Of a stretch of DNA of 40,710 nucleotides, positions 1-40,710 are shown one piece after another. Numbering within the stretch: position 1 is the first letter of the stretch; each line of letters opens with the position of its first letter. The notes under the pieces were generated by a model. It was not told the DNA's origin, did no database searches, and worked only from the letters and a program-made list of their open reading frames with translations. The stretch is from a virus, in UHGV virus genome UHGV-0247404; one strand, 5' to 3'. Position numbers and translations under genes: made by a program.

Positions 1-251
1 GTTTCTTCTATAGAAGAAACAGGTTTAATATTTTTTTCAATCCCAAGCATATAGTCTGTAGATATATTAAATATTTCAGCAAGTAATTTAAGTTCTTTTC
101 CTCTAGGGAGACTATCACCACTTTCCCATTTTGAGACAGTTGTGTAATTTTTATATCCTAACATCTCAGCCAGTTCAGTTTGAGTTAGATTTTTTGTTTC
201 ACGTAAGCTTTTCAGTCTTTGAGCAAAGATAGTACCATGTGTGTCTTTCAT
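1..251 (-). CDS. cI-like HTH (XRE-family) phage repressor, N-terminal part; gene wraps across the window junction and continues at 40710 downwards
   Basis: Minus-strand ATG at 251-249 with SD (gtgaggtga) upstream. Translation MKDTHGTIFAQRLKSLRETKNLTQTELAEMLGYKNYTTVSKWESG... contains a helix-turn-helix. The frame continues through position 1 into the identical 20 bp at the window end. Confidence 0.75.
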   Translation of the reverse strand, partial: MKDTHGTIFAQRLKSLRETKNLTQTELAEMLGYKNYTTVSKWESGDSLPRGKELKLLAEIFNISTDYMLGIEKNIKPVSSIEE

Positions 252-277
252 TAAGTTCACCTCACTTTCATGATTAC

Positions 278-306
278 AGTATATCCTTAGTATGAATTAA
301 AATCAA
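278..306 (-). promoter_or_regulatory. Leftward (repressor) promoter: -35 TTGATT (301-306, minus), 17-bp spacer, -10 TATACT (278-283, minus)
   Basis: Read on the minus strand: TTGATTttaattcatactaaggaTATACT, followed by SD and repressor ATG. Operator half/imperfect site lies in the spacer. Confidence 0.5.
292..306. promoter_or_regulatory. Imperfect operator copy (atgaattaaaatcaa, 12/15 match to the palindrome)
   Basis: Matches ATGAATTTAATTCAT at 12 of 15 positions; overlaps the -35/spacer of the leftward promoter. Confidence 0.4.
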
Positions 307-365
307 CATATAATATATAGAAAACACCATAAAATAAAAAAATATGAAAATAATTCATAAAATGT

Positions 366-394
366 TTGACTATGAATTTAATTCATGTTAGGAT
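366..394 (+). promoter_or_regulatory. Rightward early promoter (PR-like): -35 TTGACT 366-371, -10 TAGGAT 389-394
   Basis: 17-bp spacer is exactly the operator palindrome; followed by SD aaggagg and cro-like ATG at 424. Confidence 0.5.
372..386. promoter_or_regulatory. Operator: perfect 15-bp palindrome ATGAATTTAATTCAT
   Basis: Exact palindrome in the PR spacer; identical copy at 641-655. Confidence 0.6.
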
Positions 395-423
395 GTTTTT
401 GTAAACAAAAGGAGGTGAGAAAA

Positions 424-624
424 ATGGTTAATATTGCTGAATTAAGAATGAGACATGGAAAGATGTCTCAAAAAGAACTTGCTAAGGAGTTAGGAACAGA
501 GCAAGCTAATATTAGTCGGTGGGAAAATAATCCATTGAGTATGAACTCTAAGAATCTCATCAAAGTAGCTTTATATTTCAATGTTTCTATTGATGATTTG
601 TTAGGGGTAGATAAATCAGCTTAA
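424..624 (+). CDS. Cro-like XRE-family HTH regulator
   Basis: SD aaggagg then ATG 424; MVNIAELRMRHGKMSQKELAKELGTEQANISRWENN has an HTH; divergent from repressor. Confidence 0.7.
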   Translation: MVNIAELRMRHGKMSQKELAKELGTEQANISRWENNPLSMNSKNLIKVALYFNVSIDDLLGVDKSA

Positions 625-640
625 TTTTTTTAAACATTAT

Positions 641-655
641 ATGAATTTAATTCAT
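641..655. promoter_or_regulatory. Second perfect copy of operator palindrome ATGAATTTAATTCAT, just downstream of cro-like gene
   Basis: Identical 15-mer; lies 17 nt after the cro stop and ahead of the next early ORF. Confidence 0.55.
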
Positions 656-676
656 ACAAGGGAGGATGTGTTCTAT

Positions 677-862
677 TTGTCAAAAGAAATAAAAGTGCGA
701 TCATTTTTAGCTGATGGTACAGAAATTTTTGTTAATCCAAAAACAGGAATGTACGATCCGCCAGTATCACCGCCTATTGAAAGTCAGAAGCGTGTGCTAG
801 ACATTATCAATAATAGACGAATTGCAGATGCAGAACGAGCGAATAACACGAAGGTTGTCTGA
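677..862 (+). CDS. hypothetical early protein (alt start ATG 641)
   Basis: ORF in track; SD agggagg 660-666 then TTG 677; ATG 641 lies inside the operator. Confidence 0.35.
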   Translation: MSKEIKVRSFLADGTEIFVNPKTGMYDPPVSPPIESQKRVLDIINNRRIADAERANNTKVV

Positions 863-864
863 TT

Positions 865-1053
865 ATGGGGTATAGCGAAAGACAACAAAAACAAATTCTA
901 AAGTGGATTCAAAATGATAGAAGGGCTATTCAAGAAGATCGTGAAGCCTTAAAAAAAGCTGACATGATGACCAGTAGGAAAATGGAGCAATTTCAAAGTG
1001 AATTAGAATTCTTAAGGGAAATGGAGTTAGAGAATAAGGGGCAACGTCTATGA
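865..1053 (+). CDS. hypothetical early protein
   Basis: ORF track; tightly packed after previous gene. Confidence 0.4.
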   Translation: MGYSERQQKQILKWIQNDRRAIQEDREALKKADMMTSRKMEQFQSELEFLREMELENKGQRL

Positions 1054-1190
1054 GAGCTTTAACGATAATAACCACGACAGTATTTAGTCTAATAGCATTA
1101 GTTGATGTATTTACTGGTCATTTTATTCAAGCCGGAATGTTTGGTGTCATAGCATTGTTTGCCAGCGTTGCTTATAGGAGGCGGTTGTGA
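1050..1190 (+). CDS. small hydrophobic protein (46 aa, single TM)
   Basis: ATG 1050 overlaps upstream stop (ATGA); MRALTIITTTVFSLIALVDVFTGHFIQAGMFGVIALFASVAYRRRL; below ORF-track threshold. Confidence 0.3.
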   Translation: MRALTIITTTVFSLIALVDVFTGHFIQAGMFGVIALFASVAYRRRL

Positions 1191-1393
1191 TGAAAGAGTT
1201 GTATAAATCACGCTTACTAGGCGCTTTCATAGGGTTAGCTATAGTTGGGGCAATATTAGCACTAAGTACTCCTGTTGGGTGGTTAGTGGCTATAGGTGGT
1301 AGCGCAAGTCTTACATGGTTTGCAAATGATACAGAAGTCCAGTGGGATTTATATGAAAAAACGATTGAAAGGAAAGAAAAAGATGTTGAATGA
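1190..1393 (+). CDS. small membrane protein (two TM segments)
   Basis: ATG 1190 overlaps previous stop; LLGAFIGLAIVGAILAL...WLVAIGGSASL hydrophobic. Confidence 0.4.
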   Translation: MKELYKSRLLGAFIGLAIVGAILALSTPVGWLVAIGGSASLTWFANDTEVQWDLYEKTIERKEKDVE

Positions 1394-1577
1394 AAATGAG
1401 GCTTTCTTAGTGCGTGAAACCGTCCGAGAAAAGGTTGAATCATTGCAAGACACAGTACGCCATGAAAGTGCTAAACACCCAATGAAACAAGATATCCATA
1501 TGTTAAAACATTTTCAAAAAGAATTGGATTGTTATGAAATAATCTATCAAAAAATGTTAAATGAAGTGGGATGTTAA
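1383..1577 (+). CDS. hypothetical protein
   Basis: ATG 1383 (MLNENEAF...) with AG-rich SD; the upstream part of track ORF 1296..1577 overlaps the prior gene. Confidence 0.3.
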   Translation: MLNENEAFLVRETVREKVESLQDTVRHESAKHPMKQDIHMLKHFQKELDCYEIIYQKMLNEVGC

Positions 1578-1682
1578 ACGATGAATGAAATCGAAAAAAG
1601 AGCCTACCTCGTTTGCAGACGAAGTCAGGCACTAAACAAAATATATGTAACTAAATAATAACACGGAAAGTAGGGATTTAAA

Positions 1683-2390
1683 ATGAAAAAATATTATCAC
1701 GTAAAAACGATAGAGGCATACGATAGCTTAATGGCGTTTTTGGAAGTCCAAGGGTATAACTGGGTTTCTGGTAGTAAACTAACGGCATTTAATTCATGGA
1801 AAGTCTATAAAGAAAACACAGTAATTTGTGCTGTTAAAGAATCTAAATGCTTAACGTATGGAAATTTTGAAACACGTACACAAGATGGGATTACTTATTT
1901 AATTGAGTGGACAGGTGAACCAGAGGATTTAATTGAGGTTTCTAGAGAGTTTGACGAGTGGGTTCAGAAAGCTAAAACTGCTTGTAGCGATTATAGAGAT
2001 TATAGAGATGACCGTTGGAAAGAATGGTGTGTATGGCAAATTAACAAGATGGGGTGGAGTCATTGGTTAGAAGAGCCTATTACGCACAAACGAATACAAG
2101 ATGAACGCGGGATTCATCCTATATGGACAACAGAGGTAATCAGAAACAAAGAACTATACACACGAGCTATTTTAGACGGTTACACAGTCAAAAAAGAAAA
2201 GCTTTATGAAATCCCGTTACCTTATTTAGAAACAAGTGATGGTGAGGCACAGTATCTAAGCTTTAAAGATAAAAAATGGTTTGCTAGTAGAAAAAATACT
2301 TGGTTAAAACAACAATTTACTGAATTAGAGTTAGAAAATATGGTGTCGAAATTTTATCGTAAACTAGCTGTGGAAGTTGGTGTAGTCTAA
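1683..2390 (+). CDS. hypothetical phage early protein
   Basis: 235-aa ORF, SD gtaggga; no recognisable motif. Confidence 0.5.
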   Translation: MKKYYHVKTIEAYDSLMAFLEVQGYNWVSGSKLTAFNSWKVYKENTVICAVKESKCLTYGNFETRTQDGITYLIEWTGEPEDLIEVSREFDEWVQKAKTACSDYRDYRDDRWKEWCVWQINKMGWSHWLEEPITHKRIQDERGIHPIWTTEVIRNKELYTRAILDGYTVKKEKLYEIPLPYLETSDGEAQYLSFKDKKWFASRKNTWLKQQFTELELENMVSKFYRKLAVEVGVV

Positions 2391-3697
2391 TGGCAGTAAA
2401 AATAAATAAATTAGAAATAGAAAATGTTAAACGTGTTAAAGCCGTTCAAATTGAGCCAACACAAAACGGGTTAACAATTGTCGGGGGAAATAATAACCAA
2501 GGTAAGACAAGTGTATTAGATGCCATCGCATGGGCTTTAGGAGGAAATAAGTATAAACCATCTAAGGCATATAGAGAGGGTTCAGTAAATCCTCCTAATC
2601 TTAGAATTACCATGAACAATGGGTTAGTCGTTGAACGAACTGGTAAAAATAGCACATTGAAAGTGATTGATCCAAGTGGTCAAAAAGGCGGACAACAATT
2701 GCTCAATAGCTTTGTAGAAGAATTAGCCATTGATTTACCTAAATTCATGGAATCAACAAGCAAAGAAAAAGCGGCAACTTTATTACAGATTATTGGTATT
2801 GGTGATCAATTAATGTTGCTAGATCGAAAAGAACAAGAAATATATAACGAACGCTATCAAGTTGGTCGTATTGCAGATCAAAAGAAAAAGTTCGCTGAAG
2901 AACAAATTCATTATGCTGATGCACCAAAGGAATTAATATCAACTTTTGATTTAATTCAACAACAGCAATCTGTGCTAGCTAAGAATGGCGAGAATCAAAA
3001 AAAGAGAGAAAATGTTCAACGCTTACAAACACAGTTTGATTATGAAACCCAGGAAGTTGAAAGAGTGCGTCAACAGTTAGCGCAAATGGAAGAAAAGCTA
3101 AAGATCACAGAAAGTGATTTAGCAACAGCGAAAATGTCCGCTCAAGATTTACAAGATCAATCAACTACTGAATTAGAACAAAATATTCAAAATATTGACG
3201 AAATCAATCGTAAAGTTCGAGCAAATCTTGATAAAGAAAAAGCTGAACAGGAAGCTGAAGACTATTTAAATCAGTACAAAGAACTATCTGATGCAATTGA
3301 TCTTATTCGTGAAGAGCGTATGAAGTTATTAGAAAATGCTGACCTGCCACTACCTGAATTATCAGTAAAAGAAGGTGAGTTGGTTTATAAAGGACAGCAG
3401 TGGGACAACATGAGTGGTTCAGATCAATTAAAAGTATCAACTGCAATCGTACGCAAACTAAAACCTCAATGTGGCTTTGTTTTGTTAGATAAATTGGAAC
3501 AGATGGATATGATTACACTTAATGAATTTAGTCAGTGGCTGCAGCAAGAAGGATTACAAGCCATTGCTACCAGAGTGTCTACTGGGGAAGAATGTAGCAT
3601 CATTATTGAAGATGGATATGTAACTGAAAATAAATTAGTTGAGGGCGGAACCCCACCTCAACAAGTACAACCAACATGGACGAAAGGAGCATTCTAA
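2390..3697 (+). CDS. AAA-family ATPase with central coiled coil (SbcC/RecF-like phage recombination ATPase)
   Basis: Walker A GGNNNQGKTS near N-term, long coiled coil, C-terminal Walker-B-like FVLLDKLEQMD; Q/P-rich tail ending -KGAF. Confidence 0.65.
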   Translation: MAVKINKLEIENVKRVKAVQIEPTQNGLTIVGGNNNQGKTSVLDAIAWALGGNKYKPSKAYREGSVNPPNLRITMNNGLVVERTGKNSTLKVIDPSGQKGGQQLLNSFVEELAIDLPKFMESTSKEKAATLLQIIGIGDQLMLLDRKEQEIYNERYQVGRIADQKKKFAEEQIHYADAPKELISTFDLIQQQQSVLAKNGENQKKRENVQRLQTQFDYETQEVERVRQQLAQMEEKLKITESDLATAKMSAQDLQDQSTTELEQNIQNIDEINRKVRANLDKEKAEQEAEDYLNQYKELSDAIDLIREERMKLLENADLPLPELSVKEGELVYKGQQWDNMSGSDQLKVSTAIVRKLKPQCGFVLLDKLEQMDMITLNEFSQWLQQEGLQAIATRVSTGEECSIIIEDGYVTENKLVEGGTPPQQVQPTWTKGAF

Positions 3698-3700
3698 TTT

Positions 3701-4747
3701 ATGAACATTACACGTGGAGTAATTGCGAAAGCACAAAAATCAGTGATTTATGGACCCGAAGGAATTGGGAAATCCACTTTGGCAGCCGAGTTCCCAGATC
3801 CACTATTTATTGATACTGAAGGAAGTACTAATAATATGAACGTTGCCCGAATGGATAAACCAACTAGTTGGAGTATGTTGATGCAGCAGATTGAATTTGT
3901 TAAGCAAACAATGCCATGTAAAACATTAGTTATAGATACAGCAGACTGGGCAGAACGGTTGTGCATTGAGTTTATAACTAGCAGCGCAAATAAAACAAGT
4001 ATTACCCAATTTGGTTATGGAGAGGGCTTTATAAAATTAGAAGAAGAATTTGGGCGTTTCTTAAACAAGCTATCAGATTTAACGGAACTAGGAATTAACG
4101 TTGTTCTTACAGCTCATGCAAAAATTGTAAAGTTTGAACAGCCAGATGAAATGGGTGCTTATGACCGGTGGGAATTAAAATTAGGTAATAAGACGACAGC
4201 TAAAACAGCCTCAATAACTAAAGAATGGGGAGATATGGTTTTATTTTGTAATTACAAAACTTTATCTATTGCTGCGGATGATAAAGGAAGTAAGTTTAAA
4301 GGTCAAGGTGGAAAACGAGTTATTTATACGACACATCATCCAGCTTGGGATGCTAAGAATCGTTTTAGTTTACCCGATGAAATGGACATGAGCTTCGCTG
4401 GATTAGCACATATTTTTGCGCCCAAGAATCCTTTGCCAGTGCAACAACCAGTAATGGAACCGCAAGTACAAGAGAATCATCAAGAATTACAGTCAGAACC
4501 ACAAGTACAATCTATTAACGATTCATCGGTTGACTATACAGGTATTCCACAAAACTTAGTCGATTTAATGAAAGCTAACAACGTTTTACCAGAAGAAATT
4601 ATGGCAGCTACAGAGTCTAAAGGTTATTACCCAACAGGTACCCCAATTCAGAATTATGATCTTGGTTACATTGATGGCGTATTGGTTGCAGCTTGGCCAG
4701 ATGTGTTTGCGATGATTCAAGAAATTAGAAAACAAAAAGTAAACTAG
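3701..4747 (+). CDS. Sak4-like RecA-family ATPase (single-strand annealing/recombination)
   Basis: Walker A GPEGIGKST; Walker B VIDTAD; RecA-like core followed by Q/P-rich linker. Confidence 0.65.
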   Translation: MNITRGVIAKAQKSVIYGPEGIGKSTLAAEFPDPLFIDTEGSTNNMNVARMDKPTSWSMLMQQIEFVKQTMPCKTLVIDTADWAERLCIEFITSSANKTSITQFGYGEGFIKLEEEFGRFLNKLSDLTELGINVVLTAHAKIVKFEQPDEMGAYDRWELKLGNKTTAKTASITKEWGDMVLFCNYKTLSIAADDKGSKFKGQGGKRVIYTTHHPAWDAKNRFSLPDEMDMSFAGLAHIFAPKNPLPVQQPVMEPQVQENHQELQSEPQVQSINDSSVDYTGIPQNLVDLMKANNVLPEEIMAATESKGYYPTGTPIQNYDLGYIDGVLVAAWPDVFAMIQEIRKQKVN

Positions 4748-4756
4748 GAGGAAAAA

Positions 4757-5344
4757 ATGATGACACAACAATTTCAACAAGAACGTGAATTAGGATGGGA
4801 CGATACTATCCAACAAGATAATGATGGAGGCTTATTGTTAGAGCCAGGAGATTATATTTTTGAAGTAGTTAAATTCGAAAGATCTCGTTATACACCTAGA
4901 AGTGGGGATGCAAAACTTCCAGCTTGTAATATGGCTAAATTAGAATTGAAAATCCAAACAGCTCAAGGGACAGCCATCGTCTTCAATAATTTATATTTGC
5001 ACACTTCTACAGAAGGGTTATTGTCCGCTTTCTTTGCTTCAATTGGCCAAAAGAAAAAAGGAGAGCCATTACAAATGAATTGGACTTTAGTTCCTGGATC
5101 AAAAGGTGCAGTGAAAATTAAACATCGTTCATATAATAACAACACATACAACGATGTAGATCGTTTCTATCCAAGTGACGAAAGCTACTATCAAACAAAA
5201 GAAATGCCTGAGATTGTTAAACAGTTACAACAGCCAATTCAAGGAACTCAACCAGGAATGCCACAACAAAACAATTGGCAAGCACCACAGGCACCACATC
5301 CAGCTCAACAGCCAACTCAGGGATATCAACCAGGAGCATTTTAG
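4757..5344 (+). CDS. DUF669-like protein of the Sak4 replication/recombination module
   Basis: N-terminal region LLLEPGDYIFEVVKFERS...KLPACNMAKLELKIQ resembles DUF669. The Q/P-rich C-terminal tail ending -PGAF is seen in sequence, and this kind of protein typically sits next to a Sak4-like ATPase. Confidence 0.45.
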   Translation: MMTQQFQQERELGWDDTIQQDNDGGLLLEPGDYIFEVVKFERSRYTPRSGDAKLPACNMAKLELKIQTAQGTAIVFNNLYLHTSTEGLLSAFFASIGQKKKGEPLQMNWTLVPGSKGAVKIKHRSYNNNTYNDVDRFYPSDESYYQTKEMPEIVKQLQQPIQGTQPGMPQQNNWQAPQAPHPAQQPTQGYQPGAF

Positions 5345-5356
5345 GAGGAAAATACT

Positions 5357-5785
5357 ATGAGCAAAGAAATCGAATTAAATTTATCCAAATTAGCTAATGG
5401 AGCAATTCAAGAAAAATTAGATGGTGAATTAAAAAAGTTGTTTGAAAATATTCATGATCCGAATACTTCTCCAGTTGCTAAGCGAGCAATCACTATTAAG
5501 TTAGAATTTAAACCAGATGAAAATCGTCAAGTAGTTTCAATGACAAGTGATTTTAGTTTGAAATTAGCACCAGTTGATGGAGTGAATACAACGGTATTAA
5601 CAGGGAAAGATTTAAATACAGGACAGATTGAGGCACATGAGCTTCAATCTTCAGTCCCTGGTCAAACGTATATGGATCCAGAAACAGGGGAACCCAAAAC
5701 AGATATTGGTGAACTAATTGATGTAATTGAAAAAGAAGAAGCAAAGCAAAAACAAATCATAGACTTACAAGAGAAAAGAGGATAA
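5357..5785 (+). CDS. hypothetical protein
   Basis: ORF track with SD aggagga. Confidence 0.4.
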   Translation: MSKEIELNLSKLANGAIQEKLDGELKKLFENIHDPNTSPVAKRAITIKLEFKPDENRQVVSMTSDFSLKLAPVDGVNTTVLTGKDLNTGQIEAHELQSSVPGQTYMDPETGEPKTDIGELIDVIEKEEAKQKQIIDLQEKRG

Positions 5786-5789
5786 TTAA

Positions 5790-6539
5790 ATGACAATGAC
5801 TAAAGAAGCAATTCAATATTTAATGGAACAAGGAATCAAACCAGAAAATCGATTGATTAATTTCGATAACGACGAACGTTGGATTTTAGTAGATGCTGCA
5901 GGACAAGGAAAAGAAATTTTACCTCGTGTCTACACTGCAGAGGAACCGCTAAGAATTAATACACTAAGTGGATTAGTGAATTATATTAAAGCAAATTTAG
6001 AGAGAGAATCAAAAAAACTAATTGTGCATATTAAAAATGAAGCGACAGTTTCAGTAAAAGGTTTGCTTGAAGTAAATGGAGAACGTGAAACATTAGCTGT
6101 TGCTCAAGCGATTATCCCGACTTTCAATTTTGATTGTTTCATGGATACTGAAACCTTCAATATTGCTTTGCAGTCAAAATTTGTCAATAACAAGGACTGT
6201 GGCATTCTTTTAAAAGTTGTTGGCAATATTGCTGAAGAAAATGTAAAAACTACAGGAGATGACGGTGTTAGCCAAGCAGTCACTATTAACCAAGGTGTGG
6301 CTTCAAAAGCAGATGTTCGTGTTCCAAACCCTGTAGAACTTGCACCGTATCGAACATTTTTAGAAGTCGAACAACCTGAAAGTCAATTTATTTTCCGTAT
6401 GAAAGATGGCCCTCGTTGTGCAATCTTTGAAGCAGATGGTGGGGCATGGAGAAATCAAGCAATTACAAATATTCGAGAGTATCTAAAAAATGAACTATCT
6501 GAAGAAATTGATTCTAGTCGTATTACGATCATTGCATAG
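5790..6539 (+). CDS. hypothetical protein
   Basis: ORF track. Confidence 0.4.
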   Translation: MTMTKEAIQYLMEQGIKPENRLINFDNDERWILVDAAGQGKEILPRVYTAEEPLRINTLSGLVNYIKANLERESKKLIVHIKNEATVSVKGLLEVNGERETLAVAQAIIPTFNFDCFMDTETFNIALQSKFVNNKDCGILLKVVGNIAEENVKTTGDDGVSQAVTINQGVASKADVRVPNPVELAPYRTFLEVEQPESQFIFRMKDGPRCAIFEADGGAWRNQAITNIREYLKNELSEEIDSSRITIIA

Positions 6540-6542
6540 AAG

Positions 6543-8156
6543 GTGACGGTAATGAAGCTCAGACCATATCAAGAGGAAGCACGTTCTGCTGTTCAAAATG
6601 AATGGCAGAATAACAAAAAGAAAACATTATTAGTTTTGCCTACAGGCTGTGGTAAAACGATAGTATTTAGCAAAATAATTGAAGACCGCGTAAGGGCAGG
6701 CGAGCGTGTGCTCGTCCTTGCTCATCGTGGTGAATTATTAGATCAAGCCTCTGACAAATTAGAAAAGTCAACAGGGCTAAAAACAGCAACTGAAAAAGCA
6801 GAACAGACTAGTCTAGGCAGTTTTTTAAGAGTAGTTGTTGGTTCTGTGCAAACTATGCAACGAGAAAAACGTTTAAGTAAGTTTCCACCAGATTATTTTG
6901 ACACTATAGTAGTTGATGAAGCTCACCACTGTATCAGTGAAGGGTATCAACGAGTATTAAAACATTTTGATGAATCGAATGTGTTAGGCGTAACCGCAAC
7001 GCCAGATCGTGGAGACATGAGAAATTTAGGTTCTTATTTTGAAAGTTTAGCTTATGAATATTCGCTAGTACAAGCCATTAAAGAAGGGTATCTATCACCA
7101 ATAAAGGCCCTAACTATTCCTTTAAAATTAGATTTATCAGGTGTAAAACAGCAAACTGGCGATTTCTCTACTAAAGATTTAGGAACGGCATTAGATCCAT
7201 ACTTGGAACAAATTGCTGAAGAAATGGTTAAACACTGCATAAACAGGAAAACAGTTGTTTTTTTACCATTAGTTAAAACTTCCAAGAAATTTAGAGATAT
7301 TTTAAATAGTAAAGGTTTTAGAGCTGCAGAAGTAAATGGAGATTCAAAGGATCGTCAAGAAATTTTAGAAGATTTCGACAATGATAAATATAACGTACTC
7401 TGTAACTCGATGTTACTAACAGAAGGCTGGGATTGTCCTTCGGTGGATTGTGTAGTCGTTTTAAGACCAACAAAAGTTCGATCCTTATATTCTCAAATGA
7501 TAGGACGTGGCACACGTTTATTTCCTGGAAAGGAAGAATTATTGCTTTTAGATTTTTTATGGCATACAGAAAGACATGAGCTATGCCATCCAGCGCATTT
7601 GATAGCAAATAGTGATGAAGTAGCTAAAAAAATGACTGAAAACATTGAAGAAGCAGGTGCCCAAGGTTTCGCTATGGATATTGAAGAAGCTGAAGTTCAA
7701 GCAGAAAAAGATGTTATTGCAGAAAGAGAAGAAGCATTAGCAAAGCAGCTTGAAGAAATGCGTAAGCGTAAACGAAAATTAGTTGATCCTCTTCAATTTG
7801 AAATGTCTATCCAAGCGGAAGATTTAACTGGTTATGTTCCTAGTTTTGGATGGGAAATGGGGCCGCCTTCAAGTCAACAAGTTTCAGCATTAGAAAAATT
7901 AGGAATATTACCAGATGCAATTGATAACGCTGGTAAAGCTAGTCTAATACTTGATCGATTACAAAAAAGAAAAGAAGCTGGGTTAGCAACACCTAAGCAG
8001 ATCAGATTATTGGAACAACGTGGATTTAAGAATGTCGGTACATGGTCCTTTGATGGTGCAAGTAAAATGATTAATCGCATTGCTGCAAATGGATGGAGAT
8101 TACCAAATGGTATTAATCCAAAAACATATCAAGAAGGTGGTACGCATGCCGTTTAA
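6543..8156 (+). CDS. SF2 DEAD/DEAH-box DNA helicase
   Basis: Motif I LVLPTGCGKT, motif II VVDEAHH, motif VI QMIGRGTR. Confidence 0.85.
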   Translation: MTVMKLRPYQEEARSAVQNEWQNNKKKTLLVLPTGCGKTIVFSKIIEDRVRAGERVLVLAHRGELLDQASDKLEKSTGLKTATEKAEQTSLGSFLRVVVGSVQTMQREKRLSKFPPDYFDTIVVDEAHHCISEGYQRVLKHFDESNVLGVTATPDRGDMRNLGSYFESLAYEYSLVQAIKEGYLSPIKALTIPLKLDLSGVKQQTGDFSTKDLGTALDPYLEQIAEEMVKHCINRKTVVFLPLVKTSKKFRDILNSKGFRAAEVNGDSKDRQEILEDFDNDKYNVLCNSMLLTEGWDCPSVDCVVVLRPTKVRSLYSQMIGRGTRLFPGKEELLLLDFLWHTERHELCHPAHLIANSDEVAKKMTENIEEAGAQGFAMDIEEAEVQAEKDVIAEREEALAKQLEEMRKRKRKLVDPLQFEMSIQAEDLTGYVPSFGWEMGPPSSQQVSALEKLGILPDAIDNAGKASLILDRLQKRKEAGLATPKQIRLLEQRGFKNVGTWSFDGASKMINRIAANGWRLPNGINPKTYQEGGTHAV

Positions 8157-8472
8157 AAACAAACAAATTGAACGGTTAGTTTATATAGTAGAAAACATTC
8201 CTGATTGGGAAAATAATCCTACACTTGTTGAAGAGGTAAAAAAGCTACGCAAGCTTTCACAAGAAGGCATTCATAAGTCGAAGACCAGAATAAGAAACAG
8301 AGCGATGGCAAGATATCGTTTATATGAAAATGGTAGTTATGTTACTACCCAGTCGATTAATATGCTATCGGAATACACTGGTCTTTCAGAAATATCATTA
8401 TATCAAATGCTGGATATTGAAAGAGTAAACCGTGATGGTGTGCGTAGAAAAATTGAAAGATTGAAAAATTAA
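8146..8472 (+). CDS. hypothetical protein (start ATG 8146 overlapping helicase stop)
   Basis: MPFKNKQIERLVYIVENIP...; the upstream extension in the ORF track lies inside the helicase gene. Confidence 0.4.
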   Translation: MPFKNKQIERLVYIVENIPDWENNPTLVEEVKKLRKLSQEGIHKSKTRIRNRAMARYRLYENGSYVTTQSINMLSEYTGLSEISLYQMLDIERVNRDGVRRKIERLKN

Positions 8473-8528
8473 TCAGGAAGGAGTGGAGGTTTGGTCGACC
8501 ACAAAGAATTCTTTACTCCTTTGAAATT

Positions 8529-8993
8529 ATGAAAAGAATACTTGATGCTTGCTGTGGTAGCAGAATGTTTTGGTTTGATAAGCAAAACGAACAAGTTTTG
8601 TTTATGGACAACAGAGAACATTACGAAAAATTAGACAGTGGGCATGTTATCGATGTTAATCCTAATCTAGTTGCAGATTTTAGAAAGATGCCTTTTGAAG
8701 ATAACTCGTTTTATCATGTTGTATTTGATCCTCCGCATTTATTGAGGTGTGGTAATAACAGCTGGTTGGCTAAAAAATATGGCAAGCTAAACGAGAAAAC
8801 TTGGAAAGAAGATATACAAAAAGGTTTTCATGAGTGTATGAGGGTTTTGAAGCCCAATGGGACGTTAGTTTTTAAATGGAACGAGGAACAAATCAAGTTA
8901 TCTGAAATATTAAGCACAATTGATTGTGAGCCATTGTACGGCAATAAAAGAGCAAAAACACATTGGTTAGTATTTATGAAAGCGGGTGAATAA
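8529..8993 (+). CDS. small orphan DNA methyltransferase (N6-adenine/N4-cytosine type)
   Basis: Motif I ILDACCGSRMF and catalytic motif IV FDPPH; 154 aa; no adjacent restriction gene. Confidence 0.6.
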   Translation: MKRILDACCGSRMFWFDKQNEQVLFMDNREHYEKLDSGHVIDVNPNLVADFRKMPFEDNSFYHVVFDPPHLLRCGNNSWLAKKYGKLNEKTWKEDIQKGFHECMRVLKPNGTLVFKWNEEQIKLSEILSTIDCEPLYGNKRAKTHWLVFMKAGE

Positions 8994-8994
8994 G

Positions 8995-9315
8995 ATGAAT
9001 GAGCAAATAAATTTGCTTGAGTTAGATAATGATAAACTTTGGCAATTTTATGGGCATTATTGTAATGACGATTGGTCCGCTAAGACAGAGACCGTGAATG
9101 GTGTTACTGACATAGTGCTAGGTTTTAGAGTTAAACTATCGAAAAATGAGCTGAGAAAAATATGCAGAGATGCCATTGAAATAAGCAGAATTAAGTATGG
9201 ATATTCTGTCAGGTTTTTAACAAATAATGTAAAGAAAGAGCTGTTCGTTCGTTTTGACAACTACACCACTAGTAAAAAAAGAGATGTCTTTGAACATATA
9301 AATTTATATTTTTAA
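8995..9315 (+). CDS. hypothetical protein
   Basis: ORF track; ATG 8995 has better SD spacing than 8986. Confidence 0.35.
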   Translation: MNEQINLLELDNDKLWQFYGHYCNDDWSAKTETVNGVTDIVLGFRVKLSKNELRKICRDAIEISRIKYGYSVRFLTNNVKKELFVRFDNYTTSKKRDVFEHINLYF

Positions 9316-9335
9316 GCGGAAAGAGAGTAAAGAAG

Positions 9336-9746
9336 ATGATCCCAAAATTTAGAGCAAGAGATCAAAGAGGTAACTGGCATATTGGACTTCTAACTTTTAT
9401 GTTTGGCCAGTATGCCATCGTAAATGAATCAGATGAAAATTCGGTTTATCTGATTGATAAGGAAACAGTCGGACAATCAACAGGGTTGAAAGACAAGAAC
9501 GGCGTTGAAATTTTTGAGGGGGATATTTTGAAAATAATAGAAGTAACAAATGAAGGTATTTCAGAATACATCACTGATGTTATTTGGGAAGACTGTTCAT
9601 TCGTGTTTAAAAGTGAGGGTGTAGATTACTATGACTCTTTTTTAGGGGCATTTTCAGGAGATCCAAATAAGACATACCCACTTTTTGAACTATTAGTCAT
9701 CGGAAATGTATGGGATAACTCAAAACTATTGGAGGAAGCGGAATGA
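9336..9746 (+). CDS. YopX-family protein
   Basis: Conserved GLKDKNGVEIFEGDIL motif typical of YopX. Confidence 0.55.
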   Translation: MIPKFRARDQRGNWHIGLLTFMFGQYAIVNESDENSVYLIDKETVGQSTGLKDKNGVEIFEGDILKIIEVTNEGISEYITDVIWEDCSFVFKSEGVDYYDSFLGAFSGDPNKTYPLFELLVIGNVWDNSKLLEEAE

Positions 9747-9910
9747 AACGATTAAAAATAAGCTATATAGATTTAGCTGTAATAATTGAAAGCATCTATT
9801 ACGGAGAAGATGAAGATGTTTCTGATATTGAGGACTTATTGAAATATTTGCGTAATAACGGACATCTGTCTACTGTTTTAACAGTTTCAAGGGGGATTAG
9901 CGATGAATAA
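9743..9910 (+). CDS. small hypothetical protein (55 aa)
   Basis: ATG 9743 overlapping previous stop; below track threshold. Confidence 0.3.
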   Translation: MKRLKISYIDLAVIIESIYYGEDEDVSDIEDLLKYLRNNGHLSTVLTVSRGISDE

Positions 9911-10640
9911 ACAAGAATTGATTGAAAGAATAGATAGCAAAATGTTCGCATATCCCTCGATAGAGCCAGAAACAGAAGATGACACAACAGTAGAGTTTAA
10001 AAAAGGTTTTAACTGTGCATGTGAAAATATTAAACGTTTAGCAGATCAGAAACTAGACGAACCAGAAAAAGTAGTGGTGCCGAAGTTCGTTGCGAAAAAA
10101 ATTGAATCATACGGTTCTGCGCTTGAAATGTTGGCAAATGAGTATTTTGACCAATCATCTGAAGAAGTTGACAGTGATGAGTTGGCGTGTTGGATCGATG
10201 GAAATGCTGATTTGTTTTTTAATGCTTGGGTTTGCGGCTACGAAGTCGAGAAAGAGCAATTGTATTGGGCGGTCAGAGGTGTTACAGATTATTTTAGATG
10301 CGACGAGAAAATTATTGTTTTTAAAAAGGAAGAAGAAGCGTTGGAAGTTGCTAATCTCATTGGTATAAATACAGAAGTTAAAAAAATGGATAGTATCGAT
10401 TGCTCAGAATGCATATCAATTGAAGAGTTAAGGAATGAAAATGAAGAACCTCTATTTTATGTTGCTTTACCAAAAATCGGTGACACAGAGTTTTGTTATC
10501 TTTGGACTGATACCGATGGAGCTGTATATACACAAGGCAATAAAGGGTTATGCATCGGAAGACTGAAACATACAGAACAAGAAATCAAAGCAATTGACGA
10601 GCGCTATTGGCCGTTTGCTGTGAAGGTGGATGGTGAATAA
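9903..10640 (+). CDS. hypothetical acidic protein
   Basis: ORF track; overlapping start/stop with neighbours. Confidence 0.45.
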   Translation: MNKQELIERIDSKMFAYPSIEPETEDDTTVEFKKGFNCACENIKRLADQKLDEPEKVVVPKFVAKKIESYGSALEMLANEYFDQSSEEVDSDELACWIDGNADLFFNAWVCGYEVEKEQLYWAVRGVTDYFRCDEKIIVFKKEEEALEVANLIGINTEVKKMDSIDCSECISIEELRNENEEPLFYVALPKIGDTEFCYLWTDTDGAVYTQGNKGLCIGRLKHTEQEIKAIDERYWPFAVKVDGE

Positions 10641-10862
10641 ATGAAATACCAGGTTAGCTGGGAAAACAAATTAACAAACGAAATAAATATACATGGAACG
10701 TTCGAGACATTGCAAGACGCCTTACAATCAATTTATGATTGGTGGGACAAAAATGAATTTACTCCACGTTACATTCGGCACTGGAACACTGGAAATCGTG
10801 CGACTATTGATTACGGAAGTCACCACATGTTTTATTATATTTCGGAAGTAGAGGATGAATAA
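10641..10862 (+). CDS. hypothetical protein
   Basis: ORF track, ATG immediately after previous stop. Confidence 0.4.
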   Translation: MKYQVSWENKLTNEINIHGTFETLQDALQSIYDWWDKNEFTPRYIRHWNTGNRATIDYGSHHMFYYISEVEDE

Positions 10863-11054
10863 ATGGAAGATATCTTAATTATACTAGCTTTAGCACTTTA
10901 CTTTTTGTTAGGCTACATTGTTGGTGAACGTAAATATCTTAAAGTGATGAGAGCTGCAATTAAATACGAATTGAAATTACCTACAAGTGACTATCAAAAA
11001 GGATGGCTTGATTGTTTATATTTCATTCTTAACAGTAACAGAAAGGACAGATAG
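10863..11054 (+). CDS. small membrane protein
   Basis: ILIILALALYFLLGYIV hydrophobic helix. Confidence 0.35.
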   Translation: MEDILIILALALYFLLGYIVGERKYLKVMRAAIKYELKLPTSDYQKGWLDCLYFILNSNRKDR

Positions 11055-11228
11055 ATGAAAACAGCTGAAGAAGAAATCAATGAATTAATCAGCAAATACA
11101 ATTTTGATTTAGCGGTTTTAAAGGATATTAACTATAGATTATCTTGCTGTAGAGAGGAAGCATATGTCAGACAGCAATTGCGATATCTAAAGAATCAAAT
11201 CATTATGGGATTTGCGACTGAAAAATAA
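11055..11228 (+). CDS. small hypothetical protein (57 aa)
   Basis: ATG 11055 after SD aaaggacag; MKTAEEEINELISKYNF...; not in track. Confidence 0.3.
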   Translation: MKTAEEEINELISKYNFDLAVLKDINYRLSCCREEAYVRQQLRYLKNQIIMGFATEK

Positions 11229-11250
11229 AAAAAGAGAGCTGAACACACAA

Positions 11251-13476
11251 ATGGAAAACAAGTTAGATTTAATTGAATTACTAGAATACATTGACCCAGC
11301 TTCTCTTGGTTACCAGGAGTGGGTCAATGTTGGAATGGCGCTAAAACAGGAAGGATACACAGCTGTCGATTGGGATCAATGGAGTCAATCAGATAGCCGA
11401 TATCATTCAGGAGAATGTTTTAAAAAATGGGAGTCTTTTCAAGGAACTTCTTCACCAATTACTGGTGCTACAATTACACAGTTGGCCAAAGAAAACGGAT
11501 GGACTTCGCCATTCAAATCAGGAGATGGTGGTCATGAGCTGGATTGGAATGATACTTTACAAAAAGATGACCTGGTTATCATTGACCGAAATTGGATTGA
11601 AGGAAAAGAAATTCAGGAACCTAAGAAGTGGGAGCCAGCGAAAGAAATTATTCGCTATTTAGAAACATTGTTTGAACCGTCTGAAACAGTGGCTTACAAT
11701 GTCCAGTCGTGGCAAGACGAAGATGGAAAGTGGAAACCTTCTAACAAAGGTGCATATGATAGAACTGCCGGTCAGTTAATCGAAGAATTGACCCATTGCG
11801 GGGATGACATTGGAGCAGTACTAGGGGACTATAATGAAGAAGCTGGGGCTTGGATTCGTTTTAATCCTATGGATGGAAAAGGCGTAAAAAATGACAATGT
11901 AACAGAATTTAGATATGCATTAGTAGAGTCTGACAATATGGGGCTTGAACAACAAAATGCTATCATGCGAGAACTAGAGCTTCCTATTGCTGCCATGCTG
12001 TATAGTGGAAAAAAATCAATACATGCTATCGTTCGAGTAGATGCAGATAACTATGCTGAATATAGAAAGCGTGTTGATTACTTATATGATGTCTGCAAAA
12101 AGAATGGGTTAACGAATGATAATCAAAATAGAAATCCTTCTCGTTTAAGCAGAATGCCTGGGGTACTGCGTGGAGACAAAAAACAATTTATCATCGATAC
12201 CAATTTAGGGAAATCTACTTGGGACGAGTGGAAAGAATGGATTGAAAGCGTTAATGACGATTTGCCTGATCCAGAAAGCCTAGAAGATTTGTTCGCAAAA
12301 CCAATTGAATTAGCACCAGAACTAATTAAAGGAATGCTAAGACAAGGTCATAAGATGCTTATAGCTGGTCCATCAAAAGCCGGAAAGTCTTTTTCGTTGA
12401 TACAATTAGCTATTGCAATTGCTGAGGGTCGCCAATGGTTCGGTTTTGATTGCGAAAAAGGAAAGGTATTATATGTAAACCTTGAGTTAGATGAACGGTC
12501 CGCAAAAGTTCGTTTTGTTGACATCTATGAAAAATTAGGTCAGGGCCACTCCAATGTATCAAATATTGATATATGGAATTTACGTGGGAAGACAAGTCCA
12601 ATGGATAAATTGGCGCCTAAGTTGATTAGACGTGCACAGAAATCTAATTACATGGCTGTGATTATTGATCCAATCTATAAAGTTCTGACTGGTGATGAAA
12701 ATAGCGCCCATGAAATGGCTAAGTTTACCAACCAGTTCGATAAAATAGCTACGGAATTAGATTGTGCAGTAATCTATTGCCATCATCATTCAAAAGGATC
12801 GCAAGGAGGTAAAAATTCAATTGATCGTTCAAGTGGTAGCGGAGTATTTGCCAGGGATCCCGATGCGATTTTAGATTTAATCGAGTTGCCTATTACAGAA
12901 GATAGGTATATGGCTTTAGAGAATGAAGCAATTTGTCAAACTTATGAACAAGCAATAAAAAAATATAATCCATCATATAACGCCATTAGCCAAGATGATG
13001 TGTTTAGTACAAAACAAATGGGAATGCACTTAATGAGTGCAATTAAATCTCAAGCTATTTTACAGGAAGTTGAATCAGAGAGACAAAAAGCAGTTCGTGC
13101 AGCTCGACAATGCACGGCTTGGAGAATTGATGGCACGCTGCGGGAATTCCCTAAGTTTGATCCTATCAATGCATGGTTCAAATATCCTATTCATGTCCTC
13201 GACGATTCATTGAAAGATATTTCGCTAGAAGACAATCCTAAAGAAAACTGGAAAAAAGGTGTTAGTAAGTCTAATCAATCAAGAAGTGAAAAATCTAAGC
13301 AAGAGCTAGAAACAGCGTTCAGTGCATTGTCTATGGATGGTGGACCAGTAGAAGTTAGTCAGGTTGCAGAATACTTAGATATCGACAAAAGGTCAGTATA
13401 TCCGAAAGTAAAAAAACACAATGGCTTTAAAATTGATGGAGGATACATTCAGAAATTAGAGAACATTTCAAATTAA
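11251..13476 (+). CDS. bifunctional DNA primase-polymerase/helicase (PriCT_1 + prim-pol + RecA-like AAA_25 helicase domain)
   Basis: N-term W..V..AL...G...W..S....C..KW.SF PriCT_1-like motif. Walker A LIAGPSKAGKSF. Walker B VIIDPIY. Track start 11212 is TTG; ATG 11251 preferred. Confidence 0.7.
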   Translation: MENKLDLIELLEYIDPASLGYQEWVNVGMALKQEGYTAVDWDQWSQSDSRYHSGECFKKWESFQGTSSPITGATITQLAKENGWTSPFKSGDGGHELDWNDTLQKDDLVIIDRNWIEGKEIQEPKKWEPAKEIIRYLETLFEPSETVAYNVQSWQDEDGKWKPSNKGAYDRTAGQLIEELTHCGDDIGAVLGDYNEEAGAWIRFNPMDGKGVKNDNVTEFRYALVESDNMGLEQQNAIMRELELPIAAMLYSGKKSIHAIVRVDADNYAEYRKRVDYLYDVCKKNGLTNDNQNRNPSRLSRMPGVLRGDKKQFIIDTNLGKSTWDEWKEWIESVNDDLPDPESLEDLFAKPIELAPELIKGMLRQGHKMLIAGPSKAGKSFSLIQLAIAIAEGRQWFGFDCEKGKVLYVNLELDERSAKVRFVDIYEKLGQGHSNVSNIDIWNLRGKTSPMDKLAPKLIRRAQKSNYMAVIIDPIYKVLTGDENSAHEMAKFTNQFDKIATELDCAVIYCHHHSKGSQGGKNSIDRSSGSGVFARDPDAILDLIELPITEDRYMALENEAICQTYEQAIKKYNPSYNAISQDDVFSTKQMGMHLMSAIKSQAILQEVESERQKAVRAARQCTAWRIDGTLREFPKFDPINAWFKYPIHVLDDSLKDISLEDNPKENWKKGVSKSNQSRSEKSKQELETAFSALSMDGGPVEVSQVAEYLDIDKRSVYPKVKKHNGFKIDGGYIQKLENISN

Positions 13477-13640
13477 TAAGCATATAGCCTATTAATAGCT
13501 TATTAATAAAAGGTATCCGTCTATAAGCTAAATAGCCTATGAAAGCTTATTAACGGATTAAAACATTGTTATACCGCTGTCCGCCACCCTTATCAATAGC
13601 TCCCTTCCAGGGATAGCTATTGATAAAAGGGTGGAGCGTG
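13464..13640. repeat. ori-like region: inverted repeat TTAATAAGC/GCTTATTAA, two iteron-like direct repeats (ATAGCCTAT-NAA-AGCTTATTAA) and a ~51-nt near-perfect hairpin (13584-13634)
   Basis: Read directly; lies immediately downstream of the primase-helicase gene in an AT-rich non-coding stretch. Confidence 0.45.
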
Positions 13641-13711
13641 ACAAAAATAGAATTTGAAAGAATGAAAAATATTGGACTATACCAAAATAAAATAACAAGA
13701 AATGAGGCTAT

Positions 13712-13906
13712 GTGATGGATGAATTTTTAGAAATCTATCGTCAATTAGGACAAAAAAATAAAATATTCGTTGAAATTCTATTCTATGCATATATTGTTTT
13801 TGGCACTCAAAATAAATCAATGATTGAAGTTGCTAAAAGTAACAGGAAGACTGTCAATGGAAAAAGGACGGTCAAATATGAAATTGAGGTGATGCTTGAT
13901 GATTGA
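13712..13906 (+). CDS. hypothetical protein
   Basis: ORF track. Confidence 0.3.
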   Translation: MMDEFLEIYRQLGQKNKIFVEILFYAYIVFGTQNKSMIEVAKSNRKTVNGKRTVKYEIEVMLDD

Positions 13907-14294
13907 ATTTTTTCTAAACATAATTCCGCCAGAAACTACCCATCAGCAGAAGAAAGTCCATGTGGTGAAAAACAAGCCAGTATTTTATGAGCCAGACGAT
14001 TTGAAAAAGGCACGTGCTAAGTTGATGGCTCACTTATCGAAACATGTACCGAATGAAAAATTTGAGGTGCCTGTTCGGATGATGGTGAAGTGGTGTTTCC
14101 CAGTTGTGGGCAATCATAGTAATGGTGAGTACAAATATACAAAACCCGACTTAGATAATAGTAATAAGCTGTTGCAAGACTGTATGACAAAACTGAATTT
14201 CTGGAAAGATGACAGCTATGTTGTCAGTTTAATCACTGAAAAGTTTTGGGCAGATGTTCCAGGGATTTATATCAAAGTGGAGGCGATTGAATGA
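13899..14294 (+). CDS. rusA: RusA-family Holliday junction resolvase
   Basis: SD gaggtga then ATG 13899; conserved PDLDNSNKLLQDCM...WKDDSYV matches the RusA D-x-D-N-x-x-K...DD motif. Confidence 0.6.
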   Translation: MIEFFLNIIPPETTHQQKKVHVVKNKPVFYEPDDLKKARAKLMAHLSKHVPNEKFEVPVRMMVKWCFPVVGNHSNGEYKYTKPDLDNSNKLLQDCMTKLNFWKDDSYVVSLITEKFWADVPGIYIKVEAIE

Positions 14295-14524
14295 ATTGGT
14301 CCAATGTATTTATAGATATTCAACAATGGATGGCTGATTCTAACCATATATCTAAAAAATATCCAATCACTTCAGATAAATATTGGGATTGGTTAATACA
14401 GTCAATCGGAGAATTAGGAAATCGCTATAACAATCATCCAGTTGTATTAGCATTCTTAACGGTATTGATCAAAATTCAAGAAGATAGTTATAAACAGGTT
14501 GTGGGAGGTAATGCCAATGGCTGA
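14291..14524 (+). CDS. hypothetical protein
   Basis: ORF track. Confidence 0.35.
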   Translation: MNWSNVFIDIQQWMADSNHISKKYPITSDKYWDWLIQSIGELGNRYNNHPVVLAFLTVLIKIQEDSYKQVVGGNANG

Positions 14525-15050
14525 AGGACTAAGCAAGCATCAAATTGAGATTATCACAGCTAAAGTTCTTGAAATTCAAGAAAAGAAAAAGAAAGAAACA
14601 AAAAGAGAAAAAAGAGACTGGAAATTAAGAAATACAAATTTACTATTGAAAAATTATCGTATGTTAAAAAAACATTGCGATAGCATTGTTCCGACTATTC
14701 AAGATTACGAAATAAGCGTATTTGATTCAGAAGCTTTAAACTTAGATACATTAATGAAATATAAAGCTCGGACAAAAGAAATGCTTGATTATTTTGATTT
14801 AATGTTTTCGTCCTACAATAATTATTGCAGAAGTAATGGCGATGCAGCGGAGAGAAGATTCGATATTATAAAATCAGTTTATATAGAAGACGGTAATTTC
14901 AGAAAATCTAAATCAGAAATGGCCTCTTATTATGCTATCGATTTTCGAACGGTTGATCGAGATATCAAGAAAGCGACGGATGAGTTATCTATATTCTTGT
15001 ATGGAATCGATAGCTTGGATGATTTAGCAAATGTCTTAAAGTTGTCTTGA
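14517..15050 (+). CDS. ArpU/RinA-like late transcriptional activator (putative)
   Basis: SD gggagg then ATG 14517; about 175-aa basic protein immediately upstream of the terminase genes, followed by a terminator. Confidence 0.45.
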   Translation: MAEGLSKHQIEIITAKVLEIQEKKKKETKREKRDWKLRNTNLLLKNYRMLKKHCDSIVPTIQDYEISVFDSEALNLDTLMKYKARTKEMLDYFDLMFSSYNNYCRSNGDAAERRFDIIKSVYIEDGNFRKSKSEMASYYAIDFRTVDRDIKKATDELSIFLYGIDSLDDLANVLKLS

Positions 15051-15103
15051 ACATGCCCTATTCAAGATGTTACTATGGTAGCATGAAATAAATACGTAAA
15101 AAC

Positions 15104-15131
15104 AAAGACATCTCTTTCGAGGTGTCTTTTT
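15104..15131 (+). terminator. rho-independent terminator
   Basis: agacatctc-tttc-gaggtgtct followed by TTTTT. Confidence 0.55.
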
Positions 15132-15153
15132 GCATTGAAAGAAGGTGAATATC

Positions 15154-15699
15154 ATGGCTGAATCAAAGCAAAGCCAGTTGATTAATGAAATAGCTGATTT
15201 AGCATCAGATCTTATGAGTGAGTGGCCATCCACTCGAAATAAGCAAAAAGAATTCGTGTTAGCATATGTTTCAAATGGTTTTATCAATGGAACAGAGGCT
15301 GCAAAAAAAGCAGGGTATAGCGCTAAAACGGCAGGAACTATTGCTTCTAACTTATTAACAGGAATGAAAAAGTATGAACACATCCCTCCTGTTATTGAAG
15401 AACTGAAGAATGCTTATGATGAAAGAGCGATAGAATTATCTATTGCATCGGGAACTGAAGTTTTGCAATATCTCACTTCTGTAATGCGTGGATCTCAAAA
15501 AGAGCAAACTTTAATCGGTCTGGGTGAAGGGGCTCAAGGATTAACTGATATTGATGTTGGAGCCAAAGAAAGGCTAAAGGCTGCTGAACTACTGGGCAAA
15601 CGTCATGCGCTGTTCACTGATAAACAGGAGATTTCAGCGACTGTAAGAACAGATAAACTTGATAGTATCTTACAGCAATTAGGTGATGAAGATGACTGA
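15154..15699 (+). CDS. terS: terminase small subunit
   Basis: SD gaaggtga then ATG 15154; HTH-like N-terminus; directly precedes TerL with overlapping stop/start. Confidence 0.7.
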   Translation: MAESKQSQLINEIADLASDLMSEWPSTRNKQKEFVLAYVSNGFINGTEAAKKAGYSAKTAGTIASNLLTGMKKYEHIPPVIEELKNAYDERAIELSIASGTEVLQYLTSVMRGSQKEQTLIGLGEGAQGLTDIDVGAKERLKAAELLGKRHALFTDKQEISATVRTDKLDSILQQLGDEDD

Positions 15700-17080
15700 G
15701 TTGGTTTTGTCACCTAAGTATAAAAGATTTCTGAAATATGACACAGATGTTGAATTTCTCGAGGGGACCACAGCAGCCGGGAAGACCACTGTAGGTGCTG
15801 TAAAATTTCTTTTTAAAGTTGCTGAATCAGATAGGAAACTACACATCATTAGCGGTTTAGATTTAGGTACAATCGAAAAAAATATTATACAATCCGAATT
15901 GGGAATTATAGATATATTTGGAGATCTGGTAACCTACCATTCCAAAGGGAATAAAGATCATAGTTTACCACATTTAAAATATAAAACATCTAACGGTGAA
16001 AAAATAATCTATGTTCTTGGTTATGACAATAAAGCTCGTTGGAAAAAGGTTCTTGGTGGCCAATATGGTTGTTTGTACATTGATGAAATAAATATCGCAG
16101 ACATGGAATATGTACGAGAAATTTTTATGCGTGCCGATTATGTAATGGCCACTCTAAATCCAGATGATCCTGAATTACCAATTTATCATGAGTACATAAA
16201 CCATTCTAGGCCATTACCTGAGTATGAAAATGATGCACCTAGAGAGATTAATGATCAGTTGAACCAGTCTCCCAAAGCAGGATGGGTTCACTGGTTTTTT
16301 GGTTTTTCTCATAATGATGGATTAACTGAAAAAAAGAAACAGAAAATAATATCTGCTGTACCGACAGGAACTAAATTATATAAAAATAAAATTCTAGGTA
16401 TTAGAGGTCGAGCGGAAGGCCTTGTGTTCTCTAATTTCGAATACAAAAATAACGTGATTACAGAACAGAAAGCGATGAGTAAGAACTATGTTCATTTTTC
16501 TTGTGGCGTAGATACATCTTATTCAGCGCAATCGAATGATACAATTTCGTTTATATTTCAAGGAATCACAGATGTTGGAGAATTAGTGATACTCGAAGAA
16601 GAAGTTAAAAATAATAAAGACGAAAATATACCTTTTTCCCCAAGTGATGTAGCAGCTAATCTTATTCAATTTCTTGATAGGTGTAGAAAAAAGTGGGGCT
16701 TTTCTCGAATGGTCTATGTTGATAATGCCGATCAAGCTACTATTACAGAACTAAATAAGTTGAAACGACTTAAACCTAATGCATATACAATTGTTGGTTC
16801 TGATAAGCGTATGAAGATTATTGATCGTATTAATTTAATGTTAGGTTGGATTAATTCAGATGGAAAAGCCCCTATATACTTAGTCGTAGACACTTGTAAT
16901 GTCCACATACATGAGTTAAACACATACGCTTATGATGGAGATCAGCCAGAAGACAAGAACGACCATACTATAAACGCTAGTCAGTATGGGTTTTTACCGA
17001 TAAGAGAAAAAATAGGATACGCATACAAGAAATCTGATACAAAGAAAAAAATTAAGCGCATCAAAGAATTAGGATTATAA
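15692..17080 (+). CDS. terL: terminase large subunit (alt start 15686)
   Basis: Walker A GTTAAGKTT near N-terminus; 460-aa size; overlaps terS stop. Confidence 0.85.
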   Translation: MTELVLSPKYKRFLKYDTDVEFLEGTTAAGKTTVGAVKFLFKVAESDRKLHIISGLDLGTIEKNIIQSELGIIDIFGDLVTYHSKGNKDHSLPHLKYKTSNGEKIIYVLGYDNKARWKKVLGGQYGCLYIDEINIADMEYVREIFMRADYVMATLNPDDPELPIYHEYINHSRPLPEYENDAPREINDQLNQSPKAGWVHWFFGFSHNDGLTEKKKQKIISAVPTGTKLYKNKILGIRGRAEGLVFSNFEYKNNVITEQKAMSKNYVHFSCGVDTSYSAQSNDTISFIFQGITDVGELVILEEEVKNNKDENIPFSPSDVAANLIQFLDRCRKKWGFSRMVYVDNADQATITELNKLKRLKPNAYTIVGSDKRMKIIDRINLMLGWINSDGKAPIYLVVDTCNVHIHELNTYAYDGDQPEDKNDHTINASQYGFLPIREKIGYAYKKSDTKKKIKRIKELGL

Positions 17081-17093
17081 AGGAGGAGAAGCA

Positions 17094-18632
17094 ATGGAAA
17101 ATGAAGAAGTCCTAAAAGTTAATGAATTTGAACATGGATCGGACATCAGCTATTCAAGTGATGTGAATGAAAATTTTGTTAGCTTTGGCGTAGAATCCAA
17201 TATTCATTATAGATATAGCTCTGCGGATGAATTGTTGGAGAATGTTGATGTTTTAGCAAAAATGATTGCGCACCATAATGAACACCAAGTTCCACGTCTA
17301 CAGGTTTTGGATGATTATTATAAAGCAAAGAATACAAACATCATCAAAAATCGTCGACGTAAGGAAAAAGAAAAAGCAGACCATAGAGCTGCTCATAATT
17401 TTGGAAAAGTTCTTGCAACGTTTGATGTTGGATACAATACAGGCAATCCATTAAAAGTCCAAATTAATAATAAAGCTAGCCAAGAGGCCATTGATAATTT
17501 CAATCAAGATAATGACATTGATGGATTGAATGGAGAATTGTGGTTAGATATGGATAAATACGGTCGAGCTTATGAAATCATATATCGAGATGAAGATGAC
17601 GTTGATTATGTTGATCTATGCAATGTTTTTGAAACGTTTGTTGTTTATGATACAACGGTCAAGCGTAGACCAATACTTGCTGTTCGTTATCCTAAAACTA
17701 AATTTACTATAGATGCAGACAAACAGTATATTCAACCGATAATTTACACAAAAGACAAAATCATTACTTACGCTGAAACGACTCTTGCTACGATTAAACT
17801 AAGTGATCCAAAAGAGGATTCGCATGATTACAAAGAAGTTCAGATAACTGAGTTCTCTCCTAATCGTTTTAGAATGGGATTGTATGAAGATATTTTATCT
17901 CAAATCGATTTGTATGATGCTGGACAGTCTGACACTGCTAATTACATGACGGATTTAAACGATGCGCTGTTAGTGATTAGTGGAGATATCGAAGCAGCGG
18001 GTCTATCGACCGAAGATGCTATTAAGCAAAAAGAAGCGAACATGCTTTTACTTGAATCTGGTACAGATATCAACGGTAACAAGACCTCAGTGAATGCTAG
18101 CTACATCTATAAACAATACGATGTAAACGGCGTTGAAGCTTACAAAGAACGAGTGAGGAAAGGGATACATGAAATATCTATGATTCCAGATTTAACAGAT
18201 ACAAATTTTTCTGGTGTTCAATCAGGAGAAGCAATGAAGTATAAAATGTTTGGTTTCAATCAAATGACGGCAGTAAAGCAAAGACTATTTAAAAAAAGTC
18301 TTGTGCGGCGCTATCGTCTTTTATTTAATCTGAAATCAAGTGTTTCTGAGATTGATAACTCCGATTTAAAAGGATTGCGAATTATCTTTACTCCTAATCT
18401 TCCGAAAGCAATTCTAGAAGAATTAAAAACATTGATTGACTCTGGAGCGGAGTTAAGCCAAGAAACAATTTTAGGTCTAGCTTCGTTTGTTGATGATGTT
18501 CAAGCTGAATTAGAACGTGTAAAAAATGAAAATAAACCATTAGATATTACTGATGAAGAAGTAGCCAAAACGAAAGTAAATCAGGCAAAATTTTTAGCTA
18601 AACAATCGGAAAAGGAAACCGAGGAGGAATGA
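17094..18632 (+). CDS. portal protein
   Basis: 512-aa ORF directly after TerL with strong SD aaggagga; acidic C-terminus. Confidence 0.6.
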   Translation: MENEEVLKVNEFEHGSDISYSSDVNENFVSFGVESNIHYRYSSADELLENVDVLAKMIAHHNEHQVPRLQVLDDYYKAKNTNIIKNRRRKEKEKADHRAAHNFGKVLATFDVGYNTGNPLKVQINNKASQEAIDNFNQDNDIDGLNGELWLDMDKYGRAYEIIYRDEDDVDYVDLCNVFETFVVYDTTVKRRPILAVRYPKTKFTIDADKQYIQPIIYTKDKIITYAETTLATIKLSDPKEDSHDYKEVQITEFSPNRFRMGLYEDILSQIDLYDAGQSDTANYMTDLNDALLVISGDIEAAGLSTEDAIKQKEANMLLLESGTDINGNKTSVNASYIYKQYDVNGVEAYKERVRKGIHEISMIPDLTDTNFSGVQSGEAMKYKMFGFNQMTAVKQRLFKKSLVRRYRLLFNLKSSVSEIDNSDLKGLRIIFTPNLPKAILEELKTLIDSGAELSQETILGLASFVDDVQAELERVKNENKPLDITDEEVAKTKVNQAKFLAKQSEKETEEE

Positions 18633-18636
18633 TTGA

Positions 18637-19575
18637 ATGTCCTACTTGAAAAATCGTGAAGAATCTTGGATCAAAGAACAGATGAAGCTAGATCGCAATA
18701 GAGAAAAAGAAATTGTTCAACAGCTTCAAAATGCTATTGATGCGATTCAAACCGAAATTGAAGCTAACTGGGATAGATTTTCCAATGGCCAAAAGATTAC
18801 AATTAGCGAAGCAAGAAAAATGGCTAATAAGATGGACGTAAAACGCTTTGAGAGAAAAGCGAAGGAGTATGTAAAAAATAAAGACTTTAGTCCACAGGCC
18901 AATAAAGAATTGAAAATCTATAACTTGGTAATGCGAGTGTCTAGATTAGAGCTATTAAAGTCTCAAATTGGCTTAGAATTAATCACGTTGTTTGATGAGC
19001 TAGATAAGTGGGGATATTCTCAGTTAACTGAAGCCGCAAAAGATGAATATTTAAGACAGGCGGGAATACTAGGTGAAACCGTTAAAGAAAATTATTCGTC
19101 TATGGTTAGAAAAATTGTTAATGCATCATTCAAATCAAGTGAATTCCCTTCGTTTAGTGATAACATTTGGCAAAATTTTGTTGAAATGAAAGCTGATTTA
19201 GAAAAAATAATCACTCAGGCAATCACTCAAGGTAAAAATCCAAGAGCAGTAGCAAAAGAGATGGCAAAATTTTTAAAGCCTAACCAATTAAATATAAGAT
19301 ACAAGCTAAATAGGCTAATGATGACTGAAATATCTGGTGTTCAAACAGATATTCAAAAGCAAAGTTACTTGGATGCAGATATCGAAGAATATGATTACAT
19401 TGCAGAACCGTTTGCCTGTGAAATATGTAAAAAAGTAGCTAAGGGTAGTCCTTATAAAGTATTAAAGATGAAAAAAGGCATTAATGCTCCATACATGCAT
19501 CCCCATTGCAAATGCTCTACTGTCCCTAAAGTTAGTGAGGATTATGAGAAGTCGCTGAAAGAAAGAGGTTTGTAA
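18637..19575 (+). CDS. minor head protein (SPP1 gp7 / Mu F-like head morphogenesis)
   Basis: Position after portal; C-terminal Cys/His cluster CEIC...HPHCKC. Confidence 0.5.
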   Translation: MSYLKNREESWIKEQMKLDRNREKEIVQQLQNAIDAIQTEIEANWDRFSNGQKITISEARKMANKMDVKRFERKAKEYVKNKDFSPQANKELKIYNLVMRVSRLELLKSQIGLELITLFDELDKWGYSQLTEAAKDEYLRQAGILGETVKENYSSMVRKIVNASFKSSEFPSFSDNIWQNFVEMKADLEKIITQAITQGKNPRAVAKEMAKFLKPNQLNIRYKLNRLMMTEISGVQTDIQKQSYLDADIEEYDYIAEPFACEICKKVAKGSPYKVLKMKKGINAPYMHPHCKCSTVPKVSEDYEKSLKERGL

Positions 19576-19689
19576 ATGGATAATCTATATAAATGCAATC
19601 AATGTCATAAGCACACTCCTTTAATTAGAAAATCTGAAAATATCACGAAGGATGTCGAACACCATTATGCTGAATGTGCCAATTGTTGA
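19576..19689 (+). CDS. small zinc-ribbon protein (37 aa, CxxC...CxxC); in-frame ORF continues after a single TGA
   Basis: MDNLYKCNQCHKHTPLIRKSENITKDVEHHYAECANC then TGA; same frame reopens to 19843. Confidence 0.3.
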   Translation: MDNLYKCNQCHKHTPLIRKSENITKDVEHHYAECANC

Positions 19690-19841
19690 TATAAAGCGAC
19701 AATTATGTATATGAATACCGAAATCAAGTTATTAATGCATGAACAAAGAAAAACAAACTTTGGTACAAAAAAGAAAGGTAAATTGACAGAAAAGCTAAAC
19801 AGACTAATTTCTCAATTAAGAAAAGAAGTCGAGGGATCAAG

Positions 19842-20063
19842 TTGAAAAGTTATTCTTTAGTTTATTGGTCAGGTGTTGACGATGAAACTGGTGCGTTTAA
19901 GCAAATAGATTGTCTCATTAATGATGAAACAGTTAAGAAGTTGCTTGAAGGCAAACCTAAATTTATCTCAATTATTGTTGATGATGGTGAACAAATGTTA
20001 ATTCAAACGGATAATATCAATCAGATAAAACAAGTTTATGAAAAATACGGCAGAAAGGCGTGA
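19842..20063 (+). CDS. hypothetical protein (TTG start)
   Basis: ORF track; SD gaggga 5 nt upstream of TTG. Confidence 0.35.
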   Translation: MKSYSLVYWSGVDDETGAFKQIDCLINDETVKKLLEGKPKFISIIVDDGEQMLIQTDNINQIKQVYEKYGRKA

Positions 20064-20128
20064 TTCTATGAATGACGATCCTTACGATTACTTAGATGCT
20101 GATTATGAAGAATATTTAAAGAGAGAAG

Positions 20129-20153
20129 AGTCTAACAAACGTTAGACTTTTTA
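20129..20153 (+). terminator. rho-independent terminator
   Basis: agtctaac-aaac-gttagact followed by TTTTT. Confidence 0.5.
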
Positions 20154-20257
20154 TATTGCCTTCTTACTGCTTACAGGCACTAAAGAGAAAGCTGTTTCGA
20201 TTGATAGGCGTAACTTATCAAATATATCGGGTAGCGGCGTAACCGTGGAGGATAATC

Positions 20258-20857
20258 ATGAAAACAAAAAAACTATTATTGCCAATGCATTTACAATTCT
20301 TTGCTGATAATCCAGATACTGGCACTGGGGGTACGGACCAACCGGCCGGAGGTCAAGAGCAAACACCGCCAGGAGATGGCGGCAAAGATAAAGGTAATGA
20401 AAAAACGTTTTCTCGTGGTGAAGTAGCAAAAATGATCGCTGCTGAAGTATCAAAAACAAAAGAAGCTTGGGAAAAAGAGCAACAAGAAAAACAAGCAGAA
20501 GCAGAAAAACTGGCAAAAATGAATGCTCAAGAAAAAGCTGAACATGAAAAGAAACAGCTAGAAGCAAAAATTGCGGAATTGGAACGTAGTCAAGCATTAG
20601 TTTCCATGTCAAAGGAAGCTTCTAAAATGCTTTCAGAAGCTAGTTTGCCGCATGACGATGATTTGCTAGGATTGATTGTTTCAGATGATGCGGAAGCCAC
20701 AAAAAAAGCTGTCGCTATTGTTACGAACTATGTATCAATGATTAAGAAAGAAAATGCTCGCCAAAAAACACCAGGTGAGGGCGGACAATTTTCAACTGAT
20801 AAAAAAGAAACCGAATCAGTTGCAGCTCTTGCAGCAAGCACACGAATTGTAAAATAG
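20258..20857 (+). CDS. scaffolding protein with N-terminal L27-like Prp cleavage motif
   Basis: Coiled-coil, Glu/Lys-rich 199-aa protein before the capsid gene; N-term MKTKKLLLPMHLQFFA|DNP. Confidence 0.65.
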   Translation: MKTKKLLLPMHLQFFADNPDTGTGGTDQPAGGQEQTPPGDGGKDKGNEKTFSRGEVAKMIAAEVSKTKEAWEKEQQEKQAEAEKLAKMNAQEKAEHEKKQLEAKIAELERSQALVSMSKEASKMLSEASLPHDDDLLGLIVSDDAEATKKAVAIVTNYVSMIKKENARQKTPGEGGQFSTDKKETESVAALAASTRIVK

Positions 20858-20869
20858 GAGGAAATATAA

Positions 20870-21802
20870 ATGAAGAAAAAACAATTAATGAAAATGGATA
20901 TTCAAATGTTTGCTCAAACATGGAATCCAGACAACGTCACAGTATTAGAGAAAAAAGATGGAACAATTCCAGACAAGTACAACACTTTAATTTTAAAAGA
21001 TGTGATGGAAAATTCTAAGTTAATGCAGTTAGCTAAATATGAAGAAATGGACAGCAAAGAAAAGAAATTCGAATACTTTGCAGAAGGTCCTGGAGCATAC
21101 TGGGTTGGTGAAGGTGATAAGATTAAAACGTCTAAACCTAAATGGTTAAACGTAACAATGACTGCGAAAAAAATCGGTGTTATTATCCCAGTTTCTCGGG
21201 AATATTTAACTTATAAGATGTCTGATTTCTTTACTCAAATGCAACCAAAAATCGCAGAAGCATTTTATAAGAAAATTGATGCGGCTACTATCCTTGATAA
21301 AGAAAATCCATTCTCTCAATCTATTGAAAAATCTGTCATTGCAGCTAGTAATGTAATTGAGGGCGACTTGACATATGACAACATTTTAGCATTAGAGGAT
21401 TTGCTTGGAGAAGGTGAATACGATCCGAATGCTTTCATTTCTAATCGTAAGAATCGTACAGTGTTACGTGAAGCAAGTAAAAAAATTGGTGACACAACTC
21501 AATTTATTTATGATCGTGTCAGCAATACTATTGATGGACTGCCTGTAGCAGATCTAAAATCTATGGATAAGGGAAACCTTTATACTGGTGATTTTGATTA
21601 CTTGCGCTATGGTATCCCATTTAACATTAATTTCAAAATTTCAGAAGAAGCTCAATTATCTACTTTAACGAATGAAGACGGTACGCCTGTCAACTTGTAC
21701 GAACAAGAATTGGTTGCTTTACGAGCTACAATGGATATTGGTTTCATGGTCATCAAAGATGAAGCATTTGCTAAGATTCAACCAAAAGCTGCGGGGGAGT
21801 AA
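20870..21802 (+). CDS. major capsid protein with N-terminal Prp cleavage motif
   Basis: 310 aa, strong SD aggagga; N-term MKKKQLMKMDIQMFA|QTW; follows scaffold. Confidence 0.7.
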   Translation: MKKKQLMKMDIQMFAQTWNPDNVTVLEKKDGTIPDKYNTLILKDVMENSKLMQLAKYEEMDSKEKKFEYFAEGPGAYWVGEGDKIKTSKPKWLNVTMTAKKIGVIIPVSREYLTYKMSDFFTQMQPKIAEAFYKKIDAATILDKENPFSQSIEKSVIAASNVIEGDLTYDNILALEDLLGEGEYDPNAFISNRKNRTVLREASKKIGDTTQFIYDRVSNTIDGLPVADLKSMDKGNLYTGDFDYLRYGIPFNINFKISEEAQLSTLTNEDGTPVNLYEQELVALRATMDIGFMVIKDEAFAKIQPKAAGE

Positions 21803-21864
21803 CTAGCCCTGTTGTCGGAAAAGTAACACCGACAACAAATGGGGCGACAATCGAACTAACTTAG
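21793..21864 (+). other. recoding cassette A: G-run slip site plus -1 frame 20-codon extension (TSPVVGKVTPTTNGATIELT) with downstream hairpin 21811-21836
   Basis: -1 frame open from 21775 through the capsid stop to TAG 21862-64; nt and peptide homology to cassette B at 23827-23889. Confidence 0.5.
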
Positions 21865-21875
21865 GTGGTGTTTAG

Positions 21876-22208
21876 ATGTCAGAGATAGCAAATGATGTAA
21901 AAAAATTATTAAATGGCAGTCTTGATGAAAAACTAGAAATCATTGAAAGACGTACAAACGATCGACTTCAAAATATATTGAATGTCACTGAGTTACCAAA
22001 AAGTTTTGATTCAGTTGTATATGAAGTCACTTTAAAACGATTTAATCGTATTGGCCAAGAAGGAATGCAATCTTATTCTCAAGAAGGTTTATCTATGGCA
22101 TTTCCAGACTCTGATTTTTCTGAATATCAAGATGAAATTGAAGAGTATAAGAACAAGGAAATAGAAGAACTTTATAAGCCTAAACATGGGAGGTTTACAT
22201 TTTCATGA
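21876..22208 (+). CDS. head-tail connector protein
   Basis: Size and position after capsid. Confidence 0.45.
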   Translation: MSEIANDVKKLLNGSLDEKLEIIERRTNDRLQNILNVTELPKSFDSVVYEVTLKRFNRIGQEGMQSYSQEGLSMAFPDSDFSEYQDEIEEYKNKEIEELYKPKHGRFTFS

Positions 22209-22540
22209 GATATTTAGATGAAATTACCTTTGTAAAAAAATCTTCAGAATCGCATTATGATCCAAATTCAGGTGAATGGATTGAAGAAGAGCCGTTTAGG
22301 AAAACTACTGATGTCAATGTAACTGATATTGGTACTGATCGTTCTGTTACTATTTTCGGAAGTATTAAAGAAGGGGCTAAGGTAATTAGGACACAGCCCC
22401 TTTTTGTTATTCCAGAATTTGATTACATTGAGTTTGAGGGTAAAACTTGGCAAATTATTACAAGTAGAGTTCCTGCATTAAGAAATAGCTTGATTGTTCA
22501 TGAGGTGATTATTGATGGCAAGAAGTCAAGTAAGAATTAA
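22205..22540 (+). CDS. head closure / head-tail joining protein
   Basis: Position; overlapping start/stop. Confidence 0.4.
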   Translation: MRYLDEITFVKKSSESHYDPNSGEWIEEEPFRKTTDVNVTDIGTDRSVTIFGSIKEGAKVIRTQPLFVIPEFDYIEFEGKTWQIITSRVPALRNSLIVHEVIIDGKKSSKN

Positions 22541-22895
22541 TGGATTAGCTGGAATTTCTAAAAAACTAAAGAGAAATGCTCAACTTGATGATGTGAAAAA
22601 AGTTGTTAGAAATAACACAGCCGAATTAACCGCCAATATGCAAGCTGAAGCCGAAAAGGTGTTAACTGGACACTGGGAAGGTAAAAAGTTTGTTAAACCT
22701 ACAGGGGCAACAAAAAGAAGTATCGTTATGAGGCTTTCGAACAATGGTTTTTCTGGGCATACAGGACCAGGAACAGAATACGCACCGTATTTAATAAACG
22801 GTACGAGATTTATGGTGAAACGTGATTTCTTTTTACCACCGCTGAAACAACAAAAAGTGAAATTTAGAACGGACTTGGAAAGGTTGATGAAATGA
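22512..22895 (+). CDS. HK97 gp10-family neck/tail-completion protein
   Basis: C-terminal [13 protein letters not shown] motif typical of the HK97 gp10 family. Confidence 0.5.
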
Positions 22896-23281
22896 TTAAA
22901 ACAAGAGATCAATCAATCTTCGATGAAGTGTATAAGAAGTGTCAATCACTGGGTTATGAAACCTACGATTATAAACCTATGAATGATGTAGGTTATCCAT
23001 TTGTCGAATTAGAAGATACTCAGACACTGCACCAAGCTAACAAAACTGATATTAAAGGTTCGGTTACATTGAATCTATCTGTATGGGGATTGGCAAAAAA
23101 ACGTAAACAAATATCGGATATGGCTTCAGCAATTTTTGCTGAGGCTCTATCTATTTCTGAAACGGAAGGTTATTATTGGTCGCTCAATATCCAATCAAGC
23201 GGTATTCGGTTAGTAGATGACATTTCGACTAACACACCATTGAAGCGGGCAATGATATCTTTAGAATTCAAAATACTATAG
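22892..23281 (+). CDS. tail terminator / neck protein
   Basis: Position immediately before major tail protein. Confidence 0.4.
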
Positions 23282-23296
23282 AGAGAAGGAATATAA

Positions 23297-23827
23297 ATGG
23301 CTAATGAAGCAAAAGTAGCGGCTAAAGGTATTGATATTATTTTACTTTTCCGTTTGTTAAAAAAATCAAAAGAGGAAGCAGCATGGAAATTAGCTTTCCA
23401 GACAGAACATGAAAATACAAAAACAAAAGATAGTGATTCTGTGGCCACTAAAGATGGTCCGATTCGCATCCCAGGATCATTGGAAATTGATTTTTCGGCA
23501 ACATCTATTTTATCAGTCGGTGATCCGTATGTTGACCAGCTAGAAGAAGCTTTAGACAATGACGATATTATTGAAATCTGGGAAATCAACAAAGCAGAAA
23601 AAGGCACAGGAGATAATGCTGACAAATACAAGGCAACCTATTACCAAGGATATGTAACATCATTTGGTAAATCACCTAATGCTGAAGACACCGTAGAAGT
23701 TTCATTAGAATTTGGTATCAATGGTAAAGGCGCAAAAGGATTTGCAACATTAACTGCTGATCAAGAAGAAGTAGTTCAATATGTCTTCAAAGATACGACT
23801 ATTGAAACAGCTGATCCGGGAAAGTAG
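23297..23827 (+). CDS. major tail protein (TP901-1/phi13-like)
   Basis: 176 aa, strong SD, located before chaperone/TMP; ends with slippery G_GGA_AAG at the stop. Confidence 0.65.
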   Translation: MANEAKVAAKGIDIILLFRLLKKSKEEAAWKLAFQTEHENTKTKDSDSVATKDGPIRIPGSLEIDFSATSILSVGDPYVDQLEEALDNDDIIEIWEINKAEKGTGDNADKYKATYYQGYVTSFGKSPNAEDTVEVSLEFGINGKGAKGFATLTADQEEVVQYVFKDTTIETADPGK

Positions 23828-23889
23828 ATAGCCCTTCTGTGGGAAGTGTAACTCCTACAGTCGATGGGGCTTCTATTGAATTAAGCTAA
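23818..23889 (+). other. recoding cassette B: canonical -1 slippery heptamer G_GGA_AAG (23818-23824) plus -1 frame 20-codon extension (DSPSVGSVTPTVDGASIELS) and hairpin 23837-23859
   Basis: -1 frame open from 23815 across the MTP stop to TAA 23887-89; homologous to cassette A. Confidence 0.6.
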
Positions 23890-23904
23890 GAAAGGAAAAT
23901 AAAT

Positions 23905-24363
23905 ATGGTGGATACTTTTAAAATTTATAAAGGCCAAACCGAAGTTGTTTCCGGCCAATCACCTTTAACTATAACAGGAATGGAACCTAACACCTCAGTG
24001 TCGGCTGGTGAGTACCAAGTAACTCGTGTTGTTAATGGGAAAGAATCAGAGCGAGTAGATATTCCAGCTTTTAAAACATTGTCTATTGCTGTAACTGGCT
24101 TAGAGTTTTCTCCTAAAACGTCCACAGCAGATGCGGGTACTGCAGGTAGCCGACAAATCACAGCAACTGTCTTGCCTGAAAATGCAACCAACAAAAAAGT
24201 AACCTATAAGATTACGCCTGAAACAGAAGGTCTTGCTGTCTCTGAAACAGGAAATATTACTTGGACAGAAGCGGTACCGGCTGGTGTTTATACTACAACA
24301 GGAACAACAGAGGATGGTAAAAAAACAGCTCAACACACCTTAACATTGAATAATCAAGCTTAA
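23905..24363 (+). CDS. Ig-like (BIG2) domain protein, in frame with the MTP -1 extension
   Basis: ITATVLPENATNKKVTYKITPE...GNITWTEAVPAGVYTTTGTTEDGKKTAQHTLTLN is a BIG2 signature; own SD aaaggaaa. Confidence 0.6.
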   Translation: MVDTFKIYKGQTEVVSGQSPLTITGMEPNTSVSAGEYQVTRVVNGKESERVDIPAFKTLSIAVTGLEFSPKTSTADAGTAGSRQITATVLPENATNKKVTYKITPETEGLAVSETGNITWTEAVPAGVYTTTGTTEDGKKTAQHTLTLNNQA

Positions 24364-24377
24364 AATATAAATTTAGA

Positions 24378-24404
24378 GGGCAGCTTGGCGGCTGTCCTTT
24401 TCTT
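24378..24404 (+). terminator. rho-independent terminator after Ig-like ORF
   Basis: gggcagc-ttggcg-gctgtcc followed by TTTTCTT. Confidence 0.45.
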
Positions 24405-24418
24405 ATGGAGGAAAAGAC

Positions 24419-24769
24419 ATGCAAATCGAAATTAAAGGAAAAAAATATAACTGTATTTTTGGAGTCAAGTTTATTCGTGAATTGGATAAGCAGCATGGGG
24501 TAGTTCGTAATGATGTGAATCTTGGGATGGGACTAACAACATTATTACCGCAGCTAGTAAGTGGAAATATCGTTGTTTTATCTGATGTACTCTATACAGC
24601 TACCATTACGGAAAAAAGTAGACCTTCTAAGGATGAAGTAGATGAGTTCGTTGAAACTGTTGATGATATTGAGGCATTATTTGATGAAACGTTGAAACAC
24701 TTAGAAGAAAGCAATGCGGGAAAGTTAACGGTCAGAAATTTCAAGAAAGCTCTGATGGAGAACAAGTAA
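24419..24769 (+). CDS. tail assembly chaperone (G-like)
   Basis: 116 aa between MTP and TMP; contains slippery G_GGA_AAG at 24718-24724. Confidence 0.65.
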   Translation: MQIEIKGKKYNCIFGVKFIRELDKQHGVVRNDVNLGMGLTTLLPQLVSGNIVVLSDVLYTATITEKSRPSKDEVDEFVETVDDIEALFDETLKHLEESNAGKLTVRNFKKALMENK

Positions 24770-25119
24770 GAGAGGAATTAAGCTCAGCTGAAGCTTACGA
24801 AAATATTCTCATTAATTGTTTTCGTTACCTAGAAATTACTGATTTAACAGAAATTGAACGAATGACTTTGTATGAATATGAAGTTAGGCTATTGGCGTTT
24901 CAGTTAAAAAGACTTGATCATGAAAGAGACCTCTATCTCCAATCTTGGCTAAATAACCAAATTAAGGCGACTAAAGGTAAAAAATCCGAACCTTATTATA
25001 AGGAATTCAATAAGTTTTTCAATTATGAAGAACGAGAGAAGCTTATTTTGGGTAAATCATTAATTGATGAAAAAGTTGATATAGGAGCAATTGATTTATT
25101 AAGAAAAGCAAATAAGTAG
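24419..25119 (+). CDS. tail assembly chaperone -1 frameshift fusion (GT-like)
   Basis: -1 frame open from 24688 and continuous with ORF 24862..25119; heptamer G_GGA_AAG sits in the window. Confidence 0.6.
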
Positions 25120-25134
25120 GAAAGGAGGAAAATA

Positions 25135-28100
25135 ATGGAATCATATTCAGTCGAAGCAATACTTACTGCCACTGATAGAACGTTTAGTAGCACGATGAGT
25201 AGCGCTGAACGTTCTATGGCTGGTGTAAACAAGCAATCTGGTGAACTAGGTGATGGATTGGATAAAAGCACCACTAAAGGGAATCAATTGGGTAAGTCAA
25301 TTCTTAGTATTGGGGCAGGCGTGGGCGCTGTAAAATTAGTATCTACGGCCGTAAATATGGTTAAGGACTCTGTTGAAGGAGCGATTAACCGTTTTGATAC
25401 GTTGAATAAGTATCCTGTAGTTATGAAGGCTCTAGGTTACTCAACAGAAGATGTTGATCGGTCCATGAATAAACTATCTGATGGGATTGATGGATTGCCA
25501 ACATCCCTCGATGAAATTGTAGCTAGTACGCAACAACTATCAATTTCAACTGGTAGCTTGAGTAAAGGGACTGACACAGCTATTGCATTAAATGATGCCT
25601 TTCTTGCTTCTGGAGCTTCAACTGCTGATGCGACTCGTGGTATGCAACAATATATTCAAATGCTCGGTAAGGGTGAAGTTGATATGCAGTCTTGGCGAAC
25701 TTTACAAGAAACAATGCCAATAGCTATGGATAAAGTTGCTAAGTCTTTCAAAGAACAAGGTGTAAACTCAGTTAACCAATTATATGATGCCTTAAAAGAA
25801 GGAGATATTACATTTAATGAGTTCAATAATCGTTTGATTGAGTTGGACAAAGGCGTAGGTGGTTTTGCGGATTTAGCCAAGAAAAACTCAAAAGGTATCA
25901 AAACCTCATGGGCAAATATTAAAACAGCCACCGTTAAAGGTGTAACTACAGTTATTAATTCATTTGATGAATTATCCAAAGCAGTGACAGGAAAAAATAT
26001 TGCCGAAAACTTAGACTCTTTAAAAAATGTAGTTAATATAACTTTTAAGGCAATTGATGCAGCGATTCAATCAACTATTCCGTTGATGAAACTATTCGGA
26101 AAAGCTATTACGTCGATAGGTACAGCCTTAACACCATTATTACCAACAATTGCCAGTTTTGCTGCCACCTTTACAGCGTTGAAAGTAATTCAGCAAGTGA
26201 CAGGCTATATAAAACAATCTGAATTGGCAATCAAAGCTTATACAACCGCAATAAGTTTATACAATGGAATATCAAAACTGGCTACGTTGTCTACCACAGC
26301 ACTCGGAAGAGCATGGATGTTAAACTTGGCTGCCGATAAAGCCAATTCTGCAGCAATAGCAATAAAAACTGGTCTTTTAGTGGCGCAAAATACAATCGTT
26401 GGTGTTTTGACGGGAACAATTAGTTTAGCTACAGTAGCTACAACTGTTTTTAGTACCGCTATGAAATTGTTGATGGGTCCTATTGGTTGGGTAACAGCTG
26501 CAATAGGAGGACTAGTAGCTGTAGGGGTAAACTTGTGGAAATGGTTAAATAAGGAAACTGAATCAACTAAGGCAGTTAAAAAAGAACAAGAAAACCTTAT
26601 GAAAACCACAGATGACTTGATTAAAAAGAATCAAGAACATACCCAATCACGAAAAGATGAAGCTATTGAATTGGATAATACTAAAGAAAAATTCCAATCT
26701 ATGATTTCTGAAATGGAAATGCTCTCTGCTAAAGAAAAATTAAGCAACAGCGAGAAAAAACGTATGGTGGAAATTGTTGAGGAATTGAACGGTAAAATGA
26801 CAGGTTTAAACTTAGTTTATGACGATCAAAAAAATATTTTATCTGAAATGCCTGGAACAATTCAACAACAAGTTGATGCCTATAATGCTTTAGATGAAGC
26901 TTCTCAAGCTCAAGAAAACATTAATCAAATGTTAAAAGAACGAAATGATAATGAAGCGAAGCTGATGGAAATCAATGCCGCTAGAGAAAAATGGAATCAG
27001 ACATTAAAAGAATCTGGCGGGAATACAAAAGAAGCTCGTGAAAATATTGAAAAGTTGGGCGAGCAAGAGCAAGTGTTGAAGGGCGTTCAACAGGAATTAA
27101 CGAATGAAATTATAAATACAGCTAATGCCCATGAACAATCAATGCAGCGTGCAAGCCAAGCTGTGGAAAATGGTGTGTTAAATCAAACAGTTTCATACAA
27201 TGCTTTAAGTGGTAAGACGAAAGAAACAATGGATGCAATGCGTTCAGAATATTCATCACTTGAAGAAAAAGTAGGGAGCGCCTTTGATGTTATCCAGCAA
27301 AAACAAGCTATTTCAGTTGATCAAATGGCTGAAAATTTACAAAAAAATCAAGAAGCTGTTAGCCAATGGAGCACTAACATTGCTGCGTTAGCACAGCGAG
27401 GGGTAGATGAAGGGCTTTTAGAGCAACTAAGGAAAATGGGTCCTGAAGGTGCTGCTCAAGCGGCAGAATTAGTAAATTCTTCAGACGAACAATTACAACG
27501 CTTGAATGATGTCTATCGTAATACTGGTGAAACTTCTATGAATGCGATGAAAGAAGGCTATCAGTTAGGTAAAAATGGTGTAAATGAGGAAATAGCAAGC
27601 TTAATTCCAACGCAAAAAGATACATTAATGACACAGATTAAGAGCACCGATTTTAATAGCGTTGGTCTAAGTGTAACCGAAAACTTTAAAGCAGGCATTG
27701 AGAACGGGCGTACAGCAGTCGAAGAAATGACCAAAGGAATTGTTCCTAAAGTCGGGGAAGACATGAAAGGGGAAGTCCAAAAAGCTGATTTCAGAGGTAT
27801 TGGTAAGTCCATTCCTCAAGGATTAGAAAAAGGTGTTGACGACGGTAAAGGAGTTCCTGTAAAAACATCTAATCAAATGATTGATGATGTTGTTTCTGGT
27901 GCCAGAAAAGGTTTAGATTCTCACTCTCCTTCTCGTGTATTTCACTCAATTGGTGAAGATGTTGATTCTGGATTATCAAACGGTATAGAACAAAACGCAA
28001 TGAATCCAGTAAGAGCAGTTGAGTCTATTGTTGATAAAATAATTTCTGCAATGGATAAATTGCCATCAGAAATGAATTCTATCGGAGCAAATGCAATTGA

Positions 28101-28542
28101 TGGATTGACTAATGGTATTAATGCCAATGCTAATAGTGCTTTAGCTGCAGCAAGAGGTGTGGCAGATCAAATTGTAAGCACAATGAAAAGTGCTATGGAT
28201 ATTCATTCTCCATCACGTGTAATGCGTGATGAAGTAGGTAAAATGATTCCAGCAGGAGTAGCGGTTGGTATTGATAAATATTCAAACTTTGTAGAAAAAT
28301 CTATGCAACGGCTAAGTGAAAAGGTAGCCATGCCAGCGCTGGATAATTTAAATTCAAATCTGTCATTTAGTGGAGGATCACAAAGCTTAGCGTTTGCTGG
28401 AGATGTATCTTCAAAATTCACTGTAGAGGTACCTGTTATTTTCGATAGTTCAGAAGTTGCAAGGGTTATTGCTAAACCAATGAGTAAAGAATTGCAGAAT
28501 CAACAAGATAAAAAGAATGTTTCTTTAGGAAGGAGGCGCTAA
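25135..28542 (+). CDS. tape measure protein
   Basis: 1135 aa, coiled-coil and hydrophobic segments, internal HSPSRV repeats. Confidence 0.85.
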   Translation: MESYSVEAILTATDRTFSSTMSSAERSMAGVNKQSGELGDGLDKSTTKGNQLGKSILSIGAGVGAVKLVSTAVNMVKDSVEGAINRFDTLNKYPVVMKALGYSTEDVDRSMNKLSDGIDGLPTSLDEIVASTQQLSISTGSLSKGTDTAIALNDAFLASGASTADATRGMQQYIQMLGKGEVDMQSWRTLQETMPIAMDKVAKSFKEQGVNSVNQLYDALKEGDITFNEFNNRLIELDKGVGGFADLAKKNSKGIKTSWANIKTATVKGVTTVINSFDELSKAVTGKNIAENLDSLKNVVNITFKAIDAAIQSTIPLMKLFGKAITSIGTALTPLLPTIASFAATFTALKVIQQVTGYIKQSELAIKAYTTAISLYNGISKLATLSTTALGRAWMLNLAADKANSAAIAIKTGLLVAQNTIVGVLTGTISLATVATTVFSTAMKLLMGPIGWVTAAIGGLVAVGVNLWKWLNKETESTKAVKKEQENLMKTTDDLIKKNQEHTQSRKDEAIELDNTKEKFQSMISEMEMLSAKEKLSNSEKKRMVEIVEELNGKMTGLNLVYDDQKNILSEMPGTIQQQVDAYNALDEASQAQENINQMLKERNDNEAKLMEINAAREKWNQTLKESGGNTKEARENIEKLGEQEQVLKGVQQELTNEIINTANAHEQSMQRASQAVENGVLNQTVSYNALSGKTKETMDAMRSEYSSLEEKVGSAFDVIQQKQAISVDQMAENLQKNQEAVSQWSTNIAALAQRGVDEGLLEQLRKMGPEGAAQAAELVNSSDEQLQRLNDVYRNTGETSMNAMKEGYQLGKNGVNEEIASLIPTQKDTLMTQIKSTDFNSVGLSVTENFKAGIENGRTAVEEMTKGIVPKVGEDMKGEVQKADFRGIGKSIPQGLEKGVDDGKGVPVKTSNQMIDDVVSGARKGLDSHSPSRVFHSIGEDVDSGLSNGIEQNAMNPVRAVESIVDKIISAMDKLPSEMNSIGANAIDGLTNGINANANSALAAARGVADQIVSTMKSAMDIHSPSRVMRDEVGKMIPAGVAVGIDKYSNFVEKSMQRLSEKVAMPALDNLNSNLSFSGGSQSLAFAGDVSSKFTVEVPVIFDSSEVARVIAKPMSKELQNQQDKKNVSLGRRR

Positions 28543-29472
28543 ATGTTATACAACTTTATTGATGTAAATGAACAACAAACAAAAGCCTCTTTGCCTTCGG
28601 AAGCCATGAATTTTAAGGGTTCCTTTTTAGAAGATTTAGTTCCGGGTTATAGAACATTATCTGTTGTTGGAAGAGAGTTAGCTCCTACTGAGATACAAAG
28701 CTACCAGTTGGGAATTCGTGATGGAATGCGACATGTTTATGCTCGTATTCCGGAAAGAGAATTAACGGTTAAATTCAAAGTTGAGGCTAACTCTAACGAA
28801 GCGTTTAGGGATTCTTTTAACAGATTAAACGTTGCTTTGTTCACAGAAAAAGATGTACAGATTTGGTTTAATGATGAACCAGAAATGCTTTGGTCGGGTA
28901 GTAAGTCAGACATTGATGCAGTTCCTGAGGGATTGAATCGAGTCGTTGGTACATTTACAATCTTGTTGAATAATCCATATAAATATACTCGAAGCGATGC
29001 TACTAGTGTTATGTGGGGTTCAACAGAAATAACGTTTCAGGCTAACTATCTTATGGGTAATACTGGATCAGGGGCTGTTGATTTACCGATTGTTATCGAA
29101 GGTGGGGCTTATTGGGGTTCTACCATGATTACTTTTCAAAACCGTTCTTATCTGATGGGAGACAACGGTCAAGAGGTGAAGCCAATTGAAATATATCCAA
29201 CTGTTGAAGGGTTAAAAGTAAAACCGATTATTACTATAAAAGGCACTGGTAGAGGCGTGTGGATAAAAACTAGAAGCGATACTATTGATATTGGTGATTT
29301 TGATAAGTCAGAAATAGTAATCGATACAGAACAGTTTAATATTACGAAAAATGGGAAGCCAATGATTCGTCCTATGAACGATTTTTATATTTATCCAAAT
29401 GAGCCACTATACATCCAAGCGAAAGATAGTACTTTTAATCTAACTATTCGATATCCAAATCGTTTCTTATAG
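28543..29472 (+). CDS. distal tail protein (Dit)
   Basis: About 300-aa ORF directly after TMP. Confidence 0.55.
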   Translation: MLYNFIDVNEQQTKASLPSEAMNFKGSFLEDLVPGYRTLSVVGRELAPTEIQSYQLGIRDGMRHVYARIPERELTVKFKVEANSNEAFRDSFNRLNVALFTEKDVQIWFNDEPEMLWSGSKSDIDAVPEGLNRVVGTFTILLNNPYKYTRSDATSVMWGSTEITFQANYLMGNTGSGAVDLPIVIEGGAYWGSTMITFQNRSYLMGDNGQEVKPIEIYPTVEGLKVKPIITIKGTGRGVWIKTRSDTIDIGDFDKSEIVIDTEQFNITKNGKPMIRPMNDFYIYPNEPLYIQAKDSTFNLTIRYPNRFL

Positions 29473-29488
29473 GAGGTGTTGCTAAAAT

Positions 29489-31507
29489 ATGTTGATGGCA
29501 ATGGATTTAAAAAGAGAATACACGGCAGTTTTAGATAACGCTTATAATGTTGGATATGAAAAAATTGAAAACCAAATAGGTAATCTAGAATTTTCAATGC
29601 CGTTGGATGATCCTAAAAATGAATTTTTGCAAGAAATGTTATGGGTTGAACTAACAGATAATGAAAATGAATATATAGGATTATACCGTGTTATGCCTTC
29701 AACGGTTCGCAAAGATGCTAGTAACAATTCAATCACGTATACGGCAAATGAAGCCCTGTGTACTTTGCTAGACACAGTTCTTTTTGGTTATCATGAACTA
29801 GTGAATCAAAAAACGGTTGATGTTATTAACTATCTTTTGAATAAACAAAGGACAAAACACTGGGTTTTAAAAAAATGTGAATTCACTCGGTATTTTAGTT
29901 ATGCATGGGAAAATGAAAATGGTCTCGCTGATGCCTTGTTTAGTATTCCTCAAGCATTTGATGAAGACTACATGTGGCAATGGAATACCAAAGTTTATCC
30001 ATTCGAATTATCTTTAGTGAAGCCACCAAAAGAACCTGTTGCTCGTATTCAAGAAGGATATAACATGCAAGGGTTTGAGATTGAAAGAGATCCTAACAAT
30101 TTAGTTAATCGAGTTTATCCTTTAGGTGCTGGTGAAGGAGTCAATCAGATAAATATTAAATCAGTAAATAAAAATATTCCTTATGTAGAAGATGCAAAGT
30201 CTATAAAAGAACATGGTTTAGTTGAATATGTTTGGGTAGACCAACGATTCACAGTTCCACAAGCTTTAAAAGACAATGCAATCAACATGTTAAAAAAATG
30301 GGCACAGCCTAAAATTTCTTGGGATGTGACTGCGGCTGATTTATTGAAATTAACAGATGAACCTTTAAGCATTGATAAGTTGAGACAAGGAACTGTGATT
30401 ATGATCAACACAGATGACTTTGGAAGTATAAATTTGCGTATAAAAAAAGAGACAAAACAGGATGTGTTCGGCGCCCCACAAGATATTCAGCTAGAGCTTG
30501 GTAATTTATCTGACGATTTTACTACAACAATGTCTGATTTGAAACGTAAACAGGAAATAAATGAGACATACTCGCAAGGTGCAACGAATATTTTGAACTA
30601 CAGTTATCAAGATAACTGCGAAAAGGCATACCCAGCAGAAATTGAATTCTTCTTAGATGATGATGTTTTTCATGTAAATACTGTGGAACTGACTTTTAAA
30701 ACTAAGCGCTATCGTGGTTATACAAAAGCTGTAAAAGGCGGAGGAGCTACAGTAAAAAGTACGTCAGCTGGTGGAGCTTCAACACAAACGAGTTCAGCTG
30801 GTGGTGGAAGTGTCGTTTCAAGTTCAGCTGGAGGAGGCTATTCTAGCGGATCTACCACAGGTGGCGGAGGAGGTAGTATTCAATCTAGTTCTGTAAATGG
30901 ACAAAGTTCTCAAACAAGTTCTGCTGGTGGAGATCATAATCACTTGGTTGCAACTAATAATGGTAGTACTGAATCAAGTGCGTTTTATCGAGAAATGGAT
31001 GCGGGGTCAGGTATGAGATTTAGACTAATGTCGACTGCATCAACAGATTGGTATACGAAAACTAGTTCAGGTAATCATACTCATAATGTAACTACACCAG
31101 CGCATTCTCATACTGTAAATACGCCTAATCATAGTCACAATTTTAATATTTCTATACCAAACCATACTCACAGCATATCGGTTCCTAGCCATAGCCACCA
31201 AGTAAGAATACCGGCACATACACACCAAATTACTTTACCTGATCATAGCCATCCATTAGAATGGGGGATTTATGAGGCGCCAAGTAGCGCAACTAGTGTT
31301 GATATAGTTGTAGATGGTACCATCATTCCAGTTCATGATACTAGCCAACAAAGACTAAACATTGTTAATTACCTTAGGAAAACTAGTGGCGGTAAAATCT
31401 CTAGAGGTAATCATACAATCAAGATAATACCTAACAAACTTGCACGAATTGAAGCGCAAGTTATTTGTCGTGTCTTTATACAATCACAATTAGGAGGACA
31501 ATTTTAA
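29489..31507 (+). CDS. tail-associated lysin/Tal-like baseplate protein with Gly/Ser-rich segment and C-terminal HxH repeat array
   Basis: Position after Dit; 672 aa; SAGG repeats; PxHxH x6-7. Confidence 0.55.
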   Translation: MLMAMDLKREYTAVLDNAYNVGYEKIENQIGNLEFSMPLDDPKNEFLQEMLWVELTDNENEYIGLYRVMPSTVRKDASNNSITYTANEALCTLLDTVLFGYHELVNQKTVDVINYLLNKQRTKHWVLKKCEFTRYFSYAWENENGLADALFSIPQAFDEDYMWQWNTKVYPFELSLVKPPKEPVARIQEGYNMQGFEIERDPNNLVNRVYPLGAGEGVNQINIKSVNKNIPYVEDAKSIKEHGLVEYVWVDQRFTVPQALKDNAINMLKKWAQPKISWDVTAADLLKLTDEPLSIDKLRQGTVIMINTDDFGSINLRIKKETKQDVFGAPQDIQLELGNLSDDFTTTMSDLKRKQEINETYSQGATNILNYSYQDNCEKAYPAEIEFFLDDDVFHVNTVELTFKTKRYRGYTKAVKGGGATVKSTSAGGASTQTSSAGGGSVVSSSAGGGYSSGSTTGGGGGSIQSSSVNGQSSQTSSAGGDHNHLVATNNGSTESSAFYREMDAGSGMRFRLMSTASTDWYTKTSSGNHTHNVTTPAHSHTVNTPNHSHNFNISIPNHTHSISVPSHSHQVRIPAHTHQITLPDHSHPLEWGIYEAPSSATSVDIVVDGTIIPVHDTSQQRLNIVNYLRKTSGGKISRGNHTIKIIPNKLARIEAQVICRVFIQSQLGGQF

Positions 31508-31681
31508 ATGAGATTAACAGTAAAATTAATTAGCAAACAAGAAGAATTTATAATTAATGATGAATCAGGTAAAACGTTAGATGATTATTTTGCAGAACTG
31601 ATTGATAATAGTTCGCCATTCATCAAGATAGGAAATCGTATTTTACAAAAAGCCACTATTGAATATATTAATGCAGAATAG
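31508..31681 (+). CDS. small hypothetical protein (57 aa)
   Basis: ATG overlaps previous stop; not in track. Confidence 0.3.
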   Translation: MRLTVKLISKQEEFIINDESGKTLDDYFAELIDNSSPFIKIGNRILQKATIEYINAE

Positions 31682-31693
31682 GAAGTGATAAAC

Positions 31694-33412
31694 ATGGCTA
31701 TCGAGCAAATTAAAGAAACCGACACACTGAATCAAGGTCGAATTAAAATTAATGCTATCTTGGATCAATCAAATGCTTCTGTAGAAAAAATAAAGGACTA
31801 TCAGGATCAATTAACAACAGGGATTAATGACGCCAAAAAAATTGCAGATGATGCTGGAAAAGAAGCCGTAAATATTGCAGAACAAGCAGGGAATCAAGCG
31901 AATGAAACAGCAAACCAAGCTTTAACTAATTCTCAAACTGCTATAAATACTTCCAATCAAGCGGTATCTACAGCAAATAACAATAAACAAGAATTCGATG
32001 CGTTACGAAACGATTTTGACAAGCTTGTAGGTGAAGCAGGGGACAGTAATCCAGAAATCGTTCAAGCTCGAACTGATACGCAAGGAGTCACTCAGCCTAC
32101 GTTAGCTACTCGGTTACAGGTTGACTTTAATGACCGCATGACAAAATCTGAAGGTGTATCGTTACTTTCTGGAACAACAAACGTAAAAATACCTATGGAT
32201 TTCACTGGAAAAACAGCGGGTAATACGGCAACAAATGCAAATCAATATTTTACCGATGTAACAGCTAAAGTGCTAAAAAAACCAAAAGATACATGGAATG
32301 AGATTTCTCAATCTGATTACAACAAATTAGTAAGTCGTGACGATTCTGGCGTAAGCAGTGGTTCAACACAAAATGGTGTTATCCCACAACAGTTAGGTTT
32401 GTTTAACGCTTTGGAAGCTGCAAAAAAATTAATTCCTCAAAATTTTGAAGGATTAAGTCAAGAAGAAGCGGTGGCTTTATTAAAAGATAGCTTTGTGGCT
32501 TTTACTATTAGTGAAAGGGTTAAAGCCACTTCGCCTAACAACAAAACAATTAAAGTTTCCACTTATATTGAGTCAACTGACTCGTGGACCACTCAAATTC
32601 AAGAAAATGCTGGCGAATACAAAGATTTATCAGTACAAGTCACTGATAAAAATTTCATTACTAGCGAGGGTCTTATCTATCTAATTAGTTATACAGATCC
32701 ATCAAATGGAGTGACAACAGCTAACTTGGATGTAGACTATTCAGCTATTCAATTAGAAATTAGTATTAATGCACAAGATGTTTTAGCAAAAAGTGGGTTT
32801 GTAAAAGGGGAACAATTAAAGGCGCATACGGAAAATCAAGAAAATCCACATAAAGTCACAGCAAATCAAGTTGGATTAGGTAATGTGAAAAATTATAGTT
32901 TCGCTTTAGATAGCGAAGCAGTTGCAGGGACATCAACGAGTAAATATATGCATCCTAAAAATGTTTCAGAAGCTATTAGTGGACAAGCGGTGACACAAAC
33001 TGGAGATCAAGAAATATCTGGAATAAAGGATTTTAAAGATGGTATTAAAATTATAGGTAAAGAACCAGTTTTGACAAATTCGACAGTTGATTATGCAATG
33101 GTAGATAAGGATAACAACGCTTCTGTGATGTCAGCTGGTTCTCTAAAATTATACCGACGGGGAGATCTAGTATATCTCACAGGCTCATTCCAATTATCAG
33201 CTTTAAAGGATAATCAAGCGGTGTGGTTCAACATTCCGGCATGGGCATACCCGATTGAACCCGTTAGAATGTATGGGAGAACGAGTGGCGATAAAATGTG
33301 CTTAATTTACATGAACCCAGCAGATAATGCAAATATCGTGTGCGTTGATAGTGTTTCAAAAGGAACCTGGATTACTATTTCAAGTTGTTGGATGGCTAAA
33401 AACCCATACTAA
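31694..33412 (+). CDS. receptor-binding tail protein (BppU-like N-terminus)
   Basis: SD aggaagtga then ATG 31694; N-term IKETDTLNQGRIKINAILD resembles baseplate upper protein N-domain; coiled-coil then distinct C-terminal domain. Confidence 0.55.
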   Translation: MAIEQIKETDTLNQGRIKINAILDQSNASVEKIKDYQDQLTTGINDAKKIADDAGKEAVNIAEQAGNQANETANQALTNSQTAINTSNQAVSTANNNKQEFDALRNDFDKLVGEAGDSNPEIVQARTDTQGVTQPTLATRLQVDFNDRMTKSEGVSLLSGTTNVKIPMDFTGKTAGNTATNANQYFTDVTAKVLKKPKDTWNEISQSDYNKLVSRDDSGVSSGSTQNGVIPQQLGLFNALEAAKKLIPQNFEGLSQEEAVALLKDSFVAFTISERVKATSPNNKTIKVSTYIESTDSWTTQIQENAGEYKDLSVQVTDKNFITSEGLIYLISYTDPSNGVTTANLDVDYSAIQLEISINAQDVLAKSGFVKGEQLKAHTENQENPHKVTANQVGLGNVKNYSFALDSEAVAGTSTSKYMHPKNVSEAISGQAVTQTGDQEISGIKDFKDGIKIIGKEPVLTNSTVDYAMVDKDNNASVMSAGSLKLYRRGDLVYLTGSFQLSALKDNQAVWFNIPAWAYPIEPVRMYGRTSGDKMCLIYMNPADNANIVCVDSVSKGTWITISSCWMAKNPY

Positions 33413-33459
33413 TATGGAGATACATTGTTAAATTATTTAATTGAAAAAATTGTGGAGAA

Positions 33460-33488
33460 CCGTCTAGCAAAAGCTAGACGGTTTTTAT
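33460..33488 (+). terminator. rho-independent terminator after tail genes
   Basis: ccgtctagc-aaaa-gctagacgg then TTTTT. Confidence 0.65.
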
Positions 33489-33506
33489 TATTGGAAGGTG
33501 GAAAAT

Positions 33507-33911
33507 ATGGTGATTATTGATAATCAAGCGTTGATACTAGAATTCAAGAATATGATTTCTAACGGTTTTATTCAGGTGTTTGTCTGGATTGTGTTAGGGG
33601 ATATCTTAACAGGATTATGTAAAGGTATTTTCATTAAGGAAGGAAATAGCACAAAAGGATTGCTAGGATTAGTAAAACATTTATTAGTGGTCTGCTTAAT
33701 AAGCGTTGCTTATCCATACTTGAAAATCATGGGTCTAGAATCAATCGCTACTGGATTTGTCTTATTTTATATAGCAGTGTATGGCATTTCCATTATTGAA
33801 AACTTAGGGCAGTTAGGCGTTCCCTTTCCTTCATGGGTTAAGGAGCATTTAAGTAAATTAAAAGATGAAAATGATAAAGGTGGTGAACCTAAAGATGGTG
33901 CAAGTGAATAA
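33507..33911 (+). CDS. holin (phi LC3-like family)
   Basis: SD ggaagg then ATG 33507; 2-3 TM helices and charged C-terminus; overlaps endolysin start. Confidence 0.6.
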   Translation: MVIIDNQALILEFKNMISNGFIQVFVWIVLGDILTGLCKGIFIKEGNSTKGLLGLVKHLLVVCLISVAYPYLKIMGLESIATGFVLFYIAVYGISIIENLGQLGVPFPSWVKEHLSKLKDENDKGGEPKDGASE

Positions 33912-34728
33912 TCAATCTGTTTGCGGTGGGATTGCCGGGAGACGTCCCAATACAACGCCAAAAGGTGTTGTCATTCATAATGATGCCGGAAGTATTTATG
34001 CTACAGCTGCACAATATGTCAATGCCTTGGCTGTAATGTCTCCTACACAACTGGCGAATGGTTTTGCTCATTATTATATTGATCGAAATACAATTGCACG
34101 TGTAGAAGATACATTCAATGCAGCATGGCACACAGCGAATCCAGAGGGGAATTTGAACTATGTTGGCTATGAAGTATGTCAATCAATGGGTGCTAGCGAT
34201 GCCGATTTCTTAGCGAATGAACAAATGACATTTAAACAAGTTGCTGAAGATATGAAGTTTTGGGGAATGTACCCTAATAGAGATACTGTAAGATTACACA
34301 AAGAATTTGTTCCTACGGCATGTCCTCACCGTTCCTGGGAATTGCATGGAAAAGAAACAAATGCCGTAAAAGACTATTTTATTAGCCAAATAAAAAAATA
34401 TATGGGCAATCCAAACGAAGGCAATGGCGATTCAAATAATAACAATCAAAATAATATAAAAGGTGGAGAAACGACTATGCAATGTTTATACGAAAGACCA
34501 ATTAATTCAAAAACAGGTAAACTAGAATGGAATGGAGATGCTTGGACGGTAATGTTTTGCAACGGAGTTAACACAAGACGTGTGTCTCATCCAGATGAAA
34601 TGAAAGTCATTGAGGACCTATACAAGAGAAACAATGGAAAAGATATTCCTTTCTACGGACAAGATAAATGGAACAAAAACGCTCCTTGGTATAATCGCTT
34701 AGAAGCTATGTTTCCAGTAGTGAAATAA
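33895..34728 (+). CDS. endolysin: N-acetylmuramoyl-L-alanine amidase (PGRP/Amidase_2) with C-terminal binding domain
   Basis: GVVIHNDAGS, AAWHTANPEGN, VPTACPHRSW zinc-amidase motifs; SD aaggtgg then ATG 33895. Confidence 0.7.
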   Translation: MVQVNNQSVCGGIAGRRPNTTPKGVVIHNDAGSIYATAAQYVNALAVMSPTQLANGFAHYYIDRNTIARVEDTFNAAWHTANPEGNLNYVGYEVCQSMGASDADFLANEQMTFKQVAEDMKFWGMYPNRDTVRLHKEFVPTACPHRSWELHGKETNAVKDYFISQIKKYMGNPNEGNGDSNNNNQNNIKGGETTMQCLYERPINSKTGKLEWNGDAWTVMFCNGVNTRRVSHPDEMKVIEDLYKRNNGKDIPFYGQDKWNKNAPWYNRLEAMFPVVK

Positions 34729-34789
34729 AGTATAGTAAAATATTTATAGGTAGTGTAAAATAATAACACACTTATTAAATTTCTCTTGA

Positions 34790-34816
34790 GTCGCCTTCCC
34801 CAAGGCGGCTCTTTTC
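34790..34816 (+). terminator. rho-independent terminator after lysin
   Basis: cgcctt-cccc-aaggcg followed by GCTCTTTTC. Confidence 0.55.
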
Positions 34817-34817
34817 A

Positions 34818-34891
34818 GGACCATTAGCTCAGTTGGTTAGAGCAAACGGCTCATAACCGTTCGGTCGATGGTTCGAATCCGTCATGGTCCA
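34818..34891 (+). tRNA. tRNA with CAU anticodon (tRNA-Ile2/LAU-like; Met by anticodon)
   Basis: 7-bp acceptor stem ggaccat/atggtcc, D-arm agctcagttggttagagc, anticodon loop ctCATaa, T-arm ggttcgaatcc; strongly resembles Firmicute tRNA-Ile(CAU). Confidence 0.8.
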
Positions 34892-34899
34892 TAAAATCA

Positions 34900-34928
34900 T
34901 TGATTTACGAACGAGTGTTTGTTATAAT
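34900..34928 (+). promoter_or_regulatory. near-consensus sigma-A promoter TTGATT-17-TATAAT
   Basis: -35 34900-05, -10 34923-28. Confidence 0.45.
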
Positions 34929-34962
34929 TGATAAATAATCCTCATATGATTATATCTGCTAT

Positions 34963-35001
34963 AGAAGTTGCAAAAACGCTTGTTTTTGCAACTTCTTTTT
35001 G
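34963..35001 (+). terminator. strong rho-independent terminator (15-bp perfect stem)
   Basis: agaagttgcaaaaac-gctt-gtttttgcaacttct then TTTTT. Confidence 0.7.
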
Positions 35002-35049
35002 GTTTAATAATAGTAAGTAGATATAAATCATTAATGAGGAGAAAAGAAT

Positions 35050-36027
35050 ATGGTAGATAAGTTTTTTGCTGAAACGTATTTGAATGAACCATCTCCTAAA
35101 GTTGGTCAATCTAAGCCTATAAAAATAACGGCAGAAAATGGAAAAAGATACTTTTTAAAAACTGAGATAGTTAACTCAACAAAGCAGAATGCTGTGTTTT
35201 TTCAGGAACTGTTGTGCTCGCTGTTAGCTAAACATCTAAAGGTGCCAGTGCCTAATTTTGCTATAATTGAATTGGAGAAGGATTTTATAGAAGCTAATGC
35301 TGAGTTAATGTTTAGCAGAAAGTTTAAACCAGGATTGTATTTCGCGACTGAAGAAGTGAATGATGTAGAAGACAATTTAGCTGAGAGTATTTCACTCGGT
35401 GTAAATAATGGTTTACCAAAAGTTAAAAGGACTTGGACAGGGTATTTAAACAATGTTTCGAATCCAGAAGCATATGCTGATATAATTGCGTTCGATATAT
35501 TTGTTCAAAATTGTGATCGATTTTCTAATCTTGGTAACCTTTTGATTGGGAGTGAATCGGGTTTAAGAAAAGTTTATGCCATAGATCATGGACACGCTTT
35601 TGGCACTCCTAATTTTGATACAGCAAAAATGAAGTTATTGAAAGTTAATGAAGATCCCAATTATGATGAGTGGCTTTTGAACCAGTTCAGGAGACATGGT
35701 GGGGGGTTTACCTTCGGACCTGTATTTCAAGGAATGCAGAATAATATTGATTTGACAGGTAATAACCCTTTTTGCAGAATTATTGATTCAATAGAAAAGA
35801 TTAGTAAAGATGAACTAACTTTTATTTTAGGAGAGATACCAGAAGAATGGACAATATCTGGAGATCAACAACGGAAAGTTTATTTGGATTTTCTTAGTAG
35901 ACAAAGGCTGATAGTAAAGGATATAATAAATAAAATCGTAAGGGCCAATTTATTTTCCAATCATACTGGAGGTGATTTATTGTGGAACGAATCATACAGC
36001 AACGAAGAGTCGTCTGGTATTCAATAA
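35050..36027 (+). CDS. atypical protein-kinase-like fold protein (HipA-like / PI3K-PI4K-like catalytic motifs)
   Basis: Beta3 Lys (YFLK), alphaC Glu (FFQELL), catalytic loop NCDRFSNLGN, Mg-binding AIDHGHAFG. Confidence 0.55.
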   Translation: MVDKFFAETYLNEPSPKVGQSKPIKITAENGKRYFLKTEIVNSTKQNAVFFQELLCSLLAKHLKVPVPNFAIIELEKDFIEANAELMFSRKFKPGLYFATEEVNDVEDNLAESISLGVNNGLPKVKRTWTGYLNNVSNPEAYADIIAFDIFVQNCDRFSNLGNLLIGSESGLRKVYAIDHGHAFGTPNFDTAKMKLLKVNEDPNYDEWLLNQFRRHGGGFTFGPVFQGMQNNIDLTGNNPFCRIIDSIEKISKDELTFILGEIPEEWTISGDQQRKVYLDFLSRQRLIVKDIINKIVRANLFSNHTGGDLLWNESYSNEESSGIQ

Positions 36028-36872
36028 TTAGATATATTTCAAATGTTGTAAAAGGCGAAATAATCAATATAGGCATAGTTATGAACATACCCTCAAGTGG
36101 GGAAGTAAAATACCAGATATTAACCCCAAAAAATAGTAAATTTAAGGCAATTTTGAATTCGAAAGTTGACGAAAAAACATATAAGTTAGGTCATGACGTT
36201 TTTAATCATATTTTAAAGTCTGTAGATAATAATAATTTAAGCTTTGGCTTAAACCCGTCTTCTGAGACATTTATAAATCAATTTGTAAGTCAGAACCTTC
36301 CAAAAGGTTTTGTATTTTCTGATGTTCGCTTCGCTAAATCAAGTAATGTCGACCTATTATTTAATAATTTGCTTGAAGAATACGTAGGGAGCAAATTTTT
36401 AAATGAAGAGCTTGGTAGCAACTCTATGGTTGTTAAAAAGAAAGCTATACAGTTAATAAATAAAAAAAATAATTTGGATAAATTAATCAAGAAAAATATA
36501 AAAATTAAGCCTGTTAAGGAACTTCCAAAATCATATAGTATTGATTTTGGTTATAAATTTGATCATGGATTAGAGTTTATTCAATCTGCTCCTGATAAAA
36601 TTACATCATCTTATGATTGGCTTGAAAGAATGAGTTTTATAACGGACAATTATTATAAAGCGGATAAGTTTACTTTAGTATACAATTCTTTGAGTGAGTC
36701 TAATATTGATGGCACGTTAGATCAAATGATAAATTATTTAACTAGTAAAGACGAAAGAGTTATTGCTTATGATATATTTAGCACTCAAGGAGAACAATCC
36801 TTCAATGAAGATTTGATTCACATAGAGAAGTATGCGCAGCCAGTTGAAGAATTGGAAAAAGTACTAGCTTAG
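35982..36872 (+). CDS. DUF3037-like protein (GTG start, 46-nt overlap with upstream kinase gene)
   Basis: SD ggaggtga then GTG 35982; N-term VVWYSIIRYISNVVKGEIINIGIV matches the DUF3037 N-terminal signature. Confidence 0.5.
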   Translation: MERIIQQRRVVWYSIIRYISNVVKGEIINIGIVMNIPSSGEVKYQILTPKNSKFKAILNSKVDEKTYKLGHDVFNHILKSVDNNNLSFGLNPSSETFINQFVSQNLPKGFVFSDVRFAKSSNVDLLFNNLLEEYVGSKFLNEELGSNSMVVKKKAIQLINKKNNLDKLIKKNIKIKPVKELPKSYSIDFGYKFDHGLEFIQSAPDKITSSYDWLERMSFITDNYYKADKFTLVYNSLSESNIDGTLDQMINYLTSKDERVIAYDIFSTQGEQSFNEDLIHIEKYAQPVEELEKVLA

Positions 36873-36998
36873 ATGAACGCATTTGATCTTTTTTTAAAGC
36901 TAAAAGAAATATCAGAAAAAGAGCTCATGAAGAAAGTGCTGTATATCAGTGACGTAAATATGATAATACAATATGTTGAAATTAAGATGACTGCTTAG
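36873..36998 (+). CDS. small hypothetical protein (41 aa)
   Basis: ATG directly after previous stop; not in track. Confidence 0.25.
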   Translation: MNAFDLFLKLKEISEKELMKKVLYISDVNMIIQYVEIKMTA

Positions 36999-37012
36999 AC
37001 GGTCAATAAAGA

Positions 37013-37049
37013 AAGCCTCGCTCCATATAGGGAGCGAGGCTTATTTTTT
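37013..37049. terminator. bidirectional terminator (12-bp perfect stem)
   Basis: aagcctcgctcc-atatag-ggagcgaggctt flanked by T-runs. Confidence 0.7.
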
Positions 37050-37296
37050 ATACACTAATCAAAAAATTTCTTACAAGCATTTTATCAATGACAAGTTGAT
37101 TTCGTTTATTCAAATGACCATAGACAGCTAGTTCAGATTTTTCAGGTAACATTAGTAGCGTATTTGCCAGCTCGTGTTTGGAGACGATACAGTTTATAGT
37201 TTCGTCCTGTGTTACTAATGAGAATCGAACAAGCATTTTTGGGTACATACTTAACATTCTAATCTTTTTAACTACTCCTACATAATTAGTTTTCAT
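37048..37296 (-). CDS. hypothetical protein with own promoter
   Basis: Minus-strand TAGACA-18-TATAAT and SD gggaggg upstream. Confidence 0.4.
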   Translation of the reverse strand: MKTNYVGVVKKIRMLSMYPKMLVRFSLVTQDETINCIVSKHELANTLLMLPEKSELAVYGHLNKRNQLVIDKMLVRNFLISV

Positions 37297-37365
37297 AATA
37301 TCGCCCTCCCAGTAATGTAATTATACCGAATGTATGTTCGTTTTGTCTATAGGTTTGTATAAATG

Positions 37366-37426
37366 TAATATTTTAGGTATATGATTTTGTTTATTAGTGT
37401 AAATAACACTATGTACCTAAAATTTA
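37366..37426. other. inverted repeat (ATTTTAGGTA...TACCTAAAAT) with central AGTGT-AAATA-ACACT palindrome: candidate attP
   Basis: Read directly; overlaps the integrase stop codon. Confidence 0.3.
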
Positions 37427-38811
37427 TATTTAATAATTACCTCATCATCAAATAGTTCTATACGTTCAACAAACTCTTTGATGATAAGGATTTTATTTTC
37501 TGTAGTTTCAGTTTCCCAATTAAAAGTTTTTAACGTTTCAAGCTTATTAATTAATGACTCACTTTTGGTACCTTCTAAGTTTGCTATATTGGCAGTTAAC
37601 GCATTTATTTCATTATCAATTTTTTTCATACGTTCATTAAGCATTGTGACATCAAATGTACCATATTGATACAAATCTAGAATTTTTTGTTTTTCGTTAT
37701 GCTTCTTGGAAATTTGGTTGTTAATAGTGGTGATTTTTGATTTTGTTTTATTTTCAACTTGTTTTAATTCACGTTCGATTTTTTTGAAGTCTAATGATTT
37801 AAGTGAATCTATTACTTTCTTTTCAACTACTTCTTGTCTGAGACTAGGTTGTTTGCAGTTCCAATCTTTTACTAGCGAAGGTAGCATTTTCTTTACTGAT
37901 CTACACATATAATAATTATATCGATATTTTTTGCCTCCTGATACATAACGAAATACTTTAGCTCCGCATTTACCACAATAAGTAATCCCTAATAAAAGCC
38001 CTAATTGATTTCCATGCTGTTCGCCACCTTTTTGAGCCATTCTGGCAATAATTTCTTGAGCTTTATCGTACATAGATTTATCAATTATAGGTGTGTGATG
38101 GCCATCATACACTTTGCCGTCCCAACTTATTTTGCCAATGTATAATGGATTTGTTAAGGCATATTTTACTATGGTTAGTGTTTTTACCTTATCTGGGTAT
38201 TTTGCAACCATACGTTTTGTTATATATTGCTGTCCTTTACCTTGGTTCACATATAAATCATAGATTTCTTGAATAATTTGCGCCTCGTAATCATTGATAA
38301 TTAATTCTCCATCCACATAATCGTAACCTAAGGGAACAATGCCACTTCCGTGATAGTATCCTTGTTTTGCACGTTCTGTTCTTCCCATGTGCATTCTTTC
38401 TGTAATTGTGTCTCGCTCTAATTGTGCAAAAACGGATAGCATTCCTATCGTCGCACGGCCAAAAGGTGTTGATGTGTCAAAGCTTTCTTGCATGCTGATA
38501 AAGTCTACATTATTTTTTAGAAATACATCTTCAATTAAATACAATGTATTCTTTTGTGAACGTGAAAGCCTGTCTAATTTATAGACTAGAACCACATCAA
38601 TTTTTTTATTTTGAATATCAGATATCATTTCCTGTAATGCAGGGCGCTCCATTTTTGCTCCTGAAAACCCTGGATCAGTATATATTTTTGTAACTGCCAT
38701 ATCTTTTGCTTTTGCAAAAGCTTTTAGTTTATCTGTTTGTGCGGGAATGCTGTATCCTTCCTTGGCTTGTTCCATTGTGGATACACGTATATACAATGCT
38801 GCACGTTTCAT
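37417..38811 (-). CDS. int: large serine recombinase (integrase)
   Basis: N-terminal resolvase domain MKRAALYIRVSTMEQ (catalytic Ser), recombinase domain, zinc-ribbon CGKCGAK...C, C-terminal coiled coil; SD aaggag. Confidence 0.9.
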   Translation of the reverse strand: MKRAALYIRVSTMEQAKEGYSIPAQTDKLKAFAKAKDMAVTKIYTDPGFSGAKMERPALQEMISDIQNKKIDVVLVYKLDRLSRSQKNTLYLIEDVFLKNNVDFISMQESFDTSTPFGRATIGMLSVFAQLERDTITERMHMGRTERAKQGYYHGSGIVPLGYDYVDGELIINDYEAQIIQEIYDLYVNQGKGQQYITKRMVAKYPDKVKTLTIVKYALTNPLYIGKISWDGKVYDGHHTPIIDKSMYDKAQEIIARMAQKGGEQHGNQLGLLLGITYCGKCGAKVFRYVSGGKKYRYNYYMCRSVKKMLPSLVKDWNCKQPSLRQEVVEKKVIDSLKSLDFKKIERELKQVENKTKSKITTINNQISKKHNEKQKILDLYQYGTFDVTMLNERMKKIDNEINALTANIANLEGTKSESLINKLETLKTFNWETETTENKILIIKEFVERIELFDDEVIIKYKF

Positions 38812-38838
38812 ATAAAATTGCTCCTTTCAATATAAATA

Positions 38839-39012
38839 CTAGTTGTTTTCATCAATATTTTCTAACTGTAAAAACAATTTGGCGTAGTCGGCTTTCAACT
38901 CCTGATATTCTTCTTCGGTAAATATATAGCTAGGTCCAGTGCGAAGGTTTAAATTTATATATTCGATATTTAGTTCATCGCATAGTCTTTTTTCAACATC
39001 ATATTTATTCAT
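38839..39012 (-). CDS. small hypothetical protein (57 aa) upstream of integrase
   Basis: Minus ATG at 39012 with SD aaaggaa; MNKYDVEKRLCDELNIEYINL...; not in track. Confidence 0.3.
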   Translation of the reverse strand: MNKYDVEKRLCDELNIEYINLNLRTGPSYIFTEEEYQELKADYAKLFLQLENIDENN

Positions 39013-39077
39013 AGTATAGTTCCTTTCGAATGTATGTTCTTACTTTTTGAAAAAGAAAAGCCCTAAGGCTATTCCTT

Positions 39078-39278
39078 TTACTTGAACAAATCCCAAAAGC
39101 TAAAAGTTGTTTTATTATACACTTTATTATACATAGCTTTTTTGGGGTTCTTAATGAAACCAGTTCCTTTTTGCCCATAACCAGGAATTACTGCTTTTTT
39201 AAGCTTACGTTTAGCTTTTCCAGTAGTACGAGCACTTATTGATTTTTTTATACTTGGTTTACGCATTCCTACTTTCAT
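39078..39278 (-). CDS. small basic protein
   Basis: ORF track; Lys-rich. Confidence 0.35.
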   Translation of the reverse strand: MKVGMRKPSIKKSISARTTGKAKRKLKKAVIPGYGQKGTGFIKNPKKAMYNKVYNKTTFSFWDLFK

Positions 39279-39303
39279 ATTTGTTTCCTTTCATCTAGTA
39301 AAC

Positions 39304-39837
39304 TTAATCTAATGACAATTCAGCTTGTAATGCCTTGTATTTTGAGACAATTTCAGCTTGTTTAGTATCATAAAGAGCTGAATATGTTTTATAACTTCCT
39401 GTTGGATTAGTGGCCAGTTCTTTAAATTCTATGGCATTTAAATAAAATTCTTTAACGCTATCAAATTCACTTTCCAAAGATTTATTCTTCATTTTTTTTA
39501 ATTTTCCAAAAGTATCTTTAGCTTCATTTTCTTGATCCTTAATTTTTGCTAGTGTTCCTTCTTTAACAAATAAATCCTCTTGAGCAGCTATAGCACTATT
39601 AAAATCAGAATAAGCTTTTCCATCAATAAATGCATATTTATCAAAAATAGCTTGGTTCCATACTTTCAGATACTTTAGTCCAACTTTGTCAGATGAAACG
39701 ACTAAATCATAACTTTGTTTTGTTAATGTAGATAAAGATTCTGAGTATTCTTTATTGCTAGAACCACATCCAGTTAGTATTAATATGCCTACCATACAAA
39801 CAATTACACTTAAAAGCATTTTAAACTTTATTTTCAT
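39304..39837 (-). CDS. lipoprotein (candidate superinfection-exclusion, Ltp/Sie-like position)
   Basis: Signal peptide plus lipobox LTGC; sits between repressor operon and integrase. Confidence 0.6.
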   Translation of the reverse strand: MKIKFKMLLSVIVCMVGILILTGCGSSNKEYSESLSTLTKQSYDLVVSSDKVGLKYLKVWNQAIFDKYAFIDGKAYSDFNSAIAAQEDLFVKEGTLAKIKDQENEAKDTFGKLKKMKNKSLESEFDSVKEFYLNAIEFKELATNPTGSYKTYSALYDTKQAEIVSKYKALQAELSLD

Positions 39838-39900
39838 TTTTAAAACTCCCCATTTCTGATATAATGTATTTAATGAATAATTCTCATAAATGAGGAAAGA

Positions 39901-39928
39901 GTTCCGTGTTGTAGCACGGGGCTTTTTT
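39901..39928. terminator. hairpin plus T-run immediately after ImmA-like gene stop
   Basis: gttccgtg-ttgtag-cacggggc then TTTTTT. Confidence 0.4.
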
Positions 39929-40400
39929 ATTGTAAATTTGTATTTAAAATCATGACTGACAAATCATTAAACTCAAAAATTCTCCCTTTATAAAAATGGG
40001 TATCACCAAATTTTTGTCGATAATAGGCGAGTACATTTTTTAGTGTTTCCACGTCTACCCCTAAAAATTCAGCGCACGTGTAATGATTACTGAATCCTGA
40101 TTCTGAACACTTAATTAAATCATCTAAAGTGACTAATTGTTCTAAAGCATATTGTCTAGCTTTTAATTCTTGTTTGCGATTTTCTAAACAATCCTGGTTT
40201 AATATATCGCCAAACGAAGTATCATGGTGACCAAGTTCTTCAGCTAGCACATTTCTTTTTTCAACTAGACTCAACGATTTTTCAATATAAATTCTACCAT
40301 CACGGTACAACCCATAGCATCCAGTATTTTGAAACAAATCTGTTTCAATAACTGGTGCTTTTTTCTGTACCTCTGACACCAACAGTTCATATTCGTTCAT
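39927..40400 (-). CDS. ImmA/IrrE-like metallopeptidase homolog with atypical zinc motif
   Basis: Minus ATG 40400 with SD aggag, 16 nt after repressor stop; AEELGHHD in place of canonical HEXXH. Track start 40487 lies inside the repressor gene. Confidence 0.45.
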   Translation of the reverse strand: MNEYELLVSEVQKKAPVIETDLFQNTGCYGLYRDGRIYIEKSLSLVEKRNVLAEELGHHDTSFGDILNQDCLENRKQELKARQYALEQLVTLDDLIKCSESGFSNHYTCAEFLGVDVETLKNVLAYYRQKFGDTHFYKGRIFEFNDLSVMILNTNLQ

Positions 40401-40416
40401 AAAATACTCCTGAAAA

Positions 40417-40710
40417 TTATTCTTTATCATCTGATTCATCATCAAAAAGATGTTTACATTCTTTTTGCTTTCTATCATAATCAGCATCCACTTTATCTAG
40501 AAATTGATTAATTTTAAGTTTCTCTTCATCAGTAAATACTTTATCAGGATCTGGTGAATGCGCAGCTAAAGTATCATATTTTTTCTTGTTAATGTTAACC
40601 ACATTATTAGAAGTTTTGTTTTGTTGTGCTAATTGTTCTTTCGCAGTATCATATACAATTTTTTGTCTTTCTGGTTCTAATTGATTATATGTTTCTTCTA
40701 TAGAAGAAAC
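40417..40710 (-). CDS. C-terminal part of the same wrap-around repressor gene (no S24 peptidase domain)
   Basis: Minus-strand frame from 40710 reads VSSIEETYNQLEPERQKIVYDTAKEQ...DDESDDKE, stop at 40417-40419. VSSIEET is encoded by the 20 bp shared with positions 1-20, so the frame is continuous. Total about 174 aa. Confidence 0.7.
   Translation of the reverse strand, partial: VSSIEETYNQLEPERQKIVYDTAKEQLAQQNKTSNNVVNINKKKYDTLAAHSPDPDKVFTDEEKLKINQFLDKVDADYDRKQKECKHLFDDESDDKE

Follow-up and report, generated by a model that had tools for sequence, protein, structure and literature searches.

A putative programmed -1 frameshift cassette shared by the major capsid and tail-tube genes of a phage, and a tentative split-domain role for its short tag

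The 3' end of the major capsid gene in the Enterococcus phage genome UHGV-0247404 is best explained, with a probability of about 0.6, by a programmed -1 frameshift cassette whose short tag takes part in split-domain docking. It is highly probable that the cassette does work as a recoding signal, with frameshifting itself and its efficiency inferred and no product detected for this phage. That the tag works by split-domain docking is likewise an inference, which AlphaFold did not confirm and to which we would give an even chance at most. It is already known that frameshifting can give phage capsid and tail proteins long isoforms. Three points are new: low-GC Firmicute phages have G_GGG_GAR beside a stop as a recurring -1 site; one short tag is found on two unrelated virion lattices; and a different gene product seems to contain two-thirds of a domain whose remaining third is this tag. 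The site breaks the heptamer rule used by annotation tools and is unannotated in the records examined. Throughout, the window is the whole stretch of DNA analysed (40,710 nt), and the features at the capsid end are as follows.

20870-21802, + strand: major capsid gene, HK97-type, 310 aa (ORF list; Pfam PF05065 Phage_capsid, E 1.6e-31)
21793-21799, + strand: proposed -1 shift site G_GGG_GAG in X_XXY_YYZ phasing, directly adjoining the capsid stop
21800-21802, + strand: capsid 0-frame stop TAA, the first half of a 6-nt spacer
21806-21845, + strand: two-tier stem-loop, the predicted frameshift stimulator (MFE -19.5 kcal/mol)
21796-21864, + strand: -1 frame tag ORF, (G)VTSPVVGKVTPTTNGATIELT and then TAG (read from the sequence; coding signature and fixed length in relatives)

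EFC-1, which is 97.9% identical, has the gene annotated as major capsid protein. The ORF closes with gct gcg ggg gag TAA, its 0-frame product ending ...KAAGE, and the -1 frame is open from 21775 and encodes DSTKSCGGVTSPVVGKVTPTTNGATIELT up to the TAG at 21862-64, as the original prediction had it; if used, this frame would give the capsid 21 additional residues. Both arms of the hairpin proposed there, GTTGTCGG (21811-18) and CCGACAAC (21829-36), are present, and the hairpin is real and covarying, but the stimulator is the two-tier stem 21806-21845 and not just these 8 bp: an outer helix (21806-10 with 21841-45) stands below the inner one (21811-18 with 21829-36), which closes a loop of 10 nt. 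With 13 bp the structure has a z score of -4.8, none of 200 shuffles being as stable, and its 6-nt spacer meets the expectation of a stable 3' structure 5-9 nt after the heptamer.

In the mechanism we propose, some ribosomes would shift by one base in the -1 direction on G_GGG_GAG, with the adjoining TAA and the stem-loop that starts 6 nt downstream promoting the shift; they would then translate 21 further codons and terminate at the TAG at 21862. The capsid-L isoform would then end ...KAAG-GVTSPVVGKVTPTTNGATIELT, or carry the junction ...AAGE-VTSP... instead if tRNA-Glu, not tRNA-Gly, slips. The junction peptides to be expected are AAGGVTSPVVGK or AAGEVTSPVVGK, depending on which tRNA slips, and recoding should also yield VTPTTNGATIELT and PGKVDSPSVGSVTPTVDGASIELS. 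That frameshifting occurs in this phage, and how efficiently, is inferred.

A second copy of the cassette lies behind the gene of the major tail (tube) protein (MTP).

23297-23827, + strand: major tail (tube) protein gene, 176 aa, product ending ...ADPGK (Pfam PF06199 Phage_tail_2, E 7e-18)
23818-23824, + strand: canonical -1 heptamer G_GGA_AAG, phase checked against the ORF start, with TAG (23825-27) directly after it
23825-23875, + strand: MTP stem-loop with its core at 23830-23871 (MFE -22.3 kcal/mol, z -3.5), homologous by aligned register to that of the capsid
23821-23889, + strand: MTP -1 frame tag ORF, KVDSPSVGSVTPTVDGASIELS and then TAA (23887-89) (read from the sequence)

The identity of the tail-tube gene also follows from annotation in EFC-1 and phiEf11. 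That two structural genes share one recoding tag had been proposed from the 60 nt at 21802-21861, which do align without gaps to 23827-23886 past the MTP stop, with peptides identical at 13/20 residues and all six synonymous codon pairs present. When the comparison is made over 21793-21864 and 23818-23889, it gives 49 identities in 72 ungapped positions; no other 72-mer of the window, on whichever strand, exceeds 35, and the background mean is 18.7 (sd 3.8), so that the match is not due to chance. The homology extends over the shift site and the stop (GCGGGGGAGTAAcTAGCCCT versus CCGGGAAAGTAGaTAGCCCT), and a degenerate tag pattern allowing up to three mismatches has two matches in the window, where none is expected from 100 shuffles. 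An exact-seed repeat search of the window did not list the pair, which the direct ungapped scan did find, because at an identity of just 68% the exact seeds are short. The heptamer G_GGA_AAG is also used in the tail-chaperone gene of this phage.

Searching with a pattern derived from the tag, without the shift site, gave 55 loci in viruses and 17 in Firmicute prophages; in all of them the tag follows a major head or major tail gene, at an equal distance from its stop. Cassettes occupy the 3' ends of at least six major-head gene families (PHROGs 909, 840, 10 and 544, PF05065 and the phiEf11 capsid) and at least five major-tail families (PHROGs 238, 820, 117 and 88, and PF06199) in Enterococcus and Bacillaceae phages. 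Their common layout comprises a shift site that usually adjoins the 0-frame stop, a 6-nt spacer, a two-tier stem-loop and a -1 ORF that stops after 21 codons. This anatomy, the conservation of site, spacer, helix, frame and tag length, and the in-frame fusions described below are established by direct comparison, for which the statistics were drawn from 32 distinct homologous cassettes; all sampled loci come from related Firmicute phages and many of the counts share ancestry. The alignment of relatives at their 3' ends, which had been put forward as a check, bears out a conserved cassette; the longer extension with a full Ig domain that it might have revealed was never seen, the remainder always being a separate gene.

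A slippery site in the correct phase is present in every cassette examined, and the 0-frame stop follows the heptamer directly in 29 of the 32 (at locus L079b the site is retained without an adjoining stop). The original prediction had picked the G-run as the shift site, and its conservation speaks for that choice: NNG_GGG_GAR stands at the same register in 18/32 cassettes, behind unrelated head and tail genes, and the slot is held elsewhere by G_GGA_AAG, which most MTP copies retain, or by G_GGA_AAA, G_GGA_AAC, A_AAA_AAA or A_AAA plus stop. The codon preceding GGG always ends in G, though it encodes Ala, Ser, Val, Thr or Leu. Given the codon usage of this genome (GGG 13% of Gly, GAG 19% of Glu, NNG 10-13%), NNG-GGG-GAG is rare by chance. 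In the capsid site the phase is correct, but YYZ is GAG and non-canonical, while the MTP heptamer is canonical; after the shift, tRNA-Glu at the capsid site would face GGA with a G.U at the middle position. No mention of G_GGG_GAG as a shift site was found in a 2016 recoding review.

Several measures point to translation of the -1 frame. It contains no internal stop in any of the 32 cassettes, against 29/32 and 30/32 with stops in the other two frames; its entropy by codon position is 0.62, 0.64 and 1.38; and its pN/pS is 0.47, compared with 1.17 and 1.30. The frame is thus open, conserved and under protein-level constraint, as expected of a frameshift signal, and the earlier claim that the tag peptide is translated and constrained is supported. 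Furthermore, the tag is fused in frame in the phiEf11-type MTP, where one extra base at the heptamer brings it into frame, in locus L148 and in ORF95 of phage K. The stem-loop is conserved as well, with 77% of cells paired over the 32 cassettes against 32-49% in slid controls, and it covaries at synonymous third positions (the pair 27-42 is seen as UA, GU, CG, AU, GC and UG); at the third positions, column 18 is always C, despite a varying amino acid there, and column 54 always G. The stem was inferred from the single-sequence MFE structure and explicit pair counts, not from an RNAalifold consensus: RNAalifold on the 32 cassettes retained only an invariant CCC/GGG helix. The inner helix is a poor fit for those Bacillaceae copies that have ATT. 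Frame conservation, in-frame fusions, the conserved G-run and the covarying hairpin together mean that the relatives support the recoding reading.

The helix, being clearly under selection at the nucleotide level, would also suit a capsid copy that is not translated and whose open frame is incidental: an RNA element (attenuator, processing site or coupling element) that has been duplicated, or a scar left by recombination where two modules meet. The capsid cassette does lie at a mosaic junction, because the phiEf11 capsid gene is unrelated and the megablast homology of phiEf11 to the window starts only at 21823, within the cassette, with the head-tail genes downstream 92% identical; the extension of phiEf11, moreover, was not seen by mass spectrometry (see below). 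Such a copy would not account for a three-base periodicity, a pN/pS and an absence of stops that are specific to the -1 frame, for a tag stop at the same codon in 31/32 copies, for a slippery site that is always there in the right phase, or for the in-frame fusions; there is no T-run in the sequence after the capsid stem, and the cassette RNA element has no match in Rfam. We therefore hold an untranslated copy to be very improbable. A terminator or attenuator is ruled out by the missing T-run together with the coding signature, and the outcome named in advance as a refutation, a non-coding duplicated terminator without frame conservation, is excluded by the coding signature of the relatives.

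The longer isoforms could in principle arise from stuttering of RNA polymerase on the G5 run of the window capsid or the A7 run of the phiEf11 capsid, with the same protein outcome. Most sites of the family (G_GGA_AAG, G_GGA_AAC, TCA_AAA) offer only 3-4 identical bases, fewer than polymerase slippage requires, and the adjoining stop and the stem-loop conserved at a distance of 6 nt are features of ribosomal shifting. We regard transcriptional slippage as scarcely probable.

Frameshifting at this position has been suggested before, for phiEf11, whose virions contain two bands of the capsid protein ORF10, of 38-39 and 41-43 kDa; a -1 frameshift was tentatively proposed for it and called speculative by its authors, and mass spectrometry found no extension peptides (Stevens et al. 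2016, Bacteriophage 6:e1251381; PMC5221750). phiEf11 ORF10 has the same cassette: its slippery run adjoins the stop, its stem-loop is stable by about -20 kcal/mol and its extension measures 21 aa, although the capsid gene belongs to a different family and the site is A_AAA_AAA instead of G_GGG_GAG. That report does not describe the homology of the extension to the in-frame C-terminus of ORF15 (MTP) or the link to ORF16. EFC-1 and IME197, near-identical relatives of the phage studied here, carry no frameshift annotation.

The tail protein of SPP1 resembles the present case in that a fraction of the subunits acquires FN3 (fibronectin type III) sequence when the major tail gene is recoded at its 3' end: a frameshift adds an FN3 domain to gp17.1, giving gp17.1* in a 3:1 ratio (PMC8718954). 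The SPP1 extension comprises an entire FN3 domain; here the extension accounts for only about 21 residues (strands A-B), the remainder being encoded by a second, independently initiated gene. In Listeria phages A118, A500 and PSA (Cps-L, Tsh-L) and Lactobacillus phage A2 (gp5B, major tail protein), recoding at 3' ends likewise yields longer isoforms, with -1 and +1 versions that are interchangeable and +1 shifts occurring at CCC_UGA (PMC5009743). As in those systems, capsid and tail-tube genes of one phage would both be recoded here, and +1 versions of the module exist too (CCC_TAA in locus L061, CCC_A in S. aureus Triavirus). The Listeria and A2 extensions differ in being longer, Ig-like and self-contained, with no shared short tag or split domain described (PMC5009743); this comparison rests on the review by Atkins et al. 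2016 and not on their sequences. With canonical -1 sites (lambda G-T, G_GGA_AAG; dnaX, A_AAA_AAG) the cassette shares the X_XXY_YYZ phase, the 5-9 nt spacer and the 3' stem-loop. It departs from them in that the capsid G_GGG_GAG breaks the YYZ rule and adjoins the stop (a 'shifty stop' context), and in that the 21-codon extension contains the stimulator, the two being constrained together.

The gene downstream of the MTP cassette brings in the second component of the module.

23905-24363, + strand: gene of a 152-aa protein, the putative partner of both tags, with an FN3-like domain without strands A-B (residues 1-60) and after it a Big_2-like Ig domain

Strand C is where the FN3-like domain of this product starts. 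A complete Ig-like domain within the shifted frame, as in the class of Fraser et al. 2006 (per PMC5009743), is absent here, the remaining FN3 part and the Big_2 domain lying in the separately initiated gene. Such a gene (hereafter the ORF) nearly always comes after the tag or is found elsewhere in its module: the two co-occur in 21/22 tag-bearing loci of at least 4 kb and, when loci were sought by the ORF alone with an alignment of eight N-domain sequences, the tag ORF ended 9-20 nt before the ORF start in 44/44 distinct contexts. Neither in these 44 contexts nor in the 32 cassettes is the tag ever longer than 21 residues. The tag is absent from all 227 ORF family members, of which 212 have their start no more than six residues away from strand C. 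A profile search of 5.8 billion proteins with tag plus ORF gave no contiguous tag-ORF protein among the 120 best matches (144 more are not included in this statement).

That the MTP tag and the ORF are joined by a second recoding event, read-through of or hopping over the TAA at 23887-89, is suggested by their sharing a frame, 12-18 nt apart, in the window, phiEf11 and locus L012. The E. faecalis copies differ by no indel, and their shared frame therefore amounts to one observation. The frame of the ORF with respect to the tag varies among lineages (0, 1 or 2), with gaps of 4-20 nt, and every ORF has its own Shine-Dalgarno sequence and start codon; a second recoding is barely conceivable, and read-through was rejected on these frame statistics.

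In the docking model, the tag would be the A-B beta-hairpin of an FN3-like domain of which strands C-G open the 152-aa protein. This protein would complete its fold on the tag and display its Big_2 Ig-like domain on frameshifted head or tail-tube subunits, with frameshift efficiency setting how many are occupied. Profile evidence comes from L061, where the ORF alone matches positions 32-83 of the Pfam fn3 profile, while the +1-frame tag plus ORF gives a full-length match to PF00041 (2-83; 35.8 bits, gathering cut-off 25). The window-type tag brings no better Pfam FN3 match: the window pair gave only RGI_lyase, an FN3-like domain, in Pfam (positions 34-80 of 86, E 0.02), and a PDB profile search found only fibronectin FN3 (E 0.004), over strands E-G. 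In an AlphaFold2 model of a tag-ORF chimera the ORF reached a pLDDT of 82-96 and the tag 50-55 without strands, a weak test given that no alignment rows covered the tag; the 174-aa chimera modelled without an alignment had a pLDDT of 50.

These structural results leave room for a tag that is translated by frameshifting yet does not dock, either as the remnant of a once-contiguous frameshift-encoded FN3 extension (SPP1 gp17.1*-like, interrupted by a stop codon and a newly arisen start) or with a role of its own, e.g. in assembly, inter-subunit contacts or surface charge. The position of the tag outside the modelled sandwich and the unchanged Pfam scores would fit, as would the orphan tags that have no ORF directly behind them (window capsid, phiEf11 capsid, locus L075) and the decay of tag and site in some lineages (in L132, P to S, A to V and GAG to AAG). 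A mere remnant, however, would not hold its length, frame and pN/pS over Enterococcus, Bacillaceae and Staphylococcus phages. More generally, the absence of docking sits poorly with the constant company of tag and ORF, with strands A-B never being regained in the ORF family, and with the exposed core of an FN3 domain lacking A-B, whose E strand is unpaired in the chimera model. We consider a tag without docking unlikely, though it deserves serious attention.

Docking by strand complementation has analogies in donor-strand complementation in chaperone-usher pili and in engineered split Ig-like tags, where a sandwich without edge strands is completed by another polypeptide. Anastellin, an FN3 domain without strands A-B, was among the Foldseek matches. 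These systems serve as analogy only, since complementation here is inferred and not shown; they also differ in that the donor strands here would be made only by recoding, and no isopeptide chemistry is indicated. No literature on split FN3 or strand-complemented phage decoration was found, and with incomplete coverage this is weak evidence of novelty.

If docking does occur, for which the odds are slightly unfavourable, this would be a natural split-domain system in which one Ig-like adhesin gene decorates two virion lattices, with occupancy set by frameshift efficiency. It would follow, just as tentatively, that a module of shift site, stem-loop, tag and a gene for FN3 lacking A-B moves between unrelated capsid and tail genes; its presence in hundreds of sequenced Enterococcus and Staphylococcus phages is a possibility we hold with the same reserve, as is the provision, in some phages, of the 21-residue A-B hairpin by an in-frame C-terminus and not by recoding. 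A true split domain would amount to a natural peptide-tag/catcher pair for virion decoration and would explain the 'second major tail protein' Ig genes behind capsid or tail genes of many Enterococcus, Staphylococcus and Bacillaceae phages. On the practical side, it would offer a ready handle for cargo display on therapeutic phages with tunable copy number, and the annotation of both gene products would be corrected.

Three further observations favour docking. In phage K the split is maintained without any frameshift. In six phage lineages a head gene and a tail gene each bear the tag, yet there is one ORF, and the tags are more alike within a phage (14.2 of 22) than across phages (12.3 of 22), a within-phage value that is reached in 8/720 permutations.

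The 40.7-kb window represents a temperate-type Enterococcus faecalis siphophage, 97.9% identical to EFC-1 and vB_EfaS_IME197 across 20800-24400, with the following order of structural genes.

20258..20857, scaffold gene
20870..21802, major capsid gene, HK97-type (Pfam PF05065)
21876..22208, head-tail adaptor gene, followed by neck genes
23297..23827, tail-tube protein (MTP) gene (PF06199)
23905..24363, gene for a 152-aa 'second major tail protein', with tail chaperones and tape measure after it

The original prediction held that the capsid and MTP genes carry homologous -1 frame extension cassettes, and this observation was confirmed, with every feature found where it had been described. The capsid gene ends in gct gcg ggg gag TAA, and its -1 frame, open from 21775, gives ...GGVTSPVVGKVTPTTNGATIELT before a TAG at 21862-64; the MTP gene ends in ccg gga aag TAG, and its -1 frame gives ...GKVDSPSVGSVTPTVDGASIELS before a TAA at 23887-89. 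In an ungapped alignment, 49 of 72 bases are identical between 21793-21864 and 23818-23889, compared to at most 35 for any other 72-mer on either strand of the window (mean 18.7, sd 3.8). The extension peptides, hereafter tags, are identical at 13 of 20 residues, and six of the codon differences are synonymous. Both the shift site and the stop fall within this homology, and the MTP site is a canonical G_GGA_AAG in the correct phase. No recoding feature appears in the annotations of EFC-1, IME197 and phiEf11. Megablast similarity with phiEf11 (92% identity) begins at 21823, within the capsid tag, and the capsid genes upstream are unrelated, which places the cassette at a mosaic junction; it could serve to link head modules during recombination.

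We searched public collections with degenerate patterns based on the tag, leaving the shift site out of the pattern, and obtained 55 viral contigs and 25 genome loci. Seventeen of these loci are prophages (Enterococcus spp., Oceanobacillus, Robertmurraya, Lentibacillus, Virgibacillus, Cytobacillus, Bacillus and Atopostipes) and the remaining eight are chance matches, as expected for such a pattern. From these came 32 distinct 78-nt cassettes, which align entirely without gaps, and in each the tag frame begins after the end of a major head gene (PHROGs 909, 840, 10 or 544, PF05065 or the phiEf11 capsid) or a major tail gene (PHROGs 238, 820, 117 or 88, or PF06199), so the cassette is conserved at the capsid and MTP 3' ends of relatives. 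The possibility that relatives carry a longer cassette encoding a full Ig domain was not borne out, as the tag never exceeds 21 residues.

A shift-prone sequence stands at a fixed register in all 32 cassettes, directly followed by the 0-frame stop in 29: NNG_GGG_GAG in 17, GTG_GGG_GAA in one, and otherwise G_GGA_AAG, G_GGA_AAA, G_GGA_AAC, A_AAA_AAA or TCA_AAA plus a stop. The capsid G-run, picked out beforehand as the slip site, is thus the family's commonest site rather than a decayed G_GGA_AAG. It cannot be excluded that tRNA-Glu slips from GAG to GGA ahead of the stop, which would yield a different junction peptide. The codon preceding GGG always ends in G, whether the residue is Ala, Ser, Val, Thr or Leu, and codons of this kind are infrequent in the window genome (GGG 13% of Gly, GAG 19% of Glu, NNG 10-13%); prophage L079b retains G_GGG_GAG though its next codon is CAA and not a stop, and two lineages have G_GGG_AAG. 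From these patterns we infer that re-pairing of tRNA-Gly on G_GGG is the putative element common to the sites.

The -1 frame bears the signature of a coding sequence. Not one of the 32 cassettes has an internal stop in the tag frame, compared to 29 and 30 with stops in the other two frames, and the tag stop codon is at the identical position in 31. Column entropy at codon positions 1, 2 and 3 is 0.62, 0.64 and 1.38, and pN/pS is 0.47 versus 1.17 and 1.30 in the other frames (0.53 versus 0.90 and 1.05 outside the part constrained by the search pattern). At six loci the MTP site of phiEf11-type phages has one extra base (CCAGAAAAAGTAGAT), making the tag the plain C-terminus of a 197-aa protein; the tag is also in frame in the related locus L148, and ORF95 of phage K has a tag-like in-frame end, ...APKNVQVTPKEDGADVSAE. 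The phiEf11 MTP with its in-frame tag (L002, 4490-4570) is reported to run at 28-30 kDa instead of the predicted 21.5 kDa, which its authors left unexplained (PMC5221750).

The hairpin noted in the original prediction proved to be real, covarying across the 32 cassettes and part of a larger structure: capsid nucleotides 21800-21860 form a two-tier stem of 13 bp, pairing 21806-18 with 21829-36 and 21841-45, that begins 6 nt past the heptamer, at -19.5 kcal/mol (z -4.8; 0 of 200 shuffles equally stable). The MTP stem reaches -22.3 (z -3.5) and the phiEf11 capsid stem -19.9. In the alignment 77% of cells are paired, versus 32-49% with partners slid by 1-3 columns, and the covariation score is 0.193 versus 0.02-0.16. 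The third bases of the Val and Pro codons form a pair seen as UA, GU, CG, AU, GC and UG; column 18 is an invariant C even though the codon whose third position it occupies encodes eight different amino acids, and the Gly codon of the 3' arm is GGG in all 32. In the in-frame copy L148 the helix is missing and this codon is GGC, as expected if the helix serves frameshifting. RNAalifold by itself retains only the CCC/GGG helix, the inner helix fits Bacillaceae copies less well, and no Rfam family matches the cassette element. In one lineage of IMG/VR contigs (L132, L140 and L143; ~1400-1500, upstream of the ORF) the cassette is apparently decaying, with a Ser in place of the tag's conserved Pro that breaks the CCC/GGG helix and an Ala to Val change; the L132 site is G_GGG_AAG.

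Conserved site, coding -1 frame and helix across the 32 cassettes support the recoding interpretation. Viewed as a frameshift cassette, the capsid copy adds another example to a known class, with an unusual conserved G_GGG_GAR site. Capsid and tail genes are both recoded, by -1 or +1 shifts, within single phages such as Listeria A118, A500 and PSA and Lactobacillus A2 (PMC5009743). The window's capsid cassette was foreshadowed in phiEf11, whose virions were found by Stevens et al. (2016; PMC5221750) to contain two capsid protein bands of 38-39 and 41-43 kDa. Their proposed explanation combined a -1 shift at the AAAAAAA run and a -20.1 kcal/mol stem-loop, yielding a 21-aa extension. They did not detect the extension peptides by mass spectrometry, labelled the proposal 'speculative' and did not remark on the homology of the extension to the phiEf11 MTP C-terminus.

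Between 4 and 20 nt past the tag stop lies a gene with its own Shine-Dalgarno and start codon, homologous to window 23905..24363. A search with the N-domain of the 152-aa protein alone gave 44 distinct upstream contexts, and in all 44 a tag ORF stops 9-20 nt upstream of the start. Depending on the lineage, the ORF occupies frame 0, 1 or 2 with respect to the tag, which makes them separate polypeptides; none of 227 ORF-family members in a collection of 5.8 billion proteins contains the tag, and 212 start within 6 residues of the motif (T)FKIYKG. The N-domain appears to be FN3-like: its profile matches only fibronectin FN3 domains among PDB sequences, across strands E-G, its Pfam hits to FN3-like profiles leave out the first third, and the AlphaFold model (pLDDT 82-96 in its ORF portion) has FN3 domains as nearest folds, with ~60 residues aligned. 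The related locus L061 is recoded by a +1 shift at CCC_TAA. Its ORF by itself covers Pfam fn3 positions 32-83, whereas tag (NKPGNVKASATDTTVKLEWD) plus ORF matches 2-83 with 35.8 bits, over the curated cut-off, indicating that the extension supplies strands A-B and the next gene C-G. The window tag shares the L061 tag length and a common P-x-V...T...[IL]-E-[LW]-x end and is therefore taken to be a putative diverged form of this element.

An FN3 domain without A-B leaves one sheet as a lone E strand, which is unpaired in the model, and on this basis we propose that the 152-aa protein may complete its own fold on the tag. It would thereby become attached to frameshift-made capsid and tail-tube subunits and could display its Big_2-like domain. 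This docking is an inference with circumstantial support and no experiment. Tag and ORF almost always co-occur, and in at least six lineages (window/EFC-1, phiEf11, L010, L011, L074 and L079) both head and tail genes bear the tag, with a single ORF after either. The two tags of one phage share idiosyncrasies (Phe for Leu in L079, TDDG in L010, TADG in L074) and resemble each other more than tags of different phages do (14.2 versus 12.3 of 22; 8 of 720 permutations), and phage K keeps the split layout without a frameshift. Speaking against docking, AlphaFold left the tag unplaced (pLDDT 50-55), with an input alignment unable to cover it, and window-type tags add nothing to FN3 profile scores. 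An FN3 extension is known from the SPP1 tail-tube protein (PMC8718954); we found no description of a split-FN3 arrangement in the literature, and it is a novel variation on frameshift-mediated Ig-domain display.

With the N-domain, tblastn matched 605 of 50,697 phage records (482 Staphylococcus, 117 Enterococcus), and spot checks among these revealed three variants of one shared layout.

Efquatrovirus IME_EF3 (L168, 1340-1500), capsid, then +1-frame tag (NTPVIGAITTDETSATIELS), then a 77-aa ORF
S. aureus Triavirus phiSa2wa_st30 (L169, 1370-1500), MTP with CCC_A +1 site, then tag, then a Big_2 ORF
Staphylococcus phage K (L170, 837-2004), in-frame tag on ORF95, then ORF96

The IME_EF3 capsid ends in GGT GAG TAA, and a 7-bp hairpin (ACCGGTG / CACCGGT) holds the stop in its loop; no recognisable +1 shift site was seen at this 3' end and the mechanism is unexplained. 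The phiSa2wa_st30 MTP ends in TTA CCC AGC TAA, and a +1 slip on CCC_A would add PANPQNVEVAVNSKSATVSAE, immediately preceding the Big_2 'major tail protein' gene; this split layout also occurs in a large S. aureus prophage group. Phage K ORF96 (adhesin/Ig-like) starts 22 nt past ORF95, at strand C. The solved chains of an ORF95 homologue ('putative Ig-like protein'; PDB 9rox/9roz) end at residue 175 and therefore do not include the tag region.

The structural module of the window contains a third -1 site, a correctly phased G_GGA_AAG at 24718-24724, towards the 3' end of the gene for the tail assembly chaperone (Pfam Phage_TAC_12). This is a classical G/GT-type frameshift, fusing ORF 24419..24769 to ORF 24862..25119 into a 232-aa product. 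Elsewhere in the window, a tRNA gene scoring 70 bits lies at 34818-34891 (+), and 1594-1647 (-) matches Rfam RF02838 'Enterococcus sRNA 55' (45.9 bits, gathering score 43).

Follow-up and report, generated by a model that had tools for sequence, protein, structure and literature searches.

Why are the major capsid and major tail protein genes of one Enterococcus phage both followed, in the -1 frame, by nearly the same short peptide, and how is this peptide related to the small Ig-like protein encoded just 3' of the tail gene? The window analyzed here is the whole stretch of 40,710 nucleotides of the virus genome UHGV-0247404. An earlier note, made from its sequence alone, proposed either a recently split fusion of the major tail (tube) protein (MTP) with an Ig-like protein or a conserved tag, present on both capsid and tail, to which the free Ig protein is recruited, for example by beta-strand addition. 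From the evidence assembled below, the region probably encodes a split FN3-BIG2 virion decoration module, whose free protein would dock in trans on the tags. The features of the two carrier genes are as follows.

20870..21802, plus strand: major capsid protein gene, HK97-type (PF05065 at 1.6e-31; phrog_10 major head protein).
21793..21797, plus strand: putative -1 slip site, a five-G run (C GGG GGA G|TAA) at the capsid stop, read from sequence.
21793..21864, plus strand: capsid tag in the -1 frame, GGVTSPVVGKVTPTTNGATIELT then TAG; capsids from four Pfam families have homologous tags.
21806..21845, plus strand: predicted hairpin 3' of the capsid slip site, within the folded segment 21800-21876.
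23297..23827, plus strand: MTP gene (PF06199 at 7.4e-18; phrog_238).
23818..23824, plus strand: slippery heptamer G_GGA_AAG adjoining the TAG stop of MTP, read from sequence.
23824..23889, plus strand: MTP tag in the -1 frame, VDSPSVGSVTPTVDGASIELS then TAA (23887-23889), corresponding to FN3 strands A-B.
23825..23875, plus strand: predicted hairpin 3' of the MTP slip site (-22.3 kcal/mol, z -2.7).

The MTP ORF ends in CCG GGA AAG TAG, within which G_GGA_AAG is a canonical X_XXY_YYZ heptamer in the zero frame; the same heptamer is also found at the position of the tail-assembly-chaperone frameshift (24718-24724). Reading GGG AAA GTA GAT and onward in the -1 frame gives 21 residues up to the TAA, in agreement with the extension of about 20 residues described earlier. 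The capsid ORF ends in GCG GGG GAG TAA, a site that is not a canonical heptamer and at which we infer that the P-site tRNA-Gly slips by -1. In relatives, the motif NCG GGG GAG TAA/TAG precedes most tags and is the commonest slip site. As the earlier note stated, the capsid carries the same tag as the MTP, the two -1 tags being near-identical, and the next gene (ATG 21876) lies in a different phase from the capsid tag. The tryptic C-terminal peptide is predicted to be VDSPSVGSVTPTVDGASIELS for MTP-L and VTPTTNGATIELT for capsid-L; VDSPSVGSVTPTVDGASIELS and VTSPVVGKVTPTTNGATIELT are candidate binding peptides for residues 1-62 of the free protein.

The free protein, of 152 residues, and its surroundings comprise the following features.

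23891..23896, plus strand: AAAGGA, a Shine-Dalgarno-like motif from which the free protein would be initiated on its own.
23905..24081, plus strand: N-terminal FN3-like domain of the free protein, beginning at strand C, without strands A-B.
24082..24363, plus strand: BIG2 Ig-like domain of the free protein with the stop codon, from profile and structure matches.
24376..24406, plus strand: terminator-like hairpin (24376-24399) with a U-rich tract (-16.5 kcal/mol, z -2.9).

Between the TAA of the MTP tag and the ATG at 23905 lie the 15 nucleotides gaa agg aaa ata aat, and the ribosome-binding site proposed in this gap is indeed present; all relatives likewise provide the free ORF with a Shine-Dalgarno motif and an ATG of its own. 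The terminator proposed after the gene was predicted by folding as a hairpin with a U-rich tract, but a consensus terminator scan did not list it. In relatives without the free gene, a hairpin is located directly 3' of the MTP gene.

The BIG2 part of the single sequence scores 20.1 bits against PF02368, for which the cut-off is 22.8. The family profile matches a crystallized Big_2 domain in the PDB at 8.6e-18, together with the C-terminal Ig domains of T5 pb6 and lambda gpV, and Foldseek agrees on BIG2 with an rmsd of 1.9 Å over 89 residues. BIG2 and tandem-Ig matches dominate the Foldseek results for the model against the PDB, and neither Foldseek nor the profile search of the PDB returned a solved structure covering the N-domain. 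By analogy with proposals for other phage Ig-like domains, the BIG2 domain probably mediates weak adhesion to carbohydrates or cell surfaces. Residues 1-151 of the free protein also match positions 1-150 of 154 in phrog_341, annotated "major tail protein", at 1.4e-52; this label seems to be wrong, since the tube protein proper is encoded by the PF06199 gene upstream.

It can be observed that every homologue of the free protein, more than 100 in number, begins at strand C with M-x-FKIYKG. The AlphaFold2 model was folded confidently without the tag (pLDDT 94.9), and in it the strand-E segment (residues 18-30), which holds the invariant S19, P20 and I23, has no pairing partner. Since strands A-B are missing from the N-domain, the free protein is not the complete two-domain Ig protein for which it had been taken.

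Comparison with relatives suggests where the missing strands are encoded. The N-domains of relatives match Pfam fn3 only from profile position 32 or 41, and when the tags are added the match reaches back to positions 2-3. For P0034, the N-domain alone scores 29.2 bits over positions 32-83 of 84, and with its own capsid tag 36.0 bits over positions 2-83; the protein of L096 scores 24.2 bits alone, 27.8 bits with the capsid tag and 30.3 bits with the MTP tag. The tag and N-domain of the window gave no match to Pfam fn3 (PF00041), and the concatenated profile of the window class gave no significant match to PDB sequences (best E 0.42) or, in hhalign, to five human FN3 domains (probability 2.7%). 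The N-domain of the window is thus regarded as FN3-like because it is homologous to members of the +1-shift class and to relatives that are unsplit, not because of a Pfam score of its own. An exhaustive representative search using the N-domain supplied these unsplit homologues (P0195, P0172, P0169 and P0124), in which the tags are collinear with strands A-B. The window MTP tag and free protein (residues 5-171) align as one segment with P0195 (residues 575-739; 38% identity, E=2e-28), a loop of 3 residues lying where the two pieces meet, and the capsid tag plus N-domain aligns with residues 1-78 of P0172 (E=3e-19). A chimera of tag and N-domain, searched against a database of 5.8 billion proteins, returned 7 close matches and no fusion. 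The tag, first interpreted as the opening strand of a BIG2 domain, instead appears to represent strands A-B of the FN3-like N-terminal domain. The acceptor domain is missing strands needed for its fold, and the partner polypeptide contains them.

The tag itself is strongly patterned. About 21 residues share the form (S/A)P-x-V-x-x-V-x-P-T-x-(D/N)-G-A-x-I-x-L, and the length is identical in 68 of 73 distinct copies. Across 44 diverse copies, columns at the three codon positions have entropies of 0.88/0.77/1.52 bits. Synonymous changes make up 39% of the codon differences when the tag frame is read vs 10% and 4% in the other two, and stop codons occur in 0/44 copies in the tag frame and in 40/44 and 43/44 copies in the others. 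These comparisons indicate purifying selection on the tag in its own frame, so that it is constrained and probably translated, and the expectation that it is conserved in relatives rather than junk is borne out.

The carriers are diverse. Among capsids, four unrelated Pfam families carry tags (PF05065, PF03864, PF25209 and PF20036), and among MTPs, two families do (phrog_238 and phrog_820). The tags are reached by -1 shifts at G_GGA_AAG, GGGGGAG, A_AAA_AAA or C_CCA_AAA, by shifting +1 at either CCC_UGA or CCC_UAA, or by in-frame fusion, and the tag is retained with no need of a frameshift in the phiEf11-type MTP, to which it is fused in frame, and in the cement protein of phage 812. The scan of the window and 77 loci covered 78 tag-bearing sequences, 57 of them with two tags. 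Concerted evolution of the capsid and MTP tags within one phage was also considered; likeness is 0.62 within a phage and 0.60 between phages (p=0.034), and since these values are so close, the signal of co-adaptation is weak.

The tag and the free gene occur together. Among 77 MTP-homologous loci, both are present in 32 and neither in 45, with no exceptions. The free gene is located after the MTP gene in Enterococcus and after the capsid gene in Bacillaceae, and its start is always 1-18 nt past a tag stop. Phages and prophages from Enterococcus, Staphylococcus, Brochothrix and the Bacillaceae share the split state, some shifting by -1 and others by +1, and it extends across Oceanobacillus, Virgibacillus and Siminovitchia; the tag is still intact where free-protein identity falls to about 41%. 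At the loci L036-L051, the capsid site GCG GGG GAG TAA runs straight into BIG2 as a cis fusion. These capsids are 77% identical to that of the window, their BIG2 domains are 64-72% identical to that of the free protein, and their phages have neither an MTP tag nor a free gene. From these sequences it appears that the tag can be exchanged for a domain at the same slip site. Because of tag conservation, carrier range, strict co-occurrence and the existence of unsplit homologues, the split module is, on sequence evidence, old and widespread and not the recent MTP-Ig split of the earlier proposal, the split state being common to several genera.

The following process is proposed for decoration of the virion. 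A proportion of ribosomes would shift by -1, so that a subset of capsid and tail-tube subunits would be tagged at their exposed C-termini. The free protein, translated from its own ribosome-binding site, would then bind these tags, each tag slotting in where the A-B hairpin is missing, its strand B paired to the unpaired, conserved strand E (SPLTITG). In this way, one gene would place the BIG2 domain on head and tail alike, in a copy number set by frameshift efficiency. Comparison of relatives strongly favors the idea of a recruiting tag on capsid and tail, by the tag's conservation, carriers, co-occurrence and contiguous module, and from it we infer the docking step.

Published observations on phiEf11 bear on the tagged subunits. 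Its virions display two capsid bands, at 38-39 and 41-43 kDa, which the authors ascribe to a 21-aa -1 extension, and mass spectrometry found no extension peptides (PMC5221750). Along with purifying selection on the -1 frame, the two bands give indirect support to the making of a trans-frame product. The proteomics covered 6 of 11 bands, ORF16 was not reported, and the always-tagged MTP ran at 28-30 kDa, which does not fit an SDS-stable complex that includes the 16-kDa protein (PMC5221750). A natural homologue of the free protein with a C-terminal tag of its own, P0018, was modeled in AlphaFold2, where the tag is a coil (pLDDT 59-66), undocked on the N-domain; perhaps a single chain does not have the geometry for docking, yet the model lends docking no support.

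Three other explanations were weighed against docking of the free protein on the tags. It is unlikely, though not negligibly so, that the tag has a job of its own in assembly or stability, or is kept as an RNA stimulator, with the free protein binding through other surfaces. The long protein forms of Lactobacillus phage A2, which are said to have a role in assembly or stability, provide the model for such a job. Consistent with this explanation, tag codons form stable hairpins after both slip sites (z -2.7 at MTP; at the capsid the 77-nt segment 21800-21876 has a minimum-free-energy fold of -21.3 kcal/mol, z -2.6), pairing across tags is 67% in the register of the window vs 34-48% with the register slid, and AlphaFold2 both folds the free protein without a tag and leaves that of P0018 undocked. 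Column-shuffled tags, however, still pair at 66.4%, no covariation was detected for the hairpins across 44 tags, RNAalifold predicts no consensus structure for them, and the variation tracks codon periodicity rather than base pairing; a conserved RNA stimulator of frameshifting is thus unsupported. Retention of the tag where no frameshift is needed, its strict co-occurrence with the free gene, and the contiguity of tag and N-domain as one FN3 in unsplit proteins also argue against a separate job.

That the tag is a functionless, decaying remnant of a fused MTP-Ig or capsid-Ig extension, left by recent splitting or pseudogenization, could draw on the close relatives with BIG2 fused at the same capsid site, and these show that the fused and unfused states interconvert. 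Decay is nevertheless very improbable given the spread of the split state from Enterococcus, Oceanobacillus, Virgibacillus and Siminovitchia to Brochothrix and Staphylococcus, homologues that all begin exactly at strand C, and a tag that stays intact, fixed in length, free of stops and biased to synonymous change while the free protein diverges. Finally, a second recoding event (readthrough of the TAA, hopping, or reinitiation without release) might join the MTP tag to the Ig ORF in cis. The two were correctly noted to share a frame in the window (23827 and 23905 are both 1 mod 3), they are 5 codons apart, and the gap in relatives is always short. The significance attached to this shared phase was misplaced: phases 0, +1 and +2 occur in 15, 14 and 21 of 50 non-redundant tag/ORF pairs, so that, with a 1-in-3 prior and no conservation, the agreement is coincidental. 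Since, in addition, the capsid tag in Enterococcus is 2 kb and the MTP tag in Bacillaceae 2.4 kb from the Ig gene, and the free ORF has its own initiation signals throughout, joining in cis can be given hardly any credence.

If split-domain docking is correct, it would explain the very short frameshift extensions on capsid and tail, called speculative by the phiEf11 authors, and the routine mis-annotation of the small Ig protein as a second "major tail protein". On balance, we lean towards a broader reading as well, namely a natural tag/catcher system in many Firmicute phages, in which an FN3 A-B hairpin of about 20 residues can be placed on any structural protein, through -1 or +1 shifting or in-frame fusion, and would be caught by a free protein with an FN3 domain short of these strands, so that one adhesin gene decorates both head and tail in numbers governed by the efficiency of recoding. 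This reading takes in Enterococcus phiEf11/EFC-1-like phages, Staphylococcus Triavirus PVL and therapeutic Kayvirus phages. Two free proteins, 812 gp152 and P0018, bear a C-terminal tag of their own, and such self-tagged proteins could, if the reading is true, polymerize head-to-tail into fibers. Split-domain completion would then be a new principle of attachment for decoration proteins, independent of the fold of the carrier, which fits the free exchange of capsid modules among these phages. It would also offer a small display system for engineering therapeutic phages of Enterococcus and Staphylococcus, in which fusion to the catcher domain would let a 21-aa tag recruit any cargo. The literature searched describes neither a split FN3 nor docking in trans, and the Brochothrix NF5 cryo-EM paper reports no decoration.

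Several known systems resemble parts of this module. In Bacillus phage SPP1, programmed frameshifting extends the MTP with an FN3 domain (gp17.1*), which is dispensable and thought to be adhesive (PMC8718954). There too, some tail-tube subunits gain an FN3-type module because the MTP gene is recoded at its 3' end, but the SPP1 domain is whole and in cis, while here strands A-B alone are appended, the remainder and BIG2 are a separate gene product, and the capsid is tagged too. Listeria phage PSA, with +1 shifts at CCC_UGA, resembles the window phage in recoding both capsid and tail genes at their 3' ends, and the relatives L096 and L097 use its signal (CCC_UGA/UAA). PSA was rejected as an instance of the same system, however: the extensions examined (47 aa and SAP-like on Cps, 24 aa and acidic on Tsh) are unrelated to each other and to the tag, and no free FN3-BIG2 gene was found. 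In Lactobacillus phage A2, the major capsid and major tail genes are reportedly both recoded by a -1 shift at their 3' ends.

The frameshift-added Ig-like domains conceived by Fraser et al. (2006), together with the cis fusions of the relatives, have the same BIG2 payload, carriers and slip site; the attachment proposed here differs in being non-covalent, through a split FN3 adaptor. T4 Hoc and T5 pb10 are likewise separately encoded Ig-like proteins that decorate the assembled virion. Their binding domain is complete and reads the capsid lattice, whereas the binder proposed here is an incomplete domain completed by a peptide of the carrier; if this is true, binding would therefore be independent of the carrier fold and usable on head and tail. 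In chaperone-usher pili, an Ig-like fold without an edge strand is completed by a strand from another polypeptide, in donor-strand complementation. Such pili and the engineered SpyTag/SpyCatcher pair share with the module as proposed a split Ig-like fold completed from another polypeptide. Pilins are without one C-terminal strand and the N-domain of the window is without two N-terminal strands. Unlike SpyTag/SpyCatcher, where isopeptide chemistry operates, none is indicated here, and the complementation suggested by these analogies would use a donor supplied by ribosomal frameshifting.

The window derives from an Enterococcus faecalis siphophage: 20800-25200 shares ~98% identity with EFC-1 and IME197 and 93% with phiEf11, with genes in the usual head-to-tail order of scaffold, capsid, connectors, major tail protein (MTP), Ig protein, tail assembly chaperones and tape measure. 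The relevant features are as follows.

20870..21802, + strand: HK97-type capsid gene (PF05065)
21793..21864, + strand: capsid tag GGVTSPVVGKVTPTTNGATIELT in the -1 frame of the capsid gene, then a stop
23297..23827, + strand: tube protein, MTP (PF06199)
23818-23824, + strand: MTP slip site G_GGA_AAG, a canonical -1 heptamer
23905..24363, + strand: 152-aa Ig protein, between the MTP and tail assembly chaperone genes
24376-24406, + strand: predicted hairpin and U-tract 3' of the Ig gene

It can be read from the sequence that the MTP gene ends in CCG GGA AAG TAG and that its -1 frame encodes VDSPSVGSVTPTVDGASIELS, then TAA at 23887-89. Five codons separate this stop from the ATG at 23905, which shares the phase of the tag and has AAAGGA upstream. 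The earlier note described these elements accurately, including the SD-like AAAGGA, and rightly placed the same tag on the capsid, whose gene ends in GCG GGG GAG TAA. Its terminator after the Ig gene is supported by the hairpin and U-tract and was not called by the consensus scan. It had taken the common frame of MTP tag and Ig ORF as its cue and proposed comparing the tag stop across relatives. Loci encoding relatives of the Ig protein, 92 in all, were fetched and the three frames upstream of each were read. Among 50 non-redundant pairs the phase of the tag against the Ig ORF was 0, +1 and +2 in 15, 14 and 21, so the common frame is coincidental and readthrough into the Ig ORF is not a conserved feature; only the short gap from tag stop to Ig start codon, 1-18 nt, is kept. 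At every locus with an N-domain homologue, the structural gene just before it carried a ~21-residue tag in its -1 frame, the sole exceptions being the truncated contigs L033 and L041.

Nor is the tag region non-conserved junk in relatives, the outcome that the earlier note had set against its own proposal. Length was identical in 68 of 73 distinct tag copies. In a gap-free alignment of 44 diverse copies, column entropy by codon position was 0.88/0.77/1.52 bits in the tag frame, the synonymous share of codon differences was 39%, compared with 10% and 4% in the two alternative frames, and stops occurred in 0/44 copies against 40/44 and 43/44. These coding signatures indicate that the tag is a real, translated and selected peptide.

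The free Ig protein (phrog_341) had been regarded as a complete two-domain protein, a description that its homologues and model contradict. The N-terminus lay within a few residues of FKIYKG in 120/120 homologues from the first database search; when 1.84 billion representatives were searched exhaustively, ~70 short clusters showed the same start. The AlphaFold2 model (pLDDT 94.9) contains a four-stranded sheet, while residues 18-30 (QSPLTITGMEPNT), which hold the invariant S19, P20 and I23, have no strand partner. In this model the sheet would correspond to FN3 C'-C-F-G and residues 18-30 to strand E, left alone because strands A and B are missing. No solved structure covering the N-domain was found by PDB profile search and Foldseek. 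Very long proteins (P0123, P0125, P0126 and others; 750-3335 aa) also match N-domain residues 24-55, in 4-15 tandem repeats that are presumably FN3 arrays of surface proteins. Databases widely label phrog_341 'major tail protein' or 'phage tail protein', RefSeq giving two adjacent 'major tail proteins'; this labelling looks like a systematic mis-annotation.

The window-class profile, being too divergent, gave no direct FN3 match. In relatives whose tags are reached by +1 shifts, the tags resemble textbook FN3 starts (NKPGNVKASATDTTVKLEWD, EKPVNVTAEATTDAVIVSWQ) and end directly after the hallmark Trp. The free proteins of these relatives begin M(G/A)YNVY. Against Pfam fn3, the N-domain of one such protein, P0034, scored 29.2 bits alone (profile positions 32-83 of 84) and 36.0 bits with its own capsid tag (positions 2-83); the L096 protein scored 24.2 bits alone (positions 41-80), 27.8 bits with the capsid tag and 30.3 bits with the MTP tag (positions 2/3-80). 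Natural unsplit versions were recovered by the exhaustive search (P0195, P0172, P0169, P0154, P0124). The window MTP tag joined to the free protein aligned as one segment (residues 5-171) with P0195 575-739 (38% identity, E=2e-28), the sole insertion being a 3-residue loop at the junction, and the window capsid tag joined to the N-domain matched P0172 residues 1-78 (E=3e-19). Such extended and collinear matches indicate that the tags are the FN3 strands A-B absent from the free protein, and that the tag belongs to the FN3-like N-domain instead of being the first BIG2 strand that had been suggested. With high confidence, tag and free protein represent an FN3-BIG2 module that was split long ago and whose tags are translated.

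Tag and free gene co-occur. Among 77 loci with MTP homologues and sufficient flanking sequence, both were present in 29 by pattern scan, plus 3 phiEf11-type loci whose in-frame tag the pattern missed, and neither in 45; none was discordant. MTPs 81-84% identical to that of the window simply end without a tag, and a terminator and then the chaperone gene come next. In 15 loci matching the BIG2 domain only (L036-L040, L042-L051), the capsid frameshifts straight into BIG2 with no tag, and these phages have neither MTP tag nor free gene. Their capsids (e.g. L036 5990-6282) are 77% identical to that of the window, with the same GCG GGG GAG TAA site, and the fused BIG2 is 64-72% identical to that of the free protein. 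Evolution thus alternates between BIG2 in cis and the tag at one capsid site, as expected if the tag is a means of acquiring BIG2.

The tag is also modular. Two tags were found by pattern scan in 57 of 78 tag-bearing sequences (77 loci and the window) and essentially none elsewhere, one of each pair lying 3' of a capsid-sized ORF and the other 3' of an MTP-sized ORF. The capsids span four Pfam families (PF05065; PF03864, in phiEf11; PF25209; PF20036) and the MTPs phrog_238 and phrog_820. GGGGGAG|TAA is the most frequent putative slip site, with G_GGA_AAG, A_AAA_AAA and C_CCA_AAA also used; metagenomic relatives L096 and L097 employ +1 shifts at CCC_UGA or CCC_UAA. In the Staphylococcus Triavirus phi2958PVL (L101 2230-2310 and 4395-4470), both capsid and MTP end in TTA CCC AGC TAA, the stop lying one codon beyond CCC; the +1 frame encodes AKPQKVNVTAKAKSAVISAE and ANPQNVEVAVNSKSATVSAE, and the free protein is gp43B, 3' of the MTP. 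In phiEf11-type phages one additional A (CCA GAA AAA GTA) brings the MTP tag in frame (L002 3275-3868, phiEf11 ORF15; L130 4440-4600), so that it would sit on every tube subunit; independent IMG/VR contigs carry the same A, which is therefore not a sequencing error. In the Staphylococcus Kayvirus 812 (L102 2337-3504), the 'head cement protein' gp151 ends in the in-frame tag SAPKNVQVTPKEDGADVSAE, and the gene after it encodes gp152, in which a truncated FN3 and a BIG2 are followed by a C-terminal tag-like EAPADVTVEPGENSADITV. The homologue P0018 likewise ends in a tag (residues 238-258, DPPVVESITSTTDGASINLE), and free proteins of this kind could chain head-to-tail. Mosaic phages (L012, L104, L109, L110, L112, L123) combine a phiEf11-type PF03864 capsid and its A_AAA_AAA tag with window-type MTP, tag and free protein, implying that capsid modules swap freely while the tag is retained. 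In Bacillaceae prophages (L025, L067, L090 and others), the free FN3-BIG2 gene lies directly 3' of the capsid gene, not the MTP gene, with a second tag on the MTP (phrog_820) ~2.4 kb downstream.

By frameshifting, some of the capsid and tube subunits would acquire the tag, the incomplete FN3 of the free protein would capture it as its own A-B hairpin, and BIG2 would thereby be displayed on both head and tail. Docking by strand complementation in trans is the probable mechanism, with moderate confidence. G_GGA_AAG recurs at 24718-24724 in the tail-assembly-chaperone gene (ORFs 24419..24769 and 24862..25119), where the open -1 frame begins at or before 24700 and reaches into the second ORF. This is a classic G/GT-type chaperone frameshift, and such independent use supports the heptamer as functional in this host. 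Hairpins predicted downstream of the capsid and MTP slip sites (z about -2.7) showed no covariation across relatives and their pairing potential is accounted for by conserved Pro and Gly codons, leaving them possible but unproven stimulators. AlphaFold2 showed no self-docking of the P0018 tag. Co-adaptation of capsid and MTP tags within a phage is weak, which also fits a near-universal tag tolerating capsid swapping. Proteomics of phiEf11, which covered 6 of 11 bands, detected a capsid doublet and no extension peptides; an SDS-stable MTP-Ig complex was not evident either, and ORF16 is not among the proteins reported (PMC5221750).

Dual recoding of capsid and tail is already known in PSA and A2, and free Ig decorators in Hoc and pb10; on checking, PSA, despite its dual recoding, is a different system from the tag and free protein of the window. 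The addition of Ig or FN3 domains by frameshifting has ample precedent, e.g. SPP1 gp17.1* (PMC8718954). Since no split FN3 or trans-docking mechanism was described in the literature searched, the new part would be the split-domain adaptor through which frameshift-mediated Ig decoration appears to be achieved.
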